A DNA stretch of 63,372 nucleotides, counting the filler, from Globobulimina sp. (lineage: Eukaryota): the NCBI GenBank assembly GCA_003354225.1. It is 33 parts of 33 records of this genome, joined end to end, with 100 filler letters (N's around TTAATTAATTAA, not from the genome) between each part and the next. Parts side by side here need not be neighbours in the genome. Positions count along the whole stretch, not along the records: positions 55,785 to 57,606 come from PIVH01011532.1; 32 more parts are not named here. One strand, given 5' to 3'. Of the stretch, positions 1 to 63,372 are shown piece after piece. The position numbers and the translations under genes were made by a program. A model generated the notes under the pieces. It had not been told where the DNA came from and did not search any database. It saw only the letters and a list, made by a program, of their open reading frames with translations. How positions within the stretch are numbered: position 1 is the stretch's first letter; each line of letters opens with the position of its first letter.

Positions 1-770
1 CCAGCAATTAAGTTATGAGATATTAAATATCTTTGTGTTTCTAAATAATTTATTTTCGCAATTTTTAATTTTTTAGCATAAAGTTTAAATTTAATGCTTT
101 TAATATGCTCAGTTTTTAATGAATAAATATAAAAATGTGAATTCTTTTCATGTGGCAGTGGTTTGATTGGTTTTATCTTATCAAATATAATCAAACTTGA
201 ATCTGACACTGGACACGCTTCTAAATAGGGAATCTGTTCGTGTTTGATATCAAATAATTTTTTAATATCATATGTTTTCGCTTTTTTTTTCATTTTTAAC
301 ACCAATTGGAAAATTTGAGTCATTTTCATCTTCTTTTTATTGTTTGTCGGTGCAACGTGCACTTGCATGGATTGATAATGTGCAGAGAATAATTTGTGTG
401 GATTTAAGAAGATGGAGATGCCGCTATATTGTCTGCAGGGCAATAATTTAATGAATGTGGTCAAATTTTCAGTGCATATGTTCTCTTTTGGTGCAATCCC
501 ATAATAATATGACGATTGATGAGGCGATATGTAATTAAATGATTGTAACTGCGAGGGAATAAATTGATATTTTGTATTGTTTACGATTTGAATGTTTATC
601 TCATTGATTGAGGCACAGTATAAACCAGTTAATATTTGTTGGAATGCTAACCATTCCGTATTGAAATTGCTTTTGTTTTTGCTCTTATTTTTATTATAAA
701 ATACAGCGTGTAATTGAGCGCCAATCGGTGCAATATTTGAATGCAATGACCCACATAATTGCCAATATGC
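1..770 (-). CDS. PIGT: GPI transamidase subunit PIG-T/Gpi16, internal exon (partial; absent from the ORF track)
   Basis: Manual minus-strand translation after the acceptor ttatatatag: APIGAQLHAVF...WLAFQQILTGLYCASIN...APKENICTENLTTFIKLLPCRQYSGI...LNPHKLF...ACPVSDSS, matching the PIG-T motifs APxGAEL, LSGxFCASLN and ExVCTENLTPWxKLLPC. Confidence 0.9.
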
Positions 771-880
771 CTATATATAATTGACTATTGTATTATATAA
801 ATGAGCTAGTCATCCATTTCGTTTCTATTTAACATCATAAACTTGTTTGAAGTGACATCTTAGTAACAACATCTTCATTC

Positions 881-1825
881 ATGGAAATGATAAACTCGCC
901 AACTGCGATGGACATAATGGACTCGAAATCAGGTGGCGATCGCGAAGCCATTTCGTCGGATATATCAATCAAACGTAGACGCACTTATATAGTGACGGGC
1001 GGATCAGGTTTTTTAGGCTCCCACATTGTAGAACATCTATTAAATTGTGATCAAAATGTGATTGTTTTAGACAATAAATCCGCACCAAACGACATCTTAT
1101 GTCAAATTGAACAATCCGCCAAATCAAAATTTATCTTTTGTGACATTACACAGTATAATAATGTGTATCGCGCATTCAATGCATTCAAAAAAGAACGCGA
1201 AACTGAGAAAAGTGACAGTAATAATTATAGCATTGAATGTGTATTTCATTGCGCGGCCTTAACAGATCCATGGGGCCCCTTCGCATTATATGAGAAAGTG
1301 AACGTGATCGGCACCACAAACATAATCCGTGCCTGCATCGAATGCAATATTCGCAAATTGGTCCATACGAGCAGTAGCTGCGTGGTCTTAGACGGCACCG
1401 ATTGCCAAAACGGCGATGAATCAATGAATTATGTGTCAAAGAAAAACCACTTAAATGCCTATTCGTACAGCAAACAGCGCGCAGAAGAAGCCATTTTATT
1501 GGCAAATAACAGGAAATGCCAAAATGAGAAATACAAGTTATTGACATGTGCATTGCGGCCACACTGCGTATTTGGGCCTCGCGATACACATTTTATCTCA
1601 CAAATTATTGAGAAAGCGCGCGACGGCAAAATATCTCATATGATTGGCGAAGGACACAACATCACCGATTTTACCTATGTTGATAATGTGGTTTATGCCC
1701 ATACCGTATGTTGGCTGCAAAGTCACTTTGTGACAATCCGAATTGTGTCAGTGCCGCCGGACAGGTTTACTTTATCACGAATGGAGAACCAACTTTGTTT
1801 TGGTCATTTTTAGGTGCCATCTTAC
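881..1825 (+). CDS. NSDHL: 3-beta-hydroxysteroid dehydrogenase/decarboxylase (NSDHL/ERG26-like), 3' partial, frameshifted at about 1703-1707
   Basis: TGGSGFLG NAD-binding motif, YSYSK (YxxxK), ALRPHCVFGPRD, DFTYVDNV; homology resumes in another frame (MLAAKSL...GQVYFITNGEPTLFWSFL). Confidence 0.85.
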
Positions 1826-1925
1826 NNNNNNNNNNNNNNNNNNNNNNNNNNNNNNNNNNNNNNNNNNNNTTAATTAATTAANNNNNNNNNNNNNNNNNNN
1901 NNNNNNNNNNNNNNNNNNNNNNNNN
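1826..1925. other. Artificial contig linker N44-TTAATTAATTAA-N44 (first of 32, recurring about every 1.92 kb; last at 61451-61550)
   Basis: Identical 100-nt block each time; the 12-mer gives stops in all six frames; flanking contigs are 1825, 1824, 1823 then 1822 bp (length-sorted). Confidence 0.99.
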
Positions 1926-2785
1926 AATTCGATATCTTCGGCGAGTCTCTTTGCTCCCTCTGCGGTGCTACGACCAGGTGCCTCTTCTCCATCCTCTTCT
2001 TCATCCTCTTCTCCATCCGCTTCTCCCTCAGCGATTCGTTGAACTAAACAGATACAAATCATAAATACAATCACAAATACCAAATAGAGGGAAAACATAC
2101 CTGCTTTTTTGACCGTACGCGGTGGAGATAGTAAGTTAAGCCTTCTTTTTTTTGGTGGTGGCGGTGGCGGTGAACTGAGATTTGAATTCGTATTTGGTGG
2201 CGATCTCCATCTGTTGTTATACGTGGTCGTAGTGGTGCCATCACCACCCGTTGGTACGCTTCGTTTGCATCTACCCGGTGGTGAACCAGGTGCTTGTTTG
2301 CGTGGTCCTGGCGGTGAACCGTTATTTAATTTGTTATTATTATTATTGCCATTTGATGATTGTGCGAGACTTGTATTCGTATTTGGTGGCGATCTGTTGC
2401 TGCTCGTATTTGGTGGCGATCTGTTGCTGCCATCACCACCTGTTGGTGCTCTTCGTCTGCCTCTACCCGGTGGTGGGCCTGCTTGTTTGCGTGTGCGTGG
2501 TCGTGGTGGTGAACAGTTATTTTGTTTGTTATTATTATTATTATTATTATTTGTTGATTGTGCGAATTGACCAGTTGTATTATGTCGGGATCTAACTGGA
2601 TGTAGGCGTGATTGCGATCGATGTATATAATGTTTTGATGATCGATGGCTACCATGAAACTCTTGTTGCGATCGATGTCTTGATGATCGTCGGTGTCTTG
2701 ATCGATTGCCACCACTTCGACCACTTCCATGTCGATTGTTGAAAATTGATTCAGATTGATGCGTACGGTAATACCGATCCGACAT
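1926..2785 (-). CDS. Low-complexity R/H/S/N/P-rich hypothetical protein with internal duplication; probable in-frame intron 2044-2100; 3' partial
   Basis: Long ORF; duplicated NNxSPPxP..KQAxGxPPGR..PTGGDG..RSPPNT unit; PPKKRR NLS-like motif; GTATGT...TTTAG 57-nt intron. Confidence 0.6.
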
Positions 2786-3050
2786 TATTTGTTAGCTCGG
2801 TTTTTTGAGAAACACGAAAAGTTTTAATTTTAATTCAGTGGACTAAGATTCAAGCATTCAGAAAAACAAGAGATTCAGTGAACCGGTTCAAGAGATTCAG
2901 TGTGCATCTCGCAATGCGTCTGCTGATGATCCTATTGGCGATGATGAAACGGATCTTGGTTTGTATATTGCTGAACAAAACTAGTCATCGCATATTAAAT
3001 AAAAAACGTTAAATAAAAAAAAACATTACCGAGTGCAAATAATTAAAAAT

Positions 3051-3750
3051 TCACAATTCACATTTACCAAATAAAGCGTCATGTTTTGATTCAATATCAT
3101 GTGCAGTTCTTTTAATAATTTTTCTTTGTTTTTTCATTTTTTTAATATCATCTTTTATCATAGTTTTAATTGTTTGCATATAATCAGCAACAAATTGGAT
3201 ATCGTCATTATTCATAATTAATTCTCCCAAATGTATCGTCATAACATTTCGAGAATCACAATCTTTTAAAGTTGAAATAAATTTGTACGTCAATCTCCCC
3301 TGCAACTTAATTTGATATTTTATAACTTGTTTTACTTGTTGTTGTTTTGCTCCATGCGATCTTTTAATTGCAACGTTTGTTTTAACTCTGTTGTAAAATT
3401 TCATTTTATGTTGTTTTATATATGCTTCCACTGTAAAATCTTCACCTTTAATTGGCATTAATTCTAATATGTGGGGTTTGACAAAATTATTGGTGTTGGT
3501 AGTTAATCGATTTTGGTATTGTGGCACAGATTTTGGTGATGGTGGCACATATATTGGTGTTGGTGGTGCTGGTGGTGTTGGTGGCACATATATTGGTGTT
3601 GGTGGTGTTGGTGGCACATATATTGGTGTTTGTGGTGTTGGTGGCGGTGGCGGTGGTGGAGGTGGTGGCGTTGGTGCTTTGACGTAGTTACGGATTAAAT
3701 TTGATTTACTAATAAGCTTAGTAGTGAAGGTAGGAGACTCTGACATATTG
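3051..3750 (-). CDS. Proline-rich hypothetical protein (PTPIYVPP repeats) with a basic C-terminal region
   Basis: 231-aa ORF with polyproline and three PIYVPP repeats; no family recognised. Confidence 0.55.
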
Positions 3751-3883
3751 NNNNNNNNNNNNNNNNNNNNNNNNNNNNNNNNNNNNNNNNNNNNTTAATT
3801 AATTAANNNNNNNNNNNNNNNNNNNNNNNNNNNNNNNNNNNNNNNNNNNNCTAGCTTCATGCACTATTTTCTTTGAGTAGAGC

Positions 3884-5194
3884 ATGGGCTGCACAGTGTG
3901 CTGTAGTTCATGCTGCACTGAACCTAGTATTCAGACAAATAATATCCATACAAGATATACACCGTTCAATAATCATGGATCAGGAACTCGAGCCCCTGAG
4001 TCAAATCAAGTATCATTCGACGTAACTTCAACTAAATCATCCTTTACATTTACCCCAAGTGTGAAAATCAAAAAAACAAGAAATGGAATGGTTGGATTGC
4101 AGATTACGAATTTATTACAAATCACAAACACGAATCTTTACAATGATTGGAATGAATGGCATTTTGAATTTTGTTATAAATTTATCCATTACAAACACAA
4201 AAACACACAATTGCACCCAGAAAGTAAATGGAAATCGATAACGTTTCCCCCAGACAGAGTTACCCAAAAAGGAACGTTTTACATCAAAATAAAATTATAT
4301 TTGTATGACTATCAAATACATTGCAAAGTACGGGCCAAACACAGCACATTTGATGACTATTTTGCATATTCATCGCTATTGAAAGTGAATATATTATCAT
4401 CATTAATTGAGAGCACCTTTGATGTTGGGGAATATATTAATTTTCTGGAACCACAGAAAATGTATACTCAGGAAGGTTTTGTGGAGAAAATCTTACCAAA
4501 TTCACAGATCCAAATAAAATGTAAAAACAATGACAGAAAACTGGTAACAATTCACAATGATCGCGTATATTCAGCACCAATTTTTTTAGGATTTGTTATA
4601 GATTTAACCGATGGTATTAATGTGGACAAAAACATGTTACTGCGGAATGACAGCGATGATATAGTTTCTGTGTTCGTAGCAATGACTGATATTTATAAAC
4701 AATATGCATTGCAATTATGTGCAAGTGATGCGTTACGAGAATGTGACGCAATGTTTATCGGTAAATTTGTGTCTAAGAATGTGATTGATTTTTTATATTT
4801 GCCGTGCTACAAAGAACCAAAAATTGGATGTTTGGTGCACGAATCGGATGGATGGATATCTATAAAATCGTATATTAACCATTGTTTGAATAGACACCAG
4901 CAAGGCATTGAGAACAATACATCGGATGTAAAGACAGCTAATTTGCAAGAACTATGGTCGTATTGTGATATTTGTTCAATTGAAATAAGTCGCTACGATT
5001 GGATTACAAGTTGCAACATAGAGATACATGATAGTCACGTAATGTGCTTATTTTGTGTGAATAATAAAATAGAACAAAAAGAACAACTATATCTACTGTT
5101 AAATGAGTTATTACAGCAATATTTGTATAATGATTGCATTCAACAACTCGTTGAATTTGTCGTTGGCAGAGTTGTTGCTCACGAGCCAATATAA
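3884..5194 (+). CDS. Hypothetical protein with an FN3-like domain and a C-terminal Cys/His-rich (RING-like) segment
   Basis: 436-aa ORF; YQIHCKVRAK...YS resembles an FN3 end; CDIC...C...H..C..C near the C-terminus; MGCTVCC N-terminus suggests acylation. Confidence 0.6.
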   Translation: MGCTVCCSSCCTEPSIQTNNIHTRYTPFNNHGSGTRAPESNQVSFDVTSTKSSFTFTPSVKIKKTRNGMVGLQITNLLQITNTNLYNDWNEWHFEFCYKFIHYKHKNTQLHPESKWKSITFPPDRVTQKGTFYIKIKLYLYDYQIHCKVRAKHSTFDDYFAYSSLLKVNILSSLIESTFDVGEYINFLEPQKMYTQEGFVEKILPNSQIQIKCKNNDRKLVTIHNDRVYSAPIFLGFVIDLTDGINVDKNMLLRNDSDDIVSVFVAMTDIYKQYALQLCASDALRECDAMFIGKFVSKNVIDFLYLPCYKEPKIGCLVHESDGWISIKSYINHCLNRHQQGIENNTSDVKTANLQELWSYCDICSIEISRYDWITSCNIEIHDSHVMCLFCVNNKIEQKEQLYLLLNELLQQYLYNDCIQQLVEFVVGRVVAHEPI

Positions 5195-5775
5195 TTTAAT
5201 TCTGTGTCATTTATATTTCTAAATGCATTTGTTTTTATGTGTTATATGTTATATATACAACTTTGTGATATTTACTGCCGACTGTTTGCATATACAACTA
5301 ATACAAGCTAGGCCAGAATTATTAGAAACTATTAAACGCCAGCTGCGAAGACGAAATATCACCGCTGATGAAAAAACTTCGCTGCAGGAAGATAAAGCAA
5401 TTTTTGAGCTTGAGATTGCTGAATATAAACAAAGGGCAAAAGATATCAGTAGCATTCTATAGAAGCTGATTGTTTTAAAGCTTGGATGCAGCTATATCAA
5501 AATTATTAGTCTTAAATTGATTAGTGCCATGAATAGAGTAATATTGAGAATCATCATTTCTGCTATCTTAACCAATTTTTGTTATTCTCAATCATTGGGA
5601 CAAGTACTAATCGTTCTAAAATCGTGTCAGGAATATCCTGTCAAAATCATTTCAAAAAAAGGTAAAACGATTAAANNNNNNNNNNNNNNNNNNNNNNNNN
5701 NNNNNNNNNNNNNNNNNNNTTAATTAATTAANNNNNNNNNNNNNNNNNNNNNNNNNNNNNNNNNNNNNNNNNNNN

Positions 5776-6408
5776 ATATATTCCAATTACAGCGCCACTC
5801 CCATATGCTATGTACAATAAATGCTCGGCATTTGATGGTATATTAAATACGAAATGGTTATGTTCAATTAAAAAATATAAAATATTGGTTATTTTCGCTT
5901 GTATGCCGATGCTAAAGTATATGATCGATATTATGAATATTAAAATATGATCAAATCGACCAAATTGTAGCGTTTTTAATGCATCATCGAGAGAGTAGTG
6001 CTGTTTTGTACATGTTATGCTAGTGTCTTTTTTGTGTATTGGTGTGTAACGAACACCCAATTCTTCAGAATCACTATTTCGATCGTCGCGATCGGTTGCA
6101 CTCTGATTCAGAATATGATTATTAGCATGACCATCGAATGAGAAATATGTATCAATTGGATGCTGAGGATCTTTATCAATGGATGGCGTACTTTGTTCAT
6201 GCAAGAAATTGCGATGAATAACTGTCTCATCATCAGCGTCGTTTAACTCACTTTGTTTACTCGTGTCAGATATAATGGAGTTAAAAGAATCAAGTCGTCG
6301 TTTAGAAGATTGTGATTGCATAGAATACGGGATATAAGTCGGTAAACTACTAGCTTTATTTGGCGTTGTTGATTTTAATTTGGAGAACGTTTGGTTAAAA
6401 AATGCCAT
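5776..6408 (-). CDS. SV2/SVOP-like MFS transporter, N-terminal part (3' partial)
   Basis: YSLDDALKTLQFGRFDHILIF matches the SV2/SVOP pre-TM1 motif (DDAL..xGFGRF) and is followed by TM helices. Confidence 0.65.
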
Positions 6409-6778
6409 GGTTCCAAAGAGGGCGAGCTCTGGACTGGACAGTGATGGATGTTGTATTTTATCGTGTTTTTGTTTGTTAGATGTTGTATCTGAATGGTATG
6501 TTTTTGGTGAACAATCTTAATTAAATTTTGGAAAAGGATGAAATGTATACATACAATATTTTGTAAATATTCAAAATTCGGTTTCACACAATGCCAACGG
6601 ACATATTGCTATAATGATTCAAACACAATTCGAAAAAACAAAAATTAAAAAAGATTGTAACATTAAAAAACCAAAAAAAAGCAAAAAAAAAAGCACGAGC
6701 ACGGGGAAGAGGGCACTTAGCTAAACTACTAAACACAAAATGTGTTCAACATATATTATTATATTATGCTACATAGAG

Positions 6779-7598
6779 TTAAATTAATCCATTATGCCTC
6801 AATGCATTGGTAACAACGGCATGTTGTACGTCATCGAACACTTTCTTCACATTATTCTGATCCGTGGCGCAAGTCACGTGGTTATAAATTGATTTTGTGT
6901 CTCTTTTGCTCGATATCTGTTGTTTAAATTTCATAGTGACATATTCCACCGTCTCATCAAAGTAATTTCCCCCTTCATACTCCGGGAAGCATATCGTTAG
7001 CGGCTTCGTTTTGATTTTGTCGGCAAACAAATCCGATTTGTTCAAAAATAATATCATTGAGGCATGGTGGAAATATCTGCTATTTGCGACAATGTTGAAC
7101 AATTCTAACGATTCATCCATTGCATTCAACTCATTCTCTTCATATAAGTTCTGATCGTAACATGACAAACTCGCTACAAATAGTATGCCATGAACGGCGT
7201 CAAAGCAATGGATCCATTTATTCCTCTCCGATCGCTGTCCGCCTACATCGAATATATTGAACACCGAGCCTTTGATCACAAATTTCCTGTCCCTCATTCC
7301 TGCGTATTATTAGTATGCGAATTTGCGTACAGATATAGATTTTAATACAGATTTGTACCGTACCCGTAGTGGGAATGCGTGCGAATAATATATCCTCGGC
7401 AGTGGGGCGGTAAAGGGCAGACCGAATACGATCTAAATCGTCCAAGAAATGCGGCGCAGAGTCCGCAATGCCTAAATTTGTCCTATTTATGTACGCATCT
7501 TTGATAGTTTGGTGCTGCCATAGCTCCTCGATGTCGTCCACGACGGCGCTCAATGGCTGTTCTGGCGATAAATGGGAGACTCTGTTGGCGGATTCTAA
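6779..7598 (-). CDS. Heterotrimeric G-protein alpha subunit (5' partial), intron 7300-7363
   Basis: The spliced join gives RIPTTG-MRD...DVGGQRSERNKWIHCF; also FLNKSDLF (NKxD) and TCATD; 64-nt GT-AG intron. Confidence 0.97.
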
Positions 7599-7700
7599 TA
7601 NNNNNNNNNNNNNNNNNNNNNNNNNNNNNNNNNNNNNNNNNNNNTTAATTAATTAANNNNNNNNNNNNNNNNNNNNNNNNNNNNNNNNNNNNNNNNNNNN

Positions 7701-7938
7701 AGGTACTTTTTTGATCGGTAATGTCTAAATTACTGCGTTTTTTTTGGTATATTGATATATTGCTTTCTTCATCGTTGATAATCGGCGCAGTGAATGTAGA
7801 TTCATCATAATAACGCTCATCAACAATATTATAGATGACAATGCAGATGATGACAATTGTAAGAGTACAGAGACTGGTGAGGCCATGTGATGTCTGAACA
7901 AAAAAATCCAAACCAAAGCAAAAACATTCAGCTGTCAT
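7701..7938 (-). CDS. Hypothetical membrane protein, N-terminus (3' partial)
   Basis: ATG-initiated ORF with one hydrophobic helix (LTSLCTLTIVIICIVIY), open to the contig end. Confidence 0.5.
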
Positions 7939-7973
7939 CACCCGGCCAAAGCTTTAAACAAAACCTAACCGAT

Positions 7974-9024
7974 ATGGTACGAACAAGGTACGTATTATTT
8001 AGTGTTTCCAAGTCAATTTAATAATTCCAATGGAATATACTTAAAGGTCTGGCAAAGCAACAACTCAGGAAGAAAGAAATGAGGATCAAGAAGTATGTGA
8101 TTGCATTTGTTGAATCATTTCTTATTTTCAACTTATTCAAATTCATATATCAAGAAAAAGATATCAGCAAGAAAATCACCAATAAAATCTCCCATAAAAT
8201 CACCATTAAAATCGCCATTAAAATCGCCAATAAAATCTCCCATAAAATCACCGAAAAAACCAAGCAAAGCAAGAATAGGATGGCAACGTCAGTTATTGCT
8301 TGATTTATGTTTTTGTAAACCAACCGAAAGAACATTTTCATTTTGGGGATGTTTCGGAGGATTAACTATTTTGGCAGCAGCAGCTTATTCCGTTTATGAT
8401 GCATTAGATGTTTGGAATCCAGATTTTAATTTTCTTCAATTAATATTAGGAATACATTGCTTTGATATTTTAACAAATTTTTGTAATATATTGCTAGGAA
8501 GTGGTCATTTAAACGACGCAATATTTTTTAGTTAAGATATTTTTGTTATACTTGTTTGATTTCAGATATTTGTGAAACAAAAAAAAGCTGAAAGTGCTGT
8601 AAATATTTCTGAAGTATTTCTTTTTTTATTTGCCATCAATAAAACATCAATGTTATTTGTAACTGTATCCGTAATGATTATATTCAACATTTTAGCATTA
8701 AATCTGAAATTTGCGGATAATCAAAAATCATGGGTCCGATTGTTTGTATACGTTGTATTAATCGCTTGCTTTGCGCTTAATTATGAATATGTTATGACCG
8801 ATTTACGAACGCAAGCGTATTTTTCTTTGGTATTTACATCCATATTGTTCGATGTATTTGATTTTCCCGATGAATATTTCGCTGCATTATCAATTCCGGT
8901 GAGTGAAGGCTTTGTAATTTGTGCGAGATCATTAGGCATTTATATGTTGATAACAGCACAGTTATTGTCAGAAAGTGAGTTTACAAGGCTTGAAAGTGTG
9001 ATAAAATCATGGGTCGGAATATAA
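7974..9024 (+). CDS. Multi-pass membrane protein with N-terminal (KSPx)7 repeat; introns 7988-8046, 8093-8154 and an unresolved third intron ending about 8565
   Basis: Splicing yields MVRTRSGKATTQEE...RKSPIKSPIKSPLKSPLKSPIKSPIKSPKK followed by several hydrophobic helices; the third junction needs a 1-nt shift at the A8 run 8579-8586. Confidence 0.65.
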
Positions 9025-9161
9025 GAAGCAACCAACTTTTGCTGATACGACAAATAAAATCAAAGGGTTTATATGCAAGTCTTTCTTTTTTCACCTATTT
9101 AATTCATGTTGTTTTCCTTAAAACTTCGCCTAAAAACTGCAAGTACTTCTACAGCAAATTA

Positions 9162-9525
9162 ATGGCAAACTCCATCTTGGATTTTGAGAAACAAGTCACG
9201 CCATATTACACCAGCTCGCATGAAGAATATCGTCTTCATGTTCGAAAGTTCCGCGAAACCCACTTCGATCCCTATATTGCGAAATGGATAAAGTGCGAAG
9301 GTCATAATAAAGGGATTGAAGGCGTACGCGATTACGTACGCAAACAAGTGGCCTGGGGAGGAATATATTTATTTCCATGGTCGTATGGAACATGGATAGA
9401 CTCAAACGGCGTGGAACAAAAATGGGACCCATTTTATTTAATTGTATTCGCACAGGAAATGAACAAACATGGCTTCGATTTAGGAACACATATAATATCT
9501 ATGGCGATAGGGCCGTTATACAGAT
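9162..9525 (+). CDS. Acyl-CoA dehydrogenase, N-terminal domain (3' partial)
   Basis: PYYTSSHEEYRLHVRKFRE...PY...W and WDPFYLIVFAQEM...MAIGPL match the N-terminal pattern of fungal/protist ACADs. Confidence 0.7.
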
Positions 9526-9625
9526 NNNNNNNNNNNNNNNNNNNNNNNNNNNNNNNNNNNNNNNNNNNNTTAATTAATTAANNNNNNNNNNNNNNNNNNN
9601 NNNNNNNNNNNNNNNNNNNNNNNNN

Positions 9626-10227
9626 ATAATATTGGGTGCGTCAAATCGGCCACTTTATAGAGACAGATTGGTATGTTATTGGAAAACGTTTTGTATTGTT
9701 CAAGATATTCATGTAAAGCAAACAAACCCTAAACCGACTTCAATCACTGCATAATCAACTTTTTGTTTTGCAAAATGATTGAATGATAATATTGTTATTA
9801 ATTCAAAAAATGATAATGATGTTTCTGGTGTTTCATATTGTAATATTTCTTCAATTCCATCACAAAAATCATTTTCCGATATTATTTCATTGTTTATTTG
9901 TATGCGTTCACGAACTGATGATATGTGGGGAGATAATGTCAATCCTGTTTTATATCCACATATTTTTAAAATTGATGAGAGTTTGGCGCATATAGAACCT
10001 TTCCCTTTTTTGGTTTGTTTTTTTTATGTAGAAATTTAAAGAAAATTCATATATTAATATATCTAAACAATACCGTTGGTCCCTCCAACATGAATGCATT
10101 GGTAATTATTGTATGGATTGTTGAATAATTGTGATATTTGGTTAGGTATATCAAGTTTAAACGGCCTGTTTGCGATTGTTTTACGTTCCAACAACTTTTT
10201 TAACGTTTTACGATATCTCATTGACAT
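9626..10227 (-). CDS. folC: Folylpolyglutamate/dihydrofolate synthase (FolC family), 3' partial; introns 10005-10073 and 9653-9727
   Basis: Spliced translation IHVGGTN-GKGS, SPHISSVRERIQIN, FFELIT, VDYAVIEVGLG-GRFDAPN. Confidence 0.95.
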
Positions 10228-10931
10228 TATTATCAAAAGTTTCGATAATTTAGATCCAGGTCCAAGATGTCAAAACTTAAGTGAATGTTTTCTACTTTAA
10301 AAGTTACAATTATATTGTACAAGTAAACCAACTAGTTGGCCAATGAAAAAAAATAAGAAAATAACAAAATGAATTGAAATTAAAATAATTCACATACAAG
10401 AAAATAAGAAAAAAAAATAGACGCATTTAATCATTTATATACTGTCATTTAAATATATTTGTTCAACTTCAAAATCACTCTCTGCATCAGTATTATCATC
10501 TGTATCATCTGTATTTTTAATAGAATGGAACATCAGTTGCTTTCCTTTACAGCCGCAATATGTTACAATAAGTATCATATTTATCACCAATGATATTCCC
10601 ATAATTAATGATATTAAATTGTCTGGAAACGAGCCGTTTGATTTAGCCATCATTCTGTAAAGTGTATCAATTAATTATGCAGAAGATGTCATGTTTTCTT
10701 TCAAGAATGGCACACAAAAAACTTGCAACTGACTGATTTCAGTGATTTGTTGATAAAACGCAAATACAAATTAATACATCTGATCACTATATAAAATTAT
10801 CATACAAAATAAAATAACAGAGACATAATTTCTGCATCAATTCAACAATCAAAAAACATGAACAAAAAATAAAAAAAAAATACAAAACAAGTAAAAACAA
10901 CATTAAAAATAAATTAATGAAAAGATTTTAT

Positions 10932-11450
10932 TCATTTTTTGATTTTATCAATTTGGTTTTGCAAATCAGATAATTTAGATTCCTTCTCGTCATTTGCTAA
11001 TTTTAACTGCATATTTTGTTCAATTAACAATTTAAATTTTTCAAATATTGCACCTTGGTCATTTAGTTGTAGTTCGTTTGTTATATCCTTAATATTTATA
11101 TTTATATCGTTACTCCGCGTATCATAATACTTTATATTTACAATTTTTATTCCAATAAACCATGAAATGGCTGATTTGTTGTCAATGAATCTTGATGGAA
11201 ATGTTTTAAATCCACAGCTTGATTTGCTTTTATTTATCCATTGCGGACTTATAATTTCTTCATATTTATGTTTTCCGCCATAATCACACAACACATCATA
11301 TTCAATTTGAATCGAATCAATATTTATTGGCAATGTGTCCAAATTAAAAAATAACGCACATTTTTGATCTTTAATAGAATATTTACACAAAAATTCTAAA
11401 TGAAATCCGATTTTATTGTACTTATCTAAAGTATATTGATACTGCGCGCA
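10932..11450 (-). CDS. Hypothetical protein, MATH-like beta domain plus C-terminal coiled coil (5' partial)
   Basis: Open to the contig end; LFFNLDTLP..IDSIQIEYDVLC beta pattern; heptad tail. Confidence 0.5.
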   Translation of the reverse strand, partial: CAQYQYTLDKYNKIGFHLEFLCKYSIKDQKCALFFNLDTLPINIDSIQIEYDVLCDYGGKHKYEEIISPQWINKSKSSCGFKTFPSRFIDNKSAISWFIGIKIVNIKYYDTRSNDININIKDITNELQLNDQGAIFEKFKLLIEQNMQLKLANDEKESKLSDLQNQIDKIKK

Positions 11451-11551
11451 NNNNNNNNNNNNNNNNNNNNNNNNNNNNNNNNNNNNNNNNNNNNTTAATT
11501 AATTAANNNNNNNNNNNNNNNNNNNNNNNNNNNNNNNNNNNNNNNNNNNNT

Positions 11552-12448
11552 ATTGTATTTGAAGGGGAAAAATGTACAAACATTTATTCAACAAAATTTC
11601 ATCGAATTTCATATGCTTTAACACCATTGACAGAATATTATAAATTCCAAAGTGTTTATAATGAAATTGCGGCAAAGCATGAGTTGGAAACATATTATTT
11701 TGATGAATTTATGGTATATTCCAGTTTGGCGGATATTTTACAGAATCGTTTCTGGAGACAATTTGGTTGGAGTGTGTTGGCGATATTTATTATTGACTTA
11801 ATGTTTGCAACACCATTGATTTTAATATTAATTATGATTGGCATTTTAATGATAAATATTACGTTGTTTGGCTGGATGTATATTAATAACATTACAATGA
11901 CACCGATAATATTTACATTATTTACTTTTGCCGTTGGGTTAACATCAAATTATATGATATATATTACACATTATTTAATATATTATTTAAAAGAAAAATC
12001 ATTGAATTTAAAACATAAAAATGATCAATATTATGAAAAGAGAGTTGATTTTGTGTTGATTTCAATTCAAACATTTACAATTTTTGGATTTATCACAACA
12101 TTTTTGGGCATATTGCCATTTTGTGGCACTCAGACAAAAGAATTTGATGCTGTTTTTATTATGATTTCGGGTCTATTGTTTATTACATTAATGTATTCGT
12201 TTTTATTTATTCCAATAATTACGGTTTGGTTATTACCGATTTTACAAATGTTGGATAAAAAAGTTGACAAATTTCAGAATAGAGAGAAAAAAGCATGTCA
12301 TTGTTGTGGATATGTGAGGTATGGATGTTGTCCACCAATTTTTAGAAAGGAATATAAAAAAGCAGATGGATGTTGTAAATGGGAATTAATACATCCGGTT
12401 GCTCAACAAATTGAGCAAAGTGATGATGATTCTGATAAGAACGATTAA
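11552..12448 (+). CDS. Patched/NPC1/Dispatched-like RND membrane protein, C-terminal TM bundle (5' partial)
   Basis: Five hydrophobic helices; FAVGLTSNYMIYITHY resembles GLxVDYxxHI; also TTFLGILP and YSFLFIPII. Confidence 0.75.
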   Translation: MVFEGEKCTNIYSTKFHRISYALTPLTEYYKFQSVYNEIAAKHELETYYFDEFMVYSSLADILQNRFWRQFGWSVLAIFIIDLMFATPLILILIMIGILMINITLFGWMYINNITMTPIIFTLFTFAVGLTSNYMIYITHYLIYYLKEKSLNLKHKNDQYYEKRVDFVLISIQTFTIFGFITTFLGILPFCGTQTKEFDAVFIMISGLLFITLMYSFLFIPIITVWLLPILQMLDKKVDKFQNREKKACHCCGYVRYGCCPPIFRKEYKKADGCCKWELIHPVAQQIEQSDDDSDKND

Positions 12449-12602
12449 GAACAATAGATATTATATTTAAAAGAAGCAATTAACTTCATTTCATTTAAAA
12501 AGCTAGATGTTTTTCACTGTTAACTTCACACACAAAATTATTGAATTCATCAACTGACAGTTTATTAAACAATAAATAATACTTTTTTAGGTTCATCATC
12601 CA

Positions 12603-13374
12603 ATGCATATCGCAGACAACAACAACTCGTCGTTATCTTTACCAGATAACGACAGCAGTGCTGATCTTGGTGACATTCAATTAGCAAACCTGAGTAAAAG
12701 CGAGAGCGATGATCATGAATCATTAATTAAATTAGACTCAGATGACATACCCATTGAAATACATACAAGGTCATCCTGTGAACTTTGTAAGTCATTAATA
12801 GGTGCAGCAGCTGGTAACTTTCTAGAATGGTTTGATTTTGCAATATTCGGTAAAAAAATGCATTATTAATAATTCAATAATAAACAAATTCAATATATTT
12901 CCACATAACAAAACAGGTCTTTTAGCAGACGAAATTGGTCACAATTTTTTCCCGAAAAGTGCGCCCGGCGTACAATTATTGCAAGCATTTGCAGTGTACG
13001 CAGGCGCATTTTTAATGCGACCATTAGGCGGAGCATTATTTGGTTGGATTGGTGATAAATATGGACGTTTAACCGCATTGCGTATATCAATATTTATGAT
13101 GGCATTTCCTACATTTTTGACTGGCTGTTTACCGACATATAATTCAATCGGTGTGACTGCAACAATTTTATTGGTACTTTTACGATTAATACAAGGTTTA
13201 TCAGTGGGCGGCGAGATCACTGGCGCCTTGGTCTATGTGTTAGAAATATGTCCACCAAACAGACGCTCATTGTTTGGTGTCTTAGTACAAATATCTGGCT
13301 CTGGCACTTTGTTGGCCATCATCGTTGAAGCAACAATGCGGAAAATGTTTACAGATCAACAAATATATCAATTT
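12603..13374 (+). CDS. MFS metabolite:H+ symporter (ProP-like), 3' partial; intron 12850-12916
   Basis: GNFLEWFDFAIFG, AFLMRPLGGALFGWIGDKYGR, LRLIQGLSVGGE; 67-nt GT-AG intron. Confidence 0.93.
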
Positions 13375-13476
13375 NNNNNNNNNNNNNNNNNNNNNNNNNN
13401 NNNNNNNNNNNNNNNNNNTTAATTAATTAANNNNNNNNNNNNNNNNNNNNNNNNNNNNNNNNNNNNNNNNNNNNTT

Positions 13477-15009
13477 AATCAAAATCAAAGTCAAAATCAA
13501 AATCAAAGTCAAAATCAGACTCAGAATGCTTACCACAATTATGCCCTTCAACAGCAATATAATTATGTTGCACTTCAACAGCATCAAAAACAGCAACAGC
13601 AGCAACAGCCACCGCCACCGCAACCGCAGCAGCCACAAACACAGACACAGCCACAGCCACAGCCACAGCCACAGCAACAGTCTCCAGAATACAAACAAGA
13701 ATCAAACATTTTAAAAGAAAAACTGCTCGAAGCTCAATTGTGTCATCAAGAAAAAGTAGAACGTGGTTCAATACATTTCCCCGCCTCCGATTTGTGCGGT
13801 CGATATGAATTTATTCGCTATTTAGGGCATGGTTCGTATGGCCATGTCTGCGAAGCGCGGTCATTGCTCAGCCGCCACAAACACGAAGCCGTTGCAATTA
13901 AGAAAGTGCCGCATGTCTTTCGCAACATCACCGACGCAAAGCGATTGCTGCGCGAATTGGTGATACTACGCACTGTCAAACAGCACGAAGCCATCATCAC
14001 ATTGATCGATATATTGCCACCGAATGATATTCAAAACTTTGATACCTTGTACCTAGTCTTTGAATTTGTAGATACCGACTTATCGCAATTAATTAATTCG
14101 CCACAGAACTTTGAGAAGTTGCATGCGCAGTATATCATATATCAAATATTGCTGGGTCTGCAATACCTGCATAGTGCCAATATTTGTCATCGCGACCTGA
14201 AGCCCGCCAATATCTTGGTCAATGAGAATGTGTCCACCAAAATATGCGACTTTGGCTTAGCTCGCGGCATCAGCGAGAACTGCATCGCTCAAAAACCAAA
14301 ACCAAAATCACACTCAAAACTGCAAATTAAAAAAGAGTTTAAAGACAAGAAAGGAGAGAAAAGCAATAAAATCGGGCGGCAGTTAACCAAACATGTGGTG
14401 ACGCGGTGGTACCGGGCGCCCGAAGTGATATTATTTAGTCAACGGCGCGAATATTTGACTGCCATCGATATGTGGAGTGTTGGCTGTATTTTGTCAGAGT
14501 TATTGATGATGATTGGGGATAATGGCAATTTTAAACAACGCCAGCCGTTATTTCCAGGCCGGTCGTGTTTTCCGTTAAGTGCTCGCGATCCGGAAGCATA
14601 TAAAGATAATTTGGATCAATTAAATTGTATTTTTAAAGTGATTGGCACGCCGTCACCCGATGAAATTGAAAAAATCAAAGATAAACAGGCCAGAGCATAT
14701 TTAGAGAAATTGGCGAAAAATTCGTTTCAAAAACCACTAGATTTAAATCTGAAATTTCAGCATGCATCAAAACAAGAATTAGATTTATTGCGGAGATTGT
14801 TGCAGTTTGATGTGGAGAAAAGGATCACTGTGGACCAGCCCTTGTCGCGGCCGTATTTGGAGGATGTCCGCGATTTGCAGGCCGAACTCAGACATAAAAA
14901 AGTTATTTTTGAATTTGAAGACGTTGCCTTAGATATTAAAACTATCTATGAACTAATTGTTGATGAAATATGTCAATATAATGCCAATTTATTATCTGAG
15001 TCTGACTGA
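13477..15009 (+). CDS. Mitogen-activated protein kinase, atypical TxH type, with Q/P-rich N-terminal extension (5' partial)
   Basis: GHGSYG, VAIKK, DAKRLLRE, HRDLKPAN, DFGLAR, LTKHVVTRWYRAPE; the frame is open from 13477. Confidence 0.95.
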   Translation, partial: NQNQSQNQNQSQNQTQNAYHNYALQQQYNYVALQQHQKQQQQQQPPPPQPQQPQTQTQPQPQPQPQQQSPEYKQESNILKEKLLEAQLCHQEKVERGSIHFPASDLCGRYEFIRYLGHGSYGHVCEARSLLSRHKHEAVAIKKVPHVFRNITDAKRLLRELVILRTVKQHEAIITLIDILPPNDIQNFDTLYLVFEFVDTDLSQLINSPQNFEKLHAQYIIYQILLGLQYLHSANICHRDLKPANILVNENVSTKICDFGLARGISENCIAQKPKPKSHSKLQIKKEFKDKKGEKSNKIGRQLTKHVVTRWYRAPEVILFSQRREYLTAIDMWSVGCILSELLMMIGDNGNFKQRQPLFPGRSCFPLSARDPEAYKDNLDQLNCIFKVIGTPSPDEIEKIKDKQARAYLEKLAKNSFQKPLDLNLKFQHASKQELDLLRRLLQFDVEKRITVDQPLSRPYLEDVRDLQAELRHKKVIFEFEDVALDIKTIYELIVDEICQYNANLLSESD

Positions 15010-15413
15010 CTGACTAATTACTTATCACTTATAACTAACTCCATTGTATAATGTTTCTCATTGTTTCTGTTGTCTTTGTCTCTGTCTCTGTCTCTTTTAT
15101 CCTTGCACACATTGACATTTTTGTTTGTTTTTGTTTTCCATCTTTTTATTATTATTATTATGATACTATATAAATATTTATAAGAGCATATCCCATACAA
15201 GCGTTTGCCGAATCCCCTTGGCGATGGGTGACCCACATTTTACGATCTAGAATTTTTTTGGTGTCAATTCTCAAAAATGCAAAGTTTTTTATGGATATNN
15301 NNNNNNNNNNNNNNNNNNNNNNNNNNNNNNNNNNNNNNNNNNTTAATTAATTAANNNNNNNNNNNNNNNNNNNNNNNNNNNNNNNNNNNNNNNNNNNNTT
15401 TATTGCTCAAAAA

Positions 15414-15590
15414 GCATGTTTTTCATTGAAAATCATAGAATACGAAAACGGTGTAATTTTGATGCAAACCAGTGTCATTGCAATGCATGTTTTTCAATGA
15501 AATTTACAGAATATGAAAAGTGTGTAAAATCAGTGCCATTTCAATGCAAACTGTGTATTTTCGATGAAAAGTATGTTTTTCAGTGAAAAA
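15414..15590. repeat. Degenerate tandem repeat (about 70-85 nt unit) at the contig start
   Basis: Recurrent (g)catgtttttca(a/t/g)tgaaa...agaata(c/t)gaaaa and cagtg.catt.caatgca. Confidence 0.6.
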
Positions 15591-15966
15591 ACAATGATTT
15601 TTCTAATTCAAACTATTACAGTATTATTTTACCCAAATCAAACAAAATTAAACGTTTAACAGCTTTTCAAAAAAAATGAAAATTTGCGAATTTCTAACTT
15701 TGGTCGCAGTTTACACATTTGGTCACAGTTTACACATTTATGTTGTTTGGTTATTATGCGTATGTTTTAAACAAACCTATGATGCAAAACATAAGATCAT
15801 ATTTGTGTGAAATTTGTGGATGCCATTTTGTAAACAATGTTTTGAATTTGGCACAATTAAATCGATGCGTGGTTTATTTGGCAAAAAGTGTGTCTGAAAC
15901 AACACAAGTTTTGTTTTGGACACAGTTTTTTACGCCACAGAAAATAAACTACTATTATTTAAGAAC

Positions 15967-16881
15967 ATGGCATCGCCTCAACAGCAACAGCAACAGCAAC
16001 AAGAACAACAACCACGCCAACAATTGACAATAAACGCAGCTTTGGATACATTATGTACGATGTTTGAATCCGTTGATCGCGATGTGATTCATATGATATT
16101 AATCGAGGGTTGTTCAGGAAATATGGAGAGCGCCGTTGAAGCATTGTTAACAATGACTGGCGGCATTTCGCAGCCATCACAACCATCACAGCCATCGATA
16201 GCTAAACCTCAACATCAACATCAACCTCAATCTAAACCTATTGTGGCTGAAGCAAATGAAGCAAAAATTAATTTGAATTTGGCCGATGATTTTTTGCGCC
16301 CACCGTCGTATTTTCTATCTTTGTATGAGAGTTCGCATGAAATTGACTTTGAGCGTGCACAAAAAAAGCAAATCATCGAAGATGAAATATTCGCAGCGGC
16401 AATATTCGAAGATTCGCTGTTTGCGGCTGATTTGCACGCAAATCCAGAATGGGTTTTAGAGGAAATAAATGATTTAAAAAAGAAAAGAAAAAAAACTAAA
16501 AGTAACAATAATAATTACAATGTGGATGTTGATGTGGATGTGGATGTGGATAACAATAATGTGGATCCCTCCGATTTGAATGCACGAAAACTATCATTCA
16601 AACAAAGATTTAATACGTTAGGAAATGCAGCAAAGCAAAAACTGGGCATTTTAGCACATAAATTACAGAGAAATAAACAAGCAACAAAATCAAAATCAAA
16701 ATCAAAAAATAGAGATAATGGCCATCAATATCGTAATATATTAAAATCCATCGACGACGAAGAGTTAATTGATCCCTCCATTGACGATGACAATAATTCA
16801 ATCATTCAAGTTGCCTCTGAAGATAATCGGGGCACATATCATGCTCCCATTGTCCCCAAAAAACCTACTCAACCGTTATAA
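15967..16881 (+). CDS. CUE (ubiquitin-binding) domain protein
   Basis: ALDTLCTMFESVDRDVIHMIL...GNMESAVEALLTM fits a CUE domain; polyQ; LADDFLRPP. Confidence 0.8.
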   Translation: MASPQQQQQQQQEQQPRQQLTINAALDTLCTMFESVDRDVIHMILIEGCSGNMESAVEALLTMTGGISQPSQPSQPSIAKPQHQHQPQSKPIVAEANEAKINLNLADDFLRPPSYFLSLYESSHEIDFERAQKKQIIEDEIFAAAIFEDSLFAADLHANPEWVLEEINDLKKKRKKTKSNNNNYNVDVDVDVDVDNNNVDPSDLNARKLSFKQRFNTLGNAAKQKLGILAHKLQRNKQATKSKSKSKNRDNGHQYRNILKSIDDEELIDPSIDDDNNSIIQVASEDNRGTYHAPIVPKKPTQPL

Positions 16882-17322
16882 ACTTCTTCTTTTCTTTTCT
16901 TTTTGAGTCTAAAATCTTTTTCATTTAAACAATACATCATCAGACAGTTCTACCATCTCATTTTCTTTCCTTTCCAATTTTCATTTATTTGGTGATGCAT
17001 TCCAAAAGATAAATTTGTTCTGACGTTGTTCTGGATTTGCAAACCTATAGCAAACCATTTCTGGGTTATCTTTTGGAATATATCGTTTACAGTCCTTTAA
17101 GAAAAAAAGTTTGAACTTCTTGCAAGTTCTTACGAATGAAATGTCTCTTTTCGTAAAAACGTTACCTTTTTGAATTGAACTCAGTTTGTTTGCTTTGATT
17201 TATAACTATTTATTACCAAAAANNNNNNNNNNNNNNNNNNNNNNNNNNNNNNNNNNNNNNNNNNNNTTAATTAATTAANNNNNNNNNNNNNNNNNNNNNN
17301 NNNNNNNNNNNNNNNNNNNNNN

Positions 17323-17618
17323 GTTAAATGTTTTCGTTCATTTTGCTCTGAATATTGTTTCCATGTTTTACTGACTGCTTTTGTATGATATAAGCCACCG
17401 AATGATAAAATATATTGAATGATGTCTGCAGGGAATATATCGCCAATTGCAAAAAGATTTAAATCTAATTCCTCGATTTGTTGACTAATGAAATGTTTGA
17501 TATGAGATAGAGGAATAACCCGTAATATTGAAATTAAATCGTTGAAACAGTCAGTTGACCCTACTCGTTTCTGTAAGCAATTTTTGAAGAAAGAAAAATT
17601 GTTAGGTCTGGCTTCCAT
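17323..17618 (-). CDS. F-box-like protein, N-terminus (3' partial)
   Basis: IFPADIIQYILSF...AVSKTW fits the F-box pattern. Confidence 0.6.
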
Positions 17619-17849
17619 GGTCTACAGTATTGTTATGTATAGAAAAAAAAAATGTTACAGAACGACATTGCCCGAAGATTTAATCGATATCATTACAGCA
17701 GCTCCGACATCAACCATTGGTCCGACGAAGCCTTATTACCAAAAAAAAGTAAAAGGTAAATCATCACAAAAAAAGAGACCACCACAAAAAACGACAACTA
17801 TGTGAACTAAATTTGTCAGAGAACAATTTTTGAAAAAGAAATAAATAAA

Positions 17850-19145
17850 TTAAACATTCGAGGTCACATCAACCAAATTCTTAACCATATCCCAATAAGA
17901 AGTCACTCCATGTACACCCAAAAACTTTTTCAAACCAATCTCACTAAAATTCTTCTGATAAAACACTTGAAACGACCGTTTTGCCACTGTCCCCAGCCAC
18001 ACTTTCTCGCACTTACACTTCGCCACTTTGCCATCACCACTCTCATCCTCCTCCCATTTAATCCGATTCATCACCAAATGTGTAAACTTGCCAATCCCTT
18101 TCGGCCCACCTTCCACAACCACCATATGCAAACCCCTCCCTTTCCCACCACCTTCCTGCTTCACGCCATCCTCATCGCACACCGTAACCAACGCCCCCGT
18201 CAGATTCCGCTGTTGCGCATTCAGCCGCACCTTCGTCTTATTCAGCACCGCCAACCCGCCACTCACCACAAACACGCCCACATGCACTTCCTTGCTCGTG
18301 TCCTCCTGCAACTTCCTCCGTTTCTTCTCGCGCCGCTCCACAGCGCCCAGCTGCTTGCTCGCGTTATGCAGCTCGTGCTTGGCTCTCCGTTTCCACATTT
18401 GAGCTCTGACGATGCTCTCCGCCGCGGTCGGGTCCCTAATGGCCGCCGCGCCCAATACCCGTATGATGTTACTTAGTTTGAGCCGCGGTTCCGGCGCCTC
18501 CCGCAAACCCAAACGGATCTCATCGGTGCGCAGTTCGTGCTGCTGCTTCTTGAGGATTCGGCGCATTTTCTTGCGCTCCTTCTTGGTCAGGATGTACGTG
18601 CTGTTGCTGTCTGTTTCTGTGTGGGTTAACAGCTCCGGCCGCAGAATGAGCGGGTTCTCGATCAGCGAGGTGATCATCTCGCGTTTGTGCGGACTGCTGT
18701 AATCGGCGGCGGTCAGCAACGGTTTGTCCCACCATTCGACGGTGGGGATGAAATCCAGCCATTCCAGGCCAGTGTCGTCGAGGTGGTTGATGCACGGATC
18801 AGAGTCGTGGAACTTGTGTGGTTTGGCCGTGTTTGCGGCGGTTTTGATGAATTTGAAAGCGTGCGAACGGTGGAGGCGCGTCGCCGGTTTGATTATGATG
18901 TCGGAGTCGTAGAATTCGTCGAGGTCAGTGTCGGAGTTGTCGTTTTCGGAGTGGTTGGGCTCGATGGGTTGGTCGAAGAACTCCTCTGTTTGGCTCATGA
19001 GAGGGTTGCCATGCTCGTCGAGCAGCAGTGGTTCTATTTTTTGCTGTTTTTGCTGTTGCAGATTGATGGAATGGATCAGCGAGTTTACGCCGGCGGTTAT
19101 GAGGGAATTGAGGTTGCTTTTCGATGGCTTTGTGGCGTTTTCGCG
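17850..19145 (-). CDS. PRPF3: U4/U6 snRNP protein Prp3 (5' partial)
   Basis: PLLLDEHG, IPTVEWWD, LTKKERKKMRR, IRLGL..APEPRLKLSNIIRVLG..AIRDPT, NAQQRNLTG, VVVEGGPKG, VWLG. Confidence 0.95.
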   Translation of the reverse strand, partial: RENATKPSKSNLNSLITAGVNSLIHSINLQQQKQQKIEPLLLDEHGNPLMSQTEEFFDQPIEPNHSENDNSDTDLDEFYDSDIIIKPATRLHRSHAFKFIKTAANTAKPHKFHDSDPCINHLDDTGLEWLDFIPTVEWWDKPLLTAADYSSPHKREMITSLIENPLILRPELLTHTETDSNSTYILTKKERKKMRRILKKQQHELRTDEIRLGLREAPEPRLKLSNIIRVLGAAAIRDPTAAESIVRAQMWKRRAKHELHNASKQLGAVERREKKRRKLQEDTSKEVHVGVFVVSGGLAVLNKTKVRLNAQQRNLTGALVTVCDEDGVKQEGGGKGRGLHMVVVEGGPKGIGKFTHLVMNRIKWEEDESGDGKVAKCKCEKVWLGTVAKRSFQVFYQKNFSEIGLKKFLGVHGVTSYWDMVKNLVDVTSNV

Positions 19146-19246
19146 CNNNNNNNNNNNNNNNNNNNNNNNNNNNNNNNNNNNNNNNNNNNNTTAATTAATT
19201 AANNNNNNNNNNNNNNNNNNNNNNNNNNNNNNNNNNNNNNNNNNNN

Positions 19247-19750
19247 TCTTTTTATTTTTCTGATTATTCCTTGATGAGTGCATTTGTGCTTCGTATGCTA
19301 ACAATGTGTAAAGCATCCACCTTTGTTGTATTTTATTTATTTTTATTACATCATCAATTCAATTAATGATTACAGACACATTATAGTGACGTACCAAGAT
19401 GTAAATGCCCATGCTGTGGCATAACAATTTCTTTGTGCTCGCCATTGTTTGCTCTTTGGATGTAAGGAAAGTGCTGAAACAGATGCCATAGTATCATGCG
19501 CTCTTTCTTGCGCTGGCTCATTTGTCATAACATATGCGTCTTTAATAAGATATCCTAAAATTATTCCTTCAAACACTAAAAAGAAATGTATCATTGGATA
19601 AAATTTGCCCCAAAAATCAAAGAAAAATAATGCTTTCAATGCTCGATACGAATACTTCCTTAATTTATTTGGTGTAATTACTAATAATACTGATGCTATA
19701 AATGGAAAAAATCCAGAGTATAACACGAAACCCCAAATAGAAAAGCCCAT
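19247..19750 (-). CDS. BAP29/BAP31-like ER membrane protein (3' partial); intron 19321-19394
   Basis: Three TM segments and KQWRAQRNCY (the BAP31 FRAQRNxY motif). Confidence 0.75.
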
Positions 19751-19797
19751 GTTTCAAATTGTCGATAGAGCTGGAAAACCTTTACACAAAATACTTA

Positions 19798-21070
19798 ATG
19801 TTGAACATGACTGCGACAGGCTTAGGAGTTGATATTTTGGATAGAAAACAATGGTTAATAGACAATAAACTTGAAGACGCAATCACAGTTTTTGAGAAAC
19901 GCAATGTAGAAATAGAGGAATTATTAACATTTGAAAAGAACGACTTAATGGAATTTGCCAAAGATATTTTAGAGTTAGATGTGTTGGCCAGAAATAGGTT
20001 TATAAAAGCAATTAATACATTAACTGATAAAAAAAAACAAAGCAATAAAAAAAATAAAATTGATTATAAGTTTAATTTTAATTTTGAACCCCCATCGTCT
20101 GTGATATCACCGTTAGAACATAAAGCAAAAGAAAGTTTATTTGAACGAAATAATGAAATAGCAAAGTTATGTTATGATATAAATAATGCATCAAATGATA
20201 CTTTAAACAAATCATATTGTAATGTTTTGACACAAATTGAGAACATATTTGATGACATTATCAATAAATTAAACAAAAAAAAACAAGAATTGATTATAAA
20301 TATTGAGCATATTGAAAAACAAAAAACAGATAAATTACAGAAACAATTTCAATTATTCAATGTCGAATATATACAAATATTAAACAACACAAAACAAGGA
20401 TATTATAAACATATTGAGGACAAAAACGTAGATATTAAATCACGACAAAAAACTGTATTAAAATTAATATCAAATGTATTGACTGACAGCAAATATGAAA
20501 TGTATTTAACAACAGCACCAAATATACAATTTAAAATTGCAAAGGAATTTGTGAATGAATTTCTGAATAAAATGGAAATAAGTAATTGTGATCAACCACA
20601 TTGTCCGTGTATTATGCTTCGTAAATATGCAGCAACCACAATTACGATAAAATGGGAATTTATGAAATGTAAAGTTTCTAATATACAAATACAATACGCA
20701 TTGTTACCTAAAAAAAGTAAATCGATATATTATGCTGATCAAAATGACATCGATGATGATGGAAACCGTGATTTACCACAAACAGACTCAGCAAACCATA
20801 GCGATCCAAGTGGTTATAATTCAGATACGGGATATGATAAAACACAGAAACGAAAAATAAAAAATAAACAGCACAAAAAAGTGATGCAATTACCAGATGA
20901 TATAAATATTGATTCGTTAAAATGGAAACTGATTGAAAAAAGAAATAAAAATAATTATTATGAAATTAAAGGGTTAATTCATGACAGATTTTATGTGTTT
21001 CGTGTACGCGGATGCAATGAGAATGGATATGGTGAATATAGCAAATGCATTGTCGGCAAAACAAACAAAT
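19798..21070 (+). CDS. SAM-like / coiled-coil / FN3 protein (3' partial, no introns visible)
   Basis: QWLIDNKL...EELLTF..NDL...L.LDVLARNRFIKAI (SAM-like); heptads; YEIKGL...YVFRVRGCNENGYGEYS (FN3). Confidence 0.7.
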
Positions 21071-21170
21071 NNNNNNNNNNNNNNNNNNNNNNNNNNNNNN
21101 NNNNNNNNNNNNNNTTAATTAATTAANNNNNNNNNNNNNNNNNNNNNNNNNNNNNNNNNNNNNNNNNNNN

Positions 21171-21290
21171 GATGTCAAATGCTTAATTTCAAGACATTTA
21201 CCACTGACATCATGGACAGTCATGATTCCAAATGCTTAATTTCAAGACATTTACCGCTGACATCATGGACAGTCATGATGTCAAATGCTT
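21171..21290. repeat. 53-bp tandem repeat, about 2.3 copies, running off the contig start
   Basis: gatgtcaaatgcttaatttcaagacatttacc(a/g)ctgacatcatggacagtcat is repeated. Confidence 0.9.
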
Positions 21291-21721
21291 AGATATTCAC
21301 CACTATGTAAAACATATAACAAAATATAAAACAAAAAAACATATAACAATAGTAATGTATTGTTTGTATATGATAATTGTTGAGATAACAATAATGGATA
21401 TAGTAATATTGCATGTATGGGGACAGTATGAAGAATAATAATCATCTGAATGCATGTATGGGGACAGTTTTATCCACTGTTTCTATAGTAAATAATAAAT
21501 ATTCAGTTGTTAATAGTAATATGATATCGATGTAATAAGAATAAGAATATTAATATAAGAAGTAAAACGCCATTAAAAAATAATAATTTTACTTCCACAA
21601 TGCCGATCCGCAAAAAACACGCCCTCTTTGGCTAAAACAATACGGCTTTTAATCACTGTGATCACTATGGTTTGTGGCTCTTGGACCAGACAGGAGTGAA
21701 TAATATATATATATATATCAT

Positions 21722-21773
21722 CATATATGATCCCTTGTCATGTCCACCATATATGATCCCTTGTCATGTCCAC
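21722..21773. repeat. Perfect 26-bp tandem duplication
   Basis: catatatgatcccttgtcatgtccac occurs twice. Confidence 0.95.
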
Positions 21774-22167
21774 TAATTTTGAGCAAATTCGACGATAAAA
21801 ATGTATGTAAATCATAACTCGGTTCACAGGCACAGTAAAATTATCATAGGCACGTGATCATAGGATTTTTGAAGATTTGGAATAGGATAGGATAGTATAG
21901 GATAGGCCTAGGATATTGGAACTATTAATGGTAGCTCTAATTTTATTTAAATTTTTAGGTGTTGTTAATAATGGTAAGAAATTGTTTAATGGAAAGTGAA
22001 GCCCTTGGTGACCAAATAAAATGAATCACAAACATCCAACAACACCACTATATGATATTTCACACCACTACAGTATGAAAGTAGTTCTTTAATTATGGTG
22101 CTAAAATGGCTCAAGGAAAAAAAAGCTGAGCATCAAAATCTTTATTTGCGAAGTTTTTTAGATTTGC

Positions 22168-22994
22168 AGTACATATCGGAGAGCCTAATGTCGTCAGTGA
22201 TTTTAACCCCAAAGAATGGGAAAAAAAGCATATATTCACCGTTTGATGAAGAATCAAATTCGAACTCGCAAGATGATATTGATGAATCTTCACCACTTCT
22301 CGATTCCCCAATGTTTGAAAGTGAATTTCGTTTATCAGAATTTTTTTATCAACATATTGATCGCAGAACCCGTTTTTTAGTCATTCCAACATTCCTCACA
22401 GTCGCTATTATCTCACTCATTGTCTGTATCATAGCCATTGTTGGTGCAATCAATGCATTTGCCGCATTAATAACAATCATAATATTCACTTGGTTGGCTT
22501 CCTGTGTTGGAATGTTTGGTCTTCACAGATGGGGTATCTCTGATATATATAAGTAATAATATATATATAATATAAGAAATAATATATAACTATAGGTTCA
22601 GTGGAAGAGTGTAGCGGTTATTTCAAGAGAAAAAATGTTGAGTATGGTGATGAATTGGATAAATTAGAAAGTACCAAACAAAATGTTCGTGAACATGCGC
22701 AAGGTATTTATTATTCAGTCGGTAAATTAAACCGCATCGCGGATGACTTAGAACAGAATTTGAATGAATTTGAAATATTAAGGCAAGAACTGGAGAAAGT
22801 ATGCGATAAAAACGAGTCATTAAAAGTTATGTTGGATGAAGTGAATGCGCAATATGACGATTGGCAGCAATTAATTTATGACAATGAGAAGGCACATTTG
22901 ACCGGAATTTATTATGAGACCTCGCTGCGTGACGGGGAGAAGGGGTTAAATAAAGAAGAATATATTCGGTTTTTAGGACGCTTGAATGCGAAAA
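22168..22994 (+). CDS. Two-TM, coiled-coil, EF-hand-like protein (3' partial); intron 22534-22595
   Basis: The spliced join gives LHRWG-SVEEC; hydrophobic hairpin; heptads; DGEKGLNKEEY EF-hand-like loop. Confidence 0.6.
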
Positions 22995-23553
22995 NNNNNN
23001 NNNNNNNNNNNNNNNNNNNNNNNNNNNNNNNNNNNNNNTTAATTAATTAANNNNNNNNNNNNNNNNNNNNNNNNNNNNNNNNNNNNNNNNNNNNTAATGT
23101 TTTGGCCGACCCATATATTATGTATTCCTAATAAAATTTACTCAAACTTAAAGACGATACACCTTTCCGACCATTTAAAAAGTCGAAAAATGATGGCGTT
23201 TTGTCCTGTGTTATAAAAAGGCACCTTTTTTACTTTTGCCCCATTTTTGGAGGTAGAGTAGAGACAGTTAGAGGGTCTATCACGATCTTGTAAAAAGTAA
23301 ATAGTGTTCTCTTGTAGCTATATGTCAAAAGAGACAAAAATGCACCCCACCCCCTACGAAATGGCTGCCATTTTTATTACACAAAAAGGAACTAATCTAA
23401 ACTAGAAACAACATCAAGTTCTGGGAGCAAGAGACATGAGCAAGAGCATATCGGTTTTTTGGGGATTACTGTACTTTCACAGCGAAAAAAGGAATATGGT
23501 ATGTTTTTTTTGGTTGGAAAACAGAATACTTGAGTTTTCATATGGTAAACCCC

Positions 23554-24205
23554 TCCCCCAATGTTTTACTAAAGATTCATGACTGTAATACAGGAAGTAA
23601 TACATAAAGAGAAAATTTAAATGGTAGTGTGCTGCAAAAGTTGTTCAAACAAATAACATTTTCAATAGAACGAAACTTTTGAGTTGTATATTGTCGAAAT
23701 AATATAGTAAAAATCACACAAATAATGTATGACTGGATAAAACCTGTTTGACAAATCAGCAAGAAACGACGCGATCTCTGAGTATATATGTAATGCGAAT
23801 GTTTTAAAAATGCACAAGCAATAAATGAACCAAGGTTGGGATAACATTCCGGGCCACTGCTCCAGGCAAGATCACATCATACACAATATACCAAGGTTGG
23901 ATAACATTCCGGACCACTGCCGCAGGCAAGATCACACTAAAAATGTGTGACAAAAATGGCCTGTGGTGGTGTTTCTGTTGCTCTGGTTCCGATTGCTCCA
24001 TGCAATGGATGTGTTATTTAGTCAAAATTGCCCATAAAATAGTATGGATCACGCAAATATTGGATAACCCGATAAAACCTGTCTGAGGAATCACTGAGAA
24101 ACGGTGTGATCTCTGAGTATATATGTAGTGATAGTATTATTTTTTATACGAATTTTAATATGACGTTTTGTTCATAAACGTTCCCCCAATGTTTTACTAA
24201 AGATT
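23554..24205. repeat. Cluster of short direct repeats in a non-coding contig
   Basis: tcccccaatgttttactaaagatt at 23554 and 24182; gataaaacctgt...gatctctgagtatatatgta at 23736 and 24071; near-tandem 47-48 nt at 23829 and 23890. Confidence 0.85.
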
Positions 24206-24644
24206 AATGAATGGCTACAGGCATGATCATACCAAAAGTGTATGAACCGCCCCAGGTACTCGTACTAAAAATGATTGCAGCGGTGTTTTTGTTTTACAAA
24301 CAGTTGTCAAATAACGGGTTCTTCGACAGGTTTTATAATTGTTAAACAGGTGCATCGATTTAATTTTAAAAATGTCAACTACCCGGTCGTACCACTATGT
24401 AAAAGAATTATTTTTATTTCAAATGTTTTCAGAAACTCTTTATTTTGAGGCATGAAATGGCACAGGATCAAGAGATTTTTGTGAAAACGGTTATTTTAAC
24501 CCTGTGTGGCAGAGGAACAATTGGCATGTGAGCCATATTCTATGAAATGTTCTATTTTGAGTGAGATGTGCCAGTGGAACAAGAACTACTTTCTGTAAAA
24601 GTGCTTATTTTGAGTCAGGTTAGTTATCTTTATTATTTGATTAT

Positions 24645-24918
24645 ATTTAAAAAAAGACATGTACCTGAATCATTCGTAGGTGATGAACCTTCGGATGCCC
24701 ACATATATGTGGGCACGCCCACATATATGTGGGCTAAACAACTCTGCGCCCACATAACCAACTGTTTTGTTAGTTTTTGGTCATTTTTCACTCTTGCGCC
24801 CACATATATGTGGGCGCAGAGTTGTTTAGCCCACATATATGTGTGCGTGCCCACATATATGTGGGCATCCGAAGGTTCATCACTTACGAATGATTCAGGT
24901 ACATGTCTTTTTTTAAAT
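24645..24918. mobile_element. Fold-back/MITE-like palindrome: 112-bp inverted arms, 50-nt spacer, internal GCCCACATATATGTGGGC palindromes
   Basis: 24645-24756 is the reverse complement of 24807-24918 with 2 mismatches; the 18-mer occurs at 24697, 24717, 24798, 24829 (1 mismatch) and 24849. Confidence 0.65.
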
Positions 24919-25018
24919 NNNNNNNNNNNNNNNNNNNNNNNNNNNNNNNNNNNNNNNNNNNNTTAATTAATTAANNNNNNNNNNNNNNNNNNNNNNNNNN
25001 NNNNNNNNNNNNNNNNNN

Positions 25019-25426
25019 GAATATTTGATTTGAAAATGTATATTGAAATCTGGCGATAAAAACCAATAACATTGATAAATGGCCCAATGCATCAAAAACT
25101 GCGATCAAATATTCAAATGCATCATGGGTCAAAACAAAGAAGGTGTCAGATATCAATGGTTGACTCGAAACTATATCATCCAACAAATAAACTTGGAATA
25201 CTAAAATAGTGGTACATATTAATGATAATTCGAAAGCTAATATGCCAACAATTGTTGCAATCAAAATTAAAAGTAATTTGTTTGTTTCTTTTGATTTTTT
25301 GTGTTTCCATTTTGTAAATGTTTTGTAAATGAGATGAATAATAATACCCAATAAAATAGATGCAAATGTCACAAACATAAAAATGACAATAGGTGCTACA
25401 AATAATTCAAAAGAATAATTGACCAT
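25019..25426 (-). CDS. GPCR-like multi-pass membrane protein, N-terminus (3' partial)
   Basis: Three consecutive TM helices ending in LVFIARFQYTF. Confidence 0.55.
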
Positions 25427-25628
25427 TTTTTCAGAATTAATTTATTTTGGACTAGGGTTGACAACACTAACTCTTTCGTCATTTTGCTTGCCTTTTTATT
25501 TGTTGTATTGTGTGTGTATTGCCATGCTCCCTAATTCAGATTGACATACGTGGTCAACGACCATAAAGTTGTATTTTAAAACTTATTTCTGTATGGTGTA
25601 CAGTGAAAAAAGTCTCGACAAGATCATC

Positions 25629-26842
25629 ATGAGTTCACCAGTACAGAATACTGGTGGTAATGGAGAAGGCAATGTTGATCCACATACCCATTTTGAAGAA
25701 TGGTTGAAATCACATAAAGCAACACAAGCGCTCATCACCAAATTGTATGAAAATGGGATGGATTCGATGTATGTTTGCTATTTACTTGCCATTTTAATAA
25801 CAATTAACAATCAACATCAAATAAAAGAGAAATGTTTGAAGAAATTAAAGTTGATGACATTCAAGATTTAGCACATGAATGGAATCTATCCACTACAGAA
25901 AGACTTAAATTGCAATATATAATCAAAAAAATGCCAAACAAATCGAAGCAATTAAATGTATGTAATACATAATAAAATCATGGCATGATATGATATTATT
26001 ATTATTATGTGCACAAATAATACACATACATGAATGTAGAATGTTATATATCCGGAGGAAAAACAAGCAATTTTACAAATGCAGAAAAAATTAAAAGATA
26101 TTAAACAATCAATCTCTGATATCGATGAAGCTAAACAAAGTATGATGTATTATAATATTAACAATATATGATTTTGCAAAATAACAGATATTAAGAATGA
26201 AGTAACAAAATTTGGCAAATTAATAACAAGCACATATGATGATATTGTAACTAAAGTGATTGCGCGGAAAGATTCATTACTTGTGGAATTAAAGAGCATT
26301 GCAAATGAGAGCTTTGCCGATTTAAACAAAATATATGGGCAAATGGAAGGAAATTCAGTCATTGCCTCATCAGTTAAGTGATATACGGATAAATAGAGAT
26401 CATTTATGTGATTACATGCTCACAACTACAAACCACATAGCATATAAGCTGCTGTTATGAAGCAATCCATAAGAAAGTGGATCTGACTGCAATTGATGAA
26501 AGAAAAGCGAATATATTAAAAGTTGCAAAAACTGTGAATGATATGATTATTGTTGATAAGAATGATCCATTAATTAAGAACAGCGGAATTGACTTCAGTT
26601 GCAATACAGAAGAAGTAATTAACATTATCAATAAATCAGGTCATTTTGTATCTGTTCCTACTCCAATTTTGAGCAAGATTGAGCAAATATGTGACGGGAT
26701 AAAAATACAATGGAAATTCGAGAAACAAGCAAAAGTGAATAAACTGAAAGTTGAATGGTGTTCTGTGGATATGAAGGAGGAGGATGCTAAAATTGATGAT
26801 GTAAAACTTGAGTGGAAAAATAGTAAAATATTTGATGTTCAT
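25629..26842 (+). CDS. SAM-like / coiled-coil / FN3 protein (3' partial); introns 25769-25827, 25958-26039, 26140-26187, 26373-26440
   Basis: All four GT-AG introns splice in frame: EEWLK...GMDSIEMFEEI..DDIQDLAHEWNLSTTERLKL...PTPIL...IKIQWK. Confidence 0.75.
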
Positions 26843-26942
26843 NNNNNNNNNNNNNNNNNNNNNNNNNNNNNNNNNNNNNNNNNNNNTTAATTAATTAANN
26901 NNNNNNNNNNNNNNNNNNNNNNNNNNNNNNNNNNNNNNNNNN

Positions 26943-27277
26943 GATAAGGATAATGGCAAAGTAGGTGTAGGTGCAGGTTCACGTGGTAGTATTTCAAATG
27001 GTAATGACAATACAAATAATAGCAGCAACAGCAGCAGTAATAGTGATGAAAACGATGAGTTACTGACACCGCCAACACCCACACAAAATTATATTACAAA
27101 GGACAGTATAAGTGTCTAAAAAACATGTACCGTATTATATAATTAATATTTGTTTTTCTGTATTTTTTTTTCCACTTTTTTTTTTTGTGATTGACTGATA
27201 TTATTTGTATTGTCATTACCATTTGAAATACTACCACGTGAACCTGCACCTACACCTACTTTGCCATTATCCTTATC
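26943..27277. other. Inverted 79-bp duplication (26943-27021 / 27199-27277): fold-back chimera junction
   Basis: Exact reverse complement; the + copy continues in frame to TAA at 27117-27119 and an AT-rich UTR. Confidence 0.85.
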
Positions 27278-28765
27278 CTGTTGCTTAAACTCAGAAACAT
27301 TTAAAACGATACTATTTTGTTGATGATGATCCGAGTCATCATGTATTAAAAACGTATGATGATATTGTTCAGATTCATTTCGTCGCCTTCTTAGAACATT
27401 TGTAATCATATTTTCATTATGAATAATATGATTTGATGCATTTTTATGAATAGGATATGGTGCCGGTATTTGTGGCGGCGATGCAATCATTGGCGAAAAT
27501 ATTGGTGTTGAATGTGAATGTGATTGTGAGTGCGCTGAGGATGTCGTTGATAAATTATCCATTTTATCCTGCGAATTGTAAAAAATTGGTGACGCATTTC
27601 GCGATATGCTATTATGTCGCATATCGCCTGTGATTATATTTAATTGTTCGTGATCATCTTTTGAGACACTGTTGCTTTGTGACTTATATACTGCGCGAGA
27701 TATGCCACGATTAACTCGTGTGCTGTAAAATAAATTGTATTCCTCATTCTCGTTTCTATGAATTGCATCAAATATCTTATGTTGTTTTGAGAGATGGTAT
27801 AATATTTTCATCGCACTTGCAAATATTTTTGTGAATGGAAGTAATAATTTCTTGTCATTGAAGGTGAACTCAAAGGTATTTTCTTTGTTTTCTTTATTAA
27901 TTAATTGTATGATACCAATCAATTGCTTATCGATATATTCTTCATTACTGAAATACAGCGGAGATATTAATGTGGAATCAATATTTTCTACAGATGGATT
28001 ATTACAACATTTCATTGAATTTGTATCGAAATCTCTCTCTTCATTCTCCTCCTTCATAATATCCATTAATACAGATTTGTTTTTGTCATTGTTCTCAATA
28101 TTATTATTTAAATCTATTATAATTTGTTGTTTTGCATTTAAGTTATTTTGTGGGTATATTATTTGTAAAATATTGTTCCATTTGAAATATAACCGAACAT
28201 ATTGACAGGACATAATTTTTGCTATTTTCTGACATAATAACTTTAACATTAATGGTGGATTATTTTGTAAAATACAATTTGTTATTATTGCGTATAAGCA
28301 CTCTTTTTCTTGCAAATTAATACAATGTTCATTCAATCCAACAATGCCTTGACGTAATGATAACATATTCTTGGCATTGTAATTATTATTCACTTTATTC
28401 TCACTCAAACATTCCAGGCATTGTTCAAATATTTTAAATATCGCTTGATTCTGATTCTCATTATGTTGATTATGTTCATTTAACAGTTTGTTATAATCAA
28501 TATATACAAAAATATTATCAAAATTATCAATATCAAGTTGTCGCAATGAAGACTGCATATTCTTCTTCTCATTTATATCAATTATATTTGTATGATGTTG
28601 CAACTGTATTAACTGCGGATTTATATTGATGGAATCACATAATTGCGATACAAATTCATTCAAATTTATACCTTGGCATACTTTTATTGTATTACTCGCA
28701 TTCTTGAACAATTTATCTTTATATTTTATGATCACAGATATAAATTTACCATTCTCCTCATTATG
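27199..28765 (-). CDS. GAF-domain protein (5' partial); its true C-terminus is displaced to + strand 26943-27119
   Basis: IAKIMSCQYVRLYF and STLISPL...LIGIIQLINK...FTFNDKKLL..F are GAF signatures. Confidence 0.75.
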
Positions 28766-29037
28766 ANNNNNNNNNNNNNNNNNNNNNNNNNNNNNNNNNN
28801 NNNNNNNNNNTTAATTAATTAANNNNNNNNNNNNNNNNNNNNNNNNNNNNNNNNNNNNNNNNNNNNTTGGCTGGCTCCGCCATTAGGGGCGGAGCTTGAC
28901 CAGTGGCCATTCTGGCCCTGGTCTTCTGGTCATTCAACCAGTTTGCTCGCTGACCAACAGCTCATCTAATTAATTGGTTTTTATTATCTCTCTTTCTCTG
29001 TTACCACTGTTATTTATTGTGTTTTTCAATTTCGTCT

Positions 29038-29775
29038 ATGGAAAACCCTGACGATTCGGCTGTCATCCAAGACGAAGAAAGGATCGACGACGACCGTGTT
29101 TCTCCTCGTCCTGGCCCCTCTTCGTCTGTTACAATCTCTGTAGATATCCTTCAGGACATTCGTTCAAAGTTGGAAGCCCTTGAAGCTCAAGTCTTGGTTC
29201 CCCGTTCATCGTCTCCCGATTCCTTCAATACTGATTCCCCCGACGAATCAGTTGCCGATTTCGTCTCCCGTATTCGTTCAGAATTACCCCGTCCAGAAGA
29301 AGTGGAATTTGCCAAGCCATTTTGCAAGGATCGTTATGTCGACCTCTATCCTGTTTTCAAATCGCTCTGCTCGGTCCTCGATGGTTCGGCCTCGATTCCG
29401 CAAGTCGCCGTCTACAACGCAACCAAAACGCTTGCGGGGGTCATGCACGAAACTCGAATCGCTGATTCATATCAAATGGGATTCACCCTCGTCAAAGAGC
29501 TTCGGCGCAAGCCGGTTTTCACATCCGACGCCCAGCAAAAGTCTGTCGATAAAGTCCACAAAGCTCTCTTGGCCAAGCAATCCGAAACCAAGGCAAAAAA
29601 GGCCAAACCCGGTCAATCCAGTTCCTATTCTCGTTGGCAAGCCCAAAAGCAAGGTGGTCGCAGCAGTTACGCCCCAAATCGTGCGATCGGCAAGCCCAAA
29701 TATGGCTCCTGCTTCACCTGTGGCGAATATGGGCATCATGCCCCTCGATGCCCCAAAAAAGAAGACCAAAAATGA
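29038..29775 (+). CDS. gag: Gag-like protein with CCHC zinc knuckle
   Basis: CFTCGEYGHHAPRC (C-X2-C-X4-H-X4-C) at the C-terminus. Confidence 0.85.
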   Translation: MENPDDSAVIQDEERIDDDRVSPRPGPSSSVTISVDILQDIRSKLEALEAQVLVPRSSSPDSFNTDSPDESVADFVSRIRSELPRPEEVEFAKPFCKDRYVDLYPVFKSLCSVLDGSASIPQVAVYNATKTLAGVMHETRIADSYQMGFTLVKELRRKPVFTSDAQQKSVDKVHKALLAKQSETKAKKAKPGQSSSYSRWQAQKQGGRSSYAPNRAIGKPKYGSCFTCGEYGHHAPRCPKKEDQK

Positions 29776-30689
29776 TTCATTGTTCGACATTCGGGCTTGT
29801 AAGTCTATGATAAGTGTTATTGATGCTATGTCTGTAGAAAATAGAAACCTATTATCAGCTATTATAGCTTGCCCAGCCGACTTGCGGGCAGTCGATGTTA
29901 AATCTAGGCAGGTTTTGTTAAACTGGCTCGCGCCTTTATGGGATAATACACCCTATTTGCCTATATTTGGCTCTTTGGCACGCTGTGCGCAGTTCTGGCA
30001 GTCCATTGGCACCCACCCCTTTTTATTGTCTATTATAGAGTCAGGCTACCGTATACCATTTATTCACTACCCTCCTATTATGTTTAGTAATAATAATGCC
30101 TCGGCTTTGGCTCATTCTGATTTTGTTCTCTCAGAAATTCGGGGTCTTTTACGTAATGGGTTTTGTAAGTTGGTTCCTAAAAAACCACATTGTGTCAGCC
30201 CGCTGCAAGTAGCTTTCCATCCGCGCACTAAAAAGAAGCGGCTAATATTGGACCTTTCTAAAGTTAATAAATTTATCTATAAGCAATCTTTTCGTATGGA
30301 TACGTTGCAGGCGTCTGCGCCTTGTTTCCCCGATGGGGGTTTTGCTTTCTCTTATGATTTTAAGAGTTTTTTCCATCATGTACAGGTTCATCCGGACTCC
30401 CAGACATTCCTAGGATTCTCTTTTACTGTAGGGGGTTGCACCTTTTATGCACAGTTTACGGTTTGTCCCTTTGGGCTCTCTCCGGTTCCCTGGCTAGTTA
30501 CCAAACTCATGAAGCCAGTGCTTACACATTGGAGAGGCCAGGGATTCGTGCATTTTTTGTATATCGATGATGGCATCGGTATGAGTCAGTCTCTAGAAGA
30601 CTGTCGGGCACAGTCCCGAAAGGTCAAAACAGACCTTGCCCGTTTGGGCTTGTTTACACAACCTAAAAAGTGTGTTTGGGAACCCCGCC
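29180..30689 (+). CDS. pol: Reverse transcriptase (DIRS-type), 3' partial; start uncertain (in-frame ATG 29807 follows the gag stop)
   Basis: FWQSIG...IIESGYRIPF, NNASAL, VSPLQV, KKRLILDL, CPFGLS.VPWLVTKLMKP, YIDDG, KKCVWEP. Confidence 0.92.
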
Positions 30690-30831
30690 NNNNNNNNNNN
30701 NNNNNNNNNNNNNNNNNNNNNNNNNNNNNNNNNTTAATTAATTAANNNNNNNNNNNNNNNNNNNNNNNNNNNNNNNNNNNNNNNNNNNNGCCAGCTTTCT
30801 CATTTGAGTAGAACGTTTTTTTAAAGCAATC

Positions 30832-31928
30832 ATGCCGCGTACTTTCTCAGTTGGTATGTATAAACAAATTAAAATACGTACATATGTATGGTATAATTGA
30901 TTTAAATATAAAATGAAATTGCAGAACCTGCGAAATCGAGTCGATCAAAATGCAAAAAATGTTCAGAAAAAATTAAGAAAGATTCACTCAGAATGGGCAC
31001 TCACAATGAATCTGATGATCGTCAAATGACAAATTGGTTCCATCTCAGTTAAATTGTACTATTTATTCCATTTTATAATCTCACGATTCACAAAGCATCA
31101 AAACAAAATTATAACAAATAGAATGTTTCAAGAAAAAAATCAGAAAAGGACCACCAACAAAGAAAGATATTACAGGTTTTAAATCATTGTCATCGTCCAA
31201 TAAAAAAAAAGTGTTAAAATATGTATTTGGTGATGGCAGCGATGATGAATCAGATTCTTCCGATTCCAGCAGCGATGATGATGACGCTCCAATTATTAAA
31301 AAAAGGTTAATGTACAAATTCCCATAAAAAACTATAATGTTTTAATTATAAAAAATAATTTGAACAGAACAAGAAAGCGGAAATTAAGCAGCGATGAAGA
31401 ATCAAAAAACGAGCAAGCGACAAAAAAGAGAAAATTAAGCATCGCAAACATGAATGATATGAATGCGACTGAATTAAAAGCAAAATGTAAAGAATTTGGG
31501 TTAAAACAATCGGGCAAAAAGGCAGAGATAAGAGAGAGAATAAAGACACATATTCAAGAACAAGAAACTAAAAACAAGTAAAAAATTCAAAACAATATCA
31601 AAAAGATCAGAAAAAATGTAAAGAAATGATTGAAGATTTAAAACAAAACACAGTGAGTGTTTTGAAGGCAATGTTGGCTAAAAATAATGTGAAAAGAAGT
31701 GGACTCAAACAGGAAATAATTGAAAGAGTGGCTGATTGCAAAATGTATGGCGTTTATCCAAAATGCCCGGAATGTGGTGGTGGTACATTAAAAGTAAAAT
31801 ATTTAAATAAATATGCGCATAATGGACAAGGCAAATGGTTTTGTAATGGATATATGGACGATGATGAATTTGTACATTGTGGCTTTAAATCGCAAGAGGT
31901 TTTTAAAAGAAAAAAATGGATCGATTAA
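30832..31928 (+). CDS. zf-PARP / SAP / SAP / PADR1 (PARP1 Zn3) protein with no catalytic domain; introns 30854-30924, 31048-31121, 31306-31367; frameshift at 31570-31574
   Basis: Spliced SVEPAKSSRSKCKKCSEKIKKDSLRMG...WFHLKCF (zf-PARP); ELKAKCKEFGLKQSGKKAEIRERI (SAP); RVADCKMYG..PKCPECGGG...CNGY.....HC (PADR1); TAA at 31926-31928. Confidence 0.85.
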
Positions 31929-32063
31929 TAATAAATGAATTGCACTGTTCTAACGGTACATTTTTATTTATTTATTTCACAAAACATATCAAATGTAGCC
32001 TTGCACTCAATTTTTAATTTTAAATGTTTGTTTCACTCAAACACAAAAAAACAGTTTTATTTA

Positions 32064-32612
32064 ATGGCAGCGCCAAAAGTAGAAAAAAAATGCAATGAAA
32101 ACGAGAAAAATAAGGACCAAAAAGCACCAACATGCCCTGGATGGGATTTAATGTGTGAAGCGTCAAAAACGTTACTATTTCATGAGGACAATGTATGTCA
32201 AATCAAGCGATCAAAAAATGATAATCGTGTAATGTATCAAGCAAATTGTATAATTGATGAGAAAGGTAAAAAACAATTGGATCCACAGTGTCCAATCAAA
32301 GTGTTTTGGTTAAAAATCGAGCCATCGTATATTGAAAAACATCGTAAATCGGGAAAGAACGATGATAGGACAGAATTAACATTTTTAGAGAATAATATGG
32401 CGTATGGCATATCATGGCAAGTGCATGGGGATCAGAAAAATAATGAGTATAAGATTACATTTGTTGCGTTAAAAGAGCGTCCTGCGATTTTAAAAATCGA
32501 CCCCAAGGATGGTAATCCAAAATGTTTTGGTTTTGTTGATGATGACAAAGGTAATAAAGTCAAAGCGATTTTAACTGATATGTTCGTACAGACAAAAGAG
32601 AATTGGATTGGT
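32064..32612 (+). CDS. DUF4833-like protein (3' partial)
   Basis: IKRSKNDNRVMY, LDPQCPIKVFWL and ELTFLENNMAYG match the recalled DUF4833 pattern. Confidence 0.65.
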
Positions 32613-33100
32613 NNNNNNNNNNNNNNNNNNNNNNNNNNNNNNNNNNNNNNNNNNNNTTAATTAATTAANNNNNNNNNNNNNNNNNNNNNNNNNNNNNNNN
32701 NNNNNNNNNNNNCTGATAACTTATATCGACAAACATTGCAACCATGGGCAGTTACAAAGTCAGACTCCAATGAAGGGAATATGGGACCAGTTGCAACCAA
32801 ACAAATGGAGATAGATAATAATAGCGAGGAATCAAATAATGAGAGTAATGATAGTGAGAAAATGTATGACAAAGATTGGAAAGGGGAAGGCGATAATGAG
32901 TGTACTGCAGGGAATACACCTCAAACGTTACATGGAGTGTAGTTTATAAATCACACGTTTCTGTACATATTCTACATATTCTAGTATAATAAAAACATAC
33001 ATATAATATTATATTTTCTGTTCCGCCTGCTTAAATAAGTTTAATTATTGAGTGTGTCGACTCTATTTTCCACTGAAAAACACCTTACAAATCAATATTG

Positions 33101-34535
33101 ATGTATGCTTCTAGTCAAACTAGTGCAAGACGCAGCTTTGAGCATTATTCTGGATCAAAACCTAATGCACTTTCATTTTTTACTCGAATGCGACAATGTT
33201 TGAAAAGAAAATATGGATTATCGGTAATGAATGCAATATTATTATGTGCATTACTTTTCTCGTGGATTTGGATGTTTATGCAAACAGTAGCATCGACCTC
33301 AAAAATAAACATCCAACCAATTAATGAACAAAACAACATGATTCATAACAAACACACACATCAAAGCCATATGAAAGAGTTAGTTGAACAATACCAACAA
33401 TTAAAATGGATCGACCAACAAAAGCACCAACATCACAGTATTCCATTCAACGAATCGCATTATACCCATCAATCCCAAAATAAATTATTTTCAATGTGGA
33501 GTGCCGCAGAGCTCAAAAACAATGACGTTTGTCCCGATGCATATCCTCAACACCCACCGGATTTCAGTAGCATGAAATATGTCTGCTCTCATTTGGAATG
33601 GTTCAAATTCCGCGGCTATTGCGATGATACAAACTGCAGTGATTGCATACCCCCAAACTCTAAGGTGCCTGGCATGGAATGGACCAATTCTGACACTGCG
33701 CCCTGGCTGCAACAATATGAACAAACTATGGAGCTCCGGAGACAAAACCTGAGCCAATTGCTGCACCAACATAACTTGTTCAATAAAAACGATGGCCCTC
33801 TCATTGTTATCACAATAAACCATGGATACTCGTTTTTATTTTATAATTGGGTCTGCTCATTGGACTTCCATCGGATATCAGCCATTAAAAATAGAACTAT
33901 TATAGTGCCCACACAAAGAGATACAATTCCATTAATAAGAAAAGCTGGCTTTACCATGATTTTCTTCCCGGACTGGTTAGGCACAGTGCTCAATAGAATC
34001 ACGCCTGAAATGCCGAAAACATTTGCATTGGGCGCACATCGTTGGGTATGTAGCATATATTAAATATATATATTAATATGCTATTCAATCGTGTGAAACA
34101 CTGCAACTTTGACAGGTTGTATCGTTGCAAATAGCTATTATTGCAGATTTAGTTGCGTTGGGATTCGATGTTATTACGCAGGATTCCGATATTATATATA
34201 TTGCAAATCCATTATATTTTGTCATGCAGCAGCAATACAAACATGTGGATATTCAGATGATGGTCGATGCGAGGAATGACCGGAGAGGTTTGGTATTGTG
34301 CCCTTTTTTGATGTCAGAGTGGCTGTTGACTGTTGATTGTATATTTAGGTCCTGGCAACTCTGGGTTTTATATTGTTCGATCAAATTGTAAGACCAAAGT
34401 GTTTATGGAAACTATGATCAGCTTAATCGGCGCAGTGTTGGTCGCTCGCTCTGATCAAATATTATGGAATACATTGATAAATGAGAAATCATTTCGGATG
34501 TTGAATTTTGCAACATTTCCAATGGAATATTTTGT
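33101..34535 (+). CDS. Nucleotide-diphospho-sugar transferase (GT77-like), type II membrane (3' partial); introns 34046-34115 and 34288-34348
   Basis: N-terminal TM; NWVCSL; GFDVITQDSDII (DxD); GNSGFYIVRSN; DQILWN. Confidence 0.85.
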
Positions 34536-34635
34536 NNNNNNNNNNNNNNNNNNNNNNNNNNNNNNNNNNNNNNNNNNNNTTAATTAATTAANNNNNNNNN
34601 NNNNNNNNNNNNNNNNNNNNNNNNNNNNNNNNNNN

Positions 34636-35255
34636 TGTCTTCTGTATTTATTAGCAGGATCTTTTAAAATTTTCTTTTTCTTTTCAACATAAAAGGCTTC
34701 ATCAAAGAATGAAAATTGTTTTTCAATGAGCTTCGATTCTTTGCCTACAATGCTGAATAAACAGAACACGAACAGAAAAACATAGAGTGCTGCGCAACCG
34801 TAGATGGCGTAGAATAATTGTTGGAAGGTAATAAATGAAATTGTTGCTGATAAAATAAGTGATGCAATGATCCTGGCCGAGGCATCTACGGCAAACACAA
34901 TTGTGTGATATTTGGCGCATAGTTTTTCAGGCAATAACAATGAAACCAGTATACTTGTGATAACACCCGTTCCTACGATCAAAGACATTGAAATCCCAAT
35001 TTCTGACGATGTGGCTTGTAATTCTTCTTCGAGATACACCGGTAATATTAATAATATTATAAAATCGATTATTAATGATCCACCACTAAGAACAATTATG
35101 TTTTTTATATACTTCTCCGATTCAATAAGAATCGTTTTTTGTTCTTCAATTGGATTACTCGAATTCATGAAGTTGTTTCCTTTTTTTTTGTTTTGAATGA
35201 GCGTATCTCTAAAATTAGCAATGATTATATCGCATAATTTGCAAAAATATCTCAA
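34636..35255 (-). CDS. Multi-pass membrane protein (MFS-like), 3' partial
   Basis: Four TM helices; ILPVYLEEELQATSSEIG resembles the MFS TM1-TM2 loop. Confidence 0.5.
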
Positions 35256-35374
35256 TTATGACGACCGATAGAATTATGCATGTATATGGACACTGTTTCA
35301 CTATCAACACAAGTGTCTGTCATGTGAAAGAGCAAAAAATTTAAAACTTGACTGTACAATAACTCGGTGTGAGC

Positions 35375-36296
35375 ATGTCGTCTTTATCAAGAGAATGGAG
35401 TGAATTCGACACAGTAAAATCGTACTGCACTAATAAAAAACTAATGCAAACATGCGTTAAAATAGGACATCGACGCAAAGTATTGTGTTTAGAATGGAGC
35501 GTTGATGGCAAATACTTAGCTTCCGGTTCACAAGATTGCATGACTTATGTTTATAAATTAGATTCAGAAAAACTATTCAAAGTTATACAACATTAAATTT
35601 CTAAATTATCCTTGCTATCCTTGCTCTAAATATAATAATAACAATACAATAATTAGGACACCTCAGCGCAATTTAATTTGGTTGGACAGGAATCATCGAT
35701 AACATCTTTGGATTGGAATCCAAGCATTCCATCCATTCTTTGCACTGCCTCTGACGATGCACATGTTTATTTATGGAATATTAACAAATTCAGTGATAGC
35801 AATGATGAGAATAAAAATAATGACTCTTCTAACAACAACAACACAGTGGATGACCATGACAATGACAGCAAATCGAGTTCATCCAAATCAATGCATATGA
35901 AATCATGTAAACCGTATCATATCATTAAGACTGGCAATCCCTTAAATGGCATCGCGTGGAGCCATGATGGCACAAAAATATGTATTTCTGATCGAGAGAA
36001 TACCATTACGTTAGTAGATGGATACAAATACACCGAATTAAAGAAATACAAAGCACCGTCCAATACGCGCATACATTCATTTATATGGACCAATGATGAC
36101 AAATATATACTGATTACAACCAAGGATGGATATATACGCATTTTTGACGCAAATACGTTGCATAAAGCGCATGAATTCCAGGTGCATTCAGGGAATTGTT
36201 TTTGTATTGATATTTGTAACAATAATAAGTATATCGCAACGGGTGGGGCTGATTCGATGATCACTATCATTGAAATGAGTAATTTAATACAGAAAT
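35375..36296 (+). CDS. THOC3: WD40 protein, THO complex subunit 3 (Tex1)-like; intron 35582-35656; truncated by a chimeric junction
   Basis: HRRKVLCLEWSVDGKYLASGSQD and HSGNCFCIDI...YIATGGADS match THOC3. Confidence 0.7.
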
Positions 36297-36458
36297 ATGG
36301 ATTGATTCCTGGGGATTATCATTGGTGAGCCAGCCCACTCCTTGCATTCCTTCTTTTTTGCTTTTAAAGTCTATCTGGTTGCCGTCTGAACCATGACATG
36401 AGGCGCACTGGTTTTCATAATGAATTTTGCCCTGAACGGGATCACCTTTTGCTTGCCC
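36297..36458 (-). CDS. Bacterial-type c cytochrome fragment
   Basis: GQAKGDPVQGKIHYENQCASCHGSDGNQIDF...VGWLTNDNPQESIH; CxxCH at 36393-36407. Confidence 0.8.
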
Positions 36459-36932
36459 NNNNNNNNNNNNNNNNNNNNNNNNNNNNNNNNNNNNNNNNNN
36501 NNTTAATTAATTAANNNNNNNNNNNNNNNNNNNNNNNNNNNNNNNNNNNNNNNNNNNNGTCGAGATCAAGAAGAAGATCGAGCAGAAGGAGAGTCCAGAT
36601 GAGTTTCTGACAAGCTTTGTTGATTCAGAAGTCAAACAATGGAAGGATAAATACACAAAATCCAATGGTCCATTTTTGTTTCAAATCCATATGATAATTA
36701 TCGTGAATAATGTCTAAAATTTGTACATCACAAACGTCGGGATTGTGTAACGGCAAATATCCTTTCATACACAAAGGATCTCCATACCAACTTGAGGTAA
36801 TTGTCATTATTTGCAAAACTGAAGAAACAGACAACCGATAAATTTAGAACCTAAATATGGAAAATAATAATCTAATTATAAATTAATGAAAAAAAGTTAA
36901 GTTAATAATTAAAAATTTATACAAATAATAGT

Positions 36933-38172
36933 TTATATATTATGAAATCCTAAGTCACAATTTTTAAACTTTGGATTTTGTATCAATTCCTGATAATATC
37001 TAATATTTTTGCCATATTTCGCCCATTTAAAATACATCATTTCATCCACACGCATTGAATCTTTTTCAGTCATTATTTCTTGCCAATTATTATTGGTCCC
37101 ACTTCTCATAATCGATGTATCCAATTCAAAACTTTGTCGATCCTCCAAAATCATTGCTTTTGCATTCTCAATTTTCACCGATTCACATATTGCATCATAA
37201 TCTTTATCATTTAATTGTGTATCTTTTCCAATAAAGGTAGCCATTTTTTGTATACTTTCCTTTGGGAAATCAACCAAATCTTCGTAATATAACCATAATA
37301 TTTTATCATTATATCCATCATATGATCCACTAAATATTTTATTACACATTGTATAGAGTGCCCACCATTGTTGTACAAATTCAAAATAACAGCCCCAAAG
37401 CATTATACCTGATATTATTATCAATGGAAATTATAATTTAGCTTCCTCAGTTCCTCTGACTTGACGATTATAATTATATTTCCTCTGAACATACCTCGGT
37501 AAAAATAAGAAATATAATCGTCAAATGTATATTTCATTGAGTCTGAAGATAACAGCAACGAATCAATCTGAATATTTTTCGCAAATTCACTCCAAAAATA
37601 ATAACCAGATACGATCACATCTTTTGGATTACGAACAATGAGAATTGTTTTACCTTTCATAGTTAATACAAATTTCTGTGTTCTTTCTCAGTTATATCTG
37701 GGATATTTTTTATAACCTTAAAATCTTTGCAACTGATATCTGAAACAGATTGATGAAACCACCAAAAACAGGGATTTGCATCGCTAGTATAACTAAGTCG
37801 AGCTTTCCATTGCGATTTGCTTATTTGAGAATATTGTACTTCTAAATGAGGTATCGCATCCTGTCCAATATCACCTGTTTTGTATAATGAATGCGTGTTT
37901 TGTTTATCTGCAGTACGTACTATTTCAACCATGCATTTTTTTAAAAAGTGATTGCCTGATTTCGGATAACTGTTCAACAAAACATCATTATCTCTCGTTT
38001 TGAATGTATTTCGGAGAAATTTCATCTTTTGTGGATCACACAGAGGGAATGCAAAATTTCTATTTGGACCATATGGAATAAGAGCAAGTGGCTGTAATAT
38101 TGGCTGCAAACTTGCAAAATGTTTCGCTGTGAGCATAGAAGCCAATTTACTACCTTTTGCTGGAGAACCCAT
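36933..38172 (-). CDS. Cytosolic sulfotransferase (Sulfotransfer_1), two introns (about 37655-37730 and 37410-37490)
   Basis: DVLLNSYPKSG (5'-PSB), IVRNPKDVIVSGY (3'-PB), YEDL, MRSG..NNW. Confidence 0.92.
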
Positions 38173-38789
38173 TGTTCAAAAAAAGTGTACTAAATCCAGG
38201 GAAAACATTTTATTCATATTTTGGATCTATTTTGAAGTGGCACAAAGAAATTTGTGTGCGAGGATAAAGCAAGAAAACAAGCATGAATTGAATCTAAAAA
38301 AAATACATAAAATCTCAGAAAAAGAAATATTAATTTTCAATCGTCGGCATTTTGCCAATCATCGTCATCATCATCGCCAAANNNNNNNNNNNNNNNNNNN
38401 NNNNNNNNNNNNNNNNNNNNNNNNNTTAATTAATTAANNNNNNNNNNNNNNNNNNNNNNNNNNNNNNNNNNNNNNNNNNNNTGCAAATTGTTGCAGATCA
38501 AGCAATGAAATTATTTTGTCCGCAATACGCAATCTGTTAAAACAATTCCACTCAGAATGCAAACCCAATGATGAAGAGACAGACAGTGATGATTTGCTTG
38601 AGGTTGATTGATTCATCTAATCTAATCTAATCTTTCCATTTCCTATTCACACTATGTAATTCTATGCAATTTTGCGTATGTTACGGTCGACTGTGAGATG
38701 ATATTTTGTAAAAATTCTAAAATGGCGTTGTTGGCTTCTCTATAATGACTCTGTAAACAAGTGACAGTCTCTTGATATTGTATTAAACT

Positions 38790-40304
38790 ATGAATCGAAT
38801 ACATGAGTTCAAATTGAATTGGACGCATATATCAAATGCTGTAAAACAGACATTATATACTAAAATAGCTTCGACATTTATGGACACAATAAAGCCAAAT
38901 TCACCAATAACAAATGAGAATGTTGAACAAATAATAACCATATTGCAAGTTAAAAATAAAATAAGTCAAAATGAAGCGAATCACATCAGAAACATAATCA
39001 ACAAAGCACTTGAATTTGAACGCGAACAAAACGAAGAGGACATGTTTCAGAATTATCGCATCTCGCTGAAAAACATTAATTTGGGGAATCATATGATGGG
39101 TGATTTGGAGCATAAATTTGTTGGATTAACTGGTGAAATGGTGTACGACATTTATAACATTCATAACTGTTTTTTATTTTCAAATTACCAATGTCGAGAA
39201 TATAGAAAGAATAAATTGCTCACTGATATGGTTAAGAATAATTATTTCAATGCACATCAGATAGATACAGCATTTAGTAACAAAATCGTGAAATGGTGGA
39301 TAAATTATTGTAGTCTCATTCCAGGCATTGATTTGTTTCCCCACTACATCATTGATGATGATATGTACGGTATTTGGAGACATTTTTTTGCCGCATCCCG
39401 GCTCGTAAACAAATTGATAAAAAATAATAATCAAAATATTATAAATAATGATAAATTCACGTTTAAAATGTGCATTATTCCGGATCGAGTTGTTTCTATT
39501 TATGATGAAAATATCGTGTTTTCACATAGCATTAATCAAATTGATGATTATCTTGAATCTAAAGATATTACTTTGAGTTCAAAACCAATTGAATTATCCA
39601 CACAAATTGATGACGTATCAACCATTACGAATGCATATGACTCTCTATTGAGTGTAGTCGCTGCCAAACAATCTCAAATCACAAATTTATTGATAATAAT
39701 TGACCGAAGAGGATCAAAACAAACAAAAATGAATAAAATGTACATGATAGCATCACATAATGATTTGCAAGAATTAAATCAAAATTATTTTATATCATTA
39801 CAATTTAGCGTTGCACAGAAACGTGTCTGTTGTCATTTATTTTATGGAGTAAGCAATAGTCAACGGACGAGATTTTACCCCGAATTTTTGGTAAACATTG
39901 TACCGCGATTTTTTAAACGGGATAATTCATTAAATTATTATGACAATGCACAAAAACTATATGACGATAAATATAAACATGGATTTGGTGTAAATCTCAC
40001 CGATGATTCATTCAATAAATATTACAAAATAATCACAAAATGGTCTCATATTTCTGTCAATTATGATAGAAATATAGTTAATGGTGAAGAGAAAGAATAT
40101 GAATACAAAGATGTTGAGTATCATAGTTTGAATAAAATGAATAAAGGATGTAGTTTTGGCAAAGTTTTAGAAATTGAAGAATGTCCGTTAATTAATTATA
40201 TTTTAGAGTCATTACTATTATTTAAAGAAATGAATTATGAAATAAGTAATCGCAACAAAAATGAATTCAATTTGCAGTATTTGAGTAAATGTTATAATCA
40301 TATT
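38790..40304 (+). CDS. Hypothetical protein (3' partial)
   Basis: About 500 codons open; no family recognised. Confidence 0.65.
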
Positions 40305-40617
40305 NNNNNNNNNNNNNNNNNNNNNNNNNNNNNNNNNNNNNNNNNNNNTTAATTAATTAANNNNNNNNNNNNNNNNNNNNNNNNNNNNNNNNNNNNNNNN
40401 NNNNTAATCTGTAAAAAACTGTAAATTCAAAGAGTTTACAGTAAAAAACAGTAATTTCAAACTGAAAAGCAAAAAGTTAAATGTTACCTTTAACATTTTA
40501 TTATTAACCTATTTTCCTTCCTTATTGAACAAGGTTTTGAGCTAGCTTACATATTCTTCTATGTTAGTAACAAAAACTTTATTTTCAGTTTCTTTATTTT
40601 CAATTTCTTTGGCAAAC

Positions 40618-42227
40618 ATGAATTCGAGAGTCTATTATACTCGCAGTACATCACCAGACATGAATTATATGGGATATGAATCAGACGATGCTAAGTTCCC
40701 GAAATCGACCATGGATTTTCCGATAGAGCATGGCATATTCGGTGCGATCCCTTATGATCCACCATCACCATTTACTCCACATCCAACACTGCATAATGAT
40801 GGAAGAAGAACTGATGCCTTTGATGGTATTGCTATGTTTGATCAAAATCCAGACCCAGATCATGTAAATAAATACATTCGTAATGATTTACCATCCAACA
40901 TAGACACATTTTCATTCCACGCACAACGCCATCTGGATATTAAGGATAATAACTATAGCGTCGAACCAGATCTTTGGACGATCCATGAATTCGACGTATA
41001 CAAACAAAAAATGTCGGAATCTTATAATTGCCAAATCAAAGAAACAAATACGAAGTTTGAGGAATATGAAAACCAGGTTGTATTTCAAGTGCGTTCGTAC
41101 AGAGAAAAAATCAAAGAATTAATTGTTTCAAAATATAAAGAAAATATGCAAAGAATGGAAAAAATTAGACAAAAAAATTTCGGCCACCCAACAAAACAAA
41201 AAGTCACTAAAATCATCAATAAAAAAGTTTTTCATTATCCTCAGAATAATAACAAAATCTTAGCAGATATTCCGATGAAATCATGTTCAAATTTCCAACA
41301 TGTGTACGCCTCAAATAATGTATGTGTCAGGAAATACCTACAAACTGTTATTAACATATAAACATATAATAACAACCAAAGGTATCATTTAACGGTCAAG
41401 ATTATGTTGTTTTTGTTGATAATAAAGCCAAAGCGTCCAATTGCAATCCATCACAAAAAAAGAAACCCCAAACTGCGCTATTCGAAGCATTTCGTTTGAT
41501 GGAAGAACCTGGTTTTAGTCCCACTGTGTCGCCGGATCCTGTGGCATTAAATAAATATGCTTCTGCCCTCACAAAAACTAAAACCATTCACAAATCCAAA
41601 AAAAATCGCCCAAAACGCGTATTTTGCCAACAAAGTTTGTTGTTTTTAATAAACTTTTTTTTTAACTGCATACAATTCAGAACTAGTTTTTCTATATGTG
41701 CATACAATTACAACTAGTTTTTCTATATGTGCATACAAAAAAAAATACATATAGCGTCGGAATTTAAAGCAAGTACAAATAATTCCTATCAACACGTACC
41801 TAAATTCAATGTGCCAATCCCTTTGAATAAATCCATTAACACTCAACAACCAACAAAAGCAAATCCCGCTCCTCTTTATGCGTTCCATCCGCATACACCA
41901 AATAACTGTAACCCACAATCCTTATTTCCACCAAATGTATCATTGCAATATCCCTCATATTGTCCTCCAAATACAATCTCCAAACCATGGTGTCCTCCAA
42001 ATGTGCAGCATCCGTTAGCACAAATCTCTGTTCCTATTGGTGTTGCCACACAAGCTCCAATGCAATACACATCGTCAGATCCGTCAATGAGTGCTGATAT
42101 TGATCCAAATAATAATCAATCAATCATTATTCCCGCAGCGAATTCAGTAAATTTCGCGTCAATATCTTCTAAACACGATTCGATCGCAAATAAGATGACA
42201 TCGCCTGACACCGCATCCAGTTCAGAT
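40618..42227 (+). CDS. Hypothetical P/N-rich multi-exon protein (3' partial)
   Basis: Consecutive ORFs separated by AT-rich GT-AG segments (about 41320-41381 and 41634-41754); the second contains a 31-bp tandem duplication. Confidence 0.5.
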
Positions 42228-42327
42228 NNNNNNNNNNNNNNNNNNNNNNNNNNNNNNNNNNNNNNNNNNNNTTAATTAATTAANNNNNNNNNNNNNNNNN
42301 NNNNNNNNNNNNNNNNNNNNNNNNNNN

Positions 42328-44150
42328 TCCATATTTTCGGTATCATCCTATGCATCTGATCTCAGTCTAACAATATCCTCAACAACACATCCTACCAAAC
42401 CACCCAAATATAGGCTGCACAAATTAATTAAATCCTCATTAAAACATACACTCAAAACAAACAAGACAGAATCAAACAATATTGAATATTGGAACGCCTT
42501 CTATAAAAAATCGAGGAAAATAATTGCCAGCTTCAACGATGCAGCATCGCTGTACCATGCATTAAACGATCCATTCTGTGGCAAATCCTCCACTCAAACC
42601 TGCTCCTCCATCATCCACATACTTTGCAAACAGTTTTATTTATATGCTCGTAGCAATAATTGGTCAGTCTGTTTCAAAATATTGGACTGTATTGCACTTT
42701 TTTTAGATGCTGGTGCTAATACTTCCATATTTTATTCAACATTGACTGAGCCGCCACAAAGGAATTACAACTCAATACACACACTGTACGAAGGGCTGCA
42801 CATTCTGCTCTCATCCAATGTGATAACACAGCAACAATTCACCACTCACTTCTCGAGAGCTATATCAGTTGCTACTGTCTATAACCACATGCATATAGAA
42901 AATGAGAAACGTTCATACTGTGGCCTTTCAAACGTGCAGTTCAAGCCTGCTCTGTTGACGCTGTGTTGTTATAAAGATGCGGAAAAATGGCAAAATATAA
43001 CTTATTGGCTAGGCGACTGCCTATACCACGCTTATTATGTCAATTTAATATCGCCCTATTTGGCCAAAGCGTTCTTAATGATGGGATATGATCTGATTCA
43101 TGTCACATTGCACAAGTTTGATCATTTGGATTTCAATAGAAAAGAACAAATGGATTTGCTGATTAAGGATGATGTGCAAATTAAAACTGTTCTGACGTCG
43201 ACTGTACTTGCCGATGATGGTAAAATACATAAAAAAGTAATTGCGTTTTTATGGTTTATCCGGTTCGGTAATTTTAAAACCGATTTAGTAAATATTGTTG
43301 CTGTTGGAATAAAACAGTTGGCGTTGAATGAGTTTGTTGTGAGTACAGAAATAATCGAAGAAATATTAAGCTATTCGCATTATTCTGTTGTAACCAGTTC
43401 TGAATCAACGAATGTGAATATGGCTATGGATAAATTAAATTTGTCGTATTTCAATGAAGATGAATATCTAATCACCGCATTTCAAATATTATTCAAATTA
43501 GACAGCATTTGGATTGAGTGGGTGGCTCAGTTTGTTTTGCCGCAATTAAATAAAAGGCAGTTAAGCAAAATTAAGAGATATTTATCACAGCACATCTCAG
43601 GGAAACAATGGAATAAATTTATCCGACGAATATCGTTGAAAGCAATTGCAGCATTTTCGAAATATAATATTCTGAGCAGCATTGCCATCGATGCTGAAAA
43701 AATGCAAAATATAATAACCAAAAATTATAAAAACGACGATTTGATTCAACTTTTAAGGAATGTCGATTACGATATTGTGGAAACGTTTGCTTCCAACTCG
43801 ATTTTATACAATATTTTAAATGATGGCTCTCTGGACAGTACGCAAGCGGATAACATAGTAAATGCCATACATTTCCGTGTGCATAGCAGCAGTAAACATG
43901 CTGCACAACTTATAATAAACAATTTATTATTCGGCCAAATTGAATGGAATTCCAATCAAAACATATGGCAAACTGTCAAAGTTGCTTTGCATCCGAAATA
44001 TAAGCATTTTTACCTGGCGTTAAATGATTTATTTTACAAATTAACCGCCAGACAACATTGCAGCAAATTTATATTCTTTATGAAAAATAACATGTTTGAT
44101 TTCCAATATTGTTTAAACAAAGGTTTTGTAAATATGGCCTTGAAAAATCT
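42328..44150 (+). CDS. Large alpha-helical hypothetical protein (partial at both ends)
   Basis: One frame is open across the whole contig (about 607 codons). Confidence 0.7.
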
Positions 44151-44399
44151 NNNNNNNNNNNNNNNNNNNNNNNNNNNNNNNNNNNNNNNNNNNNTTAATT
44201 AATTAANNNNNNNNNNNNNNNNNNNNNNNNNNNNNNNNNNNNNNNNNNNNTTATAAATTTATATATAATTTGTGTCGCTGTGTTGTGAATTAAAGGTCAA
44301 CAAGACACAACCTGACAACCTTGATATTTATATTGTTATTTCATTTGTACACAACTGTCGAGTGTCGAGTTGACCAATTTATATTTGCACTGCAAAAGT

Positions 44400-46073
44400 C
44401 TATGTATAATATGCTCTTTGTCCTCTTTGTTTTTTTATTGATTTCTTAGTGTTTTGAAGAATTGTTTTTTTACTGTGTGCAGTATCATCATCGTGATTGT
44501 AATATCCGTATCCATCCTGAAGGTTTACTGAATATTTTCTCTCTCCACACATTTTTTTTGCGCAGCAACAACAACATATTTTTGTAATATCAGTCCGAAC
44601 GGACCAATATGTTCCACTAAATTCATAATCATTCAATAATAATATACATGTCCCATTTACCACCAATGCAATCGAGGCAGTCGAGGTATATAATCCTAAA
44701 AACACATATAACAAAACATTGATCCAATAAAATACAAACATGAACCATATCAATCTTAAAACTCTGGTCAACTCTCTTACTCCTTTCTCTTCTTGCAACT
44801 TTACGTCATTTTCAGCTCCAAATATCACCGCTGTTTCACGACTTATTGTACCTGAACGATTCAAAAAATGCGATCTTCTATTAAAGTCTCCATCACCGCT
44901 TAAACTTTGATTCATTTGGCATGGCGATGTTAAATTTGATGCACTGTCATAGATAAAGGCAGCAGCACTGGGATCTAAATTGAGTACCAACGATTTTTGA
45001 ATCGGATCGTCAATATCATACTGCGATGTCGTTGCGAATAAATTCGGATTCACATCAGCTTGTTTTCTATGCTTTTTTATGTTTCTTCGTGTCAATTGAC
45101 ACGCATTTCTGCCAAATAACGATCCTTTGTTTTTTTTGACCATATTAATAAATATGAATTATGAACAACGATTATTTGGCTTCACATACCGTATAGAACA
45201 ACGCCTAAAATATCAGTGGCAAACATGACAAAAAAATTGAGTAAATTAAATGTCATGTAACAATAACGGAAATTATTTGGTGGAGCGTTAAAAGAGTGAT
45301 AAGACGTTCTTTGAAATGCAGAGAATACGCTCAACGGCAAAAATATACCAATCACCCATTTGAATGACAAGAATAAATAATGTAGAAATTTGCGTCGTTT
45401 CTTTGTTATGTATTTGTATCTCGGGTTGAAGAATGGGGATTGATTCATGTAGGAAAGGTTGAAAATAAAAATCCAAGTTGTGAAACATTTGACAATCACA
45501 AGGGACATCAAATGGATTCGCTGCGTAGTTAAACAAGAATCTAACAGTGGTATTTCAGATACAATATCGTGTGCGCCAATGAATAGTAATACACAGTATA
45601 TTAAGGTCATTAATAAGCATAGTAAAGCAATGTGATGAATAGGAATAATATTTGGATCAAATTTGTCAAATTTGTTGCAATATTGATAGCCATAGGCAAT
45701 GAATACAATGAATACATAAAAAAAAGCAAATAATGGTAACCATTGATCAATCATATGAATGCGTTCAAGTGTTTTTGATTGATAGTCTCCATATGAACGG
45801 ACTGGTATCACAGTAGCATCCATTATTAATAATATATACACTCAGCTAGTGAAAGTTTTTTACTTTGCCCAAGATGGCAAATCTGTATAAAAATGCCAAT
45901 CATCTGCTTCACATTTATAGGACAATCCATGCAACCAAATATGTCTGGTAGAGTCAAATGGACTGTCAATTTCGCCTTTTATTTGCTTTTTGATCATATT
46001 ACATTCAATACACGCCTCCTCACCATACTCATCCATCATATTTTGCAAAGTATGTTTATCATCATCTAAATAC
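44400..46073 (-). CDS. GPCR-like seven-TM protein, multi-exon (5' partial)
   Basis: Five TM helices, a long loop, two more TM helices and a CCCCC tail; a GTATGT...CAAAG intron joins the two main ORFs. Confidence 0.6.
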
Positions 46074-46355
46074 NNNNNNNNNNNNNNNNNNNNNNNNNNN
46101 NNNNNNNNNNNNNNNNNTTAATTAATTAANNNNNNNNNNNNNNNNNNNNNNNNNNNNNNNNNNNNNNNNNNNNAATTTCAAAAGAAAAGTGTTGCGAACA
46201 GGTCCTATTCTAAAGTAATTACAAATGTTGTCAAAACGGCGCAGACTTCGTGAAAATATGTCGCAAGGATGTAGCCTGAAATTGACGCTACAGAAAGCTG
46301 CATCAACAAAAAAATAAACTTTCTTAATTTAAAAATGGTTGGTTAACTGCCAACA

Positions 46356-47423
46356 ATGTCTGCTCGTTATGTCGTAGTCCATATGGCACGTTGTTATTCT
46401 TGCAGAAAGACAAAGAATCTAAAACATTTTACAAAAAGCCAAGTAAAAAATAACGGAAATCAAGCAATATGTAAAAAATGTATAAAACGCAAAATCAAAA
46501 AGAAAGCATTTAAAAAACAGTTTTCAACATCATCCAATATCATCATTAAAAAATGTAATTTCCCCACACATTGAATGGAAAATTAACACACTTTGTGTCG
46601 CGAAATGTTTATTGTGTTAATGGATTAATACCAAACAGAAATCAAAGCATTCACTGCGTGCCAAGATGCTGCTTTTTATAAACATATTTTCCCAAAAAAT
46701 GGTGTGTATTCCATAACTGGATATGGTATGCATGCCCAATTACTGCTGTCTGATACACAATTATTGCTACTACGCAAAGGAGAAAAATATATTATGTTGT
46801 TTGCTGACGCGACATTATGCAAAGTTGTGCGATTAGATACAAATCAGAATCAAAAGGAAATTGACCATCATATACAAAAATGTAATTTTCTTCGAATTGC
46901 GCAAATTAAAGCTTTGCAGTGTGATGGCTGTGATTTTGTGGATGTTAAAGGTATGGTAATCGACGTTGGCGGAATATGTTCGGAGAAATGTGATCAACAA
47001 AGCAGAATAATTAAAATCTGTGATAAAACAGGAACGATTGAAGTTTGTTTATGGAATAAAGATGCAAAGCAAATAGAATTGAAAATTTGCGGTAATCACA
47101 TATTTATCATCACATTGAAAAGAAGTCAAATATTAAGCGATGGTTCATTGTCTGCATTGGGAATAGTTGGAATTGAGGAGATTTCCGCAAATATGGCAAA
47201 TTTCAATAAGTTGTGGAAACGGTTTAGAAACTTTAGATTTTATTGTATTGGTTGTAATAATAAAATTCATCGGAAAAAATGTGCGCAATGCAACAGAATT
47301 GATATTAAACTGAAAGTTTGTTCGAGATGCGGATGTACTTTTTACTGTGGCAGAAAATGTCAGAAAAAATCATGGAATGCAAAACATAGAAATAATTGTT
47401 TGAGACCTAAAAAACGAGTATAG
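46356..47423 (+). pseudogene. Disrupted Stc1-like ZnF / RPA70-like OB-folds / MYND zinc-finger gene
   Basis: CYSC..K..KHFTKSQ...CKKC; SPHIEWKINTLCVAK (shifted frame); FIVLMD*YQTEIKA; DFVDVKGMVIDVG...ICDKTGTIEVCLW; CAQC...CSRC...YCGRKCQKKSW..HRNNC. Confidence 0.7.
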
Positions 47424-48133
47424 TTAGTTTGCCATTTGTGGCGACTTTGTTTCTACCGACTTAGCCCCAAACAAATCCGACGCTGACTTCAATCGACCTT
47501 CATAAATACCCATTTCATAAATACCCCTTTCACGTTGAAAAACTGATCCATATAAAAACAGACCGTAAGACTGTTTAACTTAAAACAGAATGAATAGTAA
47601 ATACTTAAAAGTTAAAATAAAAATACAAAAAATGATGAGAAATAAATAAAAATGATGAGAAAGGATAAAAATAATGAGAAAAAAATAGAAATCCATGCAA
47701 CAATATGACGATAAATGCTGTCTTATTCACTAATCACTATGTTTTGGAAACGAAATGTTATACTCCAAAAACTGCAAAATGTCTTTGCATCGCGCTTGGA
47801 TTCGTTTCCTTTGTTTTCCATTCGGTATATCAGCAGGATGCGGATGAACGTGTCTTGAGTGTGTTTGTGCGGGATCCGCTATTTTATCATTACGATCAAT
47901 GAATAATTGCATCATATCATCATTCACCACTTCGTTCCCGTGATCCACAAACATTGAGTACAAATTTCTGACCGTTTCATTAAATGCGTTTGGTTTNNNN
48001 NNNNNNNNNNNNNNNNNNNNNNNNNNNNNNNNNNNNNNNNTTAATTAATTAANNNNNNNNNNNNNNNNNNNNNNNNNNNNNNNNNNNNNNNNNNNNTGAG
48101 ACTCAAGAAGCAAACATAAATTACAAAAAATAA

Positions 48134-48198
48134 AATGTGATGATGGGATTTGAACCCAAATCTTCTTTAATAAGACGCTCCCATTGAGCTATCACAAT
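48134..48198 (-). pseudogene. tRNA-derived sequence (pseudo-tRNA or SINE head)
   Basis: A-box TAGCTCAATGG and B-box GGTTCAAATCCC; TGTGA/TCACA acceptor remnant; T-run downstream; anticodon arm shortened. Confidence 0.65.
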
Positions 48199-48200
48199 TC

Positions 48201-48348
48201 GATGCGGCGGCTTAGCCGCCATAAATACCAGAATCAATACAATGCGGCGGCTTCGCCGCCATAAATACCATCATATCTCATATCAATACGATGCAGCGGC
48301 TTCGCCGCCGTAAATACCATCATCAATAGCATAATGAGGCGGCTTCGC
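48201..48348. repeat. Four roughly 30-bp repeats, each with a GC hairpin GGCGGC-TTC-GCCGCC
   Basis: Units at 48201, 48241, 48290 and 48333 (truncated); spacers are 10-19 nt. Confidence 0.9.
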
Positions 48349-50018
48349 GATATGCTACGCAGCATCCATTGTTTTTGATGCTGCGAACCAAAAAAGTTTT
48401 GCTTGAACAAAAAAATGAATACAAAAACTGAAAAGTGTGCAAGGATAAAAACATCATTTTCATCGTTCTTTAATCGCTCTCAAAACACCATAATGACCAC
48501 GTTAATTATGACCGTGGCAATTCGCTATCTGTATACACCACATTGTTACCGGTGGCAATTCACTCTGTTAACCAGTGGCAATTCGCTGTGTTACTTTGAC
48601 TGTGTTTTGTGACTAAAATTCGGATTTTTCCTCATATGATCTCATACATTGATGTCATTGAAATGCATTGGATAGAATATGTTGAATGTCATTCCATGCG
48701 ATTTGGATTGGTTTGTGGATATAATGTGATTTTGAGTGCAATTGGTGGCATTTCATAAAAAAAAAAAATAATATCATAAAATAAAAATAACCGTCGTAAC
48801 TAATTTACAAAGGCCATAAATAGCTGCCTAATACCTAAAAAATAAATGAATAATCTGCGTAGTGATGCTGTAAATAAAAAGAGTATCCGTCTGAATAACA
48901 TGTGCACAATTATAGTATGCATTACTGCGAATTGAACCGGCCATGCCATATTATTTAAGATGTCATTAATAAAAGGAACATCACATAATATCGCAACAAA
49001 TGCCATATTAAATGGAGATATTAACATAAATAAAGACAGACAAATGTATTTTATATATTTATAAGCACTGAGACAGTCAATACATTTGTGATAACTGCGA
49101 GAATAAAAACAACTGTACATAAATGCGAAAAGATAACAACCAAACAACTGCAGATAACATCATATGAATGAAAATCAACTGCAACCTCTTACATTTTTCT
49201 CTCCTCTCTTTAATATTACCGAACATTAATTCTATATTTTATTCAATCACCGGAGGAATACATGTATTTATTGCTATGCCATTACTTTTGATTTGGGGAA
49301 TTACTGTACAATCAAACATGTGGTTGGTCCTCCCTATCCAATAGACGAACGAAAAACTGTTTGTGCCATTAAAAAAAAACACGTCAGTCAGTTATTTATA
49401 TTATTGTAAATAAATTCATTTGGAATTGCGGCGTATACTGCTATTAGAATTAAAAAAAAAAGCTCTACGAAGCGTACTAAGAGCCATCATGTTTTCGACC
49501 CGATTCAGCATGTTTCATGTTTGTTTTTTTGTGCTTTGTATTGTAAATGGAAACTACAATGAAGAGAAATCTGCATTGAATGATGAATTTAACAGAACCG
49601 AAAAATATCACATATTCAATGTGAATGCAAAATCGCTGCTTTCCGACAGTACCATACTAAAAATCATGGTACGTAACATATACAATACGCCATAATTGCA
49701 GCTGATAATTATTAATAATATTAATATGGAATTAAATGGAATAATACTTAATGTACAGTAGCTTGCATGATCCGAAACATATCCATTGTTTCTGTCACCT
49801 ATTTAAGTAAATTATATTCTGTTTTAACTAAAAACATGTCTTTTGATTCAATGCTAGCCAAAGTTACAGGACATAACAAATTACGCCATGTTGGATGTGC
49901 CATTGTATTTTCTTCATTNNNNNNNNNNNNNNNNNNNNNNNNNNNNNNNNNNNNNNNNNNNNTTAATTAATTAANNNNNNNNNNNNNNNNNNNNNNNNNN
50001 NNNNNNNNNNNNNNNNNN

Positions 50019-50224
50019 GCTTCAGGTTCGGGGACAGCGTAGGGATCGCTGTAGCGTTCGTGGTGAACCACTGTGAAATCGGGATTCACGCCTTTAGCGA
50101 TGGGGTGTTTCGAATCAGCAACCGTGACCTGCAAGGTAGTTGAATCGCCCACATAAGCCTTAAATGAGCAGGGGGCGCCCATAAGTCTTTTGTTGGGTTT
50201 GGCAAAATGCGATGAGTGCAAGGA
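50019..50224 (-). CDS. Bacterial ThuA-like (trehalose utilisation) fragment
   Basis: LHSSHFAKPNKRLMGAPC...HPIAKGV..F...HERY..P..VPEP matches ThuA (LHSxHF, HPIAxG, EMY); starts abruptly after an in-frame TAA. Confidence 0.75.
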
Positions 50225-50239
50225 TTACAAATCATTTTT

Positions 50240-51652
50240 TTAGTGCTTTTTTTTGTGTTTCTTTTTTTGCTCAGCAATAGCAGCGAGACTTATCATTTTC
50301 TCCGGTAATTTAGGTTCGTACCCAAAACAAATATAATCCTGATAATAAAAATTATATATTTTAGCAAAAGTAATATTATCAATCGCATAATACGCCGGTA
50401 ATATATCTCCTTTTTTCCATTTCTCCAGTGACATTACTTTGAGATATGTTTTATTTAAAGATTCTCTCGCTCCGTATGATGGCATTAATTGCAAATCATT
50501 CTCATACATTACAATATCCTCACAAACCTCTGTTAATTTCCTCCAATGTTGCTCATATTTTTCAACTTTTCCTATAAAAAATCGATTATTATTATTTACA
50601 TTCTTTTTATTTGGATTGATAAACCATTCAATATTTGTTCCGATTTGTGATAAATTTGGTAGACTCAAAATAGCCGTTTGAGACATGATATGTTGCAAAT
50701 GCCTGGAACCAAAAATAAAAACTGATTCAAACACAGCTAAGTCGTCCACAAATGCTCGAAATCTGTCTGGTTCGCCACTGATAGATAAAAACTTAAATAC
50801 ATGCCTTAAACTGGCAATATGCCTATGATCGTCAATCCGATCCGGATGATTTTCAACATCCCACATCAACCTATTTACCGTATAATACCCACTTATAAAT
50901 CTTGACAATGGATCTCGAACAAACGTAAAGGAACAGTTACTTTGAATGAAATCGCCAGACTCCATTACGGTTTGCTCAAATTCATATTCCTTTGACTGCC
51001 GTTTAAGATATGTGGTTGTTGTGGAACTCGCTGATTTTTCAATGTTAAAATATGAGGTTGTATATGTATTATTAAATCCTTTTTTTTTAACTGTCTGCAC
51101 CTTTGTTTTGCTGTGATATTGCATATTTTTACGCTTTGAATGGATTTTATAATGTTGCTCATGATGGCTATGGCTGAATAATGTGGAATATGACTCTCGT
51201 GATACAAACCAGTGATAGTGGACGGAAGATAATAAGGATGGGAAATATGTCAATAATTTATTAGGCATTTGCGAGGTTATTGCATCTGCACATTCATGCT
51301 CTAGCAATGGATTACCAATGATATACCCATCCGGATGGTATATTACATTTGGAGCTGGTGGCGCGGGTTCGTTATGATTGTGTATTTTGTTATTGTTTTG
51401 CTGGTGGCGGTAGTCTGGTTTTGCTGGTGGTTTGTTAGTATTCTCTTGTAATTCATTCAATTGTCTTTGTTGAATGTCATGCAGTTTTTGTGAAATTACA
51501 TTTAAGTTTGGCGGTATTTCATTCGTGTTTTGTTTTGTTAACTCATTGATTATAAATGTATTGTACCCAAATATAAATATTGTCACACTTAAAATGATTA
51601 ATACTGAATAGAACCTCCAGTTTTGAGATTTTAGAAGTGATTGCGTGCTCAT
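50240..51652 (-). CDS. Golgi-type carbohydrate sulfotransferase (Sulfotransfer_2), type II membrane
   Basis: N-terminal TM; NIEKSASST; FTFVRDPLSRFISGY; YYQDYICFGY. Confidence 0.88.
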   Translation of the reverse strand: MSTQSLLKSQNWRFYSVLIILSVTIFIFGYNTFIINELTKQNTNEIPPNLNVISQKLHDIQQRQLNELQENTNKPPAKPDYRHQQNNNKIHNHNEPAPPAPNVIYHPDGYIIGNPLLEHECADAITSQMPNKLLTYFPSLLSSVHYHWFVSRESYSTLFSHSHHEQHYKIHSKRKNMQYHSKTKVQTVKKKGFNNTYTTSYFNIEKSASSTTTTYLKRQSKEYEFEQTVMESGDFIQSNCSFTFVRDPLSRFISGYYTVNRLMWDVENHPDRIDDHRHIASLRHVFKFLSISGEPDRFRAFVDDLAVFESVFIFGSRHLQHIMSQTAILSLPNLSQIGTNIEWFINPNKKNVNNNNRFFIGKVEKYEQHWRKLTEVCEDIVMYENDLQLMPSYGARESLNKTYLKVMSLEKWKKGDILPAYYAIDNITFAKIYNFYYQDYICFGYEPKLPEKMISLAAIAEQKKKHKKKH

Positions 51653-51940
51653 GATTTGACAATTGTGAAAACTTTGTTGATTTCTGTCATTTTCTGAGAA
51701 AACTTTGTTGTCATTTTCTGTTATAATTACAAGTGCGAGGATATTATATAAGATATATGTAATATGTTATTAATATATTATTGTTCGTTTTTATGGTAAA
51801 ACGCTAATCCGTCGTTATCTTCACCATCTAATTTGGTTAANNNNNNNNNNNNNNNNNNNNNNNNNNNNNNNNNNNNNNNNNNNNTTAATTAATTAANNNN
51901 NNNNNNNNNNNNNNNNNNNNNNNNNNNNNNNNNNNNNNNN

Positions 51941-53760
51941 CAAAATTCAAAATTATTTCCCAGTATACCAAAGATCTGAGGATGGCAATTTCGAAATAAA
52001 TCACTGTATAAACTCTCAGATTCTTTATTATTTCTTGCGGATAACGCACTTAATATATTGTTCTACATTTGTTGTTTATTTTGATATTGCAATTCAGTCA
52101 AACGCAACGCAATGTTTTCAAACGGATACTGTCTTTTTATCAGGAACGATGATGAAATCTCCAAATCAAAATTCAAAATCTCAATTATATCCAGACTTTG
52201 CCATTTCAAGTCCTTCAAAAAAAAATTATTCTGTTTATGATGATTGTGAAACATTAACTGATTTCTATTATAATTATTATTATAATTATATCGTTGGTGG
52301 TTACCTTTTCCTTCAAAATATTTAAAAAAATGATAAATTGAATGTAACTGCAAATAGTTTGTGCATGAAATATTTGTCAATTTACGTTTTTGGAATTGAT
52401 TTTTTACGGATTGAATAAAACTGTCATATATTTTCATGCCCATTCTCTGGTAATTTACTCTCATTTTAAATGACCATCTTTTATCTGAAAAGCAGGTTTT
52501 TATGATATGATATAAGCAGTCAATACTTAACATCGGTTTTGCCAAAATATTAATGGCCTGAATTCTAAAAACATGCAACATATCATGGCTTCTCGTCATA
52601 TTTGAGACTTGCTTTTCTAATAAATCAGCAGTATTTGGGTTAATTTGCTTGCGTAAATCAGGTAAAATCGCAAAGGATTTCAAAAATGATTTATAATCAA
52701 CAATCTCATCAATTAAATGGTTCAGAATACATTGCGCTGATTTTTTCTCCATATCGGCAGCATTCCACATTTTGGAGCTAAAAAAGTCCCATAATTTCTT
52801 GGCACCGGATCGTAAATCTTCCGCCCAATAAAAACTCTTTTTGTTTTTTTGCAAACGTATATTTGGATGAATTTCAACGTGGCCCGCACTGGTTTTACAT
52901 GTAAATCGTACGGCAGTGTCATACGAATAATATCCACCCCATGGAATATTGAATAAATCTAAATAGAACAAATTGCGGTTATGTCGAGAGACCACTTTTA
53001 ATGCTTTCCATTCCGTTGGTATCTCCGGCAAAGAAACATATATTTCCCTGGATGGATATGGCGACAATAAGTAAATCCGTACCATGTTTTTATAACTATT
53101 CGTATCCTGAATGTCTGTGATATTTATGGATGAACCACTTTGTTTGGATATGTTTAATTTGTTTTTATTCAATTTATTATCATCAGTTGGCATCATTTGG
53201 GTGGGTACATTTTTCACTTTGATTTCAGAACAGCGTATTAATAACTTATCAAATAATAATTGAACAGATTTCTCTTTTAATAAGTGATATTCATCCACGA
53301 TTGCCATTAATTTGTTATATTCGACATCAAACTCTTCAAAGCTTTCTTTGGTTTAATATAATTCCGAATTTACTGCAATTTTTAATTTGATACAGCTCGT
53401 TACATTCTGTATAATTAAGCATAAATAGGCATATTTTTGCCAATATTTAATTTTTTTCCTTGAAGTATCATATTGTTTAAATTTTACTTTTTGTTGAGGA
53501 CGCACTTTATTTAGACACTGTATCACATTTTGAAATAACAACGATTCAATATCTCCTTTATTTATATGACATTTTGTTTCAGAAAATATTTGGCGACGAA
53601 TAGTTTGATGATTTTGCATGATTTTATTACCTTTCTGGCTAAAACACTGCGATATAAATCTATCAATATCTAATTTACCCTCATTTTCATTTTGTTTTTC
53701 ATCATCCAAATTTTTGTTACTTTTGTTATTTTGGTCATCTTCAATGATAACGAATAAATT
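51941..53760 (-). pseudogene. Hypothetical gene spanning the contig in one frame with two in-frame stops (TAA 53353-53355, TAG 52063-52065)
   Basis: The same frame reads SELY*TKESFEEF and KQQM*NNILSALS and is open to both contig ends. Confidence 0.6.
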
Positions 53761-53862
53761 GANNNNNNNNNNNNNNNNNNNNNNNNNNNNNNNNNNNNNN
53801 NNNNNNTTAATTAATTAANNNNNNNNNNNNNNNNNNNNNNNNNNNNNNNNNNNNNNNNNNNN

Positions 53863-55684
53863 GGTGTAAATAGCAATAAAAATGCGTATATATTCTTACC
53901 ACAAAATATTTACAAACAGCTGTGCGTATTTGAGTATCAACGCCATTATAATGGGCAAGTTTTATTTTTTGACGATGATTCTGATGAAGATGTTAAAAAC
54001 GCAGAAGAATGGCCGGTGGACAGTGATAATGAGATGGAGGACGAGAATAAGCCATTAAATGAAGAAGATGCTCTAATTACAATGATGAGAAAGCGTGGCA
54101 TATTTGCGGACTATTTATTGAATGAACTGAGCAAAACAATGAAAACTATTAATTGTGAAAGTGATGTATTACTGGAATCGAAACTGGATAAAGAGATATT
54201 GTCAGGAGAAGAGATTGAGTTTTTAAATGGAGAGATACCGTCAGAGTATGCCTATTATAAATTAGTTTCTTCAAACGATATGATTCCGTTTTATATTCAT
54301 CAAGATACGAATATAAAAAGATGTCAATTGTTGAGCACATCACATTCATTGATCAATATATTACAATATCATCGTAAGAAAGATGATGAATTGCAAGGAA
54401 AAAATAAAAATGAAAATGTCGAAATGCTGAAAAAAGCGCTGAAACAAATGATTATATATAATAAAGATATGATGGATGTGGCAAAATTAAAAAAAAGCAT
54501 AAATGCATTAACGTTTTTAGAAATTCATAACGAAATGGAATTGCATGCAGTAATTAGTAATAAATACGATTATTATGGAGAGATTTCAGAAAATAGTCTT
54601 GAATTTAAGCGGTTAATGGCGATAAGAGAAAGAATATGGAGACGATGTTGTGTATCATTGGAGATTCCAATTTTAAGTGGCAAGTATGAATTAAGTAGAC
54701 GGATGATTGCGATTTGTGATCATACAAATGTGAGTTTAATTATCTGTGAAAACAACAAACTAAAACTGGAACAAACGTTGAACAAAAAAATATTAACTTT
54801 TGTTCCATTTTTTGTTTTGTTTTCACCGATAAACCTTTTAACTGAAGACATTAGCAAATGGTCAAATATTTATTCAATTAAAAACCAATAGAAACAATTC
54901 AAATTCATATTTTTCACCACCACATAATACAAAAATAATTGTGAGAGAAACACAGTCATTGAGTCCATTATCGCTGCAATTGTTTGAAAGCGTTACTTCA
55001 ACGAAATTGGCAAAATTGTTTCCCAATCAAAATATATTAATATTTGCTGCAAAGAATAAAGATAATAAGAATACGGTTGCTTCGTTATCAAAAACATCGA
55101 ATAAGAACGATAGTTCTTATTTAAATGAGGCGGAGTATGGAAGAGCAAAGTTATTTGATTGCATCATTTGCAGTGACAATAATAATATTAATGTGTTTAT
55201 GCCATCGTTATCATCAAACATTAAACGAACAGGATTCGATCATGGATTGGCATTGCAACGACCAATAAATAATAAATATAAAAATGAACAAAAATATGGA
55301 GATGAATATGAGTATGAATATGATGAGGAAGAGGAAGATGATGTGAATAATGAAATATTTTGGAAAGGATCAACAACGTGGATTTGGGATAAAAATATAA
55401 AAATATTGAGAATGAAAGATTATGTTGAATATTTTCTAAATTTTAATAAAAATAATTATTGTTTTGATTTGGCTCATTTGTTTGAAATTGAATCACAACA
55501 AAATATTTATGGAATGGATTCCCAAAAATGTAGACATTTAATGAAATTGAATGAACATTACAATAAATTAATGGAAATGAATTATTGTGTCAGTATTTTA
55601 CCAGATAAAATGTATAAAAAAACACAAACATTTCCACATTATATGTTAAACAAACAATATTCACTCAGAAAACAGGTAAAAACA
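53863..55684 (+). CDS. Hypothetical protein (partial at both ends), frame change near 54800-54890
   Basis: Two long ORFs joinable by a 46-nt GT-AG intron (54802-54847, weak donor) or by a 1-nt indel. Confidence 0.55.
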
Positions 55685-55784
55685 NNNNNNNNNNNNNNNN
55701 NNNNNNNNNNNNNNNNNNNNNNNNNNNNTTAATTAATTAANNNNNNNNNNNNNNNNNNNNNNNNNNNNNNNNNNNNNNNNNNNN

Positions 55785-55985
55785 TTGAAACTGAAACTAT
55801 AAAATCAGTTGCAAACTAAATATTTGCGCCTTACGCAAAGCCGCGCGCTCCGCGCGCAACGCGGCGGGGCCGCGTTCCTTTGGGTCAGTTTAAAAGATTT
55901 TGTTTAAACTGATTTTATGGTTTCAGTTTCAAACTATGTCTTTCTCATAGTTTGAAACTATAATCTTTCCTCAGTTTCAAACTGA
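55785..55985. mobile_element. Fold-back element with GC-rich T-shaped core, copy 1 (truncated by the contig start)
   Basis: Arms 55785-55816 and 55902-55932 are inverted; core 55836-55882; GTTTGAAAC/GTTTCAAAC subrepeats are shared with copy 2. Confidence 0.65.
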
Positions 55986-56117
55986 TTTATTTTTCATCCA
56001 AATGTATGAAGCCATTCCAAATGCGCCCATTTCGCATCGCGTTGGCCATCTGGCGCTATGTAATAAATGTATTCTATCATACATCCTATCCTATCCTATC
56101 CTATCCTATCCTATACA

Positions 56118-57606
56118 GGTACACCCGCAACACATCGACATCGTCCACGCGCCCAACATCGATATGATAGCCATCGCAAAGCTGCCTTTCAGTTTGTTCC
56201 GCCAGACGCCCCGGACAGTGATATTGATGAAGAGAAACAGATAATATTGGGCGGCGACAGAAATGAAGAATTGGTGGCGTTTGTAAAGCAAAAGCATAAA
56301 ATGCAGTCGATTTTAGAAATGTGGTATGGATACAGAGTGATATTATTGAAGGCGAAGGGTGGCAAAGAGAAACTCCCGAATTATCGCATTCCGACTGAAA
56401 ATATTCAATTTATAGTTCATTGGTTGGTCTCCGCATCATTAGTATTTGAGCAGGCGAAAGAATATAATGTTTCGTTTCACCCGGATGGCCTCGCGAGCGC
56501 AGCCGTCCATCAAAGGATCGCGCAGGTATTTAATGTTGTGCGTGAGTCATTAGGGATTAGTGGCTATGATCCCATTAATAAGAGCATGTCGGAGCGACTG
56601 TTTAAGAAATTGTCGGCGGGCTGTGGGCACCAGGAGGATAAGACCCACCATGTAAACGTTTTGTTCAACAAATTGCAGATGGATGTAAATGGATTATTAT
56701 CATCAAACAAACAGTATCAAGATGATTTTACGCGGATCACCATGAATGCCGCATCCAAGAAAATCAATCAATTGCAAAGGAAAAATGAGAAAGTGTCGAA
56801 GATGGACGTAAATTTGGAGGCGACAGTGGCGACGTTGCGAGAGATGGTTGATTTGGAGACGAAGAAATTGATGAATGAAAATAAGAAAAAGGTTGAGGCA
56901 GAAAAGGAGAATATTCAGAAATTGGTTGGCCGCCGGAATGATAATGACATCGGTCAGTGGAGATTTTATGCAGTATTAAATATTATGAAATATTGCAGTG
57001 TTTGAAACTGCTTTCAAACAACGACATTTTTATGGTTTGAAACTGCAAAAATGAAGCAGTTCAAAATGCATTAAAGAGAATAATAGTTTCAGTCTCATTT
57101 TATTATAATAATGCAGTTTGAAACTGAAACTATACTCTCAGTGCACACAAAATGTATGAAAATACCACAAAGCGGCGCGCTGCGCGCGCCACGCCGCAAG
57201 CGGCGTCGCTTTGTGTTATATGCAAATATTTAGTTTGAAACTGAGATTATAGTTTCAGTTTCAAACTACATTATTATAATAAAATGAGACTGAATCTATT
57301 ATTCTCTTTAATGCATTTTGAACTGCCTCATTTTTGCAGTTTCAAACCATAAAAATGTCGTTGTTTGAAAGCAGTTTCAAACACTGCAATATTTCATAAT
57401 ATTTAATACTGCATAAAATGTGTGTTGTGCCATTATTTTTATTTTAGATTTGGGGATTGGATACACATTTGATCGCCAATTGGATGAATCAGTATTTTCG
57501 CATTCGTTGAGATATGTTGGTGACTCAGCAGCCTATGATTCGATTACATGGATTATTAATAATGGGGATAAGATGCGCGAACGTTGTACTTTGCAGCAAC
57601 GCGTTA
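56118..57606 (+). CDS. Hypothetical coiled-coil protein; intron 56953-57447 contains the fold-back element; the upstream intron contains (ATCCT)n
   Basis: G|GTCAGT donor and TTTTAG|AT acceptor join in phase 1 (NDNDI-DLGIGYTFDRQL). Confidence 0.6.
56963..57419. mobile_element. Fold-back element with 180-bp inverted arms and GC-rich T-shaped core, copy 2
   Basis: 56963-57142 versus 57240-57419 reverse complement with 4 mismatches; core 57166-57215. Confidence 0.75.
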
Positions 57607-57706
57607 NNNNNNNNNNNNNNNNNNNNNNNNNNNNNNNNNNNNNNNNNNNNTTAATTAATTAANNNNNNNNNNNNNNNNNNNNNNNNNNNNNNNNNNNNNN
57701 NNNNNN

Positions 57707-59526
57707 ATGATATGGGAGCAGACGCCGGGGAAAACATCCTCCGATCTGCCGCCATGCCGCGCACATTCAAAGCACTCATAAGTCTCCGCATCCATATCGC
57801 AGTCACCTTTGGTAATCCAGGCACATAAATAAAAATTGCCAGTCATATAATATGCATTGTTGATCTCGCCATTATCTCCGTATTCGCACGCGGCACAATC
57901 CGCAGATACGCCGTATTGAAATACCGCTTTAATATCACGGTTTTCAAAGGGCAAAAACCACTGTCTCCACGTACTAAAATCATCTAAACTCGGCCCTCCG
58001 ATGCCAATGTCATACATATAAAAGGAGGAGAAATATTTGCTGTACGATTCAAAGGATAGAGACGGATCTAAAATAGTTGTACCATCGACACACGTCACTG
58101 GTAATAAGGGATAATCGTTTGGTTCGTACAAACCGTACGGTAATATATACTGTATGCCGTCTGCCAAATTGTTACACGCCGAGGGCACAGTGGTCAGTTC
58201 CTGCGGTGTGATATGCAATGAATCCAAACACGTGGCATGTCCCGATATCGTTTCCTGTTCAATGCTGACAAAGTCGTCGATCTTATATTCGTTGTTATAT
58301 TCTATAGCGCCGAGGATTAGATTTACCGGACACGCAGTGGCTATTTTATTGGGCAAATCGCTGAACGTCAACGAGTTGACTGCTAAGTGTGTGCCAGCTG
58401 CGATATTTGCGATATTAATTTTAGCCGTATCCGATAGAGTTAGTATGGCCTCGCGCAATATGCATAAGCCTGTACTTATACCATTGTAAGACTCGATATT
58501 ATTTATATTTATTTCGTTTTCCAACACCACATTGCCGCTGTTGATGATAACCATGCCGTAGTTATCCGTGCCAGTATACCCTAATTGCACTTGCGAGTCT
58601 TGATGGCCATTGCCCTTCAAATACGAGCCACACTTTTCCGCATCGCCTAAGCTGCCGATATTGATCAGATTTTCTATATTGATATTACTCAATTTCGCGT
58701 CCTCAATGCCGTCGATGCGCAGACCAATCGGCCCCTTATTTACATGTAACTGTATGTCCGTGTTGCAGCTCCACATCACATCGTTCATATAATCCAATGA
58801 CAGCTCGCCAGACGTCCAGCGTTGGAACCTTTTGCCCATATCAGTGTGCGACAAAGCGGACCATGAGTCTGTGACGCGGGCAAATGCCAACTGTGCGTCG
58901 CTAAATGGAGTGCCAATATAATGCAAAAAGCCGTCGCTATCCACATACGACGCCACATCCGCATCAAAAACATCTGCGAAGGGCCCTCGCACCGTAAAAG
59001 GCGAATTGCTCAGCGCAAACTTACATTTTTCAATAGGGTTCAGTCGGAAATCATGAATGTTTATATTCTCAATCTCAATGTTTGACGCATATCTCGGCGC
59101 AGTACCTAAGCCCATCACAGCTCCGCCGTAGCCATTCAGCAATATGCCATACACCACTCCGCCATCCGAGACTCGCTCTGTGTTCCCAAATTCCAGCATG
59201 GCCAACTGATACAACTGCCAATCCGCGGAGGTCTCATCATATTCATAGCCCAGCACCTCTTGGTTGTAGATGATATTCAGAGCGTCCACCACGCGGTCAA
59301 TGATAGTCTTGATCTTCTTCCTCTCGCCATTCACCTGGATGTAGGACTGGCCATGCTCTTCCACCAACTGCTTGTACCTCGGCAGCATAGCTCTGGCGTG
59401 CAAATACCGGCCCGTCACTGCGCAGTCTTGATTGTTCGGCCCAATGTCCAAATTACGCAAGATCACGTCCTGAAAGCCGCTCAGCGACACACCTGCGACA
59501 TCAAAATTGTTAAAGGTGACATCTTC
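57707..59526 (-). CDS. Right-handed beta-helix protein with Cys-rich C-terminal domain (partial at both ends)
   Basis: Open throughout; FDVAGVSLSGFQDVILRNLDI, NIEIENINIH and LSNINIENL beta-helix repeats. Confidence 0.7.
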
Positions 59527-59628
59527 GANNNNNNNNNNNNNNNNNNNNNNNNNNNNNNNNNNNNNNNNNNNNTTAATTAATTAANNNNNNNNNNNNNNNN
59601 NNNNNNNNNNNNNNNNNNNNNNNNNNNN

Positions 59629-60465
59629 AATGTATCGAAATCGGTATCGATTCCAAAAACTGAGCACATAAATGATAATAATGATGATGATGAATGTGAT
59701 GACGATGACGATGACGATATTGATTTAGCAGATATTGAACAGGAATTATTACACATTGGTGACCAATTTGTGACGCGAGGCGGTCCAAATGACGATATTG
59801 ATGATGATATGCAGACGATTGCAGTGGAAGATATTGACAAAGAATTACAAGAAATATTGCATAATGAAGAGGAAGTAGCGGATGTATTGCATCAAGAACT
59901 TGATATGGAAATAGATATAAATGAGGATAATATTGATGAAGAATTGCAAGAAATATTGCATAAAGAAGAGGAAATATCGGATGTGTTGCATCAAGAACTC
60001 GATATGGAAATAAATATAAATATAAATGGGGATAATAATGATAATGATTTTGAACAATATGAAGACGATGATATGATACCAGTAAAAGAACAAAATATAG
60101 AAACATCATTGGAGATGAATGTGAATGGAAATGAAGAAATAAATATAACCGAAACGGATAATGATATGTTATCAATAAATATGGAACCAGCGAATCATTT
60201 TAATGTAAAGAATGAAGGTAATAATCAACATAAATCACCAACGAAATTGGTTTTTAATGATGATGTATTGGCATTTAATGAAATAAATAAAGTGGTTTAC
60301 AATATATTGTCAACAGCGAGCGAAGAAGAGAAGAAGGTGTTAAGTAAAAAGAATTTGAGGAAGTTGGTTGCAAAACAACTCAATATTTCAAAGAATAAAT
60401 ATAAACATATCATTGATAAATGCGGCAAAGATTTTGTTTCTAATCTTAGCAAACAAAGAGTGTGA
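59629..60465 (+). CDS. Acidic repeat protein with C-terminal DEK_C-like domain (5' partial)
   Basis: Two 33-aa (99-bp) repeats IDxELQEILHxEEE..DVLHQELDMEI; INKVVYNIL...LSKKNLRKLVAKQLNI...K.II. Confidence 0.6.
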   Translation, partial: NVSKSVSIPKTEHINDNNDDDECDDDDDDDIDLADIEQELLHIGDQFVTRGGPNDDIDDDMQTIAVEDIDKELQEILHNEEEVADVLHQELDMEIDINEDNIDEELQEILHKEEEISDVLHQELDMEINININGDNNDNDFEQYEDDDMIPVKEQNIETSLEMNVNGNEEINITETDNDMLSINMEPANHFNVKNEGNNQHKSPTKLVFNDDVLAFNEINKVVYNILSTASEEEKKVLSKKNLRKLVAKQLNISKNKYKHIIDKCGKDFVSNLSKQRV

Positions 60466-60714
60466 TACTAAATCATTCCAATTCACTGTTAAATCACTGT
60501 TCCATCATTGAAATGTCATATTTTTTAAATGCCACGCCATTTTGGGCAAGATCAACTTTTTCAGTGTGGAGAGCCAAGATCCGTACAATTTCACGTGATA
60601 ATATCGTTTGTGCTGTATTTTTCCTTCGTACCTTGGGCGTAAAATTCTCAGTTAGCGCCTTCTGGAACGCACTCATTATCTGGTGAAAATTCTTCAAATA
60701 CACAGTTTTGAGTG

Positions 60715-61450
60715 ATGGACAATGCTGCCAGGAAAAGACGATCACAATTATTAGTAAGTGGATACGTTAGAAACTGTAGCACTCAATACATCCATACTGA
60801 TATTATTAGCATCATTCACGCATTCCATTATTTTATCCTATTGCTGCTATATTCTATCGGTTACAACAAATCGGGGCAACAAGGAAACGGAGGAAACGAA
60901 GATATTAAAAAAATCACAAAAATAAAAACATTTGAAAAAGAAATACAAAATATTGTTACTTGTGGTGATTGGGAATATATTTGGGATGGTGTAGCAGCAT
61001 ATATTTTATTTGATGATGAAACCTATGAATGTTGTGGTGATAATAAAAATGGTGTATTAGGTGTGGGACATTGTAATAATATTAATAAATGGCATCAAAT
61101 GAAAGATATGAAAATAAAAAAAATATTTTCAGCACCAAACGGATCAGAACATTCATTTTGTATTTCAAATGAGAATAAATTATATGCTGTCGGATTGAAT
61201 AATAAGAATCAATTTGGTATACAAACAAAAACAGAAAATAATAATCAATGGACACCAATTAATACATCAGTATCGATTCAAAAAGTAGCAACAACAAAAT
61301 ATTATACAACGTTTTTAAGTACAAATGGTAAAATATATGTTGCTGGTTATGGTTGTTTAGGATTAGGTAAAGATATTAAATCGTCACCAAATTGGAGCTT
61401 GATTTTGCATGCACCACGGACATGTTTTAAAATGATCAACATACAAATTC
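60715..61450 (+). CDS. RCC1-repeat protein with N-terminal LLVSGYVR...DII motif (3' partial)
   Basis: YSIGYNKSGQQG, CGDNKNGVLGVG, LYAVGLNNKNQFG, GKIYVAG. Confidence 0.85.
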
Positions 61451-61550
61451 NNNNNNNNNNNNNNNNNNNNNNNNNNNNNNNNNNNNNNNNNNNNTTAATT
61501 AATTAANNNNNNNNNNNNNNNNNNNNNNNNNNNNNNNNNNNNNNNNNNNN

Positions 61551-61762
61551 TTTTCAAATACAAAATAGGGTGAATTTATTTTTTGTTTGAGATCGGCTGT
61601 GATTATGGATGTGATTAATTCAAATTCGTTTTCTTGATTTAAAAATTTTGGAACGCCTCTGCATTTTAAAAAAATTGATAATTGGTAAAAACGATCCATG
61701 TAAATGTGTGATGGTAGTTGTTGTTCTATGTGGATTTTACAAGCTGTTAAGTCGGTTGCCAT
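61551..61762 (-). CDS. Hypothetical protein, N-terminus (3' partial)
   Basis: ATG-initiated and open to the contig end. Confidence 0.4.
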
Positions 61763-61846
61763 ATTGTTGGCTTATCACGAAAGGATGGTTAAAAATGTAT
61801 ATTATAAAATGTTTTCTTGAGTTTTAGTCACAGCTATATATATTAA

Positions 61847-63372
61847 ATGTATATCTTTGTTTCGCTGTTGGTTGTTTGCGTGTCATCAACTATATTAAAT
61901 CGACAATACCTTAACAATGTATCATTAAATGCTGAAGAAAGTCCGTATTACATTAATAGTGATGTAATTATTCATGAAACAATGTTTATTGCAGCTGGTG
62001 TTGAGATAATATTTAATTATACTTCAACATTACACATTATTGGGTCAATACATGCTTGTAATGATAACAACGTAGATCCGATAAAAATATTCTCATTAGG
62101 TTTCAACATGAATCCAGCCATTAATATTCGGGTTGACCTTGGCGGGAATGCCATTTTCTGCAACATACAATTCGAATCAATGGCAAATGCAATGAATATT
62201 GGCTGTCCATCATTTAATCAATGTGGAAATCAAAGTGGTTCAGTTCAAATATACAACACTTCTTTTCAAAATATACGACATGCAGTCACATTTTCTGATG
62301 ATGGCAACACGGAACATCCAGAAACAACAACTCTTAACATTTTTGATTCTACATTTAATGAAACAAATGTTATTATCAATTCTTCACAACATATGACAAA
62401 TATTAATATTAACTTTAAGAACTGTTTATTTTTAAATTTTGATACTATTTTACTACATTACAATGCAAGAGTAGCTATTACAGATTCTAACATCATTGGC
62501 AATGGAATGCAAACATGTTTAAGTGGAGGAAACGGAATGTTGACAAATGTAACAATCAGGAATTGTAACATTGCAATTGAAATGTTATCAACATTGACAA
62601 CCGGATTTGATATTTTTTATAGTAACTTAAAAGATAATAACATTGGCATTATCTCTGGTGCATATTCAAGCATTTATGGCACAAATTTTCTAAATAATAA
62701 AATAAATATTCAACATACAAGTATTAACGACAGGTTATATGATTATAATTTTTGGGGCACATATAATGAAAATGGAATTGTAGCCAAAATTATGGATGTT
62801 TGCAATGACGAATATAATTATAATTCGACTCAACGCTATGGCTTAATTATTTGGTGGCCGTTTATACCGGCAATCATTGAACAACACAATGACAGTTTTA
62901 TTGAATCCGCAGCAACCGATATAACGCGACATTCATTGGCTTATTGTCAACGACATATATTACCACCATCGGTATATACTTCACATGAATATGCCAATAT
63001 AACTTTGTTAGAGGAAAATAGTCCATTCTATGTGGTATCTGATACAATAATCTGCGATGATTTATATATAAACAGTGGTTCTTATTTAATCTTCACAGGT
63101 GATTATATATTGTTTATCGCCGATGGAATACATACGTGTTTAGCTGCAGTTGGCACTCCGGGTGTGACTATATTTAATGGACAGAATTATGGCATTCCAA
63201 ACGATAAAACACATCGTGGATCAATGATGATCGATGCTGTGAGTGGTGTTGCAACAAATGTATGCTATGTTACATTTACTGGAATGAAATCAGCATTGAT
63301 TATGGCTGGCGGTGGGAGTAAAATTTCAATCTCTCATTGCACATTTAATAATTTACAGTCTGCAATAAGCAG
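61847..63372 (+). CDS. Secreted parallel beta-helix protein with tandem Bark-beetle-like domains (3' partial; absent from the ORF track)
   Basis: Signal peptide MYIFVSLLVVCVSS; SPYYINSDVII...IAAGVEIIF...IIGSIHA; NFWGT...KIMD...GLIIWWPF; second SPFYVVSDTII unit; runs off the window end. Confidence 0.8.
   Translation, partial: MYIFVSLLVVCVSSTILNRQYLNNVSLNAEESPYYINSDVIIHETMFIAAGVEIIFNYTSTLHIIGSIHACNDNNVDPIKIFSLGFNMNPAINIRVDLGGNAIFCNIQFESMANAMNIGCPSFNQCGNQSGSVQIYNTSFQNIRHAVTFSDDGNTEHPETTTLNIFDSTFNETNVIINSSQHMTNININFKNCLFLNFDTILLHYNARVAITDSNIIGNGMQTCLSGGNGMLTNVTIRNCNIAIEMLSTLTTGFDIFYSNLKDNNIGIISGAYSSIYGTNFLNNKINIQHTSINDRLYDYNFWGTYNENGIVAKIMDVCNDEYNYNSTQRYGLIIWWPFIPAIIEQHNDSFIESAATDITRHSLAYCQRHILPPSVYTSHEYANITLLEENSPFYVVSDTIICDDLYINSGSYLIFTGDYILFIADGIHTCLAAVGTPGVTIFNGQNYGIPNDKTHRGSMMIDAVSGVATNVCYVTFTGMKSALIMAGGGSKISISHCTFNNLQSAIS

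What the first reader, a model, noticed from the sequence alone, without database searches (positions are those of the whole stretch)
56963..57419. Intronic fold-back element with an AAV-ITR-like T-shaped GC core
Seen: 180-bp AT-rich inverted arms (4 mismatches, iterated GTTTGAAAC) around CACAAAGCG-[GCGCGC-tgc-GCGCGC]-c-[ACGCCGC-aa-GCGGCGT]-CGCTTTGTG, a stem ending in two short hairpins. It expands an intron to 495 nt against the usual 48-82 nt, and no target-site duplication is evident. Known: a long stem with iterated binding sites capped by a T/Y hairpin is the geometry of parvoviral ITRs used in rolling-hairpin replication. Inference: a possibly undescribed non-autonomous element mobilised by an HUH/Rep or telomere-resolvase-like enzyme, or a hairpin-end replication junction.
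Basis: partly seen in the sequence, partly recalled or inferred. Interest (0 to 1): 0.8.

Follow-up and report, generated by a model that had tools for sequence, protein, structure and literature searches.

The report
Self-mirroring hairpin introns inside transposons
A real 457-base DNA fold-back with a Y-shaped GC tip fills an intron of a Harbinger-type cut-and-paste transposon in a protist; its two arms keep copying each other, and related fold-backs recur in other repeated genes of the same genome, but nothing ties it to virus-like hairpin replication.

Summary
The structure is real: 180-nt arms with 4 mismatches, a 50-nt three-way GC core, fold z = -38. It is not a free element. It fills an inferred intron of the second gene (PHD finger) of a multicopy PIF/Harbinger transposon, which carries two sister fold-backs. 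All 9 of 9 core matches in the genome lie in that family. Outer arms are 96-98% alike within a copy but 75-87% between copies; the inner 22 nt stay asymmetric and side-specific. That pattern points to DNA-level arm-to-arm copying (template switching or hairpin repair). Other repeated, transposase-like genes hold their own fold-backs with the same 11-nt motif, one module being shared by two elements with unrelated proteins. In introns of ordinary genes the motif recurs at about 10.4-bp spacing. No shared ends, target duplication, AAV Rep site or linked HUH gene was found. Splicing, function and the route of spread are inferred, not shown. Verdict: new variant of a known kind; interest 0.5.

The parts
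55785..56071 (.). Fold-back B: core and right arm of a sister fold-back in the upstream intron of the same gene; cut by the contig start
   Evidence: its left arm is on C22508, 95.6% over 180 nt to this right arm
55836..55882 (.). Y-shaped GC core of fold-back B
   Evidence: C11532:52-73; the C9437 copy folds as a three-way junction
56083..56118 (+). Five-base simple repeat and inferred acceptor AG of intron B
   Evidence: (family D7); acceptor inferred from frame
56119..56952 (+). Middle exon of the Harbinger second gene (ORF2; PHD finger in an upstream exon on other contigs; helical and coiled-coil region here)
   Evidence: (12 matches on 10 contigs)
56953..57447 (+). Inferred 495-nt phase-1 GT-AG intron filled by fold-back A; 10 nt unpaired after the donor, 28 nt before the acceptor
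   Evidence: uninterrupted relatives C2330 and P0008
56963..57142 (.). Left outer arm of fold-back A
57143..57165 (.). Left inner zone, imperfectly paired, conserved side-specifically between copies
57166..57215 (.). Y-shaped core: 9-bp stem, hairpin 1 (57175-57189), hairpin 2 (57191-57206)
   Evidence: held with 0 differences by one contig of run X1 spanning 57095-57268 (X1 may be the source sample)
57216..57239 (.). Right inner zone
57240..57419 (.). Right outer arm of fold-back A
57448..57606 (+). Last exon of ORF2 (cut by the contig end)
57607..57706 (.). Artificial N-linker joining unrelated contigs (likewise 55685-55784)

Best explanation
[quoted passage not shown] A GC-rich hairpin core with about 50-60 nt of motif-bearing flank was copied into the non-coding gaps of the element (two introns, A and B, and the gap between the convergent genes, C) before the present copies diverged. 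The stable core lets single-stranded DNA fold back during replication or gap repair, so each arm is repeatedly corrected against the other (quasi-palindrome template switching or mismatch repair in a hairpin). This keeps the outer arms identical within a copy, leaves the zone next to the core asymmetric, sometimes inverts or deletes the core, and can extend the mirror into local sequence until it meets the splice signals. Folding back leaves about 40 unpaired nt, which probably keeps the long intron spliceable. Shown: location, family, concerted arms, sister modules. Inferred: splicing, the copying mechanism, spread between loci by repair-type copying, and any benefit.
For: Linked convergent DDE_Tnp_4 gene, E = 2.8e-18; 9 of 9 core matches in this family. 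Outer arms 124-127/129 within a copy, 97-112/129 between copies; inner zone 15-16/22 within, 18-22/22-23 same side between copies. 40 of 204 pairs changed on both sides among 3 copies, 3 on one side only through G-U, which fits DNA copying better than stepwise RNA compensation. A shares only about 150 nt with B (76%) and 51 nt with C (86%), yet each is a palindrome to its own ends. In 8 of 8 hand-called fold-back introns the mirror stops 10-81 nt short of filling the intron, and in C32225 it mirrors the putative donor site itself. Template switching gives arm homogenisation, spacer inversion and stem extension (PMC8604942, PMC8794818; passages read).
Against: Two arm mismatches are shared by C11532 and C2800 although about 17 other sites changed on both arms, so one long copying tract cannot explain it; patchy repair or selection is needed. 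Some modules are alike over most of their arms (D 88% over 192 nt between C11667 and C43977; E1 and E2 79% over 263 nt), which fits insertion of a whole unit as well as growth in place. No close copy with an empty A site was found among 6 matches to the last exon; the only uninterrupted relatives are about 38% identical, so gain or loss of the intron is not polarised. The core-flip signal between A and B is one-sided (left flank 39/52 against 31/53; right flank 40/53 against 38/52). Deletions also occur in copies without fold-backs, so instability is not specific.
Confidence: 0.58

Rival explanations
1. A non-autonomous mobile unit with its own mobiliser (Foldback/MITE-like or double-hairpin-element-like) that inserts into, or creates, introns of transposons; the iterated palindromic motif would be the binding site of a transposase supplied in trans.
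For: Module D is shared by an element with a hAT-like motif and a second family with unrelated protein and lies in both orientations relative to the gene. Three copies of F in C2195, two of E in C179. The relative C2330 lacks both introns. Iterated binding sites in long arms are known from Galileo (PMC3688188, passages read).
Against: No shared terminal sequence among the 8 intron ends printed; no duplication at A's flanks; A/B/C cores never seen outside their family (9 of 9), F never outside C2195 (3 of 3).
Confidence: 0.2
2. The arms are kept by selection on RNA structure: the pre-mRNA hairpin is needed to bring the splice sites together or to feed small RNAs.
For: Fold-backs fill introns and spare the splice signals; two arm mismatches are conserved between copies.
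Against: Fold-back C lies between two genes; almost no G-U intermediates (3 of 204 pairs); no Rfam family reaches its gathering score; D occurs in both orientations.
Confidence: 0.1
3. One reading: an AAV-ITR-like origin or hairpin-end junction worked by an HUH/Rep or telomere resolvase.
For: T/Y geometry kept across different core sequences, several with three-base G-N-A loops on one strand; possible inverted isomers.
Against: Internal position; DDE transposase linked; ORF2 model is mostly helical with no structural match, though of low confidence; no GCTC/GAGC in the element; 4 of 4 A copies in one orientation; 0 matches in viral and metagenome contigs.
Confidence: 0.07
4. Amplification or assembly artefact (fold-back chimera).
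For: Fragmented assembly; C7152 shows a mirror that includes exon sequence; only one run holds the stretch and it may be the source.
Against: Three diverged copies each on one contig share the boundaries, core and inner asymmetry, and return to the next exon; arms differ at 2-5 of 129 sites within each copy.
Confidence: 0.05

Closest known systems
PIF/Harbinger DNA transposons (host element)
   Same: DDE_Tnp_4 transposase plus a second gene, multicopy; two-gene layout as described in PMC13668399 (passages read). Closest named relatives of both proteins are foraminiferan EukProt entries.
   Different: Second gene has a PHD-like finger (E = 2.8e-4, below Pfam cut-off) and no Myb/MADF match; three long internal fold-backs.
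Quasi-palindromes kept by template switching (PMC8604942, PMC8794818; passages read)
   Same: Arm homogenisation, spacer inversion, stem extension.
   Different: Those cases are short repeats or RNA stems; here 140-230-nt arms with a shared branched core recur inside transposon introns.
Double-hairpin elements of fungal mitochondria (PMC10085805, passages read)
   Same: Small GC-rich two-hairpin unit in AT-rich non-coding DNA, possibly mobile, no known enzyme.
   Different: Nuclear, inside long AT-rich mirrored arms, tied to transposon genes; no sequence comparison was made.
Foldback-type elements and Galileo (PMC3688188, passages read)
   Same: Long inverted arms with iterated short sites.
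   Different: There the arms are the element's ends with fixed termini; here they are internal with no shared termini or target duplication.
Parvoviral (AAV) inverted terminal repeat (features recalled; one search gave a listing only)
   Same: Stem capped by two short GC hairpins.
   Different: Internal, AT-rich stem, no Rep-binding tetramer repeat, no Rep gene linked.
PATCs of C. elegans (PMC4947018 listing only; bioRxiv 10.64898/2026.08.08.743475 abstract read)
   Same: Transposon-related repeats in introns with about 10-bp period; applies to the host-gene motif arrays.
   Different: Here a defined palindromic 11-13-mer; the fold-backs themselves are not in 10.4-bp phase; no function tested.

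Membership tests
PIF/Harbinger transposon (host element) | DDE_Tnp_4 transposase | tested here: met
   E = 2.8e-18 (C2800) and 1.5e-18 (C2330); catalytic residues not checked one by one
PIF/Harbinger transposon (host element) | Second gene within the element | tested here: met
   Convergent ORF2 on the same contig in C2800 and C2330
PIF/Harbinger transposon (host element) | Second protein is Myb/SANT/MADF-like | tested here: inconclusive
   No such Pfam match; weak PHD match; low-confidence model without fold match
PIF/Harbinger transposon (host element) | Short TIRs and 3-bp TWA target duplication | tested here: inconclusive
   Ends of this subfamily are not on the short contigs; a TTA followed by GGGC start was seen by eye in a related subfamily
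MITE / Foldback element (the fold-back itself) | Conserved terminal sequence shared by copies at different loci | tested here: not met
   Ends differ among A, B, D, E
MITE / Foldback element (the fold-back itself) | Target-site duplication | tested here: not met
   None in the aligned A flanks (by eye); an old duplication could have decayed
MITE / Foldback element (the fold-back itself) | Dispersed copies in unrelated flanks, empty sites | tested here: inconclusive
   A/B/C: 9 of 9 in one family; D: in at least two unrelated families; no empty site in close copies
AAV/parvoviral ITR | T-shaped GC hairpin | tested here: met
AAV/parvoviral ITR | Rep-binding tetramer repeats (recalled) | tested here: not met
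   0 of 5 GCTC matches on the contig lie in the element
AAV/parvoviral ITR | Terminal position and linked Rep/HUH gene | tested here: not met
   Internal; linked genes are a DDE transposase and ORF2
AAV/parvoviral ITR | Flip and flop isomers among copies | tested here: inconclusive
   4 of 4 A copies one way; partial flip A versus B; D2 locus differs between contigs, assembly ambiguity possible
HUH transposons (Helitron, Replitron) | HUH gene in element or genome; subterminal hairpin, fixed target; short direct terminal repeats for Replitrons (PMC10288648, passages read) | not tested
   No HUH gene in the element contigs, but no genome-wide search was run; ends undefined
Introner | Many near-identical introns at new positions in unrelated host genes | tested here: not met
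   GC-core fold-backs were seen only in a few repeated, transposase-like families plus one unassigned gene; C2330 lacks both introns, direction unknown
Structured RNA family | Rfam match at gathering score | tested here: not met
   0 of 5 weak matches reach it

The most novel reading that the evidence does not exclude
A small hairpin module that moves between unrelated DNA transposons, builds its own mirrored arms out of local sequence, thereby creates or widens spliceable introns, and seeds the palindromic motif that host genes then retune to the DNA helical repeat as a chromatin or anti-silencing signal: a self-made fold-back intron system in foraminiferan-type genomes.
Probability: 0.18. 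Interest if true: 0.8.

Novelty: new variant of a known kind. Interest (0 to 1): 0.5.

Why it matters
It is a clean natural record of arm-to-arm DNA copying with a sharp inner boundary, in a lineage whose genomes are barely described. It shows transposons of different kinds in one genome carrying the same architecture in their introns, and links it to a helically spaced intronic motif in ordinary genes. If the link holds, it offers a testable route from transposon repeats to intron gain and to host chromatin signals, parallel to the PATC story in nematodes. It does not show virus-like replication.

Tried and rejected
Sequencing runs: 3 listed, 1 holds the stretch, no RNA holder listed; laid as contigs only, X2 and X3 gave 0 pieces, which is no proof of absence. 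Rfam: nothing at gathering score. Core pattern in metagenome and viral contigs: 0 and 0. ORF2: no usable Atlas hit, model pLDDT 57.6, no fold match at E <= 0.001. Proteins of C2195, C794, C179, C11667-type contigs: no informative Pfam or PDB match, so 'hAT-like' and 'transposase-like' rest on motifs recalled and read by eye and on copy number. A link of the C32225 gene to those families was not found. Spacers between motifs in host introns are no more self-complementary than shuffled pairs, so a chain-of-hairpins reading of the arrays was dropped. A general triloop-hairpin pattern gave 22 matches, 3 of them fold-back A and none of the 19 others with the motif. I first took C3054:2351-2651 for a chimera; it is fold-back B without its core. 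Lengths of ordinary and motif-array introns were not measured. Earlier scan findings were not available.

Full report
Observation. The 50-nt core at 57166-57215 folds as a three-way junction on either strand. Seven exact copies of GTTT(C/G)AAAC lie in it. The window is a string of 33 contigs joined by N-linkers; the finding sits on one 1,822-nt contig, G000:C11532, of a 70-Mb assembly in 48,370 pieces. The intron call rests on GT-AG ends that keep the frame and on two relatives that run through this point uninterrupted, C2330 and P0008. No RNA was available, and the 48-82 nt norm was not measured.

What it sits in. The interrupted gene has 12 matches on 10 contigs. On C2800 and C2330 it faces a convergent transposase with DDE_Tnp_4 at E = 2.8e-18 and 1.5e-18, which has 32 matches in the assembly. 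An upstream exon has a weak PHD match. This is the two-gene layout of PIF/Harbinger elements (PMC13668399, passages read), although no Myb/MADF domain was found and the ends are off the contigs. Five of the 6 homologues looked up by name, of both proteins, are foraminiferan EukProt entries, so the host is probably of that kind (inference). The element carries three fold-backs: A (the finding), B in the upstream intron (its core and right arm are at window 55785-56071) and C between the two genes. All 9 of 9 exact matches to the shared core pattern lie on contigs of this family, against 0 for the reversed control. The 39%-identical relative C2330 has neither intron nor fold-back.

How the arms evolve. 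Over the outer 129 nt, the two arms of one copy match at 124-127 sites (three single-contig copies and one presumed copy on two contigs); arms of different copies match at 97-112. In the 22 nt next to the core the pattern reverses: 15-16 of 22 within a copy, 18-22 of 22-23 on the same side between copies. Among three copies, 40 of 204 predicted pairs changed on both sides and 3 on one side only; related copies are not independent, but changes that pass through no G-U state fit copying of DNA from arm to arm. Template switching is reported to homogenise arms, invert spacers and extend stems (PMC8604942 and PMC8794818, passages read). Against a single long tract, two mismatches are shared by C11532 and C2800 while about 17 other sites changed on both arms. 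B's core has A's order (27/37 against 21/38) while its left flank mirrors A's right flank (39/52 against 31/53); the right flank is undecided (40/53 against 38/52). That is a partial sign of core inversion. All 4 of 4 A copies with a core have the same orientation. One C copy has lost the branch and become a plain hairpin.

The wider pattern. The 13-mer CAGTTT(C/G)AAACTG occurs 337 times, the reversed control twice. Other repeated genes hold fold-backs built on it with different GC cores: D in C11667, C5093, C43977 and C32225; E twice in C179; F three times in C2195, again Y-shaped. Their proteins have no Pfam or PDB match; I call them transposase-like from recalled motifs and copy number only. 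D is 88% identical over 192 nt between C11667 and C43977, whose proteins show no match to each other, so modules have passed between families. In 8 of 8 hand-called introns (309-495 nt) the mirror leaves 10-81 nt unpaired; their ends share no sequence; in C32225 the right arm mirrors the putative donor site. A shares about 150 nt with B and 51 nt with C, yet each is mirrored to its own ends. This favours arms grown or overwritten in place around a shared core, though the long D and E similarities also fit insertion of whole units.

Host introns. In 21 contigs with ordinary-looking genes (labels by eye; chosen from the first 100 rows, transposon-like contigs set aside), the motif forms arrays without GC cores. 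Adjacent spacings peak near 21, 31 and 42 nt; best period 10.3-10.4, mean cosine 0.59, 0 of 5,000 jittered sets as high (n = 60). In 17 further contigs the exact motif was not significant (752 of 5,000, n = 12) and the motif with one mismatch was (3 of 5,000, n = 22). The fold-backs themselves are not in that phase. Spacers are not more self-complementary than chance in host introns. Helical spacing points to a DNA-level role. It recalls PATCs, for which a preprint reports origin from transposon repeats retuned to the helical period (10.64898/2026.08.08.743475, abstract only); that parallel is a lead, not a test.

The AAV idea. The shape matches, and several cores carry three-base G-N-A loops (their stability in single-stranded DNA is recalled). 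But the structure is internal, the linked enzyme is a DDE transposase, ORF2 models as mostly helical with no fold match (low confidence), the AAV Rep tetramer is absent from the element (AAV features recalled), and the core pattern has no match in viral or metagenome contigs. The genome was not searched for HUH genes, so supply in trans is not excluded. An artefact is unlikely since diverged copies share boundaries and inner asymmetry, and a contig of run X1 holds 57095-57268 unchanged, but X1 may be the source sample and mirrored chimeras do occur in this assembly (C7152).

In print. Ten searches of the open-access library, read as listings, showed no description of such intronic fold-backs in transposons; subscription journals, repeat databases and supplements were not seen, so this is weak evidence of novelty. 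Nearest in form are double-hairpin elements of fungal mitochondria (PMC10085805, passages read) and Foldback-type arms (PMC3688188, passages read); introners (PMC12130899, passages read) and Replitrons (PMC10288648, passages read) fit less well.

Verdict. Real; a passenger fold-back inside a Harbinger-type transposon, kept by arm-to-arm DNA copying (0.58); a dedicated mobile unit 0.2; RNA-level selection 0.1; rolling-hairpin or HUH 0.07; artefact 0.05. New variant of a known kind, interest 0.5.

Noticed in passing
G000 host-gene contigs, e.g. L079 (C3253) 2187-2310, L084 (C5283) 1100-1274, L077 (C2794) 2768-2867: Arrays of a palindromic 11-13-mer in introns of ordinary genes, spaced at about 10.3-10.4 bp multiples; 337 exact 13-mers in the assembly against 2 for the control.
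   Followed up: partly
L132 (C2195) 1077-1315, 2448-2585, 3392-3723: Three copies of another Y-core fold-back (F) in a large unclassified transposase-like gene; its arms carry the same five-base simple repeat seen at the end of intron B.
   Followed up: partly
L014 (C11667) 325-743; L150, L153, L083, L154: Single-hairpin module D shared by elements with unrelated proteins, in both orientations relative to the gene.
   Followed up: partly
L148 (C26261) 880-998 versus L149 (C38945) and L014 1699-1811: Same outer flank followed by opposite inner sequences: possible flip/flop isomers of D, or assembly ambiguity.
   Followed up: no
L071 (C179) 1013-1263 and 2999-3325: Two fold-backs (E) in opposite orientation in introns of a long gene with no family match.
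   Followed up: partly
L020 (C6542) 690-1000 and L022 (C47412): Copies of ORF2 whose upstream intron lacks the motif and core but keeps sequence like B's outer right arm, with a different 51-nt hairpin in L020: an ancestral or collapsed form.
   Followed up: no
L068 (C5300), L063 (C18266), L059 (C7498), L162 (C15774): A second Harbinger subfamily whose transposase and partner genes have motif-array introns without GC cores; element start after TTA seen by eye.
   Followed up: no
L029 (C2330) 1842-3647 and window 56119-56952: Harbinger partner protein with no family match and only 3 relatives among 1.8 billion representatives; PHD-like finger upstream in the window's subfamily.
   Followed up: partly
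L093 (C7152) 1-391: Mirror that includes exon sequence: probable amplification chimera.
   Followed up: no
L081 (C4282): Intron-containing gene that looks like pyruvate:ferredoxin oxidoreductase (label by eye), suggesting an anaerobe-capable host.
   Followed up: no
L098, L108, L109 and other loci: Contigs that look animal or bacterial, so the assembly is probably mixed.
   Followed up: no
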